Part shown: piece after piece, positions 1-42,156 of the stretch
How positions within the stretch are numbered: position 1 is the first letter of the stretch
How the letters are laid out: every line of letters starts with the position of its first letter
Origin: an uncultured Pseudomonadales bacterium
Lineage (GTDB): Bacteria > Patescibacteriota > Microgenomatia > UBA1400 > PJMF01
DNA: 42,156 bases
Assembly: GCA_964607125.1 (NCBI GenBank)
Contig: CAZSHY010000003.1
Location: 1 to 42,156, forward strand
Direction of reading: 5' to 3'
Notes under the pieces: generated by a model
Told to the model about the DNA's origin: nothing
What the model saw: the letters and a program-made list of their open reading frames with translations, nothing else
Databases searched by the model: none
Position numbers and translations under genes: made by a program

Positions 1-52
<52 letters not shown>

Positions 53-288
53 GGTTCAAAAACGCAAAATGAGTCTTGGAACTTGCGTTCTAGTATTCAC
101 TCTGCGGTAAATGACAATTTGAGTGTTGTATCAGCTCATTAGTATTTGGTTATCTTATTTACTGATCTCAAAGTATTTTTAACGGTTTTTGTTTGCGTCA
201 CACTATGATAAACATGATGTGGTGCAAACCGTTGTCGGTCTACTACCACCATGTTTATGTCAATTTGTTTGTTGTTGACTATATTAGA

Positions 289-300
289 TGTTAAAGAGCT
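289..300 (-). promoter_or_regulatory. rRNA-leader boxA-like antitermination element
   Basis: The minus strand reads AGCTCTTTAACA, compared with E. coli rrn boxA TGCTCTTTAACA. It lies between the candidate promoter (463-490) and the 16S start. Confidence 0.65.
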
Positions 301-318
301 GGCTTACTGATGCAGACG

Positions 319-335
319 CCGCATGAAACATGCGG
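319..335 (-). promoter_or_regulatory. boxB-like hairpin in the rRNA leader
   Basis: Perfect 7-bp stem CCGCATG / CATGCGG with a 3-nt loop. It sits immediately 5' of boxA in the transcript, the same boxB-boxA order as enterobacterial rrn leaders. Confidence 0.4.
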
Positions 336-462
336 TGCTTGACCAAGACGCGCGCCACAAACGCAACCAGAAAAGTGTCTGATTTTGTGTTTGTTCTCTG
401 ATGAGAAACTGTATTCCAGATGAGTATCACCGTTGTCGGGACTTCATCTGTAGAAGAGTGTT

Positions 463-490
463 ATTGTAACACGTTTGATGTACGTGTCAA
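463..490 (-). promoter_or_regulatory. Candidate sigma70-type rRNA promoter
   Basis: On the minus strand: TTGACA (485-490), a 16-nt spacer, then TACAAT (463-468). It lies just downstream of the stop of the 510..1676 CDS and about 400 nt upstream of the 16S 5' end. Confidence 0.6.
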
Positions 491-509
491 AGGGAGGGTT
501 GAGGAAGAA

Positions 510-1676
510 TTAGTAGGCAATCGCTATTGTTTTGGCTGTTGGATCGGCGATTGGTTCCTCTGCCGTGCGTCGGAAAACAAATCCAGTTTTATATTTGGCA
601 AAAATTTCCCCCAGCAGTTCCTCTTGACGGACTGCCCTGAGTCTAAGTGTGCCCACCTTGAAGCCTGTATGGTCGTCATGAGCGGTGGTATCACCGAGGG
701 TGGAATCTGGGACAGTCTCTAGAATCATGTACCAAGTTTCTTCAACAATGTTGTCTGTCTTAGACTTGCGCCGATGTTTGTCCAGGATCATAAAGGTGCG
801 CTCGTACATCTGGTAATCATCTTCTTTTTCATTGGCCAGGCCAACCACGACTGAGGCAGGTCGAAGCAAGCGATCCGGCCATTGCGGGCTAGGTGTGCTT
901 GACTTATCAATTCGAGACAGCGTCACGTCCCGGCCATGGGAGTCTGTACTATGCCAGGTATTTAGACTAGTCGCATCAATTCCTTTTATGAGGTCGGTAA
1001 CATTCGACTGCTTGCCGTAGTGGCTGAATATGTCTGGGTGCATCAGGACCATATCGGCTGGTTGAACAGCGCCAGGCGGGACACACTCTGGAGGCACAGT
1101 CGAGTGGTGATTAAGCAGATACTCTGACAATAGCACTGCAGTTACGGGCATGATTTTGCCATTATTACTTGCGACAGATGCGGAAATTTGCAGTTCAATT
1201 GCTTGGTATTTTTCATCAAGTCCCATATCTATGTAGCGCTGCCTGGCGCGCTTGAGCAAAGCTCTGAACTTTTGATGTGTCTCTTCACCAATTTTTGATT
1301 GCAGGTCCGGACGAGCCATGATATCTTCAATGATGTTCGATCCTGCGTTGTCCCAGTGATTATCCCCATAAAAAGCATCATAAAAACAGGTGAATGCGGT
1401 GATACAAGTTTGGACATCGGCCACTAGGCGGCGTTTTAGTTCACTATTTTCAATGAACGGTAAAAGGTTGGGGTCCAGGTTGTCTAAATCTGGCTGTGGT
1501 GCAAATGTTGAATCTTGGAAGTCAGGTTGCTTGACCAATTGGGATTCAACTGGTTTGAACTGACCCTTTGCGCCGAGAAACAGCTTGCCAAGCTTTGTGT
1601 TCATCAAGGCAAGTGAGCCCAAAGTTGCGCTCAATGACTTTAAAAACTCACGTCGGCTGAGATGTCTTTTATCCAT
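510..1676 (-). CDS. Hypothetical exported protein with a twin-arginine-type signal
   Basis: 388-aa ORF with an ATG start. The N-terminus MDKRHLSRREFLKSLSATLGSLALM matches the Tat consensus S-R-R-x-F-L-K followed by an h-region. I recognise nothing in the rest of the protein. Confidence 0.75.
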   Translation of the reverse strand: MDKRHLSRREFLKSLSATLGSLALMNTKLGKLFLGAKGQFKPVESQLVKQPDFQDSTFAPQPDLDNLDPNLLPFIENSELKRRLVADVQTCITAFTCFYDAFYGDNHWDNAGSNIIEDIMARPDLQSKIGEETHQKFRALLKRARQRYIDMGLDEKYQAIELQISASVASNNGKIMPVTAVLLSEYLLNHHSTVPPECVPPGAVQPADMVLMHPDIFSHYGKQSNVTDLIKGIDATSLNTWHSTDSHGRDVTLSRIDKSSTPSPQWPDRLLRPASVVVGLANEKEDDYQMYERTFMILDKHRRKSKTDNIVEETWYMILETVPDSTLGDTTAHDDHTGFKVGTLRLRAVRQEELLGEIFAKYKTGFVFRRTAEEPIADPTAKTIAIAY

Positions 1677-1688
1677 AACTAGCCAAAA

Positions 1689-2849
1689 TTATACTACCCC
1701 AATAGTGCCACCGCCTATACAAAAAGTACCCTGATCTGAGATACGGTACACGACTCCTGCCTGCCCATCAGCGATACCTTTGGTAGACTGTTCAAGATTG
1801 ACCAAGACTTCTTCATCCTCCGTCAGTGAAAAGGTGCATGGAATCAACTCGCCGGTGTGCCGGATGCGAACGGAGTAGGTTTGACCACCTTGATCCAGCG
1901 GTGACTGACCGCCAATCCAGTGTGGCGATCTCATGATGAACGATTCCTTGAGCGCCTCGCGGCCAAAACCAACCACCAGCCGGTTCTGGGCCGCATCCTT
2001 GGCAATCACATAGAACGGAGGAATATTGGTTCTATCTACCACTCGGCCGTCTGCTAGCGTAATTTGACTGCTGGGGGAAATGGTGAAACCATGACGTTGG
2101 CCTATGGTATAAAACCACAATCCCGAATGTTGGCCAATCACCGTGCCGCTGGTATCAACTACATCGCCCGGGTTCTCGCCCAAGCGCTCTTTGAGGAACT
2201 CGTGGACGTTAATATCACCAATGAAGCAGATGCCTACAGAGTCCTTTTTGGTGGCGACTGAGATTTTGCGGGCGGCCGCTGCCTTGCGTACCTCGGTTTT
2301 GTGTAGTTCAGCCAGCGGAAATAGCGTGTGTGCCAACTGGTCTTGACTCAGAACATACAAAAAGTAAGTTTGGTCTTTATGCAGGTCGGCAGGTATGGTT
2401 AACTGTGGCCCGTCGAGCCCGCGCTGCGCGCGGTCGCCAGTAATCTTGGCATAGTGACCCGTGGCAACGAAGTCAAAACCTTCGGCAATGGCCCAGTCAT
2501 AGAACAAGCCAAATTTAATTTCTTTATTGCACATCACGTCTGGATTGGGCGTTCGCCCCGCTGCATACTCCGCAAAAAAATACTCCACTACTTTGTCGTG
2601 GTAAGCCTGCTTGAAGTCCAAGACCTTGAAGGGAATACCTAGAGTTAGTGCTACCGCCAACGCATCTTTGCGATCTTCCTCAGTCCGGCAACCCGGTGCA
2701 CGCCAACACTCCAGGTAGACACCTGTGACGTCGTAGCCACTTTCAATGAGCAGGTGGGCGCAGAGTGAGGAATCCACCCCGCCCGACATACCCAGGGCCA
2801 CGCGGGGGCGGCTCTGTTCAGAACTCGTTGATTTGCCAAAGTTTTTCAT
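1689..2849 (-). CDS. mnmA: tRNA-specific 2-thiouridylase MnmA
   Basis: PP-loop motif VALGMSGGVDSS, with full-length similarity in length and layout. The ORF-track start at 2861 is a TTG that overlaps a TATAAT box. The ATG at 2849 (MKNFGK) is preferred. Confidence 0.93.
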   Translation of the reverse strand: MKNFGKSTSSEQSRPRVALGMSGGVDSSLCAHLLIESGYDVTGVYLECWRAPGCRTEEDRKDALAVALTLGIPFKVLDFKQAYHDKVVEYFFAEYAAGRTPNPDVMCNKEIKFGLFYDWAIAEGFDFVATGHYAKITGDRAQRGLDGPQLTIPADLHKDQTYFLYVLSQDQLAHTLFPLAELHKTEVRKAAAARKISVATKKDSVGICFIGDINVHEFLKERLGENPGDVVDTSGTVIGQHSGLWFYTIGQRHGFTISPSSQITLADGRVVDRTNIPPFYVIAKDAAQNRLVVGFGREALKESFIMRSPHWIGGQSPLDQGGQTYSVRIRHTGELIPCTFSLTEDEEVLVNLEQSTKGIADGQAGVVYRISDQGTFCIGGGTIGVV

Positions 2850-2904
2850 GACAACGACCAATTATACAGGATGTACCAAGGCAGGTGATATATATTGATA
2901 TAAT

Positions 2905-4110
2905 ATGGCTATGGTTGCGCATCCTGAAAATAAGTACCACTCCCTCTTTAACCAATTTGTGGAAAATTACACCCCAGATGCTGATCAGAATGAGGTGCTG
3001 GCCGAACGCATCATCGGGACTGTTCGAGAGTTACTATCTGTCGGGTCAAAAACAAGCACAATCGCCGCCTACCTCATCATTCGACAATATGGGGATGCGA
3101 TAGCAGAAGTATGTCGTGCCCTGCCCACTCCTTTTGTTAGCACCAAGGTTTTATTTGAGACCGACCCTGCAACACGGCAAGTCACTCGGGCGGGAAAGCT
3201 GGTTGCGTATCATCTCAGTCGACGACCACTTCATTTCAGTTTCCCCGCTTGGGCAACTACGCCATTATTATTGGCAAATTTGTACACGACTGAGGAAACT
3301 AGACGACGCGGTGTGGCAAAGCAGTTAATTGGACGAGTCGTGACTGGTAATGCAAATGCAAAAAAACAACTTTTTGCTACAACCAGCCCCGACAATCAAG
3401 CCTCTCAGGCGAGTTTTAGAGCCCACGGTTTTCAAATCGAGCGTCAACAAGGCTATTTTTCCAAATATGTTCGTTTGTTTAGACATCCTGAGCCGCATGA
3501 GCTAAGTGGATCAATGAACAGCGACTATGCAAGCTATGATCCATTCGCTGGACTAGATCCCTATGGTCGTATGATTGACCTTGGCGCAAGCGAAAGGTTT
3601 GATCTTAGCAATTGTTTTAGAAGTGCGAACTCTAATCCCGAGTTAGGACTTCCAGAGATAACTCAAACGGCCATGGATGCGCTCCGACGTTCAATCTACC
3701 TGCCCTCTTGGCTGCTCGCCTATCGTGATGAAGTCACACCACGACATGATTTCCCCATTTTACTTGAGGTGAGGCGCTCCCTTGAGGGGAAGAAAACAAC
3801 ACATGAGCCGGTGGCATACGTTATTCCGGAAACATTAGCCACCTACCCCAAAACATTCGCCTGGTCTACTCCAGAGATGCAAGAGCAACGAGACTTTGCC
3901 GGCCACACTTTTGTTGTGATTAATCCCAAGCTTACACCTGAGCAAGTCTGGGAGTTACTTACTAGCTACTGGTCTGAAATGGGATTTGGCCGGTGGATTA
4001 CGATTGCGCAGGTTAGTCCACGAGGCAGACTACCCGGATCAATGCCTGATCACTTGCAAAAAAACGAGCAAATCGTGATGATGCAGCATCCCGATCCACT
4101 TGATAACTAG
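2905..4110 (+). CDS. GNAT-domain protein with an uncharacterised ~200-aa C-terminal extension
   Basis: GNAT motif-A-like RRRGVAKQLIGRVV followed by FRAHGF in the N-terminal half. I do not recognise the C-terminal half. The second ATG at 2911 lies 6 nt after a TATAAT box (2899-2904) and may be the true leaderless start. Confidence 0.75.
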   Translation: MAMVAHPENKYHSLFNQFVENYTPDADQNEVLAERIIGTVRELLSVGSKTSTIAAYLIIRQYGDAIAEVCRALPTPFVSTKVLFETDPATRQVTRAGKLVAYHLSRRPLHFSFPAWATTPLLLANLYTTEETRRRGVAKQLIGRVVTGNANAKKQLFATTSPDNQASQASFRAHGFQIERQQGYFSKYVRLFRHPEPHELSGSMNSDYASYDPFAGLDPYGRMIDLGASERFDLSNCFRSANSNPELGLPEITQTAMDALRRSIYLPSWLLAYRDEVTPRHDFPILLEVRRSLEGKKTTHEPVAYVIPETLATYPKTFAWSTPEMQEQRDFAGHTFVVINPKLTPEQVWELLTSYWSEMGFGRWITIAQVSPRGRLPGSMPDHLQKNEQIVMMQHPDPLDN

Positions 4111-5066
4111 GCAAAGTAATTGGCGACGCCAATCTTTTGTAAAAGCCGCTGGTACTTTTTGGGATCGAGTGTATAAAAACTAGGCAGCAAAGGTAGAAAA
4201 TCCGGATTATAAGATACGGCTTTATCGACATCAGCCAGCGCGCACTTGCCAATGTAAAGGCTCGTCGGGTCAAATTGCCTGTCAGCCAGCCATCGCCACA
4301 CCTGAATCATGCCCTGAAAGTAGCACAGGTCTTTGGTAAAGCCACCGGGCTGACTGGTATCTGTCATGCCGCGTTTTTGGCGAAAAACTATGTCCCACCG
4401 ACGCTCGGGGTCTTGAACAAAAGGTGCCAGCTCTCGCCAGACTTCAGCAAACGAACCCTGTTGGGCCCAAGCCACAGCCAGATAACGAAGTGCAGAATTA
4501 AAGGCAGAATTGAACTCGCGAGGCAGTAAGCTATGAAGAGCCGCTAGTCCTTCTTCTGTAGGCAAATACTCGCTGAATCCAAACTTTTTTTTCTGCTTGT
4601 ACCAGGGTTGTTGCTCGTAGTTGATCCGCCGCAAAGCATGCGTGCCAATTTCATGGTACATCATGGACAGCAGTCCTTCTTTTCTAAAAAAACAGGGCAG
4701 CCTCAGCTTAACGGTGTCAGTGGTGATAGCAGCCCGAGTGATAAAAGTGCTAGACCAAACCACGCTAAATCGGTCAGCAATTTGGTGCATAGAAAGGTAG
4801 GAATGTACCTTGGCATCTACTTGAGCTTGAGTTAGCTCACTGCCCTCCATCATCCACAGATCTTGTTCGTTGCGGCCAAAATATGCCTGTTTGACAATCT
4901 TTTCTGCAAGTTGTACCAACTCTGGCGTGGGCAAGCCATATGTCGTTAGGTCTTGGTTGGAAAAATCGTCTGCGTAAACAAACTGGGGGTTGTAACTCGG
5001 GTTGGCCAAAAACCGTTCTTTTTCTGACAGTAAATTGGTTGGAATGAGTTTGCCCAAAAGTCCCAT
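4107..5066 (-). CDS. DUF1704 / QEGLA-motif family metallo-carboxypeptidase-like protein (MATCAP-related)
   Basis: HEIGTH (HExxxH) at aa 138-143 and TEEGLA at aa 170-175, corresponding to the family QEGLA motif. The gene starts 2 nt after the upstream ATP-grasp stop. Confidence 0.8.
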   Translation of the reverse strand: MGLLGKLIPTNLLSEKERFLANPSYNPQFVYADDFSNQDLTTYGLPTPELVQLAEKIVKQAYFGRNEQDLWMMEGSELTQAQVDAKVHSYLSMHQIADRFSVVWSSTFITRAAITTDTVKLRLPCFFRKEGLLSMMYHEIGTHALRRINYEQQPWYKQKKKFGFSEYLPTEEGLAALHSLLPREFNSAFNSALRYLAVAWAQQGSFAEVWRELAPFVQDPERRWDIVFRQKRGMTDTSQPGGFTKDLCYFQGMIQVWRWLADRQFDPTSLYIGKCALADVDKAVSYNPDFLPLLPSFYTLDPKKYQRLLQKIGVANYFA

Positions 5067-5068
5067 GA

Positions 5069-6355
5069 TTACTCTTCTGTTTCGCCTATTAAGAATCCTT
5101 GCACATCCTTGCGGCCGAGCTCAATTTTATGGTTGGTTCGGTTGAGGCGTTTGCTGACTACTACAGCTGTCTCAACTTTATGTCCCTTGAGCTTAAAACT
5201 TAAACTGACCACGGGCACCTTGCCCTCGATCTCTTCCTGTTGGCGCCAAAGCAAGTCTTCCAGGTCAACCAGGCCTAACTCTTTTGCCAGCTGTTCACTA
5301 ATAGCAGATCGATAGCGGCCAGTGTTAACTAAGACGTCAAAGTTGTGGAGTTTGCCATGATCGTCAAAAACGCTAATGGTAGGATTGGTACTGATGATTT
5401 TGAGACCTTCTTCAATTTTGATGTTATCTGCAAAGCTCTCGGCAAAGAGTGCTTGAGAAATTTTGACGCCATGCTTGGCATCGCGGACTTCTAGTCCCTC
5501 AACCCGTTCAAGTCTCCGCTTGAGTCCAGCCCGATTACACAGTTGAATAGATAAACCGGGGAAACCGTTAAGCTCAACAATCATCGGCCCCTTCTCTGCA
5601 TGCACAAACAGATCGGCGCCCATAAACTGATAGCCAGCGGCATTTGAGGCTGTCACGGCAGTTTCAAGGAGCTTGGTCCAGTTGGGGATAATTATGCCGT
5701 TGACCTTTTTTTTGGTGCCTGGAAAATGGGTAATAAAGCCAGATTTGCCGGTGATGCCGTAGGTAGTTACACCGGTGGCCATGTCCACGCCCAAGCCGAT
5801 GGCCCCCTGGTCTAAATTGGCTTTGCCTTGTGATTCCTTGGTGGGAATGCGAGCCTCTGCCATGACTGGGACTGAGTTGAAAACTATAATTCTCACGTCC
5901 GGCGTGCCTTTGTAAGCGTACTTGGCTATGGCTGGATGAGCTACAATCATTTCTTCAATAATCGCTTTGTGGTCACTGCCCCACACGCCAAATTCACCAT
6001 CAAGGATGTTGTTCACATGAAGGCTTAAATCATCGGCGGTGAGGTTTTCGCCAAAACTATTTTTCCAAATGGCTTTGTCTGCAACTTTATCTTTGATTAC
6101 CCAAATACCCTTGCCTGCGCTGGAGTTGGCAGGCTTGATTACAAAGGGGACGGGCACGGCTTCCCAACGGAGCGCTTCTAAATCGGACATGGTGGAACAA
6201 ACGTGATACACCATGGCTGTGGGAATGTTGTGTCGGACGAGCAGCTCCTTGGTTTTGAGTTTGGAAAAACCATACTGCTTGGAGGCAGAAGTATTCAAAC
6301 TAGTGTATTTATGCCGAGCATTCATGCCCAGAATGTGTGAAGGTTTGACTGACAT
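5069..6355 (-). CDS. RimK-related ATP-grasp amino-acid ligase (alpha-L-glutamate-ligase-like) fused to a C-terminal retropepsin-like (PF05618-type) domain
   Basis: N-terminal ILGMNARH, FVIKPANSSAGKGIWV and ELNGFPGL are typical of the rimK-related ligase family. C-terminal aa ~320-428 carry FDVLVNTGRYRSAIS and HKIELGRKDVQGFLI, resembling the DTGA and LLGR motifs of RimB-like proteases. Confidence 0.85.
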   Translation of the reverse strand: MSVKPSHILGMNARHKYTSLNTSASKQYGFSKLKTKELLVRHNIPTAMVYHVCSTMSDLEALRWEAVPVPFVIKPANSSAGKGIWVIKDKVADKAIWKNSFGENLTADDLSLHVNNILDGEFGVWGSDHKAIIEEMIVAHPAIAKYAYKGTPDVRIIVFNSVPVMAEARIPTKESQGKANLDQGAIGLGVDMATGVTTYGITGKSGFITHFPGTKKKVNGIIIPNWTKLLETAVTASNAAGYQFMGADLFVHAEKGPMIVELNGFPGLSIQLCNRAGLKRRLERVEGLEVRDAKHGVKISQALFAESFADNIKIEEGLKIISTNPTISVFDDHGKLHNFDVLVNTGRYRSAISEQLAKELGLVDLEDLLWRQQEEIEGKVPVVSLSFKLKGHKVETAVVVSKRLNRTNHKIELGRKDVQGFLIGETEE

Positions 6356-6360
6356 GGGTT

Positions 6361-7365
6361 TTATTCCTCAATCAGTGATCTAAATCTAAGTCGTTCTGTC
6401 AGGCGGAGGCCCACAAATCTGCCTATTAGGATATTTAGTAGACCAGTTCCGATAATGAGCAGCTCAGGCTCAACCAAGGCAAATTTTTGAAGTGGCTCCC
6501 ACTTGAGGAAGAATCCAGACACAACTGACAGGCCCAGCGTTTCAATAGTCAGAGCGAGCGCATCGCTCGGCTTAGTTCTGCCTTGTGCATCGAGGAAGTT
6601 TTCTGCAAGCAGTACCAAAATCAAAATTGGGAAAATGTTGACACTCATGAGTGTCACCAAATCAAAAGCGGGTGCCAAGAGTATTAACCCAAAAATGCCC
6701 ATGGAGATGGTCCATAAAAGCAAGGCTGTACGGGGCAAATATGCGAGTTTGGTTGACTTAAGAAACCGCTTGGTCAACATGGCTGAGATGATAATGGCTA
6801 GGAAAATAATTACACCTTCCAGCACACCTGTAGAAACAAGAGCTACGGCGAGAACCGCTGGAATGTAAATACCAAATCCGCGCAGACCAATAACGTGCCG
6901 TGACGCAGCGATCAGCGAGGCAATCAGGGGAAATAGCAAAATTAAGACGATGATGTTGGGTTGAACACCTTGGGAAACTGAGTAGCGGATAGCATACTGA
7001 ATGAAGTTGTTCCAACTCAGTGGACCGGGATCGTTCTGTTCTAAGTAGGCAGCCAGCTTGCTCTTCTGCTTGCCTGTAGGCTCAGTAATATCTTGGTCTT
7101 TTTTGTCTTGAATCTTTTTTTCAACAGCGGCTGATGGAGTAGCCAGTTGGCCGCTGAGCGTGGCGATTGCTGACTCTGTAGCCATGATGTCGTCACCGGG
7201 CAGACCCACTCCCACTTCAATTGGGGCTGAGTCAAGGCTGGTTTGAGCCTGGGCGAGGCCAGAAGCTTTACTCCAACTAAGGGTCCAGGTGGTGAAGATG
7301 GCTAGTAACATGGCTAGTGACCATGTGAGTCGTTTCATGTGTGGTGTGGCTATGGTGGTTTTCAT
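6361..7365 (-). CDS. 7TM protein of the 7TM_transglut type (7 TM helices usually fused to an inactive transglutaminase)
   Basis: Signal/anchor sequence, a ~120-aa low-complexity ectodomain, then 7 hydrophobic helices. IGLRGFGIYIPAVLAVAL and the terminal GLRLTERLRF match family signatures. Its stop lies 5 nt before the ATP-grasp start. Confidence 0.8.
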   Translation of the reverse strand: MKTTIATPHMKRLTWSLAMLLAIFTTWTLSWSKASGLAQAQTSLDSAPIEVGVGLPGDDIMATESAIATLSGQLATPSAAVEKKIQDKKDQDITEPTGKQKSKLAAYLEQNDPGPLSWNNFIQYAIRYSVSQGVQPNIIVLILLFPLIASLIAASRHVIGLRGFGIYIPAVLAVALVSTGVLEGVIIFLAIIISAMLTKRFLKSTKLAYLPRTALLLWTISMGIFGLILLAPAFDLVTLMSVNIFPILILVLLAENFLDAQGRTKPSDALALTIETLGLSVVSGFFLKWEPLQKFALVEPELLIIGTGLLNILIGRFVGLRLTERLRFRSLIEE

Positions 7366-7407
7366 ACAGGTTGTATTATACCTCCTGGCGTCATAACATG
7401 CGAATTA

Positions 7408-7764
7408 TCAAACCAAAATCTTGATCAAGGAGCTGAGAAAGCCAATCAACACCGACACCAGTAAAAGTGTGAAAAACCAATTTAAGGTTACTCCGCCCAA
7501 GACAATGCTCTGAATAATAAACCCGGGTACCAAATAAGTGGCCAGCCAAAGTAAAAATACGTTGATGACCGTTGAAAAAAGTCCCAAGGTGATGACATTA
7601 ATTGGCAAAAACAGGATTTTTAGAACCGGCTTGCCCAGTGAATTGAGCGCAGTCACAACCGCAGCGGCAATAATCAGGGCCATCCAGTTGGTGAAAGTAA
7701 TTGACGGAAAAATTCTAGAGAGAATAAAAAGCGTTAAACCGGTGCGCAAAATTGGGCGAAGCAT
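7408..7764 (-). CDS. Small 4-TM membrane protein, phage-holin-4_2 / DUF360 family
   Basis: 118 aa. LNSLGKPVLKILFLPINVITLGLFSTVINVFLLWLATYLVPGF matches the conserved core of this family. Confidence 0.75.
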   Translation of the reverse strand: MLRPILRTGLTLFILSRIFPSITFTNWMALIIAAAVVTALNSLGKPVLKILFLPINVITLGLFSTVINVFLLWLATYLVPGFIIQSIVLGGVTLNWFFTLLLVSVLIGFLSSLIKILV

Positions 7765-7783
7765 ACCCTTAGCTTACCACACT

Positions 7784-9190
7784 CTACTCCCTGAGCATAG
7801 CCTTGGTCCGCCTGCGACTATGTTGTTTTTTGGAAAATCGATGTGACTCATCCCGAATCTGCTGAATCAATTGTAGTGCCGGGTGGCTGCCGGGCAAAGT
7901 CAAAATGTCATAAGTCAAAGTATTTAAAAGTTGACGCTTGTCCGCTTCGGCCATCTGTCGAGGTCTAAAGCGAGGAATGACCAATCTGTCAGGATGTTTG
8001 GCTATACCAATTAGTGGCGTGGCCCAGTCCCAAACGCTCAATGCTGCGCGGACTTGTCCCTTGCCGCCATCAATTACGACTAGGTCTGGCCTACCCCACT
8101 CCGGGTGGTTTTGCCGACGGGTTAAAGCCTCCTTCATCATGTGGTAGTCATTGGGCGTATTAAGACTGCGAATGTTAAATAACCTATATTCATCGGTAGC
8201 AGACTCACCACCAACAAACGTGACCATTGCCACACTGGCCAAAGTACCAAAGGTATTACTTACATCGTAGCCCTCTATTCTATTTAGTGGATACTCAATG
8301 GGCACGCCCTGATGCTCATTGAGTACACGGCTCAAGTACTTGAGACCGTCACCTTTGAGCTCCTGCATTAATGCCGGCGTACTCAGCTCGGGACTAAGTT
8401 TTTTTTGCGGATGAGTAACGGCTTCTATCAGAGCAATTCGATCTCTAATGACAGCCGCATTTTCAAATGCTTCTGAATTAACCGCCTGAGTAAGTTGGCG
8501 TTGCAGATCATGGACCAAGTCATGCTTTTTTCCCTTTAGAAACAGCTCGAGCTGGCCAATCATTTCCTGGTAGGCCTCGGGAGTGATTGCGCCAATGCAA
8601 GCTCCAGAACAAAGTTGCAAATGGTGATAAAAGCAAGCTCTGCTTGGCTTGCTCGAGCCATTGCACCAGGGGAATATTGGCCTGACCAACTTAAGCACCT
8701 CATTTACTTTGTAGCCACTTTGAAATGGTCCAAGCAGCGTACCTGTTAGGTGACGGGTGATGATTTCTTTTTTTCTGACTCGCAAAACTTTAGGATACTT
8801 TTCGGATGTAATGTGAATATAAAGCGGGCTCTTATCATCTTTGAGCAACACGTTGTATTGTGGCTGGTAGGTACGGATCAACTGAGCTTCAGTTAGAAGT
8901 GCCTCAAGTTCACTAGCCAGAACTTGGAATTTAAGTTGCGAAGCGGTGGTTGAGAGTTGATGAATGCGGGCTGATAACCGACCTAGCTGAGCATATGACC
9001 GGACGCGGTTCTTGAGGTTTTTAGCTTTTCCGACGTATAAAACGGTGTTGTTTGCGTCGGAAAACCAATACACTCCCGGCTGTGAGGGTAGTGACGGCAA
9101 TACTGATGCCCACTCCAAGGAGGACGGTGGGATTGGTAAGTCGTCCGAAGATGGGTGGGGCGCTAATGATGGTGTGGTTGGTTGATTCAT
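7784..9190 (-). CDS. uvrC: Excinuclease ABC subunit C (short form lacking the C-terminal HhH2 domain)
   Basis: GIY-YIG (PGVYWF...LYVGKAKNLKNRVRSY), a UVR domain (AFENAAVIRDRIALIE), and an endonuclease domain (IEGYDVSN...IDGGKGQ). The start is uncertain: GTG 9214, ATG 9190 or TTG 9118. All of these overlap the upstream transglutaminase-like CDS. Confidence 0.9.
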   Translation of the reverse strand: MNQPTTPSLAPHPSSDDLPIPPSSLEWASVLPSLPSQPGVYWFSDANNTVLYVGKAKNLKNRVRSYAQLGRLSARIHQLSTTASQLKFQVLASELEALLTEAQLIRTYQPQYNVLLKDDKSPLYIHITSEKYPKVLRVRKKEIITRHLTGTLLGPFQSGYKVNEVLKLVRPIFPWCNGSSKPSRACFYHHLQLCSGACIGAITPEAYQEMIGQLELFLKGKKHDLVHDLQRQLTQAVNSEAFENAAVIRDRIALIEAVTHPQKKLSPELSTPALMQELKGDGLKYLSRVLNEHQGVPIEYPLNRIEGYDVSNTFGTLASVAMVTFVGGESATDEYRLFNIRSLNTPNDYHMMKEALTRRQNHPEWGRPDLVVIDGGKGQVRAALSVWDWATPLIGIAKHPDRLVIPRFRPRQMAEADKRQLLNTLTYDILTLPGSHPALQLIQQIRDESHRFSKKQHSRRRTKAMLRE

Positions 9191-10871
9191 AGACAATTTG
9201 GCCAGCGCTATCACGTATTGTAACAGTCGCGCGCTCCGCGCGCGGCAGGCTCCAGGTCTCAGTCAACAAAGTGATGGGCACCGCTCTAGATTCAAATGGT
9301 AGCAGCGCATCAATCTGACGAACCACATTGCCCACTGTCAGATTTAAGTCGTAAATGGCTGTGCCTGAGTTATTAGTCAGCGTTAAAATTGACAATCCAG
9401 GCACGGGTAAGCCAAAAAGCTGTTGTGATGAAATTCGGATATGGTATTCATTGGGAAGCTCTGGTGGTGCTTGAGTAAAGGTTATTTGAACGTCCTTGGT
9501 TGTACTATCCTGTGCTTTATAAAAACCAGCAGCGTATGGTGTGGTACTGGATACGCCATTGATGGCAAAAACAATGTGGTTGAGGTCAAACTGGTTGAAG
9601 TAATCCACCCCGCCTGTGGTGGCGCCCCAGGTTGGATCGATGGGCTGCCAGTTCCCACTCGCGGCATCATAGTATTCCGGCCAAGCATGGAGCACGTCAC
9701 CCTCCAAGCCGAGGGGTCGAAGTTTCTCATTTTGAGTGTAGGCAAAACCAGTCAGTCTTCTGGCCGGTATGCCCGCTGCGCGGGCAATCGTCACAAAAGT
9801 GTCGGTGAATTCTTGACAAACCGCTTGGTCGGGATTGGCGAGTGCATCGACTGCGCCGAGGCGATGAAGTTTTTGAGCTTCAGTCACGTCCGCATAGGTC
9901 AGAGTTTTAACCAGATAGTTGTAAATGTTGCTGGCAGTCGGATTCTGCTGAGCTAGATTGGTGATAGTTGGGTTTTGAACCTGCCAAAATGGCTGGGTAG
10001 ATAGGTGTTCCTTGAGTACGGTCTGGCCCGGCGTGTTGTTTCGCTCCAAGGTGACGGTGATGGTGGCCATCAGGTCAACGGTCGTGATGGAGTTGGCAGG
10101 AATGCGGTAGGTAGCTATCCAGTTGCCGTCTGGGTCACGCTTGAGAGTCGCAGGCAAGGGAGAAAGTGACTCATAACTGACTTTTTGAAACTGTGTGTCT
10201 GGCGGCAGGGCAATTTGACCAACAGCTTCAGACGAACCTGTGTTTTCCAGCTGATATCTGATATTCGCCCCATAGTATTGGGTGTCGCCGAAAAAGAGCG
10301 TTACTCCGCTGGCTTGTTCACCGGCAAAGGTAGTAATGGTATGTTCTGTAGTAGTTTGCGTGCTGGTTGGCGTAGGCTCGGCTCGCTTGGGAGCGCCAAA
10401 TTTGAGAGGGGTTTGAATGACGGTAGTTAATTGATCGAAGGCTTGGGCGGTGCCCAACTTGGGCGCATGAAACTCAAGGACACGGCCGCCAATAGTAGCC
10501 AAATCGTTGGTCAGGTACTCAATTGTAAAAACGCGCGACTTGCCCTCACCTACTACCTGGTCTGGGAAATCGAGGGCAATGGTGGTGGCAGTGGGTGTAG
10601 AGACGACATTAGGTGCCAGCGGTGAGTTTTTATAAGTGGCTAGAACACTTTTTATGTCACCTGAGTTGGTTTTGAGAGCGTACTGCTTAATAAATACGGC
10701 TGGAGTTTTATTGGTGATGGAAATTTGGTGGACTACCCGAGTATTGCCTGATTCATCCACCGTATATGTGGATTGGAGTTGGCTGGTAAACTGTTCAGCA
10801 GCCAGAACGGGAATTGGCAAAGCGCAAAAGATGCAGAATAAAAACAGTAGAGAAATTAATCTTGAGTTCAC
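9021..10871 (-). CDS. Secreted/anchored transglutaminase-like protein
   Basis: GTG start and signal peptide LISLLFLFCIFCALPIPVLAAEQ. The core CQEFTDTFVTIARAAGIPARRLTGFAY ... HAWPEYY ... IDPTWG has Cys-His-Asp intact. The C-terminus is a TM helix plus the basic tail RRKQHRFIRRKS. Confidence 0.88.
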   Translation of the reverse strand: MNSRLISLLFLFCIFCALPIPVLAAEQFTSQLQSTYTVDESGNTRVVHQISITNKTPAVFIKQYALKTNSGDIKSVLATYKNSPLAPNVVSTPTATTIALDFPDQVVGEGKSRVFTIEYLTNDLATIGGRVLEFHAPKLGTAQAFDQLTTVIQTPLKFGAPKRAEPTPTSTQTTTEHTITTFAGEQASGVTLFFGDTQYYGANIRYQLENTGSSEAVGQIALPPDTQFQKVSYESLSPLPATLKRDPDGNWIATYRIPANSITTVDLMATITVTLERNNTPGQTVLKEHLSTQPFWQVQNPTITNLAQQNPTASNIYNYLVKTLTYADVTEAQKLHRLGAVDALANPDQAVCQEFTDTFVTIARAAGIPARRLTGFAYTQNEKLRPLGLEGDVLHAWPEYYDAASGNWQPIDPTWGATTGGVDYFNQFDLNHIVFAINGVSSTTPYAAGFYKAQDSTTKDVQITFTQAPPELPNEYHIRISSQQLFGLPVPGLSILTLTNNSGTAIYDLNLTVGNVVRQIDALLPFESRAVPITLLTETWSLPRAERATVTIRDSAGQIVYESTNHTIISAPPIFGRLTNPTVLLGVGISIAVTTLTAGSVLVFRRKQHRFIRRKS

Positions 10872-10891
10872 ACCGCTATTCTAGCTTATGG

Positions 10892-13800
10892 CTAGGACTT
10901 GCGGGCGCGCATCTGGTCAAATTCTTGTTGGAGAAATACACCTGTACTGGTAGAAGTTAGTTGGGCAAGTTGAGATGGCGTGCCGGTGGCAATAATTTGG
11001 CCTCCACCCTCGCCTCCCTCAGGACCGAGATCAATTATCCAATCTGCGTTTTTAATCACATCCAAATTATGTTCAATCACGATCACGGTATTGTTTTGCT
11101 GGACCAACTTATCCAAAACCTGCAGCAGTTTCTTAACGTCTTCAAAGTGCAAGCCGGTGGTTGGTTCGTCCAAGAGGTAGACGACATGGTCGGTGGTCCT
11201 GGTAGAGAGTTCCTTGGACAACTTCACACGTTGAGCTTCGCCGCCACTGAGAGTGGGGGCTGGTTGGCCAAGCTCAATGTAGCCTAGACCCACGGATTGA
11301 AGTGTTTTGAGTTTAGTCTTGAGTGTCGAGTGGCCGCTGAAAAACTCGGCTGCCTCGTCCACAGTCATTTTCAATACCTGATGAATGTTTTTTTCTTTGT
11401 AGTAGACCTCTAGAGTTTCGGCACTGTAGCGCTTGCCGTTGCACACATCGCAAGTTACGTACACATCTGGTAGAAACTGCATTTCTATTTTAATTTGGCC
11501 ATCGCCCTGGCAAGCTTCGCAGCGGCCGCCCTTGACATTGAAACTAAACCGACCCGCGGTATAGCCTCGTAGCCTGGCATCCTTGGTTTCGGCAAAAACC
11601 TTGCGAATGTAGTCAAATGCTTTGGTATAGGTGGCGGGATTGGAGCGGGGGGTTTTGCCGATCGGGCTCTGATCGATCAAAGTAATGCGTTTAACTTTTT
11701 CTGGGACCATGATTGAATCAATCGGACCAGGTGTGACATCCAGATGATGGCCTAGGTGTTTGGAAAGATGTTGAAAAAGTGTGTCATGGAGCAGGGTTGA
11801 TTTTCCAGAACCTGAGACGCCGGTGATACAAGTCAGAGTGTTGAGTGGGAATGAGACATCCACTTGCTTGAGGTTATGGTGGCTGGCGCCGGTTATGCGG
11901 ATGGCACTCTTGTCTGCCACTGCTACGATTTGATCATTACCGACTTCGTCGTCGCTGACTAACCTGCGCTCATGAGGGTCACCAGGTGTGGGACTGAGGG
12001 GAGTTTTTTTCTTACCTTGGCGTTCAATCTGAACTTCTTTTTTTCTAGCCAGATACTGCCCGGTAAGTGATTTTTTATCATTCATTAAAGTCTCAGGTGT
12101 GCCTTGAGCCACCACTGTACCACCATGTTTGCCGGCGGCCGGTCCAAAGTCCACGATCCAATCTGCTGCCTGCATCACGTCTCGATCGTGTTCAACCACA
12201 ATCACGGTGTTGCCTTTTTGCTGGAGATTTTTGAGGGTTTCAATTAAGCGATGGTTGTCCCGCTGGTGCAGACCAATCGTCGGTTCGTCCAAGATGTAGA
12301 GCACGCCGGTCAGGCCGGTGCCAATCTGGGAAGCCAACCTGATACGCTGAGCTTCTCCACCGGCCAAGGTGGAAGCTTCACGGTCCAAACTCAGGTAATC
12401 TAGGCCAACCGAATTGAGAAACTCCAGGCGGCTGGTGATTTCTTTGAGAATGGACTCGCCGATGATGGCTTCCTTGGCAGTCAATTTATGCTCACTGGTC
12501 AAAGTCTGGAACCAAGCCAGAGAGAGATTAATGGCCAAATGACCCGCTTGAGCAATATTTTTTCCGTCCACATGAACGCTGAGCGCCTCTTCCTTGAGTC
12601 GAGTTCCCTGACAGCGAGGGCAGATCTGTTTTTGCATGAACTCTTCAATTTCCTTGCGAATGTAGTCAGATTCCGTCTCTGAGTAGCGGCGCTCTAGATT
12701 GGTAATAAAACCTTCAAACTTTTCATGAATCACGGTTTCTCGGCCAAACCGATTCTCGCCTTCGACGCGATAGATCTTGGGACTGCCATACAAGAGCAAG
12801 CGCTGGGTGTCGGCATCCATTTCTTCATAGATGGTTTTACGGTAGTCATATTGAGTATCATCAACCACAGCTTTGACTAACCGCGACCACCAGCTATCGG
12901 TGCTCAATGTGCGGGCAAAGGGGACGATAGCACCCTCGGACAAGGTTAGACCGGGGGCCACGATTTTGCTGGCATCAATTTTGAGCAGCGAGCCCAAGCC
13001 ATTACACTCAGGGCAAGCTCCCTGCGGCGAGTTAAATGAAAACAGCCGGGGTTCAATTTCTGGGATAGAGATGCCGCAGTCGCTGCAGGCGCGCTTTTCG
13101 CTGTAAAGTTTGTCCTCGCATTGCTTGGGCGACTCTGGGAAAGTAAGGGATTCATCCAGAACAATGCTCAGCTCGACCATGCCCTCGGATAGTTTGAGCG
13201 CCTCCTCTACTGTCTGGTTGAGGCGGCTGCGGAGAGTTTTGGCTTCTTCGGCATTTTTGAGCTGTTTGCCACTGGTCACCAGGCGGTCCAGGACTACGCT
13301 AATGCTGTGTTTATTGGTTTTAATCAAGCTCAAATCACCGGAAACGCTATAAAACTGGCCGTCAATCCGGACGCGTTGGTAGCCTTTTTTTTGGAGGTTC
13401 TCCAACAAGTCGCGAAACTCGCCTTTGCGCTCCCGCACCACGGGTGCCAAGATCATGAATCGCACCGGCTGGCCGGAGTTGGCAGCGGCGTGATCCCGCA
13501 CCTGACTAAACATGTGGTCAATAATTTGGTCCAAAGACTGGGTAGCCACTTCTTTGCCGCAGTTGGGACAGTGGGGCCGGCCAACTCTGGCATACAGCAG
13601 GCGCAAGTAGTCGTAAATCTCAGTGATGGTGCCCACGGTGGACCGAGGGTTGTGCGAGGTAGTTTTTTGGTCAATGGAGATGGCGGGTGACAGGCCTTCG
13701 ATGTGGTCAACGTCAGGTTTGTGCATGATGCCCAAAAACTGGCGGGCATACGAGCTCAAACTCTCGACGTAGCGGCGCTGACCTTCGGCGTAGAGTGTGT

Positions 13801-13945
13801 CAAAGGCTAGCGAGCTTTTGCCACTGCCCGAGAGTCCGGTGAAAACCACCAGCTGGTTCTTGGGGATCTCCAGAGAAATGTCCTTGAGGTTGTGTTCGCG
13901 GGCTCCAGAGACGGAAATGGTGGTGGCGGGTTGTAGATTGGGCAT
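10892..13945 (-). CDS. uvrA: Excinuclease ABC subunit A
   Basis: 1017 aa with two ABC ATPase modules ([23 protein letters not shown]), LSGGEAQR twice, and zinc-finger CxxC motifs. Confidence 0.98.
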
Positions 13946-13997
13946 GAAATGAGGATCTATTATAGCGAAGAATGGGCGAAAATGGAATGGTGGGAAG

Positions 13998-16310
13998 TTA
14001 CACTTCTAGCGTTGCAATCGTATCTCTTAATATCGCCGCCAACTCAAAGTCCATGTCCTTGGCAGCCTGCCCCATCCGCCGCCGGAGTTTGTCGCTGAGC
14101 TTCTTCCTGTCGTAAGGGGTAAGCGCCGCGGGCTTAATTTTGAGCAGGTCGATGCTCTCGGTTTTGTTCAAGTTAATAATTAGTTCCTTAATGCCCTTAG
14201 CCTTATTAGCTTTCCGCTGGACCTCTTCATCTTCCTTCTGCCGCTCGATCATTTTCTTGCGGATTGGTTTTTGGATCGACTCGGGCGTGATGCCCCTCTC
14301 TAAGTTATAGGCAATTTGAGTCTCTCGGCGACGGAGTGTCTCTTCGATGGCCTGTTTCATGGCGATGGTCATCAGGTCGGCATACAAAATCACATGGCCT
14401 TCCAAGTGGCGTGCACCCCGGCCCATGGTTTGGATCAGCGAGGTTCGTGAGCGCAAAAAGCCAGACTTGTCGGCATCCAGAATGGCCACTAGAGAAACCT
14501 CCGGTAGGTCCAGGCCTTCGCGCAGCAGGTTGATGCCCACCACCACGTCGTAAACGCCCAGGCGTAGATCGTCTAGGATGTCGGAGCGGTCTAGGGTCAC
14601 CACGTCTGAATGCAGGTAGGCCACCTTGGGATAGACGGTTTCTGAGGTCAAAATGTGTTCAATACTACTACTGCTAGTGTTTTGCCGGCGCAAGTGTGAA
14701 AAGTAAGTTGGGTCAATCGGGCCAATCGGCATGTCAGCGATGGGCAGTTCTTCTTGGTTCCAAATCGCGGCAATATCGTCTGGTGCGGCCTCCTCTAGAT
14801 CATGTTGGACGCGGCGCTTTTTAATGATGTTGGCCAGCAAAATATCGATCTTTTCACGACTATTTAAGTATTCGGTCAAGGCCTCGGCCATTTTTTTGGT
14901 CAGGGTGGTCACGATGACGCGCTGGCCTTTGGCCTTGCGCAGCAAAATCTCCATGATTAGGTCTTCAATTTGGCCACCGGTGGGCCGCAGCTCGATGTTG
15001 GGGTCAACTAGGCCGGTAGGGCGCACCAGTTGCTCTACCACTTGGTTGTTTGATAGGGATACTTCCAGTGTTTCTGGCGTGGCTGAGACGTAGATCATTT
15101 GCTTGGTTTTTTGGAGAAACTCCTCAAACCGGAGCGGCCGATTATCCAGGGCACTGGGCAAGCGGAAACCGTACTCAATCAGGGTTTCTTTGCGGGCACG
15201 GTCACCATTAAACATGCCTCGGACTTGAGGCAAAGTGATGTGACTTTCGTCCACCACGGTCAAGAACGAGCCGTCGCCAAATTGACGGGCGCTTTCCGCA
15301 AAATAATCAATCAGCGTGAAGGGCGGCGCGCCTTGCGCGCGGCCATCAAAGTAGCGCGAGTAGTTTTCAATGCCGTTGACGAAGCCAAACTCGCGCATCA
15401 TGTCTAAGTCGTAACGGACTTTTTGCTCCAGTCGGTACGCCTCAACGATCTTGTTGTTGGCGCGCATTGTGTTTAGCTGGGCATTCAGGTCGTGCTCAAT
15501 CTCAGCAAACGCCTCCTGCTGAGATTTGGGGTCCATCATGTAGTGCTTGGCAGGGTAAATGACAACTTTATATGGCCTGCCTTCGGCCCGAGGATACGGG
15601 ATTTGGTCTGCGGGCAGCGGGCTGCCGGATATGGGGTCGATCCAAGTGATTGAAGTGACTTGATTTTCCAATGTGTCGATACTTAGAGCCCGGTCGTCGT
15701 ACGCCGGCCAGAGCTGGATGATATCGCCGCGGAGACGGAAAGTGCCCCGCTTGAAGTCAGCGTCCGAGCGATCGTACTGCAAATTGGCCAATTGAAGGAG
15801 GACGGTCTCGCGGGAAATAATCTCGCCCTCAATCAGTTCCAACAAGTACTTGCCATACTCAACTGGGGAGCCCAAGTTATAGATACACGAGACCGAGGCC
15901 ACCACGATCGAGTCCGGTCGAGTCATGAGATTGGTGGTGGATGACAAGCGCAGCTTGTCGATTTCGTCGTTGATGGTAGCTTCCTTCTCAATGTAGGTGT
16001 CGGTGGTGGGGATATAGGCCTCAGGTTGGTAGTAGTCGTAGTAGGAGACAAAGTAACTGACGGCGTTATTGGGGAAAAAGTCGCGAAACTCCTGGTACAG
16101 CTGGGCAGCCAGGGTTTTGTTGTGGGCAATGATTAGGGTGGGCTTTTGGGTCCGTTGAATCAGGTTGGCCACGGTGAAGGTCTTGCCCGAGCCAGTCACA
16201 CCCAGCAGGGTCTGGTGATGTTGGCCAGACTCCACGCCCGCCACCAATTTATCGATGGCCTCGGGTTGGTCGCCGGTGGGCTGATAGCTGGACTGCAAGG
16301 AGAAAGACAT
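13998..16310 (-). CDS. uvrB: Excinuclease ABC subunit B (with a ~74-aa lineage-specific insertion)
   Basis: GVTGSGKTFT, DESH, GINLLREGLDLPEV, QTMGRGAR, and a C-terminal UVR domain (DFELAAILRD). It is 770 aa, against about 670 for typical UvrB. Confidence 0.98.
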   Translation of the reverse strand: MSFSLQSSYQPTGDQPEAIDKLVAGVESGQHHQTLLGVTGSGKTFTVANLIQRTQKPTLIIAHNKTLAAQLYQEFRDFFPNNAVSYFVSYYDYYQPEAYIPTTDTYIEKEATINDEIDKLRLSSTTNLMTRPDSIVVASVSCIYNLGSPVEYGKYLLELIEGEIISRETVLLQLANLQYDRSDADFKRGTFRLRGDIIQLWPAYDDRALSIDTLENQVTSITWIDPISGSPLPADQIPYPRAEGRPYKVVIYPAKHYMMDPKSQQEAFAEIEHDLNAQLNTMRANNKIVEAYRLEQKVRYDLDMMREFGFVNGIENYSRYFDGRAQGAPPFTLIDYFAESARQFGDGSFLTVVDESHITLPQVRGMFNGDRARKETLIEYGFRLPSALDNRPLRFEEFLQKTKQMIYVSATPETLEVSLSNNQVVEQLVRPTGLVDPNIELRPTGGQIEDLIMEILLRKAKGQRVIVTTLTKKMAEALTEYLNSREKIDILLANIIKKRRVQHDLEEAAPDDIAAIWNQEELPIADMPIGPIDPTYFSHLRRQNTSSSSIEHILTSETVYPKVAYLHSDVVTLDRSDILDDLRLGVYDVVVGINLLREGLDLPEVSLVAILDADKSGFLRSRTSLIQTMGRGARHLEGHVILYADLMTIAMKQAIEETLRRRETQIAYNLERGITPESIQKPIRKKMIERQKEDEEVQRKANKAKGIKELIINLNKTESIDLLKIKPAALTPYDRKKLSDKLRRRMGQAAKDMDFELAAILRDTIATLEV

Positions 16311-16316
16311 GGCTGT

Positions 16317-16342
16317 ATTATAGCCTACCGCTGACTGGTCAG
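16317..16342 (-). promoter_or_regulatory. uvrB promoter region (-10 box plus adjacent palindrome)
   Basis: TATAAT (16317-16322, minus strand) lies 6 nt upstream of the uvrB ATG. The palindrome CTGAC-NN-GTCAG at 16331-16342 overlaps the -35/spacer position. Confidence 0.5.
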
Positions 16343-16389
16343 GCTAATTCTTCTGCTCTGGTAAATTTGTGAGATAATCAAACTAGTTC

Positions 16390-17154
16390 ATGCACATCAC
16401 TCCACTCAAAACTCCAATTGTTCAACCCCATGATGAGCTGTGGCCAATTCTTCGCGCTGGTTTGCCCAAATCATTGGTCGAACGGACGATTGTGGTAGTA
16501 ACTTCCAAAATTGTTGGCTTATGCGAAGGCAGAGTCGTGCCTAAAAAGGACGGATCTAAGGAAGAAAAACGCCATTTGGTTGAGCAGGAGGCTGAATACT
16601 ACGTGGACCCACGCACTTCCAAGTCAAAATACGACATCATGCTAACTATGAAACATGCTATCTTGGCGGTCAATGCTGGCATTGATGAATCAAACGTGCA
16701 TGACCAATATGTGTTGTTTCCCAGCGACCCGATGGCGAGCGCCCAAAAAATTTGGCAGTTTCTAAGGTCAGAGTATAACCTCGAGGAAGTCGGCGTGCTG
16801 ATCACTGATAGCCGGACTATGCCGCTCAAGTGGGGTCAAATGGGCACCTCTCTGGCTTACTGTGGCTTCTCGCCCTTGAACGACAATCGCGGACTACCGG
16901 ACCTGTTTGGTCGAGAACTAGTCATGACTCAGGTGAATGTGGCAGAGAGTTTGGCGGTGGCAGCTGTGCTGGAAATGGGCGAAGCTGCCGAGTCCACCCC
17001 GTTGGCGTTGATAACAGAAGTACCCATGGTCCAGTTTTTAACTCGGCCGCCTACAGCAGAAGATGTGGCTGCACTGGTTATTGCCCCAGACGATGATGTG
17101 TACGCCCCCGTCGTCATGGCAGCGGCATGGCAGCCAGGGGGAAAGGCGCCTTAG
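16390..17154 (+). CDS. CofE-like (F420-0:gamma-glutamyl ligase family) protein
   Basis: VVTSKIVGLCEGRVV and NAGIDESN match the CofE/FbiB ligase-domain motifs. 254 aa. Confidence 0.8.
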   Translation: MHITPLKTPIVQPHDELWPILRAGLPKSLVERTIVVVTSKIVGLCEGRVVPKKDGSKEEKRHLVEQEAEYYVDPRTSKSKYDIMLTMKHAILAVNAGIDESNVHDQYVLFPSDPMASAQKIWQFLRSEYNLEEVGVLITDSRTMPLKWGQMGTSLAYCGFSPLNDNRGLPDLFGRELVMTQVNVAESLAVAAVLEMGEAAESTPLALITEVPMVQFLTRPPTAEDVAALVIAPDDDVYAPVVMAAAWQPGGKAP

Positions 17155-17161
17155 GCAAGGT

Positions 17162-17992
17162 ATGTTTAGTCAAGAAGTAGTCAGCTGGTTTAGCCGAAGC
17201 GTGGTCCGTCCACGCTGGTACAAGGCTTTTGTCCACATATACAAGTTTGCCCTGCGGGGTATGGGCGTGCTCAACTCGGGGGGTAATGATGCCACTGGTG
17301 AGGATTGGTTTTTGTCACGAGTTACAAGAGCTCGAGTCCAAACAGTGGTAGATGTCGGCGCCAACCTGGAGATATATGGGGAGAAACTTCTACCCCAGGC
17401 CAAAATTGTCGCGTTTGAGCCGCACCCAGTTTCGGCTAAAAGACTAAGCGCTCAGTCGCACTCGGCTCATGTCAAAATTGTGGCTCAGGCAGTCAGCAAT
17501 CGAAACGGTTGGGCAACGCTGTGGGACTTTGCACCAGATGCGCCTCTCAAACATACTCAGCCTACGTCTACACTCTCCTCGCTCAACCAGTCAGTAATTG
17601 AAGGTCTCCACGGTCAGAAGTCGATGGGCTATCAGGTCAAGACAGTGACCCTGGACTCCGCCCTAGCCAAGCTAGGTGTGCACCATGTGGACATTCTCAA
17701 GATAGATGTGGAAGGTTTGGAATTGTCAGTCCTGCAAGGGGCCAAGCGATTGTTAGCCGCCCACGCTATTGACCTGATTCAGTTTGAGTTTAATGAAATG
17801 CACGCTTACCAACACGTGCTGTTCAAAGATTTTGTGGATTTATTACCCGGTTTTGACTTTTATCGGCTTTCAGCCCGGGGTTTAATCCCTTTGGGCGCGT
17901 ACCGGCCGCTGACTCATGAGCTCTTCGGTTTTCAAAATGTGCTTGCGATTGCTCATAAAAAACGTGCCAAGTGGTTACGCATTCTATCCTGA
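17162..17992 (+). CDS. FkbM-family SAM-dependent methyltransferase
   Basis: VVDVGANLEIYG, AFEPHP and DILKIDVEGLELSVLQGA. The ORF-track start at 17063 overlaps the CofE-like C-terminus out of frame. The ATG at 17162 is preferred. Confidence 0.82.
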   Translation: MFSQEVVSWFSRSVVRPRWYKAFVHIYKFALRGMGVLNSGGNDATGEDWFLSRVTRARVQTVVDVGANLEIYGEKLLPQAKIVAFEPHPVSAKRLSAQSHSAHVKIVAQAVSNRNGWATLWDFAPDAPLKHTQPTSTLSSLNQSVIEGLHGQKSMGYQVKTVTLDSALAKLGVHHVDILKIDVEGLELSVLQGAKRLLAAHAIDLIQFEFNEMHAYQHVLFKDFVDLLPGFDFYRLSARGLIPLGAYRPLTHELFGFQNVLAIAHKKRAKWLRILS

Positions 17993-18007
17993 CGCAAAAG
18001 GAGGAGT

Positions 18008-18565
18008 ATGGCTAAACAAATGATCAGTGTCTCTACCAAAACGGGCGACGCTGGCAAAACCAGTCTGGCCAACGGTCAGCGACTATCCAAGGATCATCCA
18101 GTTTTTGGGGTGATTGGCGAGCTTGATGAGCTCAATTCCTGGCTGGGGTTAATTGCCGCCATGTTTGAAAACCAGTTTGAGGACCATAAGCGGTTTTTGT
18201 ATGTCATCCAAGACACCCTTTTCTACATTGGGGCGGAGTTGGCGCTCTCGCCCAAGGCCAAACTCAAGGCTGAAGCACTGACGCTGTTGGAGAAGCACTC
18301 TGACGAGTTACAGAAGATCATGACTGAGGGCTGGCACACTCGGTTCCTGCTACCTGGCGGCACTCAGTTGGGTGGATTTATTGATGTGGCCCGGACGGTG
18401 TGTCGGCGCGCGGAGCGCGCCTTGGTTGCGTATGCAGTTGAGGAAAAAGTGTCGCCGATGCTGCTCAAGTATGTCAATAGGTTGTCAGACTACTTGTACG
18501 TGCTGCGCTGTTTTGTGAATCATGCCGTGGCGTATAAGGAGCAGGAGTTTAGAGCGCAATCTTAA
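18008..18565 (+). CDS. PduO-type ATP:cob(I)alamin adenosyltransferase family protein
   Basis: TKTGDAGKTSLANGQRLSKD at the N-terminus, RTVCRRAER, and VNRLSDYLYVL. A GGAGG Shine-Dalgarno sits 3 nt upstream of the ATG. Confidence 0.88.
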   Translation: MAKQMISVSTKTGDAGKTSLANGQRLSKDHPVFGVIGELDELNSWLGLIAAMFENQFEDHKRFLYVIQDTLFYIGAELALSPKAKLKAEALTLLEKHSDELQKIMTEGWHTRFLLPGGTQLGGFIDVARTVCRRAERALVAYAVEEKVSPMLLKYVNRLSDYLYVLRCFVNHAVAYKEQEFRAQS

Positions 18566-19082
18566 AATACCTCTGTCTCCCCCATTGGCTGTCGTGGTCA
18601 TTGGATTCTATCACCCGCTCGTGGTAGTGTCGGTTGATGGAGTCGGCAAAGCCGTTCTCGATGGCTGCATCCAGAGTCAGATAAGTGTAGCGGCCGGTCA
18701 ATTTGATTTGTTCTTCCAAAAGTCCCAGTAGTCTACCCACCAAGCCCCTGCCTTGGAATTGAGGATCAATGGCGATGGATGACAAGTAGGCCGCATCTGG
18801 CAGATCCTCATCTGGTAATGCATAACCGTAGCCAATGGTGGCAGGTTTGGCGGCAGAATCTGCAACCGCCGCAGTAGAGTCCTGGAGGATGGCCAAGATG
18901 GTGTTAGTGTGGGTGCAGTCCCGCTCTAATTCAGACTCCGTGTAGCTGGCTTGCCCAAAGCACAAATGTTCTAATCGAAGAATTTCGGGACCATAAAGCC
19001 GCCAGTTTTCAGCTGAGGGCTCTAGCGTGCGGGCAAATACGGACTCCGTTAAAGATGTATCCATGTGTATATGGTACTCCAC
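18549..19082 (-). CDS. GNAT family N-acetyltransferase (RimI-like)
   Basis: IAIDPQFQGRGLVGRLLGLLEEQ (motif A). The start is either GTG 19082 or ATG 19064. The gene converges on the PduO-type gene with a 17-nt overlap. Confidence 0.78.
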   Translation of the reverse strand: MEYHIHMDTSLTESVFARTLEPSAENWRLYGPEILRLEHLCFGQASYTESELERDCTHTNTILAILQDSTAAVADSAAKPATIGYGYALPDEDLPDAAYLSSIAIDPQFQGRGLVGRLLGLLEEQIKLTGRYTYLTLDAAIENGFADSINRHYHERVIESNDHDSQWGRQRYFKIAL

Positions 19083-19097
19083 CTGGCAGTCGTGAGC

Positions 19098-19718
19098 CTA
19101 GTACTGGAACTTCCTAATCAGTCCCACTACTCTGCCCTGAATCTGGACATTGGTAGCATAAATGGGGCTCATGGTCGAGTTGGCTGGTTCCAGACGGACG
19201 CGAGTCAGCTCCTTGAAGAAGCGCTTGAGGGTGGCCAGACCGTTGTCTAAGAGCGCCACCACGATGTCACCATCTGAGACACTTTGGGTTTCTTCAATCA
19301 CCACATAGTCGCCATCTTGAATATGATCTTCGATCATGGACTCACCTTTGACCTGGAGCACGTACGAGCGACGCTTGCCACTAATCATTTCTGGTGACAC
19401 CTTGAACGTGGCGTCTTGGTCTGGGTGCGGGTCGATGGGTCGGCCTGCGGCAATGTAGCCCAAGAGCGGCAAGTCCACGCTTTCAGACATCTGGAGAAAG
19501 GTGCGGTCGATCAACTCAATGCCCCGAACGGCGCCCTCGTGTTTTTTAATAATTTTTTTGCGTTGAAGTGCTTCCAGGTGCTCATGGACGGTGGCCAGTG
19601 AGGAAACACCGAGTGACACGGCAATTTCCTTGAGTGTGGGTGAGTAGCCATTCTTTTGAATGTACTGGGCGATGAAGTCGACAATCTGTCGTTGTCGTTT
19701 GTAGAGGGTAACTGCCAT
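19098..19718 (-). CDS. lexA: LexA repressor
   Basis: N-terminal wHTH (GYSPTLKEIAVSLGVSSLATVHEHLEAL), an Ala-Gly cleavage site (IAAGRP), and the S24 peptidase Ser (GESM) and Lys (ATLKRF). An AAGGAG Shine-Dalgarno sits 4 nt upstream. Confidence 0.95.
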   Translation of the reverse strand: MAVTLYKRQRQIVDFIAQYIQKNGYSPTLKEIAVSLGVSSLATVHEHLEALQRKKIIKKHEGAVRGIELIDRTFLQMSESVDLPLLGYIAAGRPIDPHPDQDATFKVSPEMISGKRRSYVLQVKGESMIEDHIQDGDYVVIEETQSVSDGDIVVALLDNGLATLKRFFKELTRVRLEPANSTMSPIYATNVQIQGRVVGLIRKFQY

Positions 19719-19859
19719 GGGGCTCCTTTGTGTACCTATTACGGCACAGTTCGTGCTTTATTCCGTTTATCTTCGGGCAAATGCAACCCGAACTGAAGTC
19801 AGGATAACCGAAGCTACCCCAAACTGGCAACTAGATCTTAGAGATACTAAATAGATCAA

Positions 19860-21569
19860 TTAGATAAGCGAGCGTCCGGTCATGGAGTCGGGCTTGGAGA
19901 TGCCCATAATCTTGAGCATGGTGGGGGCTATGTCCGCCAAAATGCCGGTGGGAAGCATGGTCGGTTGGTTATCAAACTGCTTGCCGATGATTAGCAGAGG
20001 AACTGGGTACGCAGAATGCTCTGTGTCGACTTCGCCGGTGTCGTTATTGATCATTTCTTCAACATTGCCGTGGTCGGCGGTAATCAGAACTACACCCCCA
20101 CGCTGGTAAATGGCATTCACAATTTGCCCCACTACCCCATCCAAGATCTCGCAGGCTTTGATAGCCGCTTGGAGATTGCCTGTGTGCCCCACCATATCAC
20201 CGTTGCACAAATTGGCAATGATGACGTCGTAGGTGTCTTGCTGGATGCGTTTGATCATTTCTTCCGCAATTTCGGGCGAGCTCATTTCGGGAGCCTGGTC
20301 ATATGACTTGACCCCCTTGGAAGGGATAATGACGCGGTCCTCTCCAGGGTAGATCACGTCTACCTGGCCATTCATGTAGTAAGTCACAAACCGTTCTTTT
20401 TCTGTTTCTGTCATGCGCAGTTGACGCAGCCCATGTTCCGCCAAGACCTTGCACAATGGTCGCTTAATGTTCTGGGGCGGAAAGGCCACATCGGTGGGTA
20501 GGTTTTCCTCGTATCGGGTCATTGTGACGAAGTAAAGGTTGTGGACGACTTTTTGCCGCTTAAAGGTTGGACTGCCAGCAGTCTGCTTTTGAATATTAGT
20601 GTTTTCGTATTTTTCTGAGTATGGGTCAAATGCTACCTGGGTAATACCTTGTTCAAAATCTGGCATAACAAAGGCGCGGGTCAATTCACGAGGGCGGTCA
20701 ATCCGGTAGTTAATGAAAATGGCGGCATCATTATCATTGACCACCCGCTTGGTGCCATCTTGGTCACAAACGCTGATTGGCTCAATAAATTCATCGGTAA
20801 TACCCTGTTTGTACTGATCCTGCATAATCCCGATCGGGTCAAGCACGCAAGTTGTGGGGCTACCCAAAGTCAGGGTGTTGTAGGCTTTCTCAACTCTCTC
20901 CCAGCGTCGATCGCGGTCCATAGCGTAGTAGCGGCCCATGAGGCTGGCTAGCTTACCCACTCCCAGGCGCTGGCAGATATCCATGATTTGTTGAACATAG
21001 TTAATGCCAGAGGTGGGCGGCGAGTCTCTGCCGTCAGTGAAGCCGTGAATGTACACGTTGGGCACATTTTCTTGTTTGCAGAAGTTGAGTAAGGCATAAA
21101 GGTGCTCAATGTTAGAGTGGACACCACCTGCACCAATCAAGCCCATCAGATGTAGTGTTGAGTTGTGCTTTTTAACATGTTCGGCTGCTCGCCGAAATGC
21201 TTCATTACTGGCAAAAGCGCCATCGGCAATAGCCATGTTGATGCGGGGCAAATCTTGATAAACAATGTGACCGGCGCCAATATTCAGGTGGCCGGTTTCA
21301 GTGTTGCCATCTTCTCCGCGCGGTAGGCCCACCGCCTCGCCAGATGCCTTGATTTGGGTATGAGGAAAGGAGTACCAGAATCTATCCATGTTGGGCGTCT
21401 TGGCTCGCTTAATCGCGTTGCCTGCGTTGTCGGGGCCAATGCCCCAGCCATCTAGAACCAAGAGAGCGACTGGGTGCGGGCCGGCATATGAGCCCTGCTG
21501 GTACATCTCGTTGAAAGGCGCGCCAGAAATTATGGGTGCGGCAGAACGAACTGGTGGAGCGTCGGTCAT
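19860..21569 (-). CDS. gpmI: 2,3-bisphosphoglycerate-independent phosphoglycerate mutase
   Basis: LLVLDGWG, TADHGN, and full-length iPGM layout. There is a ~30-aa N-terminal extension. The start overlaps the eno stop (ATGA). Confidence 0.96.
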   Translation of the reverse strand: MTDAPPVRSAAPIISGAPFNEMYQQGSYAGPHPVALLVLDGWGIGPDNAGNAIKRAKTPNMDRFWYSFPHTQIKASGEAVGLPRGEDGNTETGHLNIGAGHIVYQDLPRINMAIADGAFASNEAFRRAAEHVKKHNSTLHLMGLIGAGGVHSNIEHLYALLNFCKQENVPNVYIHGFTDGRDSPPTSGINYVQQIMDICQRLGVGKLASLMGRYYAMDRDRRWERVEKAYNTLTLGSPTTCVLDPIGIMQDQYKQGITDEFIEPISVCDQDGTKRVVNDNDAAIFINYRIDRPRELTRAFVMPDFEQGITQVAFDPYSEKYENTNIQKQTAGSPTFKRQKVVHNLYFVTMTRYEENLPTDVAFPPQNIKRPLCKVLAEHGLRQLRMTETEKERFVTYYMNGQVDVIYPGEDRVIIPSKGVKSYDQAPEMSSPEIAEEMIKRIQQDTYDVIIANLCNGDMVGHTGNLQAAIKACEILDGVVGQIVNAIYQRGGVVLITADHGNVEEMINNDTGEVDTEHSAYPVPLLIIGKQFDNQPTMLPTGILADIAPTMLKIMGISKPDSMTGRSLI

Positions 21570-22828
21570 GATGTTTTCTGATTAATTTCTGAATAAATCT
21601 GGAGTAAACGGTTGTATTTGGCTACGCGCTCGCCACGATTTGGCGGTCCAAACTTGGCGTAGTCTGCACCCACGCCAACGGCAAAATCGGCGATGAAGTC
21701 ATCATTGGTTTCACCACTTCTATGTGACAACATCACCTGCCAGCCGGCTTGCCGGGCAGCCGCGATCACGTTAATAGTTTCAGTGATGGTACCAACTTGG
21801 TTGGGTTTGACCAGAATAGAGTTGCACAATTTGTCGGCAATAGCCTTTTCGGTTTTTTGCTGATTGGATACAAGTAAGTCATCGCCCACGATCTTGCTGG
21901 TATCTCCAATTTCTTGGGTCAACAACTTCCAAGATTCGGTATCGTCATCCTCGAATGGATCTTCGATGTAAAAGACGTGGTACAGGCTGCGTAGTTTTTT
22001 GTAGTACTCCACCATCTCTCTGCCAGTGTACGGTTCGGCGCGATCTTTGAGCTGGTATTTGCCTTCGCGGGCAATTTCTGAAGCCGCAACGTCGACGCCA
22101 AAGAATAGGTCTTGAGAAAAGGTGTAAGGACTGGTTTTAATGGCTTCGATGAGCAGCTCAAACACGTCGCTATTGCTATACAAATTTGGCGTGAAGCCGC
22201 CAACTAGACCGGTTGAGTGGATGGCGCCCTTGCTGACTAGAATTTCCTCAAAGTGATGAAACAGAGTCACTGCCATGTTGATGGAGGTCAAAAAGTCAAT
22301 GTGACTGGCAGGAATGATTTCAAACTCTTGGAGATCTAAGTTATCGGCGCCATGTGAGCCGCCATTGACGAAGGTATAGATGCAGCTAGGGATGAATAGG
22401 TTGGTGACCAGCTGATATTTTTGCTGAATGTAGTAGTAAAGTGGCGCGTTGACGGTTACGGCCCCCGCTTTAAGAATGGCCTGAGATACGGCGAGAATGG
22501 CATTGGCGCCCAGCTTTGATTTATTGGGCGTGCCGTCTAGAGCGATTAATTGCTCGTCCAGCTCACGTTGATGGGTGGGGTCCCGTCCGATTAGAGCGGG
22601 CGCAATTATTGTGTTGATGTTATTGACTGCGTTCAACACCCCTTTGCCAGTCATGCGAGTGGGATCATTGTCCCGTAGTTCCAGAGATTCAGATTTTCCC
22701 ACCGATGTGCCGGCAGGCACGCTGGTAGCCACAATTACTCCGGTGTCCAACCAAAGGGTGCACTCAATAGTAGGGATACCACGAGAATCTAAGATTTCTC
22801 GGGCGTATATGCCTTGAATTACTGCCAT
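21566..22828 (-). CDS. eno: Enolase
   Basis: AREILDSRGIPTIE, SHRSGETNDDFIADFAVG. 420 aa. Confidence 0.97.
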   Translation of the reverse strand: MAVIQGIYAREILDSRGIPTIECTLWLDTGVIVATSVPAGTSVGKSESLELRDNDPTRMTGKGVLNAVNNINTIIAPALIGRDPTHQRELDEQLIALDGTPNKSKLGANAILAVSQAILKAGAVTVNAPLYYYIQQKYQLVTNLFIPSCIYTFVNGGSHGADNLDLQEFEIIPASHIDFLTSINMAVTLFHHFEEILVSKGAIHSTGLVGGFTPNLYSNSDVFELLIEAIKTSPYTFSQDLFFGVDVAASEIAREGKYQLKDRAEPYTGREMVEYYKKLRSLYHVFYIEDPFEDDDTESWKLLTQEIGDTSKIVGDDLLVSNQQKTEKAIADKLCNSILVKPNQVGTITETINVIAAARQAGWQVMLSHRSGETNDDFIADFAVGVGADYAKFGPPNRGERVAKYNRLLQIYSEINQKTS

Positions 22829-22851
22829 AGTGGTTTAATGCCTCTGATGCT

Positions 22852-22870
22852 GAGCCTGTCTTGCAAAGTC
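22852..22870. repeat. Left arm of a perfect 19-bp inverted repeat (GAGCCTGTCTTGCAAAGTC)
   Basis: It is the exact reverse complement of 22999-23017. The arms are separated by 128 bp that contain the candidate eno promoter. Confidence 0.9.
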
Positions 22871-22872
22871 TC

Positions 22873-22902
22873 ATTCTACTACAAGTCAGTATAGTTTGAC
22901 AA
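22873..22902 (-). promoter_or_regulatory. Candidate eno-gpmI promoter
   Basis: On the minus strand: TTGTCA (22897-22902), an 18-nt spacer, then TAGAAT (22873-22878). The predicted TSS falls inside the left arm of the 19-bp inverted repeat. Confidence 0.5.
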
Positions 22903-22988
22903 AAAAGACATTTATTCTTCCTCGAAGTAGCTCGGGCTACTACTTCGTCAGAAATAAATGCTTTTTTGTTCAAACCTACAGCCTTTCG

Positions 22989-24851
22989 TTACGAAAGGGA
23001 CTTTGCAAGACAGGCTCTTACTACAAGTGACTCTGCATCCATAATACACGCCCTGGCTATTGCAGCAACCTTGGGTTTGACTGTAACGCCGGTTATGCCC
23101 ATCTCGATGGCCGCCTCTAGCAGTCTGGGGTGATACTGCTCTAAGTGCAAGACGACCTGTTTTTGACTGTGTGTGGACTGAATATGCAAAGGCTGGCGGA
23201 GCGTGGCAATGACTTTGCGTATTAAGCCCAATAATACCTGCAGCTCAAGCGGGTACTCCTCTGTTAAGGTGGAGTCATCTGGGTCAAAGCCCATGAGCAG
23301 TCCATGGATACTGCGCACGTTAATAGAAACCCCCGCTATATGTTCCAAGGGGTAGGCAGTCAAGTTGAGGATGTTTTCTGGTGTGTTAAGTTGCAGCCAA
23401 ACAGAAAAATGGGGGAATGAGTGCAATCCAGTCTTGGCAATTAGAAGCAAGCAAGTTTGGAGCTCGGCGGGAGTTCTGACAAATGGGATCAGAAGTTGCA
23501 GCGGGGCGCCGCTCGACTCAAGCGCGCGCTTAAGCGCGCGCAGCTCGGACAGGAAAATACTTGGGTCAAGTTTGGTTCTAAGTCCACCGCGAACGCCTAG
23601 ATATGGATTACGTTCGTCATTTTCAAAGCTTGTGGCATGTTCTAGCTTCATCATCTCTGCCGAGGTTAAGTTCAGCGCTCGATACATCAGAGGGCGCTGT
23701 TTGAGCACTTGGCGGTAGCTAGAAATTGTCTGAGCCAGTTGTTTCTCTATTCGCTCTGGTGTCCGGGATCGGAGGATGTGAAGTGGGTGCTCGCCGAATG
23801 CAGCGAAAGTATATTCACTCCTAAGGATGCCTAAACCGTCAATGCCTGCGGTCACGTGCTCAGATGCTTTGGCTGGATTGCCTGAAGACACCCAAAGTTT
23901 GGTAACTCGATGCTGCGACTGTTGAGCTGGCGCTGGCGCTTGGTGAATGGTTACCTCAAAATCCTGGCGACCGGTGACAATCACAGCTCGGCCATCAAAT
24001 TCCCAAGTTATGCGCTGGTGGTTGAGGTGGGATCTCTTGATGTGCTGGGTATAGGTAGCCAATTGCTGTGCAGCTGAATCAGGTAGGCTGGGTTGGCTTT
24101 GTTGCTTTAACGGCGTAGCAGTCTGGACCATACCAGAACCAGTTCTGGTAGTTTGTTTGGTTTGAACTCCAATGGAGCGCTGCACGCACTGGAGAGTGCG
24201 CGAGTCTACTAGAATAATATCCTTTTCCTCTCCCCCAACACCCCAGCGCGATTCAATGTAGTACTGTGTTTTGTCTCCAGTAAAGGGTTGTAATGAGTAG
24301 ATTGAGCCGGTACTAACAGCCTTAACCAACTGTTCAATTAACAGCGGGCTGGGAAACAACACCTGGTGAATTGGCCTGGTACTATCAGAAAAATGGACCG
24401 CGTGTTGAACAAGCTGGCGCCATAAGTCAAAAAAACTTTCAACCAGGTTGGCTTCGCCGTGTATGACCTGTAGTAGCTCTGGCTCAGGTACAAACAGCGA
24501 CTCAGAGGGCACAATTCTAACTGGGCTTTCGTGAAAGTAATGCAGATACAAGTGGACTAGCTCTTTGGACAACTCCTCTGGCATCTTGAGATGGCGAAAG
24601 AGTGTCTCAAGATGCTTGTTGAAACGTGTTTGCTCCACTGGGTCGGCAAATCTAGTCGCTGAAATTAACTGCGTAAGTTTAAGTTTGAGATTGTTGGCAT
24701 CTGCTATCATGCGCAGCGCACTTGGGGTAACACACACCGTTGGCGCTTGCGGCAAACCTAGCGCGCGAAAAGCTGCCAACTCCTGAGCCCGTAGTCCAAG
24801 GGGCGCAGCCACAGCGGGCGTGAGATCTTCAAGCAGGAAAAAGGCAGACAT
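22989..24851 (-). CDS. PEP-utilizing-enzyme-like protein (PPDK_N-type ATP-grasp plus PEP-binding TIM barrel, no recognisable phosphohistidine domain)
   Basis: N-terminal LGLPQAPTVCVTP and ITWEFDGRAVIVTGRQ match the PPDK_N start and end. This is followed directly by IDGLGILRSEYTF and NPYLGVRGGLR, the PEP-utilizer TIM-barrel motifs. I found no TSH-type swivel motif. Confidence 0.75.
   Translation of the reverse strand: MSAFFLLEDLTPAVAAPLGLRAQELAAFRALGLPQAPTVCVTPSALRMIADANNLKLKLTQLISATRFADPVEQTRFNKHLETLFRHLKMPEELSKELVHLYLHYFHESPVRIVPSESLFVPEPELLQVIHGEANLVESFFDLWRQLVQHAVHFSDSTRPIHQVLFPSPLLIEQLVKAVSTGSIYSLQPFTGDKTQYYIESRWGVGGEEKDIILVDSRTLQCVQRSIGVQTKQTTRTGSGMVQTATPLKQQSQPSLPDSAAQQLATYTQHIKRSHLNHQRITWEFDGRAVIVTGRQDFEVTIHQAPAPAQQSQHRVTKLWVSSGNPAKASEHVTAGIDGLGILRSEYTFAAFGEHPLHILRSRTPERIEKQLAQTISSYRQVLKQRPLMYRALNLTSAEMMKLEHATSFENDERNPYLGVRGGLRTKLDPSIFLSELRALKRALESSGAPLQLLIPFVRTPAELQTCLLLIAKTGLHSFPHFSVWLQLNTPENILNLTAYPLEHIAGVSINVRSIHGLLMGFDPDDSTLTEEYPLELQVLLGLIRKVIATLRQPLHIQSTHSQKQVVLHLEQYHPRLLEAAIEMGITGVTVKPKVAAIARACIMDAESLVVRACLAKSLS
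22999..23017. repeat. Right arm of the perfect 19-bp inverted repeat (GACTTTGCAAGACAGGCTC)
   Basis: It lies inside the last codons (RACLAKS) of the 22989..24851 CDS. The 10-nt direct repeat TACTACAAGT occurs at 22877-22886 and 23019-23028. Confidence 0.9.
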
Positions 24852-24896
24852 AGATTCTATACTAGCGTATTTTTGTCACCAAGTCAGCGCCGAAAA

Positions 24897-25979
24897 TTAA
24901 GCGTTCTTGAGCTGAGCCTTAAACCAGTCAACGATGGGAATGGGTTCTGGGTTCATGTTATAGAGCATGGCGAGATAGTAGTTGACATATGAACCAAGAA
25001 TCATGAACTCAAATGCCTGTTCCAACTTGGTGCTGCCCTGAAGTGTAACGGGCTGATACTCGATGTGGTGTTGATCAAGAACTTCCTGCGTTAAGTCCAT
25101 GCGCCGTTGGTTTTGGATTCGGTATAAATCTGAGTGCACGGTTAACATGCATAGAATCCCATCGTTGGACTTGGGGTATTGAAGCCCTTCAAGGAGGTGG
25201 TGATTTAATTCTGGAACCACTCGATATTCGGAGTAAGTTTTGGAGTTTTCATTCAGCTGATTGGCAAACACGTGGGCGATACCCTCTAGGTGCTCACTTA
25301 CAACAATCACTGGCAATTTTTCAACCAGCTGAAACGCCAACAATTTGGCGGGATTAGTGTCCTGCTTGGCATCAACTGAGTACTGCACCTGGGCAGCAGC
25401 AATAGTCTGAACCACGCGTTCAATATCCGCTTGCTGTAGTTTCAAAAGTCCAATCTTACCTAGCAGGCCAATCTGACCGAAAACCGAGTATCCGAGCGCC
25501 ATCCGTGGTGAACCACAAGGATTGTGCTTGGGGTCAAAAATCAAAGCAGGTAGGTGATGTTCTTTTAAAATGGCCGCCAACTCTCCACCAGTGGTGATGC
25601 CAGTCACCTTAGCACCCTTGGCAATCGCGTCTTTGGTAGCTGCAATGGTTTCTTCAGTCGTACCCGAGTAGCTGGAAGCAATTACCAGCGTTTTTTCATT
25701 TACATAACTCGGCACAGTGTAATCTGGTGCTATCACCACTGGCACTGGCAGTTCCTCGCGGAAGAGTGTCTGAATCACATGCGTTCCCAGAGCTGACCCA
25801 CCCATACCAGCCACTACGATGCTAGTCACTTCTCGATAGCTGGGGTCAAACTCGATGGATTGAACCTGGTCCCAAACGTGCTGCACCTGCAAGCCAAACT
25901 GTTCAATCGATCCGAGGGTGTTACTCACATCAAGTTTGGCAATGTCTTCACGAGAGTCCAGGAAATTAATAGGTCGCAT
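24897..25979 (-). CDS. Bifunctional phosphoglucose/phosphomannose isomerase (SIS-domain PGI/PMI)
   Basis: VVAGMGGSALG and IASSYSGTTEET in the SIS domain. The ~360-aa size and C-terminal half are typical of the archaeal/bacterial PGI/PMI family. Confidence 0.88.
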   Translation of the reverse strand: MRPINFLDSREDIAKLDVSNTLGSIEQFGLQVQHVWDQVQSIEFDPSYREVTSIVVAGMGGSALGTHVIQTLFREELPVPVVIAPDYTVPSYVNEKTLVIASSYSGTTEETIAATKDAIAKGAKVTGITTGGELAAILKEHHLPALIFDPKHNPCGSPRMALGYSVFGQIGLLGKIGLLKLQQADIERVVQTIAAAQVQYSVDAKQDTNPAKLLAFQLVEKLPVIVVSEHLEGIAHVFANQLNENSKTYSEYRVVPELNHHLLEGLQYPKSNDGILCMLTVHSDLYRIQNQRRMDLTQEVLDQHHIEYQPVTLQGSTKLEQAFEFMILGSYVNYYLAMLYNMNPEPIPIVDWFKAQLKNA

Positions 25980-25995
25980 ACTGCTTCTTTCTGTT

Positions 25996-26832
25996 CTACG
26001 TACTTTCCGGCGTGCCGGGATGATCTCCGCGCTGGAGCAATTCTACTAGAAGTGGGTGGATCTGTGGATTGGCAATAATCAGTTGTTTGCAGTTGCCAAT
26101 GCTGAGCGGTCGGTTGTCCAAACTCGTGCAGATGGCGCCGGCTTCGCGAGCAATCAGTAGTCCTGGTGCCATGTCGTGCCATTTGGGCGGGTTGCTAATA
26201 TTGATGTATCCGTCTGTTCCCCCTTGGGCTACCCAACACATGGACGTATTCTCGTCTGCTAGGCTGCGCAGGCGGTAGACTTGACGAGCTACTTGCGGAA
26301 GCTGGGACCAAGCTTGTGCGGCTTCTTGCTCGTCTCGCCTAAATGAAGGCAAGTAACAGTAAATGAAGGCATCGGCCAGTTGTGACGTATCCGATACATG
26401 TAGTTCAAGTGCGTTGCGCCAAGCCCCAAGTCCCAGGGCGGCGCTAAAAAGTGTCTGCTCAGTTGGTCTGTATACAGCTGCCACCGCCAGCTCGCCTTCA
26501 ACTTCCACGGCCAGAGAGCTATTGAAGAGGGGTATACCACGGATAAACTCCTTGGTGCCATCCAGCGGGTCAATCACCCATCTGACCGCTGCATCAGGAT
26601 TGATAGTACCGACTTCTTCAGACAAAATGCCATGGTCTGGGTAGCGGGCAGAGATAGCGTCAATGGTGAGTCGCTCTGAGGCTAAATCTGCGGTCGTGCA
26701 CACGTCCTGACGGTCTTTAAATTTAACAACTTGAGCCTGAGCTTGCTCTTGCAAAAGCAACTTGCCAGAATTAACTACCAGCGTGCGAGCAAATGAAAGT
26801 AACTCTTGGAGATACTGGGTATTTGCTATCAT
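25996..26832 (-). CDS. Inositol monophosphatase / FBPase family protein (paralog 2)
   Basis: WVIDPLDGTKEF metal-binding motif and SEE in ILSEEVG. The start overlaps the paralog-1 stop (ATGA). Confidence 0.88.
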   Translation of the reverse strand: MIANTQYLQELLSFARTLVVNSGKLLLQEQAQAQVVKFKDRQDVCTTADLASERLTIDAISARYPDHGILSEEVGTINPDAAVRWVIDPLDGTKEFIRGIPLFNSSLAVEVEGELAVAAVYRPTEQTLFSAALGLGAWRNALELHVSDTSQLADAFIYCYLPSFRRDEQEAAQAWSQLPQVARQVYRLRSLADENTSMCWVAQGGTDGYINISNPPKWHDMAPGLLIAREAGAICTSLDNRPLSIGNCKQLIIANPQIHPLLVELLQRGDHPGTPEST

Positions 26833-27635
26833 AGTTGACTATCCTCGAGTGTTTTGAGCAACTCCCCATGATGTACGGGATGTGCGGCTACCATGGTTGA
26901 GCCATTTTGCAGGTTCCACTCTGCGCCCTGGAGGTCAGTTATGTGTAAACCAGCCTCTGACATGAACAGCGCCGGTCCAGATATCTCTCTGGTTTCCATG
27001 CCAAAGTAGATGAGGGCACCAAAGTGATTGCTGGCGGTGCAGGCAAAAGCAGGCAGAATACAGCCGTACTTGCGGTAGGAGCGGAAGTGCTCACTCTGCG
27101 TAAACAGGTAGTTCTTGGCTGCGACTTGAGCAGGTTGATTTTTGCCCCATTCAACAAGGAGAACCTGTTGTTTGAGCGAAGTTTGCGGCTTAGTACTCAC
27201 GCTCACGGGTGAGCCGTTCGCCGTTGCGCCTGCGCCTTTAGTGGCTGAAAATAACTGTTTGGTATTTGGATCATAAGCCGCCATCACCAATACGTCAGTT
27301 CCATGCGTGAGACTGATCATGGTGCCAAAGACAGGTACGCCAAACATGAAGTTATGCGTCCCATCAATTGGATCAATGTTCCAGGCCAAACCATCTGCTT
27401 GACCCTCACTTCCGGCCTCCTCTCCCCAAATACTGTGGCTGGGAAATGCGGATCGAATTTGTTGGCGCAATTGAGCTTCAATTTGCGTATCAGCTGAGGT
27501 AGCAAAACTATGATCACTTTTCTGAGTCTCTGAAAAGTGATGGGAACGGAAAGCTTTGATGGCTGCAGTACCACCTTTGAAGGCTAACTTTCGGGCCAAC
27601 TCGGCATAGGAGTTTAACTCTAAGGCTGTGTGCAA
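26829..27635 (-). CDS. Inositol monophosphatase / FBPase family protein (paralog 1)
   Basis: WNIDPIDGTHNF and IWGEEAG. TTG start; there is no in-frame ATG near the N-terminus. Confidence 0.85.
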   Translation of the reverse strand: MHTALELNSYAELARKLAFKGGTAAIKAFRSHHFSETQKSDHSFATSADTQIEAQLRQQIRSAFPSHSIWGEEAGSEGQADGLAWNIDPIDGTHNFMFGVPVFGTMISLTHGTDVLVMAAYDPNTKQLFSATKGAGATANGSPVSVSTKPQTSLKQQVLLVEWGKNQPAQVAAKNYLFTQSEHFRSYRKYGCILPAFACTASNHFGALIYFGMETREISGPALFMSEAGLHITDLQGAEWNLQNGSTMVAAHPVHHGELLKTLEDSQL

Positions 27636-27653
27636 TTTTTTGATCCAATCCGA

Positions 27654-29075
27654 CTAGTCAAGCGCGTGAGTATTAACGCCCTTGGTCCAGTCAATTTCAC
27701 TGTATCTGCTGAGCATCGCTTTAAGCATCGACTTGACTTGGTCATATTGTGCTTGAGTCTTGCCTTCAAACTTGACCGTGATGTATGGTCCGTTTTGGGA
27801 GGCGCGCACAATGGCCATTTCGTCCTGAGTATCCATACGAATGCCGTCAATGTCTACATACTTGGCGTTGGGCCAAGCCTGCATAAACTCTGCCCGAAGT
27901 GTAGTGTCTATAAACTTAAACTTGATGTCGTCTGCTAACCCAAACTTAATTTCCGGACTACTTATGTACTTGGCTAGTTTATCTACAGCCTGAGAGAGCG
28001 ATTCATTCTTTCTTTCAAGGTAGGCAAGCAAGCGCAAGCTAGCGTTGGCTCCATCGTCGTGACCGTAGAAATTATCCATGAAAAAGATGTGACCCGAGAG
28101 TTCTCCACCAAACGGAGCGTGGACTTCTTTAAGTTTAGATTTGATAAATGAGTGCCCTGTTAGCCACATGACTGGCTCACCTTCCATGGATTCTATGGCT
28201 TCTGTGACTTGGCGTGAGCAAAGTGCGTTGTAAACTATCTTGGCATGCGGGATGAAATCCAGTACATCTTGAGCAAATAACGCCACAATCGTGTCCATCC
28301 ACAGTACTCGCCCGTTTTCATCCACAACTGCCATACGGTCGCCATCTGTGTCGTAGGCAAAGCCAATATCTGCACCGGAAGCCTTGACGCCTTCAGCTAG
28401 GCGCTCTAAAACTTCTACTTCGGTTGGATCTGGTACGCCCAGAGGGAAGTTACCGTCTAGGGTTGTGTTCTGCTCTACTACTTCACAGCCTGCAGCGCGG
28501 AGTAAGTCTGGGTAGAACATGCCAGACGTGGTGTTACAAGCTTCTACTACTACTTTCCATTTTTTCTTGAGAGAAATGCGCTTAAGAATGTCAGACCGAT
28601 ATGCGGGGTAGATATCTTCTTGTCTGTTGGTACCTTTGCCCTCAGAAAATTTTCCAGCTTCCACTAGCTGCCGAACATATTGAATTTCATCAGTAACCAT
28701 GGTTTCTGAGTAACCAGTGCCCAACTTAAGCCCGTTGTACTCTTTGGGGTTGTGTGAGGCAGTGACCATAACCGAACCCTTGGTCTTGAAGTGATAGCAC
28801 GAGAAGTAAACAATTTGGCTGAGGCTCAGGCCAATATCAATGGTGTTGATGCCTCCATCGTTGAGTCCAGCTATCAAGGCAGCTGACAGCTCTTCACTGC
28901 TCAAACGGTTATCGCGGCCAACCGTGCATTCATTAATTCTTTGTTGCGACAGGTATGTGGCGTATGCTCTGCCGAGTGTGTAGTACACATCTGGAGTTAA
29001 CTCAGTGCCAACCTCGCCACGAATATCGTAGCCACGAAATATTTTGGGACTAATAGTAGGGACAAGGTTATACAT
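27654..29075 (-). CDS. Phosphomannomutase/phosphoglucomutase
   Basis: FRGYDIRG, the active-site loop TASHNPKEYNGLK, FAYDTDGDR and GGELSGH. Confidence 0.95.
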   Translation of the reverse strand: MYNLVPTISPKIFRGYDIRGEVGTELTPDVYYTLGRAYATYLSQQRINECTVGRDNRLSSEELSAALIAGLNDGGINTIDIGLSLSQIVYFSCYHFKTKGSVMVTASHNPKEYNGLKLGTGYSETMVTDEIQYVRQLVEAGKFSEGKGTNRQEDIYPAYRSDILKRISLKKKWKVVVEACNTTSGMFYPDLLRAAGCEVVEQNTTLDGNFPLGVPDPTEVEVLERLAEGVKASGADIGFAYDTDGDRMAVVDENGRVLWMDTIVALFAQDVLDFIPHAKIVYNALCSRQVTEAIESMEGEPVMWLTGHSFIKSKLKEVHAPFGGELSGHIFFMDNFYGHDDGANASLRLLAYLERKNESLSQAVDKLAKYISSPEIKFGLADDIKFKFIDTTLRAEFMQAWPNAKYVDIDGIRMDTQDEMAIVRASQNGPYITVKFEGKTQAQYDQVKSMLKAMLSRYSEIDWTKGVNTHALD

Positions 29076-29119
29076 CTCGAGATCCTTATGTAGTAGTTTC
29101 TACAACGAGTTTTTGTACT

Positions 29120-29800
29120 CTACAGCTCCACGGTCAGCAGGTCAAGTTCTTGTACCAGGTTGAGACCAGGCTTGGATGACTTCATGCGTACATCCAGTTC
29201 TAATAAGCGTTTGTAGAGCTGAAGTAAGCGCTTGAGCTCTAAGGTCTGTGCCTGGGCACGAAGCTTGGTGACCATGAATGGTGGGCCTGCGATTTTACCG
29301 CCCTCGGCAGCAAGAATCAGCAGGCGCACCTGTCTAATTATCATCACAAAACACAGGTATTCACCCTCGGCAGCCTCGGCGGCGTGGAGAGCTCGCAGCT
29401 TGACCGCCGGAGTCTTACTTCCTCCCAACATGTCAAGCCAAGCAAATAGGGAGTTGCTGAGTTTGAACTCCTCTACTTTGGCTGCACCAAACTGTTTGAG
29501 CATGGTTGCCGTTAAGGCTCGTTTTTCCCAAAGGATGCTGTCAATTTCTGAGTTGGCGACAGCCGAGATTAAGGCCTTTTTTCTGGCGCTTGTCGGCAAG
29601 GAATGAAGTTCTTCTATGACTAGCAATCTAGGCGTGTCAAACAAACTTTGGCTACCGAGAATTTCATCAAGTGCTGCTAGAGTCAAAGATTTTGCATCTA
29701 GCCGAGTTATGGTCTGTCCTGCCGCTCTGGCATTTTCCATAAGTGTTACCAATTTGGCCCGAGAGGCAGAGGTTTGTTCGCCGTGAAGTATCCAGATCAT
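29120..29800 (-). CDS. holA: DNA polymerase III delta subunit-like protein (short)
   Basis: The N-terminal MIWILHGEQ...LFDTPRLLVIEE pattern resembles delta (HolA). It is only 226 aa, against about 330 for typical HolA. Confidence 0.6.
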   Translation of the reverse strand: MIWILHGEQTSASRAKLVTLMENARAAGQTITRLDAKSLTLAALDEILGSQSLFDTPRLLVIEELHSLPTSARKKALISAVANSEIDSILWEKRALTATMLKQFGAAKVEEFKLSNSLFAWLDMLGGSKTPAVKLRALHAAEAAEGEYLCFVMIIRQVRLLILAAEGGKIAGPPFMVTKLRAQAQTLELKRLLQLYKRLLELDVRMKSSKPGLNLVQELDLLTVEL

Positions 29801-29804
29801 GATG

Positions 29805-30479
29805 CTATCCTACCATCATTCCGTACCGCTTGAGAAACCCGCGGTGGAGTCTGTACTCAGGATCATACTGCTCAACCAGATTCCAAAAGGCTTTTGAGTG
29901 GTTCATGTGCGTCCGATGAGCCAGCTCATGAATGATTACATAGTCAATAATTTTGGGTTCGAAGTGTACCAGTCGCCAGTTAAAATTGAGATTGCCTTGA
30001 GAACTACAACTTCCCCAGCGAGTTTTTTGTTGGCGCAAGGTTATGGCGCCATATGTGGTCTGCATGGTACTTGCCAACTGGGCAACTCGGGCCGGAATGT
30101 AATGGGCGGCCGTAGACTTAAGGAAGCGATTGATCATTTGGGTAGGTTCTGTCTGAGCATCAATCGGATTAATCATCACCCGATTTCCCAAAATTGTGAC
30201 ACCGCTGGGTTGATCTGCCTGATAGAGGACTTGCTTGGTATACGACTTACCAAATACTAAAAGAGTGGTGGGTGTCTGCGCGCGTAGGCGCTGAGGTGCA
30301 CTGGCTAACTTGGCTAGTTGCGCGGAAATCCAGGCTTGTTGACGATTTACAAAACTGGTAACAATAAATTTGGGTGTAAATGGCGGACTGACTACGATGA
30401 CAGAACCTGTCGCCTCGATTTTGATGCGAATACTTCGGGCGCGACGGTCAGTTCTGTAAGTTATGGGAGTTTCATCCAT
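29805..30479 (-). CDS. YgjP-like (DUF45/M48-related) zinc metallohydrolase
   Basis: [16 protein letters not shown] (HExxH). The ORF-track start at 30503 is a TTG; the ATG at 30479 (MDETPITY) is preferred. Confidence 0.82.
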
Positions 30480-30542
30480 ATGTTCTGTCGAGTGATGGTA
30501 CAATAGTGCCTGTCACCTGTAGCGCCATTATATCGCGCTCCG

Positions 30543-30624
30543 GCCGAAGTGGCGGAATTGGTATACGCGCACGGCTTAGAACCGTGTGGAGCAATCCTTG
30601 GAGGTTCAAGTCCTCTCTTCGGCA
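30543..30624 (+). tRNA. tRNA-Leu (anticodon UAG)
   Basis: Acceptor stem GCCGAAG/CTTCGGC plus discriminator A. Anticodon stem-loop CACGG-CTTAGAA-CCGTG. Long variable arm. T-arm GGAGG-TTCAAGT-CCTCT. CCA is not encoded. Confidence 0.9.
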
Positions 30625-30625
30625 C

Positions 30626-30665
30626 ATTTCCAAGTTCTGTCACGAATGTGACAAAACTTGGAAAT
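30626..30665. repeat. 40-nt near-perfect palindrome/hairpin immediately 3' of tRNA-Leu
   Basis: ATTTCCAAGTT-C-TGTCAC-GAAT-GTGACA-A-AACTTGGAAAT: 17 bp with one 1x1 mismatch. No U-tract follows on either strand. Confidence 0.7.
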
Positions 30666-30758
30666 ATATCGGGTGCACTTGAACCGGAGGTGAAAGTCTG
30701 CACTTCGAGTCCCGCAGGGACCCGAGAAATGCGTCCAGACGCGAAGCAGTCTGGGACG

Positions 30759-30772
30759 CCTCTCTTCGGCAC
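30759..30772 (+). repeat. 14-nt direct duplication of the tRNA-Leu 3' end (CCTCTCTTCGGCAC)
   Basis: Identical to 30612-30625, which covers the T-stem 3' strand, acceptor 3' strand, discriminator and one further nt. Confidence 0.85.
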
Positions 30773-30790
30773 CTGGAAAATAGACTGACA

Positions 30791-31045
30791 ATGGTGAACC
30801 TGGAAAAGCTCCCTATCAGCTTGCTACAAGGCAAACTTTTTCACTGTCGCCCGGTAGAAGATGGTCCAATTGTTACGGCTGATGTGCACGATGCAAACGG
30901 CGAGCTTCCATTAACAGAAAAGGTAGTTGTCTGCCCAGAGAGAGTGGCAATGAGTCAGTGTTCGCAACGATCTGGAGAACTGTGCCACTACTGGAAAACG
31001 CCTCATATCATCGGCCCGCGGATGGATGAGAAATCGGGTGACTAA
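30791..31045 (+). CDS. Small hypothetical ORF (84 aa), doubtful
   Basis: ATG-initiated ORF in an otherwise unassigned gap. No Shine-Dalgarno and no recognisable motif. It contains several Cys/His residues. Confidence 0.3.
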   Translation: MVNLEKLPISLLQGKLFHCRPVEDGPIVTADVHDANGELPLTEKVVVCPERVAMSQCSQRSGELCHYWKTPHIIGPRMDEKSGD

Positions 31046-31063
31046 TGGTGGTGTAAGTCTGCA

Positions 31064-34000
31064 CTACCGCGTACGCGCCTTGCTCCACCAGAAAAAAATT
31101 AATCCACTTAATCCAACTGCGCCTATTGTCGCTCCGAGTAACCAATTGGTCTTAGGCAAAGCTGAATCAGAAGCTGTTTCGCCTCGTGTTTCAGCTTGAG
31201 TTGCGACAGCTGTCGTGGGCGTGACTGTTGGTAGCGGCGTTGGACTTGGGGTAGCGGTATCCTGAAAGTCTCTGACGCCTAGAACTGCCGCGTTTTTTGC
31301 TGGCTCAGTTGAGTTGGGTGAATAACCTCCCATTGGAAATTCTCCTGCTTTGGTCATTTTGATTGGTTGCACAAACAAGTATCCATTGGCAAAGTAATAA
31401 TCCACTGGCTGACTAATGTTGCTAGCATGGTCTGTGCCGGTAATTTGCAATCGGTAAATACCTCTGGCTAAGGAGTGTGGAAGCGCCTCGCCAAAGTTAT
31501 AGATTTTGGCAAGATCTTCTGCTGCAGCTTGTCTAACCTCTGGATTTGATTCTCCAACCAGTTGGTAGACTCCCTGATCGTTCTTGTAACTTAGCACAAG
31601 ACGTACTTCTCTGACCCCGGCAGCATCGGCAGCATACTCGTCTACTGCCCCATCTGGATAACGGGTGACGGAGCCTTTTTTGGGATCGCTAATTTTTCCC
31701 AGGACCGCCAATTGATTGATCAAGTTGAGAGGATAAAGCATGTTCGGTTGTACAGCTCCCACCTGAGGTAAAACGACCTCAGTAACCTTGGGGGCGGTGA
31801 AGTCCATAACCAGGGTCGCTTCTCGAGTTGTTGCGTGATCAACCACGTCTTTGGCAGTGACTTTCCAGTGGTGCACGCCTTCGCTGAGAGGATTGCTGAG
31901 CAAACCCTTGAAAAAAACCTCGATCAGGTTGTTACTAGAGTTAGAATCGTGTTCGTTGCGGTAGGTAACTTTAGCCAGGTGCGTATCCCTTTCCACGCAT
32001 TCAGACGTAACCCCGCAAGAAGTTGGAAGCTGGCCAATGGTGTAGTTTCTGTATTTATCGGCATCCAGTTCAAAGTAGTAAGACAAGGTGCTTGCTACGT
32101 CTGAAAAGAAGGGTGTGACCAGGGTGGGCATTGATTGATTGGAATAACCGCTTGGACTTATGGCTGCGGAAGTTGGCTGATTTGTATCAATGATTAAGCT
32201 CATGGTGGCAAAGTTTGACTGAGCGGTATAAGTGCTATGGCTGTCAATTGCCCTGAAATAGACGGTGTGTTGACCCTCTGTCAGACTGGACAAGAGAGAG
32301 CAACTGAAATTTTCTGAGGTACTATTAAAAGTCCCATCATCTGCAGTACAGCTAGTCCAGGTGCCGGTTAAGCTATTTGAGTCAATTTGATAAGCCACAC
32401 CCGCCACGGTTGAAGTGGAGTTTGGCGCTTGAATGCTGCCGGTGAGGGTTGGCTGGATGTTGGTGGTTGCGACTGCAGCTGTGGTGAAAGTGTGCGGAAA
32501 ATTGTAGATCAAGAAGTATGAGCCAGAGTCAGCACGGCTATTATATCCAGCGTTACGTGAATTTAAGATATAGTCCAACTGGCCGTCCTGATTAAAATCT
32601 GCGAAGTATCCATTTTGGAAGAACATTCTGTGACCAGTACCACCGTCATAACGGAGATTGAAGTTATTGGTATTGGCGGTGTCAATAGTCGTGCCTGGAG
32701 TTGACCAAGTATCACGTAGCCCATCAAGAAAGATGTAAACCGCGCCAGAGTCAGCCCCATTGGTGTTGGCAAGTTTAGAACCGACCACCAGATCTGGGCG
32801 GCCATTGTTATTCATATCCATGATGCCCATGGAGGTAAAGCTAAAGTTGTCAGAGGTTTCGGCACCGTCAATCCGGACTCGGTAATTTGTAGCTGTAGCC
32901 AAGTCCACCAAATTTCCTGTGCCAGTTAATTCGCCAAAAGTGGCATTTTCAATAATCCAAACGCTGCCCGAGTTGGCTCGAGAGTTGTAGTCAGATTGGT
33001 AACTGCCAACGACGATGTCATCTTTTCCGTCATGTGTAATGTCATCGATAATCAATAAGTTGCCATAGGACATGAGGTCGCCGGCTGTTGCACCATCAAT
33101 GCGCACCAACCAAGGTGAAGACACTGCCATATCAACTATATTTGCAGAGGTGCCCGCATATCCGGCTATAAAGGAATTGTCAAAAATCCAGATTGATCCT
33201 GAGTTTGCCCGAGTGTTGTAATCGGTCAGATCTGAGCCGACAAAAAGGTCAAGATGACCGTCACCATTGTAGTCGCCTATGGCTGTAGCGCCGCCGCCAA
33301 AGGTGTGGCCAGCTTCGGCCCCATCAATTCTAAGGCTAAAATTACTCGTAGTACCCACGTTGATCAGGTTGCCAGTGCCGGTATAGTCATCGAGAAGTGT
33401 GTTGAAAAAAACAAATACCGATCCAGATTCGGCGCGTCCGTTATTGTCCGCGTGGTGAGACTCAAGCAAGATGTCGTTTTTATTGTCCCTGTCTAGGTCT
33501 GCAATTATCAAAGATAAATTGCCAAACGAGTCGCCAGTGGCAGCTCCCTGGATTATTAGGTTGTAGTTGGAGCTGACTGACAAATCCATGACATTGCCCA
33601 CACTACTTAAATATCCGGCAAATAAATCATGATAAATCAAAAACACGTTGCCCCGAACGCTGTCGGCGTAGGATTCGCTAATCAGCATGTCCTCCTTGCC
33701 ATCGTTGTTCAGATCTCCAAAAATCACACCCGCGCTGGAAGTCAGAAATCCACTAACTAGGTCACCATCAATTCTCACCGAATAGTTGTTGGAGTTGGCT
33801 AGGTCAATAGTATTGCCAGTACCAGTATAGTTGTCCAAAATATCGCCGCTAATGATGTAAATTGACCCTGAGCTGTTCTTGCCTCCGTTGTCTGCCAGAG
33901 CTGCGCCAATTACGAGGTCTTGCTTGCCGTCACCATCAATATCGGTAAAGGCCTTTTGACCCAAGCTGGCGCCGTTGTATCCCAGCTGATCAGAAATTGC

Positions 34001-34135
34001 CGCCCCATCAAGTCTAATGTTGAATGAGCCCAGATTGGTTACGTCAACTGTAATTCCGGCCGCAGACACCACTTGTGGTTGTATGACCAGACTGGCAACA
34101 ACCCAACACAAAACCAGCCATAACAATCTAAGCAT
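31064..34135 (-). CDS. Large surface protein: signal peptide, 7-blade FG-GAP (integrin-alpha-like) beta-propeller, Ig-like region, C-terminal LPKTN plus TM plus basic tail
   Basis: Seven repeats, each with a Ca-binding-like Dx(D/N)xDGxxD loop (DIDGDGKQD, DLNNDGKED, DLDRDNKND, DYNGDGHLD, DITHDGKDD, DMNNNGRPD, DFNQDGQLD). Each is followed by an (R)A(N/D)SGS-aromatic strand. The C-terminus is ALPKTNWLLGATIGAVGLSGLIFFWWSKARTR. Confidence 0.88.
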   Translation of the reverse strand: MLRLLWLVLCWVVASLVIQPQVVSAAGITVDVTNLGSFNIRLDGAAISDQLGYNGASLGQKAFTDIDGDGKQDLVIGAALADNGGKNSSGSIYIISGDILDNYTGTGNTIDLANSNNYSVRIDGDLVSGFLTSSAGVIFGDLNNDGKEDMLISESYADSVRGNVFLIYHDLFAGYLSSVGNVMDLSVSSNYNLIIQGAATGDSFGNLSLIIADLDRDNKNDILLESHHADNNGRAESGSVFVFFNTLLDDYTGTGNLINVGTTSNFSLRIDGAEAGHTFGGGATAIGDYNGDGHLDLFVGSDLTDYNTRANSGSIWIFDNSFIAGYAGTSANIVDMAVSSPWLVRIDGATAGDLMSYGNLLIIDDITHDGKDDIVVGSYQSDYNSRANSGSVWIIENATFGELTGTGNLVDLATATNYRVRIDGAETSDNFSFTSMGIMDMNNNGRPDLVVGSKLANTNGADSGAVYIFLDGLRDTWSTPGTTIDTANTNNFNLRYDGGTGHRMFFQNGYFADFNQDGQLDYILNSRNAGYNSRADSGSYFLIYNFPHTFTTAAVATTNIQPTLTGSIQAPNSTSTVAGVAYQIDSNSLTGTWTSCTADDGTFNSTSENFSCSLLSSLTEGQHTVYFRAIDSHSTYTAQSNFATMSLIIDTNQPTSAAISPSGYSNQSMPTLVTPFFSDVASTLSYYFELDADKYRNYTIGQLPTSCGVTSECVERDTHLAKVTYRNEHDSNSSNNLIEVFFKGLLSNPLSEGVHHWKVTAKDVVDHATTREATLVMDFTAPKVTEVVLPQVGAVQPNMLYPLNLINQLAVLGKISDPKKGSVTRYPDGAVDEYAADAAGVREVRLVLSYKNDQGVYQLVGESNPEVRQAAAEDLAKIYNFGEALPHSLARGIYRLQITGTDHASNISQPVDYYFANGYLFVQPIKMTKAGEFPMGGYSPNSTEPAKNAAVLGVRDFQDTATPSPTPLPTVTPTTAVATQAETRGETASDSALPKTNWLLGATIGAVGLSGLIFFWWSKARTR

Positions 34136-34141
34136 AGTCTC

Positions 34142-34170
34142 ACTGTAGCACTGATTGGAACGGCACTCAA
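34142..34170 (-). promoter_or_regulatory. Promoter of the FG-GAP gene (leaderless geometry)
   Basis: On the minus strand: TTGAGT (34165-34170), a 17-nt spacer, TACAGT (34142-34147) preceded by TG, then 6 nt to the ATG at 34135. Confidence 0.6.
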
Positions 34171-34211
34171 CCCAATACAGACAGAGTCTGTGGAGCTGGT
34201 TTGTGCAGATT

Positions 34212-34246
34212 TCTTAAAAGAAAAGCCCCGCATTCAGCGGGGCTTT
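34212..34246 (-). terminator. Rho-independent terminator downstream of Cys-rich protein A
   Basis: Stem AAAGCCCCGC / GCGGGGCTTT (10 bp, 5-nt loop), followed on the minus strand by TTTTCTTTT. Confidence 0.8.
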
Positions 34247-34270
34247 GGATAACTGGTAAATTATTTCTAG

Positions 34271-35656
34271 CTAAAGAGCGGCGTTGTTGTGAATAGTCTT
34301 GACACAATTGGGCATAGGAAGTGAAAACTGCCCACCCTCTACACTAAAGTATCCGTTCAGTTGGAGGTTGATCACCTGCTTGTTGCCGGGATTGGACGTC
34401 CAGTTCATATCTGCAGGGAATAGTTGGGAGTAAGTTCTGCTGATCGCGCCACTATTCTGTCTCAAGGTCTTGTTAGAGTTGAGAAAGATAAGCTGGTAAC
34501 TACCTGCGGGACATGGACCCTGAATACCTGGCACGTCTCCCCCAGTCGTAACACAAACTGGCTTGGGGTTGTTAGCGCTATAGACGTTGTCCGCATTGTA
34601 GGCAACATACCAGAAGTTGTTGACCAAGGTGTTGGAAACACTCGACATAGTAGTGGATTGACCAGGAGAGACATTCGAGCTGCCGACAGTGGTCCATACA
34701 CAGTAGTTGCCTCTGATAGCAGGATCTGCAGTCGGAGTCGGCACTGGGCCTGGGTTGCTGCCACCATTTCCACCGTTGCCACCTGAGCCGGAGCCACCAC
34801 TGCTGCCTCCTGAGCCAGTACTGCCAGAGCCGCTACCACTTGAAGTACTTGGTGTGTAGCAAGCGGTTTTGGTGCTGTTCATTTTTTTATTCGACGTGCA
34901 GCACTGAGCAGCAGCATATTCATACTTACTCTTTTTCAAAGCGCAAGCATGCGCATCAATTAGTTGCGAGGTTGTCTCTGCGCACTCGAGTCCGTCCTCA
35001 CAAACGGGAAGACATTTGTCACCAGCTTTAAACAAGTTCTTATCACATGCAACGCCGCAAATGACTGTTCCGTCAGGGTTTTGGCTCACGTTTGCTCCTA
35101 CTGAGCATACTTTTCCGAAACCTAAACTAGTTCCAGTTGGCTTGCCCTTGCATTCAGCAGCGGAGTTAGAGCCACATCCTGTGCCTGTAGCAGCCACAGC
35201 TTTGCAGGTAATATCTAGGCCAACTTTTTTTGTTTCAACGCAAACGCTTTGAGAATTATTGACCAAATCTCCAACTAAGTGACCGACACATGCTGGGTCG
35301 GTACCGGCTGCTAGGCCCGCGCAACTTTTCTTTGGCACATAAGGAATTGCCTTGCATTTAACATGGTCCTCGTTCAGTGGTGCTGCATAGGCGCATATTT
35401 TTGTACCATTTTCGACAATTTCTTGCTGAGCTTTGCCATCACACACCGCGTCAATATTGTTACCTGGTGAGGCTGCGCAGCGTAAACCTGCTGCTTCAGA
35501 TCTGCCATCAGTATTCACTCTTTGAGTAGCATAAACCGCAATACCCATCAGGATTAGCACCACAAAACTAAGCACGCCCATTATCATGGTTCTTAAAGAC
35601 GAGTTGTTGTTTTTTTTAGAAGACTGGTACTTTCGAGAACTGATTTTTTTCTTCAT
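34271..35656 (-). CDS. Cys-rich secreted/anchored protein A (hypothetical)
   Basis: Basic N-terminus (MKKKISSRKYQSSKK), a TM helix, and the conserved MGIAVYATQRVNTDGRSEA. There are 24 Cys by my count, a GS/GN linker, and a C-terminal beta-rich domain. An upstream ATG at 35692 is possible, but it overlaps a -10-like box and the paralog also starts MKKK. Confidence 0.8.
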   Translation of the reverse strand: MKKKISSRKYQSSKKNNNSSLRTMIMGVLSFVVLILMGIAVYATQRVNTDGRSEAAGLRCAASPGNNIDAVCDGKAQQEIVENGTKICAYAAPLNEDHVKCKAIPYVPKKSCAGLAAGTDPACVGHLVGDLVNNSQSVCVETKKVGLDITCKAVAATGTGCGSNSAAECKGKPTGTSLGFGKVCSVGANVSQNPDGTVICGVACDKNLFKAGDKCLPVCEDGLECAETTSQLIDAHACALKKSKYEYAAAQCCTSNKKMNSTKTACYTPSTSSGSGSGSTGSGGSSGGSGSGGNGGNGGSNPGPVPTPTADPAIRGNYCVWTTVGSSNVSPGQSTTMSSVSNTLVNNFWYVAYNADNVYSANNPKPVCVTTGGDVPGIQGPCPAGSYQLIFLNSNKTLRQNSGAISRTYSQLFPADMNWTSNPGNKQVINLQLNGYFSVEGGQFSLPMPNCVKTIHNNAAL

Positions 35657-35732
35657 AGCTTTTGGATTGATTAATCGTTTATTACTACTCATTAAATACT
35701 TTTTCGGTTACAGAGTCAATTATCTATACAAC

Positions 35733-35767
35733 AGGCGCCCGGCGTGGTAAACCACTGCCGAGCGCCT
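35733..35767 (-). terminator. Possible terminator hairpin downstream of Cys-rich protein B
   Basis: AGGCGC-C-CGGC ... GCCG-A-GCGCCT imperfect stem. The U-tract on the minus strand is weak (TGTTGTAT). Confidence 0.4.
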
Positions 35768-35787
35768 ACTTGTTACTATTTATACTT

Positions 35788-36801
35788 TTAGTTAGGACAG
35801 GCTAGATTGGCCAGACCTATGATTTTGCTTGTGGCTGGTTGGGTAGCCGTAGCTGCATTGACAGCATAGAGGTAGTAAGGGTGGGAAGCTCCATCCTTTA
35901 AGTTCTGGTTAGAGAACTTTGAATTTTGGAATAAGTCAGCCATCTTGACGTTGAATCTGTGCTTGCACTGAATCAAGTCGGGATTGGTTTCACACGCACC
36001 ACAGAGTGAGGGTGAGCCACCAATCGCTTGACAGACTAGCTTCATGTCGACGCGATTAGCGTTAACGGAGGACGTCGGCCAATTGGCAGGAATGATGAAA
36101 GGTCCAGCGCCTACTCCGGCGGGGCCATTGGCATAGACATGGATGGATACAACTTGGTTAAGATCCTTAGTCATGCCAGCCCAGCCCATGATGTTGGAAC
36201 AGGTAGCCACTGAGGTATCTGCAATACCAATCAAAGTTCCCTGGTCTGCAGGAGGTGTGGCTGTGCCACCGGCGTTGCCATCCTCATTAACGCATTTTAG
36301 TCCACCACCACTGACGGTAATTACTTTTTGGTTGTTCTGACAACAGTTTGCTTGCATTGCTGAGGATCCACTACTGACATGGGCGCATATGTGGCTATTG
36401 AGTGGAGCAGAACCTGCTCTACAGTCAAGCCCGTATGCGCACGCAACTAAGCAGGTGCCATTTACGTAGAAACCATCTTTTGCGCCAAGCTTGCAGGGAC
36501 GAGGCTTCAGCTTGCAAACAGAACTATTGCCGATAGCACTACAAATCGAATTAGGATTTCCTGTGGGGGAATTACCGCTATAAACGTCTGTACATGCTGG
36601 ATCTGAACCATTTATATTTCGGCATTTTGCACCACTTGCCTGCGATCGCTGATCCATATTCACCTTTTGAGTAGCATACACCGCGATACCCATCACAATC
36701 AGCAAAATAAAACCAACTAAACCTAGGAGTAAGGCATTGAACGAAAAGCCGCCTTTGCTTCTAGAGGAAATACGTGGACGAACAGGAGTTTTTTTCTTCA
36801 T
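35788..36801 (-). CDS. Cys-rich secreted/anchored protein B (paralog of A in the N-terminal half)
   Basis: MKKKTPVRPRISSRSK, a TM helix, MGIAVYATQKVNMDQRSQA, and 18 Cys by my count. The ORF-track start at 36909 would run through a terminator U-tract and a promoter-like region, so the ATG at 36801 is preferred. Confidence 0.8.
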   Translation of the reverse strand: MKKKTPVRPRISSRSKGGFSFNALLLGLVGFILLIVMGIAVYATQKVNMDQRSQASGAKCRNINGSDPACTDVYSGNSPTGNPNSICSAIGNSSVCKLKPRPCKLGAKDGFYVNGTCLVACAYGLDCRAGSAPLNSHICAHVSSGSSAMQANCCQNNQKVITVSGGGLKCVNEDGNAGGTATPPADQGTLIGIADTSVATCSNIMGWAGMTKDLNQVVSIHVYANGPAGVGAGPFIIPANWPTSSVNANRVDMKLVCQAIGGSPSLCGACETNPDLIQCKHRFNVKMADLFQNSKFSNQNLKDGASHPYYLYAVNAATATQPATSKIIGLANLACPN

Positions 36802-36907
36802 ATTTGGGACAGTTGTTACTACTAGTACTCTATAAGTTAATACCTTATTTTGGTTGTCGTCAAGCGTGAAAAGTAAAATTAGATTGTCAAGCCGGCCTAT
36901 ACCGCTC

Positions 36908-36938
36908 ACAAAAAAACCCGCTCCTCAACGTGCGGGTT
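36908..36938 (-). terminator. Strong Rho-independent terminator (bidirectional in shape)
   Basis: Stem AACCCGC / GCGGGTT with a 10-nt loop. It is followed on the minus strand by TTTTTTT and flanked on the plus strand by TTCTTTT. Confidence 0.8.
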
Positions 36939-36984
36939 CTTTTGGCTCAGAACGTAGCTCCCGGTGAGGAGAACCTTCTGAGGT
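36910..36984 (-). ncRNA. Candidate ~75-nt small RNA or leader (promoter-to-terminator unit)
   Basis: On the minus strand: TTGACA (37014-37019), a 17-nt spacer, then TATATT (36991-36996). The predicted TSS is near 36984. A 5' hairpin CUCAGAA...UUCUGAG follows, then the terminator at 36908-36938. There is no ORF. Confidence 0.3.
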
Positions 36985-37087
36985 ATATGTAATATAACAA
37001 AATATTATAAGCTTGTCAAGCGGAGCAGCGTCAACCTCTGTTACTACCCGAACTGCAAGCTAGGAAAAAAACTAGATTTGAAAAAAT

Positions 37088-37783
37088 TTATGGATTTCCA
37101 CCAGGGTTTTGGCCAACAAACTCTAGGACATTGGCATCCTTTTTGAGACTTTGGCCAAGACCACGGTCGTCGTAGCGCATCTCGGCCATCCACTGATTTA
37201 CACTGGCTGCCCAACTACCATTGCTGCTGGGTGTGTACTTGCGCATGATTAGTTCGGGAGTGGTCAGGCCGCGGTCGATGTAGTTCTTTTTGAGTTCCCT
37301 ACCCGCGCGATCAAAACCGGCTTCGTAAGAGTCAAAACCCAGTGTGCCTCGAGCGTGGATGCCAAAACCTAAGCAATTGTATGTTTCGGGCGGGATAACC
37401 TTGCACAAATTGCTTTCTTGCATGGCTATGGCTGGCAGGAGCCGAAAGTCGATTTGGTAGCGGTCGGCTATTTCTACCAGCTTCACCCCGTAGTAATCAT
37501 GTGGCTTCATGGGCGAGTCGTATCGTTTGAGGAAGTTGGCGACTATTTTGGCCCGCGCGTCAGCGGTTTCCACCAGGGCTTGAAGGTGCTGTGAATCGTC
37601 AAATTCGTCATAGCGGTAACCGTGGGCACTGGAAATGATGGCATTTTGCTCAAAGCTACTTGGTGAGATACCTTGATTAAGAGCTACTGCCCTGAGTCGG
37701 TAGTATTGGACCGCAGCAACGCCAGTCAGGACCATTCCCGCGGCCAAGAGCATCCAAGCGTACGCAAAAAAAAGCGCTTTCAT
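37088..37783 (-). CDS. Membrane-anchored lytic transglycosylase (SLT domain)
   Basis: N-terminal TM helix. LLPAIAMQESNLCK contains the SLT catalytic Glu motif. Confidence 0.8.
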   Translation of the reverse strand: MKALFFAYAWMLLAAGMVLTGVAAVQYYRLRAVALNQGISPSSFEQNAIISSAHGYRYDEFDDSQHLQALVETADARAKIVANFLKRYDSPMKPHDYYGVKLVEIADRYQIDFRLLPAIAMQESNLCKVIPPETYNCLGFGIHARGTLGFDSYEAGFDRAGRELKKNYIDRGLTTPELIMRKYTPSSNGSWAASVNQWMAEMRYDDRGLGQSLKKDANVLEFVGQNPGGNP

Positions 37784-37789
37784 GCAGCT

Positions 37790-37817
37790 AGTATATCAGG
37801 CGGTCAGTAATCGACAA
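37790..37817 (-). promoter_or_regulatory. Promoter of the SLT gene (leaderless geometry)
   Basis: On the minus strand: TTGTCG (37812-37817), a 16-nt spacer, TATACT (37790-37795), then 6 nt to the ATG at 37783. Confidence 0.55.
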
Positions 37818-37864
37818 ACCGAGTTGATTATGTTATCCTATAATATGAAAGTGAGTCACCACCT

Positions 37865-38857
37865 ATGCTGCGCACTCACATGATCCACTTCTGGTTTTTT
37901 TTGACCTTACTTTATTTGTCAGGGGCGTCGGTGTGGCAGGCAGCAGCTCAAAGTTCAGATAAACTGGGCATTCACATCCTTCATCCAGACGAACTAACTG
38001 CGGCCAATGCCCTTTTGGACGCCAACACTACAACTGAGTCGTGGCACTACGTGACTATCCCTTTTACCTACTCAGATCTGGAGAAACCGGCTGAATGGAA
38101 AATCTTCTTTTCCAAAGCTCGTCAACTCCACATAATTCCCATCATTAGACTGGCCACTAAGCATGAGGGTGACGCTTGGGTGCAACCAGACAAGAAGCAT
38201 ATTGTGGAACAGTTGGATTTTTTAAGCGCACAGACTTGGCCAACCCAGGAAAAGCGAATTATCGTCTACAACGAAGTTAATCATGCCAAAGAATGGGGCG
38301 GGCAGATTGACCCTCAGAGTTATGCTGACACTCTAGAATTTGTGAGCAGTTGGGCGCATACCCAGCCGGGCGACCCGTTTAAGGTCTTGCCGGCAGCTAT
38401 GGACTTAGCAGCTGGGAATACTCGAGATACCAAAGAAGCTTTTGCATACCTGAACGCCATGGTGGTACACAATCCGCAGATATTTGACTTTGTCGATGCA
38501 TGGAATTCCCACTCATACCCAAACCCCGGATTTGCGGCGTCTCCTCAAAGAACTGGCCAAAACTCAATTAGCGGATTTCGTCATGAGTTGGCATTTTTGG
38601 AAAAATTAAGCGACCGTGTTTGGCAGGTCTACATCACGGAAACGGGTTGGAGTGTAACTAAGTCACTGGCCAAATGGTTGCCGTCGTATTACCAGTATGC
38701 CATTGACCATGTCTGGAGTGACCCAGAGGTGGTGGCAGTCACGCCGTTTGTCTTGCGCGGAGCTCCTGGACCATTTGAAGCATTCAGTTTTTTGGACGCC
38801 GATGGCCAGCCAACCGCGCAGTATCGGGCGATGTTTGATCAGTTGTCTCCTATTTGA
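37865..38857 (+). CDS. Secreted clan GH-A glycoside hydrolase-like protein
   Basis: Signal peptide. VYNEVNHAKEW is acid/base NE-type and YITETGWS is nucleophile TE-type, spaced as in (beta/alpha)8 clan-A hydrolases. Confidence 0.7.
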   Translation: MLRTHMIHFWFFLTLLYLSGASVWQAAAQSSDKLGIHILHPDELTAANALLDANTTTESWHYVTIPFTYSDLEKPAEWKIFFSKARQLHIIPIIRLATKHEGDAWVQPDKKHIVEQLDFLSAQTWPTQEKRIIVYNEVNHAKEWGGQIDPQSYADTLEFVSSWAHTQPGDPFKVLPAAMDLAAGNTRDTKEAFAYLNAMVVHNPQIFDFVDAWNSHSYPNPGFAASPQRTGQNSISGFRHELAFLEKLSDRVWQVYITETGWSVTKSLAKWLPSYYQYAIDHVWSDPEVVAVTPFVLRGAPGPFEAFSFLDADGQPTAQYRAMFDQLSPI

Positions 38858-38882
38858 CATTCGCTACCAGCTTCTCTATAAC
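38854..38882 (+). promoter_or_regulatory. pgk promoter
   Basis: TTGACA (38854-38859), a 17-nt spacer, TATAAC (38877-38882), then 10 nt to the ATG at 38893. The -35 box overlaps the upstream stop codon. Confidence 0.65.
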
Positions 38883-38892
38883 CAGTTTCACT

Positions 38893-40179
38893 ATGAAACT
38901 GCAGACCCTCCAAGACACCTCAATTACGGGCAAAACCATACTGCTCCAGGTGGATTACAATGTGCCGCTTGAGAAGGTCAGGGGTAACTGGCAGGTGCAG
39001 GACGACACGCGGATTGTCTTAAGTATCCCCACCATCAAGTACTTGCTGGATCATCGGTGCAAGGTGGTGATTCTGACCAAGTCTGGTAGGCCGGACGGAG
39101 TGGTGGATGTGGCGCTTCGATTGACTCCGCAACATGCTCGTTTACAAGAGTTGCTTGGCCAACCAATCAAGCTACTTCAAGTCAGCACCGGATCAATTGT
39201 TAGCCAAGCTGTCTCGGAACTTGTCGCTGGTGAAGTGCTGATGTTGGAAAATGCCAGGTTTGAGCCCGGCGAGGTGAAAAACGACGCAGCCTTGGCCAAG
39301 TTTTGGGCATCTCTGGCAGATATGATCGTCAATGATGCGTTTTCCACAAGTCATCGAGCTCACGCTTCTGTATCTGGGGTAGCCGCGTTTTTGCCCATGG
39401 TGGCAGGATTACAACTGCAGCAGGAGGTAGAAACGCTCTCAAAACTAATCGAGCGTCCGCGTCGACCATTTGTGACCATTGTAGGCGGGGCCAAAATCTC
39501 AGATAAAGTGGAGGTTATTCGTAATTTAGCCAAGGTGGCCGACGTAGTCTTGGTGGGTGGGGGTGTGGCCAATAATTTTCTCAAGGCAGAAGGCATAGAT
39601 GTTCACCACTCATATCTGGAAGATGCGGCCGTAGATCAAGCCAAAAAAGGTCAGTCATTCGTGGCAGTGGCTGACGAACTACTTGAAGAGACCAAGCGGG
39701 AAAAAATGTTGCTTGATGGCTATATTCCATTGCCGAGAATTCTCTACCCCGTTGATGTGATCGCCGGAAAAAGTGTGGCCAAGCCTGGCACCCCACGGGT
39801 AGTTGATCTGACCCAAGGAGATACCACTGCCGATGAAGCCCTCCGTGGTCACGACGAATATATGTTTTTGGACATTGGTCCACGGACTCAAAAACTTTAC
39901 TCGCAAATTATTCTCGAGGCAGGCACTGTATTTTGGAATGGACCCATGGGGGTGTTTGAACAAGATGCTTTTGCAGCGGGCACGCGAGCTGTTGCCTTGG
40001 CAATGGCCAAGTCTACTGCCTTTACCGTAGTCGGCGGTGGTGACACCATTAGCGCCATTAACCAGTTCAAGGTTTTTGACAGATTTGACTATGTATCTGC
40101 CGCGGGTGGGGCATCGTTGGAGTTTCTGGCTGGAGAGCAGTTGCCCGGAATTTTACCCATGGTAATAACGCACAAATAG
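38893..40179 (+). CDS. pgk: Phosphoglycerate kinase
   Basis: MKLQTLQD...GKTILLQVDYNVPL...DDTRI...PTIKYLL; FWNGPMGVFE; GGGDT. The ORF-track start at 38854 is the TTG of the -35 box. Confidence 0.95.
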   Translation: MKLQTLQDTSITGKTILLQVDYNVPLEKVRGNWQVQDDTRIVLSIPTIKYLLDHRCKVVILTKSGRPDGVVDVALRLTPQHARLQELLGQPIKLLQVSTGSIVSQAVSELVAGEVLMLENARFEPGEVKNDAALAKFWASLADMIVNDAFSTSHRAHASVSGVAAFLPMVAGLQLQQEVETLSKLIERPRRPFVTIVGGAKISDKVEVIRNLAKVADVVLVGGGVANNFLKAEGIDVHHSYLEDAAVDQAKKGQSFVAVADELLEETKREKMLLDGYIPLPRILYPVDVIAGKSVAKPGTPRVVDLTQGDTTADEALRGHDEYMFLDIGPRTQKLYSQIILEAGTVFWNGPMGVFEQDAFAAGTRAVALAMAKSTAFTVVGGGDTISAINQFKVFDRFDYVSAAGGASLEFLAGEQLPGILPMVITHK

Positions 40180-40194
40180 TAATCAAAGGATGAC

Positions 40195-41526
40195 ATGCAA
40201 GACCAAATTGACAGCCTAGTGTGGCAGGCAGTATTCGCTGATACGGAGCAGAAAAGAGCATTGGCTCGGCTCCAGATTTGGCAGCAGGCACAGTCGGCTG
40301 GTGTCCTGGCAAGTTCGATTCACGAGCTGTATGAGGCCAGAGGCCGGGGTCAGGTGCTATCGAACTTCACGGTACCTGCAATGAACCTTCGCGGCATGAC
40401 CTATGACTTGGCTCGTTCAATCTTTGCCGCGGCAGTCAAGTTGCGCGTCGGGGCGCTCATTTTTGAATTGGCTAGATCTGAAATGCAATATACTGACCAA
40501 TCACCCGTGGTTTATACTCCGGTAATTATGGCTGCAGCTTTGAAAGAAGGCTGGACCGGACCTCTCTTTTTACAGTGTGACCACTTTCAAGCCAAGGCGG
40601 CTGAGCCGGGGGTGGCCAAAGACGGCGAGCTGGATGCGATCAAATCTTTAATCGGTGAGGCACTCGGCGCAGGCATGTATAACGTGGATATCGATATGTC
40701 GACCCTGGTAGACCTGAGCGCTCCGACCGAGTCAGAGCAACAAGTGGCCAATATTCGGCATACCTTGGAGTTAACCGAGTTTGTTCGACGACTTGAACCT
40801 GCCGGTGTGACAGTGTCCTTGGGCTGCGAAATTGGTCATATTGGCGGCAGAAACAGCACTATGGCTGACTTCGAAGCCTTTATGTCTGGGTATACGGCAG
40901 GCCTAGGTGAAGGCCTGATTGGGGTAAGTAAAATGAGTATTCAGACAGGCACGAGTCACGGCGGGGTAGTCAACGCCGATGGCAGTCTGGCAAGTGTAGC
41001 TGTTGACTTTGAGTTGCTGCGCAACGTCTCGCGAGCGGGACGCGAGCAATACGGCATGGGTGGGTCGGTGCAGCATGGAGCCTCAACTCTACCCCATGAT
41101 CTGTATCACAAATTTCCTGAGGCCGAGACTTTGGAAATTCATTTTGCCACCGGTCTGCAAAACATGATTATGGATCACCCAGCTTTCCCTGCGGAGTTGT
41201 TGTCTGAGATTTACTCCTGGATAGATACTGATATGGCGGCCGAGCGCGGCGCGGACCAAACTCTCGAGCAGTTTCACTACACTCAGCGCAAGAAAGCTTG
41301 GGGTGCGTTCAAAAAACAAACGTGGAGCATCCCTGAGGCCAATCGCGAAGAGTTAAGAAATATGCTCCATTCACACTTTGAAACTGTGTTTGGTGAACTG
41401 GGTGTGAGTGACACGATGGAGTTGGTGAGGTCAAATGTATCTGCGATGCGACAAACTAAAAATGCCTTAGATTTTACAACCAAGGCTAAGGTCAAAGCCG
41501 AGACGGTTGCAGGGTTGGCGGATTAG
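40195..41526 (+). CDS. fba: Class II fructose-bisphosphate aldolase (long form)
   Basis: PAMNLRGMTYD, LQCDH, EIGHIGG, and GTSHGG metal/substrate motifs. An AAGGA Shine-Dalgarno sits 5 nt upstream. Confidence 0.88.
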   Translation: MQDQIDSLVWQAVFADTEQKRALARLQIWQQAQSAGVLASSIHELYEARGRGQVLSNFTVPAMNLRGMTYDLARSIFAAAVKLRVGALIFELARSEMQYTDQSPVVYTPVIMAAALKEGWTGPLFLQCDHFQAKAAEPGVAKDGELDAIKSLIGEALGAGMYNVDIDMSTLVDLSAPTESEQQVANIRHTLELTEFVRRLEPAGVTVSLGCEIGHIGGRNSTMADFEAFMSGYTAGLGEGLIGVSKMSIQTGTSHGGVVNADGSLASVAVDFELLRNVSRAGREQYGMGGSVQHGASTLPHDLYHKFPEAETLEIHFATGLQNMIMDHPAFPAELLSEIYSWIDTDMAAERGADQTLEQFHYTQRKKAWGAFKKQTWSIPEANREELRNMLHSHFETVFGELGVSDTMELVRSNVSAMRQTKNALDFTTKAKVKAETVAGLAD

Positions 41527-42050
41527 TTGCCGTAATCCTTTTTTTGGGGAAACTCCTTAAGTCCAGTAATTCCTTGAAAAAGGACAATCAGCCCATAAAT
41601 TGATCCTAAAAATGCGGCAGAACTTATCAATAGTCCTAAATCTCGTGCAATCTTTTCCGCGCTTGCTTGTGCAGCCGCTATCTTTTCTTGTAGGCTTGGT
41701 TCCGCTGTCACTTGTGGATTGGTTGCGAACCTACCGTTATTTGCTGCAATGGGAAAAAATTGCTCAAACATTTTTGCGGGTGTCTCGAGCTCAGTTACAG
41801 TCACATCGCCACTAGAAGGTGGAACTTCTTTTGGAGTTACTTGGGCTACAGCTTCACCAGATGGCGTAGGTGTTGAGGCGGGTGTGAATCCGGGCGTAGA
41901 GTCTTGGACAAACGACGCCAGCTCATCTGCAAACTGACGGAGCAATTGAGCATCCTCTGGTGAAATTTCAGAACTGGCTTGCTGTGGGCTGAGCAACTCT
42001 GCCTGAATATTCTTTTTAACAAATGCTTCTGGTGATAGTGCTGGTGTCAT
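41523..42050 (-). CDS. Hypothetical tail-anchored membrane protein
   Basis: Pro/Ser/Thr-rich N-terminal half and a C-terminal TM helix (LLISSAAFLGSIYGLIVLF). A TATAAT box at 42059-42064 lies 8 nt upstream of the ATG at 42050. The ATG at 42056 is only 2 nt from that box. Confidence 0.6.
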   Translation of the reverse strand: MTPALSPEAFVKKNIQAELLSPQQASSEISPEDAQLLRQFADELASFVQDSTPGFTPASTPTPSGEAVAQVTPKEVPPSSGDVTVTELETPAKMFEQFFPIAANNGRFATNPQVTAEPSLQEKIAAAQASAEKIARDLGLLISSAAFLGSIYGLIVLFQGITGLKEFPQKKDYGN

Positions 42051-42134
42051 ACACATCCATTATACATCTCATTGTCAAACAAGATCAAAATGATGATTGT
42101 GAATCATGCGTATCGTTTTTCGGGAAAAGATTTG

Positions 42135-42156
42135 TGAGCCAGCCGAGACTCGAACT
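42135..42156 (-). tRNA. tRNA, 3' portion only (runs off the right edge); isotype unknown
   Basis: The reverse complement reads AGTTCGAGTCTCGG-CTGGCTC-A: T-loop, T-stem 3' strand, 7-nt acceptor 3' strand and discriminator. CCA is not encoded. Confidence 0.6.

Follow-up and report, generated by a model that had tools for sequence, protein, structure and literature searches.

A conserved Patescibacteria operon of a 7TM protein, an ATP-grasp ligase and a MATCAP-type peptidase as a candidate system for building and trimming an acidic protein tail

Three tightly packed genes on the minus strand of a 42,156-nucleotide stretch of DNA, hereafter the window, encode a 7TM_transglut membrane protein (gene 1, 6361-7365, an ORF of 334 aa), an ATP-grasp ligase related to RloC and RimK (gene 2, 5069-6355, 428 aa) and a MATCAP-fold metallopeptidase (gene 3, 4107-5066, 319 aa), and we infer that this trio points to an add-and-trim cycle on a bacterial protein tail. 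The domain identities of the three products are clear, the catalytic residues of the ligase and the peptidase are intact, the catalytic Asp of a retropepsin-fold domain is replaced by Asn, the membrane protein ends in a run of Glu, and the operon is conserved, with fusions between its components found in other lineages. The gaps between the genes are 5 nt (6356-6360) and 2 nt (5067-5068), and the reading frames, the strand and the spacing were as given in the original prediction. The motifs quoted there were likewise all recovered, namely GMNARH (residue 10) and FVIKPANSSAGKG (residue 71) in the ligase, and HEIGTH (residues 138-143) and TEEGLA (residues 170-175) in the peptidase.

The gene-neighbourhood comparison verified that the trio is kept well beyond its source genome. 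It occurs in identical order and strand in all 47 of the 47 related Patescibacteria loci with enough upstream DNA, so that the adjacency is no chance arrangement; the junctions in these loci are mostly 4-nt overlaps or gaps of less than 25 nt, and the genes for ligase and peptidase overlap by 4 nt in about 20 of them. Module identity is about 55-70% across one Patescibacteria clade. However, since a whole block (orf1017-TGase-uvrC-4TM-trio-...-mnmA) is syntenic in about 40 loci, co-occurrence alone is weak evidence inside this clade. The trio was also found within a different gene context in L081-L083, where peptidase identity is only 34%. Additionally, a single ORF comprising ATP-grasp, a degenerate retropepsin-like linker and MATCAP is present in Peregrinibacteria (L057) and Gracilibacteria (L061), and this fusion in two other CPR lineages indicates that ligase and peptidase are functionally coupled; in Halobacterium DL1, it is the 7TM protein that is fused to the ATP-grasp ligase. 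The trio had been described as lying next to uvrC (7784-9214), to which it is near, with one small 4-TM ('holin-like') gene (7408-7764) intervening. These two neighbours were considered as module members and set aside, since they are syntenic in the clade yet missing from the independent L081 context, and PADLOC anti-phage defence models gave 0 matches for the three proteins and the two neighbours. The earlier statement that the trio has been noted mainly in Proteobacteria is wrong as it stands: the combination of a 7TM protein, an Rlo-type ligase and a MATCAP-type peptidase was met only on Patescibacteria-type contigs, and Proteobacteria have two separate systems, rloABC and an FGase/long-DUF1704/GshB-like triad. 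Literature searches on DUF1704 with ATP-grasp, on KIAA0895L in prokaryotes and on MATCAP in bacteria found no account of the trio operon; related neighbourhoods are probably described in the 2009 amidoligase paper of Iyer and colleagues.

In the 7TM protein, a signal/anchor helix at the N-terminus is followed by ~100 aa of ectodomain and then by the 7TM_transglut core (residues 119-331; 6373..7011, minus strand), which is delimited by PF14402, hydropathy and the AF2 model; a transglutaminase domain is missing. Its predicted family was borne out by PF14402, which matched residues 119-331 with 89.8 bits (E 2.5e-25) over a gathering cut-off of 25, and 59 columns of the core are invariant across 54 homologues. 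The RloB model NF052267 reached 58.7 bits against its cut-off of 900, with only profile positions 297-507 of 508 matched, and the N-terminal 118 residues gave no significant domain in Pfam (one match, E 0.19); the protein thus falls outside RloB, which is marked by a periplasmic inactive transglutaminase domain and a score of at least 900. The AF2 model is all-helical (pLDDT 80.4), and a Foldseek search of it against the PDB returned no significant structural neighbour, the best matches (E of at least 2) being NqrD/E- and RnfA/E-like.

The translation of gene 1 closes with a predicted cytoplasmic C-terminal tail of 14 residues, RLTERLRFRSLIEE (6364..6405, minus strand), ending in ...LIEE, the terminal Glu-Glu being encoded at 6364-6369 on the same strand. 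At least two terminal Glu were found in 119 of the 120 database homologues, in runs of EE (36), EEE (39), EEEE (42) and EEEEE (2), so that a variable number of Glu, 2 to 5, follows a constant RFR-x-[IL]-[IM] motif. A Glu-Glu end was also observed in almost all loci, including those of Gracilibacteria L061 (..HDIEE) and the divergent L081 (..IIDTEE). The last residues of the tail have pLDDT values of only 47-60, which suggests that this end is flexible; topology prediction from hydropathy and the positive-inside rule gave the tail a cytoplasmic location, and no signal peptide is present on either enzyme. The 7TM protein had been named as a possible target of the enzymes, a suggestion concretely supported by a cytoplasmic C-terminus carrying 2-5 Glu in nearly every homologue, and we propose the tail as an acceptor or docking tail. 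Two RloB proteins from Proteobacteria, encoded in operons without a MATCAP gene, have a non-Glu end, and these two sequences constitute the entire negative set of the correlation between the EE tail and the MATCAP gene; a metagenome scan for further proteobacterial RloB C-termini yielded only 4 Aeromonas-like loci, and a plasmid tblastn recovered only the same two sequences.

The first 295 residues of the ligase (5471..6355, minus strand) form an ATP-grasp amidoligase core of the RloC/TIGR02291 type. The RimK-related ATP-grasp assignment was upheld above gathering scores by PF14397 ATPgrasp_ST (181.3 bits, gathering cut-off 31.4, E 3e-53) and PF08443 RimK (30.9 bits). Membership of the ATP-grasp superfamily is also evident from the ATP-binding Lys (K74), the Gly-rich loop (S78-G83) and the Mg-binding D248 and E261-x-N263, which, together with E134/E135, are invariant in 49 relatives. 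Within the superfamily, TIGR02291 is the best-scoring model, with 231.8 bits (E 9.5e-69) against an equivalog cut-off of 314.2, and identity to the ligases of the Legionella and Aeromonas rlo operons is 33-36%. The protein lies outside the RimK family, with 36 bits against 143.4 for TIGR00768 and 15.2 bits against 331 for PRK10446, and outside the TTL family, with 16 bits against 20.1 for PF03133 (E 0.0075, over 47 residues only). Both NCBIfam models named in the original prediction, TIGR02291 and TIGR02421, match their proteins, at scores well short of the equivalog cut-offs.

The remainder of the ligase (residues 296-428; 5072..5470, minus strand) is a retropepsin-fold domain that had been missed in the original prediction, identified from the AF2 model (pLDDT 79.7) and Foldseek. 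The best PDB matches were Ddi1 retroviral-protease-like domains (E 3.8e-5, probability 1.00), and further matches included DUF785 (2pma) and the RloA of P. fluorescens (9g58), both with TMq 0.52-0.53 and probability 1.00. In Pfam, only sub-threshold matches were observed (gag-asp_proteas in 20 of 32 members, Asp_protease_2 in 16 of 32), and a profile search of the domain against PDB sequences gave nothing, so that it was resolved only by the fold search. The domain has the clan AA retropepsin fold, and in the motif V-N-T-G-R-Y-R an Asn codon (N344; 5324-5326, minus strand) occupies the place of the catalytic Asp of D-T/S-G. An hhalign comparison with a single Aeromonas RloA placed NTG on DTG, in a weak alignment (E 0.037, 19 columns). 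Of 49 relatives, 41 carry N at the catalytic position, 5 carry D and 2 carry K; R347 does not vary among them, and 46 have R349. As Asn replaces the catalytic Asp, the domain is probably a pseudo-protease.

The DUF1704/MATCAP-fold assignment of gene 3 was confirmed by PF08014 (86.8 bits, gathering cut-off 27, E 1.9e-24) and by a full-length match to the structure of human MATCAP/KIAA0895L (7z5g; E 3.5e-39, residues 5-312 against 5-318, ~35% identity). The HExxxH motif (H138, E139, H143; 4638-4655, minus strand) and the metal-binding Glu (E171/E172; 4551-4556, minus strand) are invariant in 41 relatives and correspond to residues that include TMCP1 E281 and E316, both demonstrated to be indispensable (PMC10499314). 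Judging from its sequence, the product is a gluzincin metallocarboxypeptidase of MATCAP type. The QEGLA model TIGR02421 gave 88.1 bits, under its equivalog cut-off of 338.65. In BLAST, the peptidase gave 161 bits to starfish MATCAP versus 62 bits to a gammaproteobacterial QEGLA member; more generally, proteobacterial DUF1704/QEGLA proteins scored 45-75 bits against it, whereas CPR proteins scored 130-170 bits against animal MATCAP. By these scores, animal MATCAP is a much nearer relative of the peptidase than the proteobacterial DUF1704/QEGLA proteins are, and the peptidase belongs to a eukaryote-like MATCAP subfamily, a point absent from the original prediction. A neighbour-joining tree of 177 MATCAP-family sequences, in which distances are saturated and rooting on the proteobacterial group failed, serves only to identify the short prokaryotic neighbours of the eukaryotic clade and not the direction of transfer. 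In this rough tree, the nearest non-eukaryotic neighbours of the eukaryotic MATCAP clade include P0263 and P0253, both of which adjoin a ligase gene, the former within a full 7TM-ligase-MATCAP operon.

The closest characterised system to the trio is rloABC of Pseudomonas, in which RloA is a secreted retropepsin, RloB an inactive-transglutaminase-7TM protein and RloC an ATP-grasp ligase, and in which genetic work has assigned phenotypes to rloB and rloC (Lormand et al., mBio 2025, PMC12239564); the earlier claim of no demonstrated function is thus out of date as regards the 7TM/ligase pair. The rlo operons of Proteobacteria likewise combine a TIGR02291 ligase with an inactive-transglutaminase-7TM protein and a secreted retropepsin, and they share with the trio the 7TM family PF14402, a TIGR02291-like ATP-grasp subfamily, the adjacency and order of the 7TM and ligase genes, and a retropepsin-fold component. 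However, the trio differs from rloABC in its peptidase, its tail and the missing transglutaminase ectodomain. In the trio, the C-terminus of the ligase carries the retropepsin-like unit, without a signal peptide and with Asn for the catalytic Asp, as an extra fused domain of 133 aa absent from the 314-321 aa proteins of Legionella and Aeromonas; the 7TM protein bears an oligo-Glu end, which the two proteobacterial RloB proteins examined do not; a MATCAP-type metallocarboxypeptidase gene is added; and all three trio proteins fall under the NCBIfam cut-offs.

In the RimK/RimB/S6 system, RimK adds Glu to the C-terminus of RpsF, and RimB, like RloA, cleaves Glu-rich sequences (PMC12239564). The likeness to the trio lies in an ATP-grasp alpha-L-glutamate ligase (RimK) with a retropepsin-type partner, a Glu-Glu C-terminal acceptor, which in the trio is putative, and a tail-shortening peptidase. 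In contrast, the trio ligase is outside the RimK family, a membrane protein takes the place of S6 as putative acceptor, the trimming enzyme is a gluzincin exopeptidase and the retropepsin domain looks inactive. As to the eukaryotic tubulin tail cycle (TTL/TTLL with MATCAP/TMCP1-2), the trio offers a full-length MATCAP homologue with HExxxH and the metal-binding Glu kept, an ATP-grasp partner and a candidate substrate that is a flexible acidic ...EE tail, comparable to detyrosinated alpha-tubulin. Unlike that cycle, it has an operon organisation, a ligase that is not of the TTL family and a putative substrate other than tubulin, which, to our knowledge, is not found in these bacteria. The MATCAP-family enzymes TMCP1/2 remove C-terminal Tyr and Glu and shorten poly-Glu, with dependence on a penultimate Glu (PMC10499314). 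The DUF1704/QEGLA proteins of Proteobacteria belong to the same PF08014 family and also adjoin an ATP-grasp ligase; however, they form a distinct subfamily, being longer by an N-terminal extension of ~270 aa, and they are paired with a GshB-like ATP-grasp and an FGase-like amidohydrolase, without a 7TM gene.

The mechanism that we put forward, tentatively and as possible rather than probable, is that the oligo-Glu end of the 7TM protein is lengthened by the ligase, held by the presumably inactive retropepsin domain and cut back by the MATCAP-type carboxypeptidase; which protein is the acceptor, which residue is added, what the clamp does and what the physiological output is are all inferred from the features described above. 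The trio would act as one module in which a short acidic peptide tail is built and trimmed at the cytoplasmic face of the membrane. The 7TM protein would present its flexible cytoplasmic C-terminus, Glu-Glu(-Glu...), onto which the ligase would add alpha-linked residues with ATP, most probably L-glutamate, as RimK does on the ...EE end of S6. The Asn-substituted retropepsin domain, with its two adjacent Arg, would serve as a non-cleaving clamp that recruits the substrate or holds the growing chain, and the peptidase would take off residues singly from the tail end, as eukaryotic MATCAP/TMCP does on ...EEY or poly-Glu tubulin tails. The balance between ligase and peptidase would then set the tail length and tune the output of the 7TM protein, probably an envelope or osmotic-stress function by analogy with rloABC. 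In Pseudomonas and Vibrio, the Rlo system is tied to osmotic tolerance, biofilm and antibiotic resistance. Several points count against this mechanism, among them the small negative set for the EE tail, the synteny of the whole neighbourhood and the frequently acidic end of the ligase itself. Because the 7TM C-terminus is not free in the Halobacterium fusion, a free tail is not required by all 7TM/ATP-grasp systems. Additionally, the RloA protease of Pseudomonas acts in the periplasm (PMC12239564), which suggests that the product of the Rlo ligase crosses to the far side of the membrane, and not that it stays on a cytoplasmic tail.

The fusion in Halobacterium and the findings in Pseudomonas bear on another explanation, which we regard as rather doubtful: the ligase would polymerise free glutamate or another amino acid, the 7TM protein would anchor the enzyme and export or present the product, the MATCAP-type peptidase would recycle or limit the cytoplasmic polymer, and the oligo-Glu end would serve the clamp or the ligase simply for docking or as a primer mimic. 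RimK can also produce free poly-alpha-glutamate, and the fusion in Halobacterium, with no free tail, fits such a pathway. In Pseudomonas, deleting rloB or rloC suppresses the loss of the secreted Glu-cutting RloA proteases (PMC12239564), which implies a ligase- and 7TM-dependent product that needs cleavage outside the cytoplasm, and low salinity induces RimK of Photobacterium as well as a QEGLA protein whose locus tag places it beside a GshB-like ligase (PMC10308900). However, the retropepsin-like domain of this clade is cytoplasmic, fused and Asn-substituted, the trio includes no secreted protease gene, the 7TM fold is unlike any known transporter, and mere docking leaves both the strict C-terminal position and the 2-5 Glu length variation unexplained.

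It is improbable, in our estimate, that the enzymes act on some other substrate, such as ribosomal protein S6 or the ligase's own acidic C-terminus, with the 7TM protein doing no more than anchor them or, as a regulator or sensor, switch them. The ligase is RimK-related, its C-terminus is often acidic, with E as the last residue in 64 of 120 homologues, so that it may modify itself there, and the ectodomains of 7TM relatives in other lineages look like sensors, a PKD domain in L061 and an inactive transglutaminase in RloB. Yet this acidic end is much less strict, being non-E in 56 of 120 homologues against 1 of 120 for the 7TM protein, the operon contains no S6 gene or other candidate, and this reading offers no reason for the strict conservation of the terminal Glu run. 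That the adjacency merely reflects compact-genome synteny of three unrelated functions, as the conserved orf1017-to-mnmA block might suggest, is very improbable indeed and already contradicted by the ligase-peptidase and 7TM-ligase fusions of other lineages, as well as by the recurrence of the trio in a different gene context, the overlap of start and stop codons and the genetic tie between 7TM protein and ligase in the rlo operon (PMC12239564).

A broader reading, which extends the tail mechanism and which we consider unlikely, is that the oligo-Glu end truly corresponds, in bacteria, to the tubulin C-terminal tail, as an encoded primer whose length the ATP-grasp ligase writes and a MATCAP orthologue erases so that a membrane protein is controlled, and that eukaryotic MATCAP/TMCP descended from a prokaryotic lineage of the operon type. 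In that case, the eukaryotic enzyme that trims tubulin tails would originate in a prokaryotic ligase/peptidase operon. The trio also provides a cheap biochemical entry into the Rlo mechanism, with the 14-residue ...LIEE peptide and two soluble enzymes. Its retention at ~55-70% identity in Patescibacteria, whose genomes are minimal, argues that the module does something important there. If the add-and-trim mechanism is true, a bacterial membrane protein would for the first time be seen to carry a reversible 'tail code' at its C-terminus, and two widespread and poorly understood families, 7TM_transglut and bacterial DUF1704/MATCAP, would gain a function.

The three minus-strand genes, encoding a 7TM protein of 334 aa (6361-7365), an ATP-grasp ligase of 428 aa (5069-6355) and a MATCAP-like peptidase of 319 aa (4107-5066), were found exactly at the positions and on the strand given in the original prediction, with the same gaps of 5 nt (6356-6360) between the 7TM and ligase genes and 2 nt (5067-5068) between the ligase and peptidase genes, and every motif quoted there was recovered in the trio. 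In Pfam, all three proteins exceeded the gathering scores of the families considered, namely PF14402 7TM_transglut for the 7TM protein (2.5e-25), PF14397 ATPgrasp_ST for the ligase (3e-53, with a weaker RimK match) and PF08014 MATCAP/DUF1704 for the peptidase (1.9e-24). The NCBIfam models that had been named were indeed the best matches, yet the ligase reached only 231.8 against TIGR02291 (equivalog cut-off 314.2) and the peptidase 88.1 against TIGR02421 QEGLA (cut-off 338.65), both well short, and the 7TM protein aligned only to the C-terminal 7TM half of the RloB model. Thus, the trio consists of members of the Pfam families and not of equivalogs of the proteobacterial proteins. Although the families of the 7TM protein and the ligase and the DUF1704 fold of the peptidase had been correctly recognized, the missing transglutaminase ectodomain and the Glu-Glu end of the 7TM protein, a retropepsin-like domain fused to the ligase and the eukaryotic MATCAP type of the peptidase had been overlooked.

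In the 7TM protein, a signal/anchor helix is followed by an ectodomain of about 100 residues, in part of low complexity and not a transglutaminase domain, then by seven helices and a 14-residue C-terminal tail, RLTERLRFRSLIEE, whose last residues are Glu-Glu. Hydropathy and the positive-inside pattern predict that the K/R-rich loops and the tail are cytoplasmic, and in the AlphaFold2 model the helices are confident while the pLDDT of the tail falls to 47-60. At least two terminal Glu residues were present in 119 of 120 database homologues (EE in 36, EEE in 39, EEEE in 42 and EEEEE in 2), the run being preceded by a fixed RFR-x-[IL]-[IM] motif. A Glu-Glu end was also observed in nearly all genome loci compared, including Gracilibacteria L061 (...HDIEE) and the divergent L081 (...IIDTEE), against a background of about 4% of long ORFs ending in EE in these loci, with the ligases still counted in. 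Two proteobacterial RloB proteins from operons without a MATCAP gene end in ...LAKARS and ...PGKDK (n=2).

The C-terminal extension of the ligase comprises 133 residues (296-428; 5072-5470, minus strand). Searched alone, it gave only sub-threshold aspartyl-protease matches, which recurred in 20/32 and 16/32 family members; however, its AlphaFold2 model (pLDDT 79.7) retrieved retropepsin folds in Foldseek with a probability of 1.00, namely Ddi1 RVP domains (E 3.8e-5), 2pma of the DUF785 family and RloA of P. fluorescens (9g58). The retropepsin D-T/S-G site is occupied by N344-T-G, and of 49 relatives 41 carry Asn as the first residue, 5 carry Asp and 2 carry Lys; the Thr and the next Arg do not vary, and 46 have a second Arg. 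This motif was aligned by hhalign with the DTG of Aeromonas RloA, a weak match (E 0.037, 19 columns). Since Asp-to-Asn retropepsins, such as HIV-1 PR D25N, bind their substrate without cutting it, we read the domain, by analogy, as a putative clamp that would hold an acidic peptide without catalysis.

The peptidase aligned over its full length with the human MATCAP/KIAA0895L structure 7z5g (E 3.5e-39, residues 5-312 against 5-318). Its HEIGTH (HExxxH) and TEEGLA motifs were invariant in 41 relatives and correspond to E281 and E316 of TMCP1, two residues that cannot be mutated without loss of activity (PMC10499314). When the three groups were compared by BLAST, the operon-type peptidases scored 130-170 bits against starfish MATCAP (32-35% identity) but no more than 45-75 bits against QEGLA proteins of Gammaproteobacteria, while animal and proteobacterial proteins shared 40-58 bits; the long matches in cluster look-ups were animal or protist KIAA0895(L) proteins. 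Enzymes of the MATCAP/TMCP family cleave Tyr and Glu from the C-termini of tubulin tails and trim poly-Glu chains, and their activity is impaired by mutation of the penultimate Glu (PMC10499314). A short 314-aa MATCAP that sits inside the animal/protist clade was also observed two genes from a tubulin gene in L085 (188-3175), a compact metagenome contig of apparently eukaryotic origin that also carries RhoGEF/VPS9 genes.

The peptidase family includes over 550 close homologues, about 320 aa long, and those with names are nearly all from Patescibacteria (Paceibacterota, Microgenomates or Woesebacteria). One genome per species was scanned, giving 77 loci, and among those whose peptidase is at least 34% identical and that hold sufficient upstream DNA the order 7TM, ligase with the extra domain and peptidase on a single strand was found in 47 of 47, most junctions being a 4-nt overlap or a gap below 25 nt. 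The predicted co-conservation outside this genome was thereby confirmed; however, gene order by itself carries little weight, since about 40 of these loci are syntenic across the entire block orf1017-TGase-uvrC-4TM-trio...mnmA. Evidence independent of local synteny comes from a second gene context and from fusions. The trio reappears among other genes in L081-L083, where peptidase identity is just 34%, and in L084 a divergent peptidase directly follows a 425-aa ligase. ATP-grasp, a degenerate retropepsin-like linker and MATCAP form one ORF in Peregrinibacteria L057 (146-2485, 779+ aa) and in Gracilibacteria L061 (5618-8047, 809 aa), whose 7TM neighbour (4043-5614) bears a PKD ectodomain, and in an unannotated 584-aa ORF of the Halobacterium sp. 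DL1 plasmid CP007061 (L080, 4170-5924) a TIGR02291-type ligase is fused to a membrane domain resembling 7TM_transglut. Therefore, recurrence in a new context together with both kinds of fusion indicates that the three components are functionally coupled.

Several observations concern the surroundings of the trio. Directly upstream of the 7TM gene lies a 118-aa four-TM gene (7408-7764, minus strand; Phage_holin_4_2 PF04020, 3e-19), which is syntenic in 45 loci and probably lies outside the module, since it is missing in the independent L081 context. A 616-aa transglutaminase-like protein (9021-10871, minus strand; Transglut_core PF01841, 1e-16), encoded two genes upstream of the trio, has a signal peptide, a TM helix at its C-terminus and apparently intact Cys/His residues (AVCQEF, LHAWPEYY); its gene is syntenic in about 40 related loci. 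This neighbour is intriguing, since the usual Rlo-type 7TM protein bears an inactive transglutaminase ectodomain and the 7TM protein of the present clade has none. The uvrC ORF, as mechanically called (7784-9214, minus strand, GTG at 9214), shares about 190 nt with the 3' end of the transglutaminase-like gene, and its true start is probably further downstream. On the plus strand, a 401-aa ORF (2905-4110) with a weak GNAT acetyltransferase region (FR47/Acetyltransf_1) converges on the peptidase gene, overlapping its stop by 4 nt; no homologue was found in any related locus, and the operon/mnmA interval is therefore a variable spot. Many operon MAGs (L002, L004, L010-L013, L028 and others) are labelled 'uncultured Pseudomonadales bacterium', and single ones 'Methylococcaceae' and 'Flavobacteriaceae'. 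They match Paceibacterota/Patescibacteria MAGs in synteny and at 50-60% protein identity, and two isolate names contain 'PATE'; such labels are probably taxonomy-label artefacts or binning errors.

The closest characterized system is rloABC of Pseudomonas (PMC12239564). RloA1-3 are secreted retropepsins that cleave Glu-rich sequences, and their loss causes hypo-osmotic and antibiotic sensitivity together with biofilm and shape defects, which are suppressed by deletion of rloB (inactive-transglutaminase-7TM) or rloC (ATP-grasp) (PMC12239564). The canonical rlo layout was seen in Legionella and Aeromonas records, whose ligases are 33-36% identical to the one studied here but lack the extra C-terminal domain, and whose RloA keeps DTG where the ligase domain has NTG. 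A different operon in Gammaproteobacteria (L066, 5106-8914; L069, 4900-8628) combines an FGase-like amidohydrolase (PF05013), a long DUF1704/QEGLA protein (about 625-635 aa, of which about 270 aa extend the N-terminus) and a GshB-like ATP-grasp (PF02955), and the low-salinity-induced genes of Photobacterium include QEGLA and GshB-annotated genes with adjacent locus tags (PMC10308900). Thus, a MATCAP-fold peptidase is found repeatedly beside an ATP-grasp ligase, in two or more architectures. In the set of papers searched, there was no description of the Patescibacteria-type operon and no account of an Asn-retropepsin fusion or an oligo-Glu tail. The trio is related to Rlo/RimK-type ligase systems and to ligase/carboxypeptidase tail cycles, and does not constitute a new category of system.

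Sequence data, predicted structures and comparative genomics lead us to infer a mechanism in which the ligase would lengthen the encoded oligo-Glu end of the 7TM protein, the Asn-retropepsin domain would grip the acidic tail and the MATCAP-type enzyme would shorten it. Glu is the most likely added residue because of the RimK/TIGR02291 ancestry of the ligase and because the encoded run drifts between 2 and 5, as if a primer were being hard-coded. The earlier reading of a C-terminal writer and eraser beside a 7TM target, anchor or sensor is thus partly supported, and it gains precision now that a specific candidate substrate can be named. This cytoplasmic tail cycle is the best-supported model, although it can be advanced only tentatively; it is much safer to propose that the trio is one module making and trimming an alpha-linked acidic peptide at the membrane, which is very probable. 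The main rival, in which a free peptide is made and then exported or presented by the 7TM protein, with the tail as a docking motif only, is favoured by the Pseudomonas rlo genetics and by the Halobacterium fusion, but a retropepsin domain that is cytoplasmic and inactivated and a Glu run that is strictly terminal speak against it, and it appears less likely than the tail cycle. Modification of some other protein is a weaker explanation, as is synteny and nothing more, which the shared gene block would allow but the fusions argue against.

The interest of the trio lies in an unexpectedly close bacterial relative of human MATCAP, an operonic ligase partner and a conserved ...EE(E)n tail, which make the Rlo mechanism directly testable through simple peptide assays; the prokaryotic ancestry of the tubulin-tail enzymes is likewise open to such assays.

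Follow-up and report, generated by a model that had tools for sequence, protein, structure and literature searches.

The 42,156-nucleotide stretch of DNA analysed here (the window) carries on its minus strand two tandem genes for cysteine-rich proteins that, judged from their translations, are exported. Gene A (34271–35656, stop codon included) encodes 461 residues with 24 cysteines and gene B (35788–36801, stop codon included) encodes 337 residues with 18 cysteines; the translations bear out the two even counts made in an earlier sequence-only reading of the locus. The gene caller's product of A (P0003) starts at Met24. An intrinsic-terminator-like hairpin with a 10-bp stem, 7 GC pairs and a T run lies 3' of gene A on the same strand (34222–34246). 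The neighbouring FG-GAP protein has an LPKTN sequence, a transmembrane (TM) segment and a basic tail.

A and B start alike: MKKK leads into a basic stretch, and the hydrophobic segment behind it (about 20 residues) runs into MGIAVYATQ(R/K)VN.D.RS.A. Their N-terminal sequences, MKKKISSRKYQSSKK for A and MKKKTPVRPRISSRSK for B, both contain a positively charged n-region. The leader of A (35492–35656, minus strand, as are all features of the two genes given below) is composed of this n-region, the hydrophobic segment of about 20 residues, a TQRVN spacer and the terminal cassette DGRSEA (35492–35509); that of B (36637–36801) ends in the cassette DQRSQA (36637–36654). The paired leaders and the near-identical segment behind the TM helix, first proposed from the letters alone, were confirmed, with 27 of 29 nucleotides identical between 35522–35550 and 36667–36695 and 48% amino acid identity over residues 1–60 (BLASTP, E=3e-16). 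Identical residues of the leaders share the same codon at 17 of 27 positions against 9.3 expected (p=0.0015); since this exceeds the codon-usage expectation, conservation at the DNA level is real, though modest. A recent gene conversion, considered on account of the 27/29 identity, is favoured only weakly by the codon tests (the above p for the leader, p=0.02 for a 10-codon block).

Behind the leader, A contains three 4-Cys repeats (residues 60–200; 35057–35479) of the form C-x7-11-C-xGK..GD(I/L)VxNGxS-C-x8-15-C, as defined by repeat alignment, and B contains a single one (residues 60–96; 36514–36624; alignment A9). All four cysteine columns are invariant in the 8 aligned units from A, B, a third paralog on contig C1 and an ortholog of A (P0004; full-length identity 38% by BLASTP and 42% in a MAFFT alignment). 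Both proteins then carry the previously noticed CxxxC..GL(E/D)C..H(A/I)CA..CCxxN(K/Q)K..C pattern, which is present as an 8-Cys 'CC' module with matching cysteine spacing. The module spans residues 204–266 in A (34859–35047; profile A8, 83.5 bits), with cysteines at 204, 215, 219, 225, 238, 252, 253 and 266, and residues 103–170 in B (36292–36495; profile A8, 119.5 bits), with cysteines at 103, 117, 121, 127, 139, 153, 154 and 170. BLASTP aligned A206–266 with B108–160 at 29% identity (E=2e-5). In A the module is followed by a low-complexity Gly/Ser/Asn/Pro linker with AF2 pLDDT below 50, which we located at 34721–34855, in line with the linker noticed earlier. The C-terminal domains of A and B, already described as unrelated, showed no similarity to each other by BLASTP. 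A and B are true paralogs that share a disulfide-type module and carry unrelated C-terminal domains.

The C-terminal domain of A (34274–34720, 4 Cys) was assigned by HMMER and AF2 as an Ig-like β-sandwich with the motifs NNFWY..NPKPVCV..CPxGxxQLIF..NGYFS..SLP..CV. It was modelled with an AF2 pLDDT of ∼92, and the 8-Cys module of A was predicted to be β-rich (pLDDT ∼80–87). The AF2 model of the A leader has a helix at residues 19–47 that stops before the cassette, which is predicted to be disordered. The best matches of A among PDB folds (Foldseek) were reeler domains with a TM score of 0.47–0.50; as these matches are only generic Ig-like/reeler hits, no function can be assigned to A from its fold. 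An exhaustive HMMER search with A gave 111 representative clusters, nearly all matching on the end domain, with E down to 1e-70. This domain places A, and not B, in an unnamed 'NPKPVCV' β-sandwich family of CPR surface-protein domains (∼150 residues) in which four cysteines and the motifs NNFxY, NPKPVCV, CPxGxH and QINAYF are conserved. Most members of the family are sortase-anchored or multi-domain proteins with a second, proline-box type of leader, whereas A combines the domain with an [DE]xRxxA leader and Cys-rich modules. The end domain of B (35791–36255, 6 Cys; IGIAD..GWAGM..HVYANG..CKHRF..) is a different one, and the AF2 model of B, built from a 3-row alignment, reached a pLDDT of only 36.

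Neither protein matched any Pfam family even at E≤1. NCBIfam gave a single below-cut-off match (SCO0607 lipoprotein, 13 bits), and in the PDB the only sequence matches were to artificial Gly/Ser linkers. The literature searched gives no description of the leader cassette or of its spellings (DIRQQA, DVRQQA, DIRSRA etc.), nor does PMC13278184, on the Pam pili of CPR bacteria, mention the motif. The suggestion that no described family has this signature stands for Pfam, NCBIfam and the literature searched, in all of which the export-leader cassette is undescribed.

The third paralog (C1, 13107–14168, minus strand) was recovered by leader, module and end-domain searches. It shares the Cys modules of A and B, but its hydrophobic segment is another one, and of the motif only DNRSQA is left. 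Its end domain (G000:C1:13110–13574) is ∼90% identical to that of B in amino acids (89%) and 82–89% in nucleotides, whereas the Cys halves of the two proteins share only 27–41% identity. Codon identity at conserved residues likewise falls to 0.27–0.50 in the Cys half, about what codon usage alone would give, against 0.52–0.75 in the end domain. Distant relatives of the B end domain occur at C5:7640–10966 and in three further Microgenomatia genomes. Close relatives are few: a word-indexed homolog search found only 2–3 each for A and B, among them a B homolog (P0006) that is 95% identical and lies on a metagenome contig beside the same upstream neighbour gene. A region-restricted homolog search returned the query as its sole match, a scan of B against contigs of other genomes (own genome left out) gave no match, and profile A8 detected the 8-Cys module in only 1 of 301 sampled Microgenomatia genomes. 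In our judgement A, B and the C1 paralog are likely to make up a mosaic family, very narrow in its distribution, whose members are exported, rich in disulfides and built on a class-wide export leader; the host is an ultra-small CPR bacterium of the Microgenomatia ('Pacebacteria'-like). Each protein would be assembled, from the N-terminus, as the class-wide leader, one or three 4-Cys repeats, the 8-Cys 'CC' module, a low-complexity linker and an interchangeable β-sandwich end domain.

In the class-wide leader, a Lys/Arg-rich n-region precedes the hydrophobic segment (∼20–22 residues), a Gln-rich spacer and [DE]-x-R-x-x-A followed by A/S/T. The cassette core [DE]-x-R-[SQ]-x-A was found behind the hydrophobic segment in 8 proteins of the 1.1-Mb genome, five of which are not related to A and B, and in relatives unrelated proteins carry an h-region followed by YL(S/T)QxxQ-D-[IV]-R-Q-Q-A. 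Leader profile A3 matched in 121 of 301 sampled Microgenomatia genomes and in 100 of 235 genera. A (55 bits) and B (57.8 bits) match this profile by construction, both being among its 32 training rows; independent support comes from other families, in which 39 of 40 fetched matches contain Q-[DE]-[IV]-R-x-x-A. No match covering the cassette was obtained with A3 in ∼280 sampled genomes of other Patescibacteria classes. Throughout the class Microgenomatia, hundreds of proteins carry the cassette in their leaders, and its register relative to the hydrophobic segment is fixed, with R and A near-invariant across genera. The 'post-TM motif' of A and B is this genome's spelling of a class-wide leader cassette, and the leader is a generic one carried by unrelated exported proteins. 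The sequence-only reading took the membrane-proximal motif for a signal rather than a structural need; the motif does behave like a signal, but, as the five unrelated proteins of the same genome show, not one specific to the Cys-rich family.

All eight cargo proteins of this genome have even cysteine counts, and their mean cysteine content is 3.6%, compared with a median of 0.44% in other proteins with an N-terminal hydrophobic segment. The genome encodes two sortases and a VKOR fusion. The even counts and the VKOR gene suggest that the VKOR-fusion system may form the disulfides of the ectodomains, and the n/h architecture and the cargo point to Sec targeting by the leader. In relatives, 5 of 17 complete leader-bearing ORFs end in a sortase-type signal (LPxxG plus TM). 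Canonical LepB (TIGR02227 above cut-off) was present in 30 of 30 relatives. PF10502 found no LepB in this genome, where only a SipW/archaeal-type peptidase (C9:23812–25374) was seen; given an assembly of 96 contigs, the absence is probably a gap. A lineage devoid of LepB and equipped only with the archaeal/SipW-type peptidase was considered and rejected in view of the LepB of all 30 relatives and of the SipW-type gene's position beside a TasA/BsaA-like gene, its own substrate.

Sec export, loss of the leader and disulfide formation make up the mechanism that we consider most likely, with roughly even odds for the cleavage, which would take place at the invariant Ala or close to it. Conservation ends abruptly there: all 72 sequences have Ala at −1, in an alignment anchored on R..A, and 60 of them have A/S/T at +1. 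From +1 the sequence continues as ANDEAPVSTTFAPTPGTQLVYNQALK in a protein on contig C10 and as ASKNPPTLNK in one on contig C33. At −3, A and B have Ser; of 33 leaders from the same genome, family and order 22 have Q, and of 39 class-wide leaders 27 have K/E/Q. K/E/Q breaks the −3/−1 rule, which classical signal peptides of the same genome obey. The leader resembles Sec/signal peptidase I leaders in its N-terminal position, basic n-region and hydrophobic core, in the invariant small Ala followed by A/S/T, in its extracytoplasmic cargo and in the ubiquity of LepB among the relatives. It differs in its TM-length core, in a conserved spacer of 8–12 residues before the Ala, in the common K/E/Q at −3, in the near-invariant Q(−7), D/E(−6) and R(−4), and in being confined to one class. 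Ordinary signal peptides lack near-invariant residues at −7, −6 and −4, and their h-region is typically 7–15 residues long, a range that the ∼20–22-residue segment exceeds. A lipobox, which would be [LVI][ASTVI][GAS]C immediately behind the h-region, was rejected for the first cysteine: it follows GLR in A and GAK in B and lies 15 residues past the hydrophobic segment. If the leader is removed, A and B would be released, since neither has a C-terminal anchor: an LPXTG-type C-terminus is absent from both A (...CVKTIHNNAAL) and B (...GLANLACPN). They would then be soluble or non-covalently wall-associated putative binding proteins; the 'surface' location given to them earlier is putative.

A serious rival reading, though less likely than not, is that the leader stays in place as a type II (N-in) signal anchor. 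A and B would then be tethered by their N-termini, and the Q-rich/[DE]xRxxA stretch would serve as a juxtamembrane stalk or as a docking element for wall, S-layer or a partner protein. The TM-length segment, the large C-terminal ectodomain and the many long basic n-regions are features of such anchors, K/E/Q at −3 is non-canonical for signal peptidase I, and retention would account for a surface location of A and B, which have no other anchor. Moreover, in the proline-box leader of the class (RLYxLRQQAVAPNAPxSxPxA) the conserved sequence runs past the R-Q-Q-A core, so R-x-x-A may be a recognition element and not the scissile site. Against retention, conservation of the cassette breaks off after an invariant Ala, and the cassette is predicted to be disordered instead of continuing the helix. 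The sortase signals of the five proteins from relatives also speak for removal, since a protein that kept its leader would be tied to both membrane and wall.

In our view Q-[DE]-[IV]-R-x-x-A is unlikely to represent a sorting signal of a new class, read not by the general signal peptidase I but by a dedicated enzyme or receptor specific to Microgenomatia. Strict restriction to the class would fit such a reader, as would the near-invariant R(−4), A(−1) and Q-[DE](−7/−6) in fixed register while −3 varies freely, and a cargo enriched in Cys-rich and sortase-type surface proteins, often in tandem clusters. A search for a dedicated peptidase had been suggested from the sequence, but we identified no candidate enzyme, and no gene lies consistently next to the leader-bearing genes at the loci inspected. 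In addition, LepB is universal in relatives whether or not the cassette is detected, and the SipW-type peptidase adjoins a substrate of its own. The YSIRK-G/S and KxYKxGKxW motifs of Gram-positive LPXTG surface proteins offer a parallel as lineage-restricted motifs in the leaders of surface proteins that are otherwise unrelated and include several sortase substrates; presumably they add sorting information to Sec targeting. They differ in position, belonging to the n-region or to the beginning of the h-region, whereas the Microgenomatia cassette lies after it, and there is no sequence similarity. No Pfam or NCBIfam model for YSIRK, KxYKxGKxW, Tat or prepilin-type leaders matched, and RR, YSIRK and G/FTLIE were not seen in A or B. 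If a dedicated reader does exist, it would be comparable to LPXTG/sortase or PEP-CTERM/exosortase at first discovery, with a regulon of Cys-rich and sortase-type surface proteins, A and B included, channelled into a specific pathway of processing or attachment within the atypical CPR cell envelope.

That the motif is a signal or structural element dedicated to the A/B Cys-rich family is highly improbable, and we regard this reading as refuted. The longest identical stretch, MGIAVYATQ(R/K)VN, does occur only in A and B, and the MGIAVYATQ identity private to them reflects tandem-duplicate origin or leader homogenisation. However, the C1 paralog has the same Cys modules and retains only DNRSQA behind another hydrophobic segment, and the cassette is found on the five unrelated proteins of this genome and on many in other genera. 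The prospect that the motif might prove a generic TM-end feature of unrelated proteins, raised in the sequence-only reading as an argument against its significance, was borne out in part, as the motif is on unrelated proteins but as a specific, enriched cassette. A chance or compositional origin has next to no likelihood and is likewise regarded as refuted: TM ends are mostly trailed by polar or charged residues, but of the 307 proteins whose N-terminus includes a hydrophobic segment only 8 carry the cassette, where the proteome-wide motif rate predicts 0.38 (Poisson p=7e-9), and they carry it in a fixed register with R and A near-invariant across genera.

A life in attachment to host cells is assumed for CPR/Patescibacteria, and contact with the host probably runs through the proteins that they secrete or display on their surface; to our knowledge, almost none of these are annotated. 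A near-invariant, class-wide cassette provides a simple sequence handle for listing the exported proteome, and standard predictors would probably label the proteins that bear it as membrane anchors. With its non-canonical −3 position, the cassette poses a concrete question that can be tested, namely how specific the signal peptidases of these organisms are or whether they possess a new processing enzyme. The A/B/C1 family points to diversification of surface proteins by recombining a constant leader with Cys-rich spacers and exchangeable putative binding domains.

Small secreted eight-Cys modules with a CC doublet are found in plant nsLTPs ('8CM'), fungal hydrophobins and CFEM proteins, and the A/B module is like them by description, with eight cysteines, one adjacent CC pair and presumably four disulfides. 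It is unlike them in being bacterial and predicted to be β-rich, with the spacing C-x10-13-C-x3-C-x5-C-x11-12-C-x13-CC-x12-15-C.

Genes A (34271-35656; 461 aa, counted from the MKKK start; 24 Cys) and B (35788-36801, 337 aa, 18 Cys) are consecutive on the minus strand, and a terminator-like hairpin follows gene A. BLASTP aligned residues 1-60 of the two proteins without gaps at 48% identity (E=3e-16) and, as a second segment, A206-266 with B108-160 at 29% identity (E=2e-5); no alignment was obtained for the C-terminal parts. By BLASTP and sequence inspection we recovered every feature described in the sequence-only reading, i.e. the tandem Cys-rich paralogs, the motif, the CC module and the 27/29 identity between the two DNA stretches it had singled out; its interpretation is supported in part (see below). 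Where A and B share a leader residue with degenerate codons, they use the same codon in 17 of 27 cases; the codon usage of the host genome predicts 9.3 (p=0.0015). The cysteines of both proteins fall into modules. An 8-Cys unit encompassing CxxxC, GL(E/D)C, H(A/I)CA and CCxxN(K/Q)K comprises Cys 204, 215, 219, 225, 238, 252, 253 and 266 of A and, with near-identical spacing, Cys 103, 117, 121, 127, 139, 153, 154 and 170 of B. Upstream lie 4-Cys repeats of ~40 residues (C-x7-11-C-xGK..GD(I/L)VxNGxS-C-x8-15-C), three in A and one in B; their four Cys columns are invariant across the 8 repeat units aligned from A, B, a third paralog and an ortholog of A. A Gly/Ser/Asn/Pro linker (34721-34855) leads to the end domain of A, which has 150 aa and four Cys, and B ends in a different domain of 155 aa and six Cys.

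The leader of these proteins, comprising an n-region, a hydrophobic segment and a short cassette ([DE]xRxxA), extends well beyond the family. All host-genome ORFs were scanned for an N-terminal hydrophobic segment directly followed by the host form of the cassette, [DE]xR[SQ]xA; this retrieved A, B, the third paralog and, on contigs C10, C16, C32, C33 and C73, five unrelated proteins (238-883 aa). The pattern occurs 22 times in the 1147 ORFs taken as genes; 8 of these occurrences lie within the 30 residues that follow the first hydrophobic segment, against 0.38 expected (Poisson p=7e-9). A profile of the host leaders matched 17 of 31 close relatives, in which leaders on unrelated proteins show a sharper consensus, ...VVGxGxAxYL(S/T)QxxQ-D-[IV]-R-Q-Q-A-[AS]. 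With a 32-sequence leader profile, matches were obtained in at least 121 of 301 genomes of the class Microgenomatia, an undercount because 23 candidates were scored per genome, and in at least 100 of its 235 genera; the cassette is present in 39 of the 40 retrieved matches from other families. Sampling across the phylum gave leader-profile matches in six genomes from outside the class, none of the matches reaching the cassette positions. Given its occurrence on unrelated host proteins and across the class, the conserved core of the motif is a Microgenomatia-wide leader cassette and not, as had been proposed, a private signature of the Cys-rich family; the part restricted to A and B is MGIAVYATQ alone. 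The leader cassette is thus a real, undescribed, class-wide variant of export signal.

No paper was found for the motif strings in the literature searched, topic searches likewise returned none of relevance, and a paper on CPR pili (PMC13278184) does not mention the motif. No described leader is related to the cassette leader in sequence or by HMM. By analogy, the cassette leader would act like a Sec signal peptide or signal anchor bearing an extra lineage-specific motif, the closest parallel being the YSIRK-G/S leaders found on surface proteins of Gram-positive bacteria; unlike the motif of those leaders, the cassette follows the hydrophobic core, and it is restricted to a single CPR class. 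As with A and B, leader-bearing genes frequently form tandem clusters in other Microgenomatia genomes (e.g., G115:C1:343924-360202, G221:C27:10499-13781 and G041:C1:283130-284060). Host contig C30 (4331-6054, minus strand) encodes two more tandem Cys-rich proteins of 281 and 282 aa with 20 and 21 Cys, whose leaders are degenerate variants, ...TQRQLSKPTSTQSQAAS and ...TKTQLQSDASC, with weak leader-profile scores. Among named genomes, those with the closest enolase belong to 'Candidatus Pacebacteria' and other Microgenomates; many genome records with an enolase 65-72% identical to the Patescibacteria gene of the host go under the names 'uncultured Pseudomonadales', 'Gammaproteobacteria' and even 'Bathyarchaeia' and are evidently mislabelled MAG records.

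Cassette positions were counted back from the invariant Ala (-1). Ala at -1 and Arg at -4 occur in 72 of 72 leaders, both fixed by the anchoring of the alignment; -6 is Asp or Glu in 69/72, -7 is Gln in 61/72, -5 is mostly Ile or Val, and +1 is Ala, Ser or Thr in 60/72. Position -3 is Ser or Gln in the host genome and its family and varies across the class (Lys 10/39, Ser 9/39, Gln 9/39, Glu 8/39), where Arg or Lys predominates at -2. Classical signal peptides of the host genome, in contrast, keep the -3/-1 rule and have short c-regions, as in the FG-GAP neighbour of A (...VIQPQVVSA/AG); the genome thus contains two leader populations.

Processing of the leader is a testable question. With evidence standing on both sides, we give removal at or near the Ala roughly an even chance. 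Sequence conservation ends at the Ala, and in the AF2 model of A the leader helix stops at residue 47 and the cassette is disordered, both of which argue against the leader being an uncleaved anchor. In relatives, 5 of 17 complete ORFs with this leader have LPxxG and a hydrophobic tail at the C-terminus, sortase-type signals that also speak against an anchor, since the N-terminal signal is normally removed from sortase substrates; a sixth, incomplete ORF carries LPQTG. Canonical LepB, present in 30 of 30 relatives (each >140 bits), is further evidence for removal. An uncleaved anchor is still a possible, if doubtful, reading: the -3 position is non-canonical, the hydrophobic segment is as long as a TM segment, the n-regions are long, and in a second leader type of the class the R-Q-Q-A core is followed by 12 more conserved residues, all of which count against removal. 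A dedicated, so far unknown processing system, overlapping with removal, seems unlikely on the same mixed evidence. The second type, a 'proline box' leader (...A(I/V)FTA(I/F)RLYxLRQQAVAPNAPxSxPxA), occurs on many proteins with an A-type end domain and LPxxG anchors (e.g., database proteins P0013, P0016 and P0023, and loci L132 and L134); its R-Q-Q-A core resembles that of the [DE]xRxxA cassette, so a relationship between the two types is possible. A and B have no C-terminal anchor: cleavage of the leader would release them or leave them held non-covalently, and an intact leader would anchor them by the N-terminus.

Canonical LepB (PF10502/TIGR02227) was not found in the 1.12-Mb host assembly (96 contigs, 98.9% complete), probably owing to an assembly gap, because every relative searched has it. 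The host encodes a SipW/archaeal-type signal peptidase I (C9:23812-25374; TIGR02228, 64 bits) with a C-terminal extension of ~400 aa, which adjoins a BsaA/TasA-like gene (TIGR04090, weak match) and an SppA-like gene and is probably dedicated to the former. With these genes, the region C9:23812-27143 of this CPR genome resembles a fibre module of the SipW-TasA type.

After the hydrophobic segment, the eight host leader-bearing proteins contain 18, 24, 18, 18, 4, 20, 6 and 4 Cys, all even numbers; their mean Cys content is 3.6%, and the remaining proteins that have an N-terminal hydrophobic segment reach a median of 0.44% (Mann-Whitney p=7e-5). The genome also encodes a VKOR-fusion oxidoreductase and two sortases. 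Judged by sequence, the leader cargo is predicted to be extracytoplasmic. The neighbourhood of A and B is of a cell-envelope kind. Directly downstream of A, the FG-GAP repeat protein (31064-34135, minus strand, 1023 aa) has a classical signal peptide, a leader unlike those of A and B, and a C-terminal LPKTN, TM segment and basic tail, making it a canonical sortase substrate. A 231-aa membrane-anchored protein with an SLT-like AIAMQES motif (37088-37783, minus strand) and a 330-aa secreted protein that looks like a TIM-barrel glycosidase (37865-38857, plus strand; NEVNH motif) had no Pfam or NCBIfam match; a B homolog in metagenome contig L031 likewise has the 231-aa gene as its upstream neighbour.

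A and B gave no family or structure match by sequence in Pfam, NCBIfam or PDB. Exhaustive HMMER with a profile of A and its ortholog against 1.84 billion representatives matched 111 clusters, nearly all on the end domain of A only, which occurs in many architectures (160-1170 aa), sortase-anchored proteins included; matches to the Cys-rich region were limited to the ortholog (P0004) and B-like proteins. Among the 301 sampled genomes of the class, a profile search found the 8-Cys module in the host genome only. In the AF2 model of A, the end domain is well defined (pLDDT ~92) and the 8-Cys module is beta-rich (pLDDT 80-87); Foldseek against PDB returned generic Ig-like sandwiches only, the best being a reeler domain (TM 0.47-0.50). 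The model of B is unreliable (pLDDT 36). The beta-sandwich end domains suggest that A and B may function in binding or adhesion.

The third paralog (C1:13107-14168, minus strand, 353 aa, 18 Cys) has one 4-Cys repeat, the 8-Cys module and a B-type end domain. Its end domain is ~90% identical to that of B in amino acids (89-90%) and 82-89% in nucleotides (35791-36255 on the B side), whereas the Cys-rich halves share just 27-41% identity, so that the halves of these proteins differ in history. Codon identity at conserved residues is 0.52-0.75 in the end domain and 0.27-0.50 in the Cys-rich half, the latter about the level given by codon usage alone. The N-terminal halves of the two proteins are saturated with substitutions. 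These comparisons indicate recombination or gene conversion of end domains between unlinked loci; the end domains, and the leader between A and B, would have been exchanged or homogenised after the Cys-rich cores diverged. A, B and the third paralog constitute a narrow, lineage-specific mosaic family of unassigned function. The B-type end domain is also present in another host protein (C5:7640-10966) and, weakly, in three other genomes.
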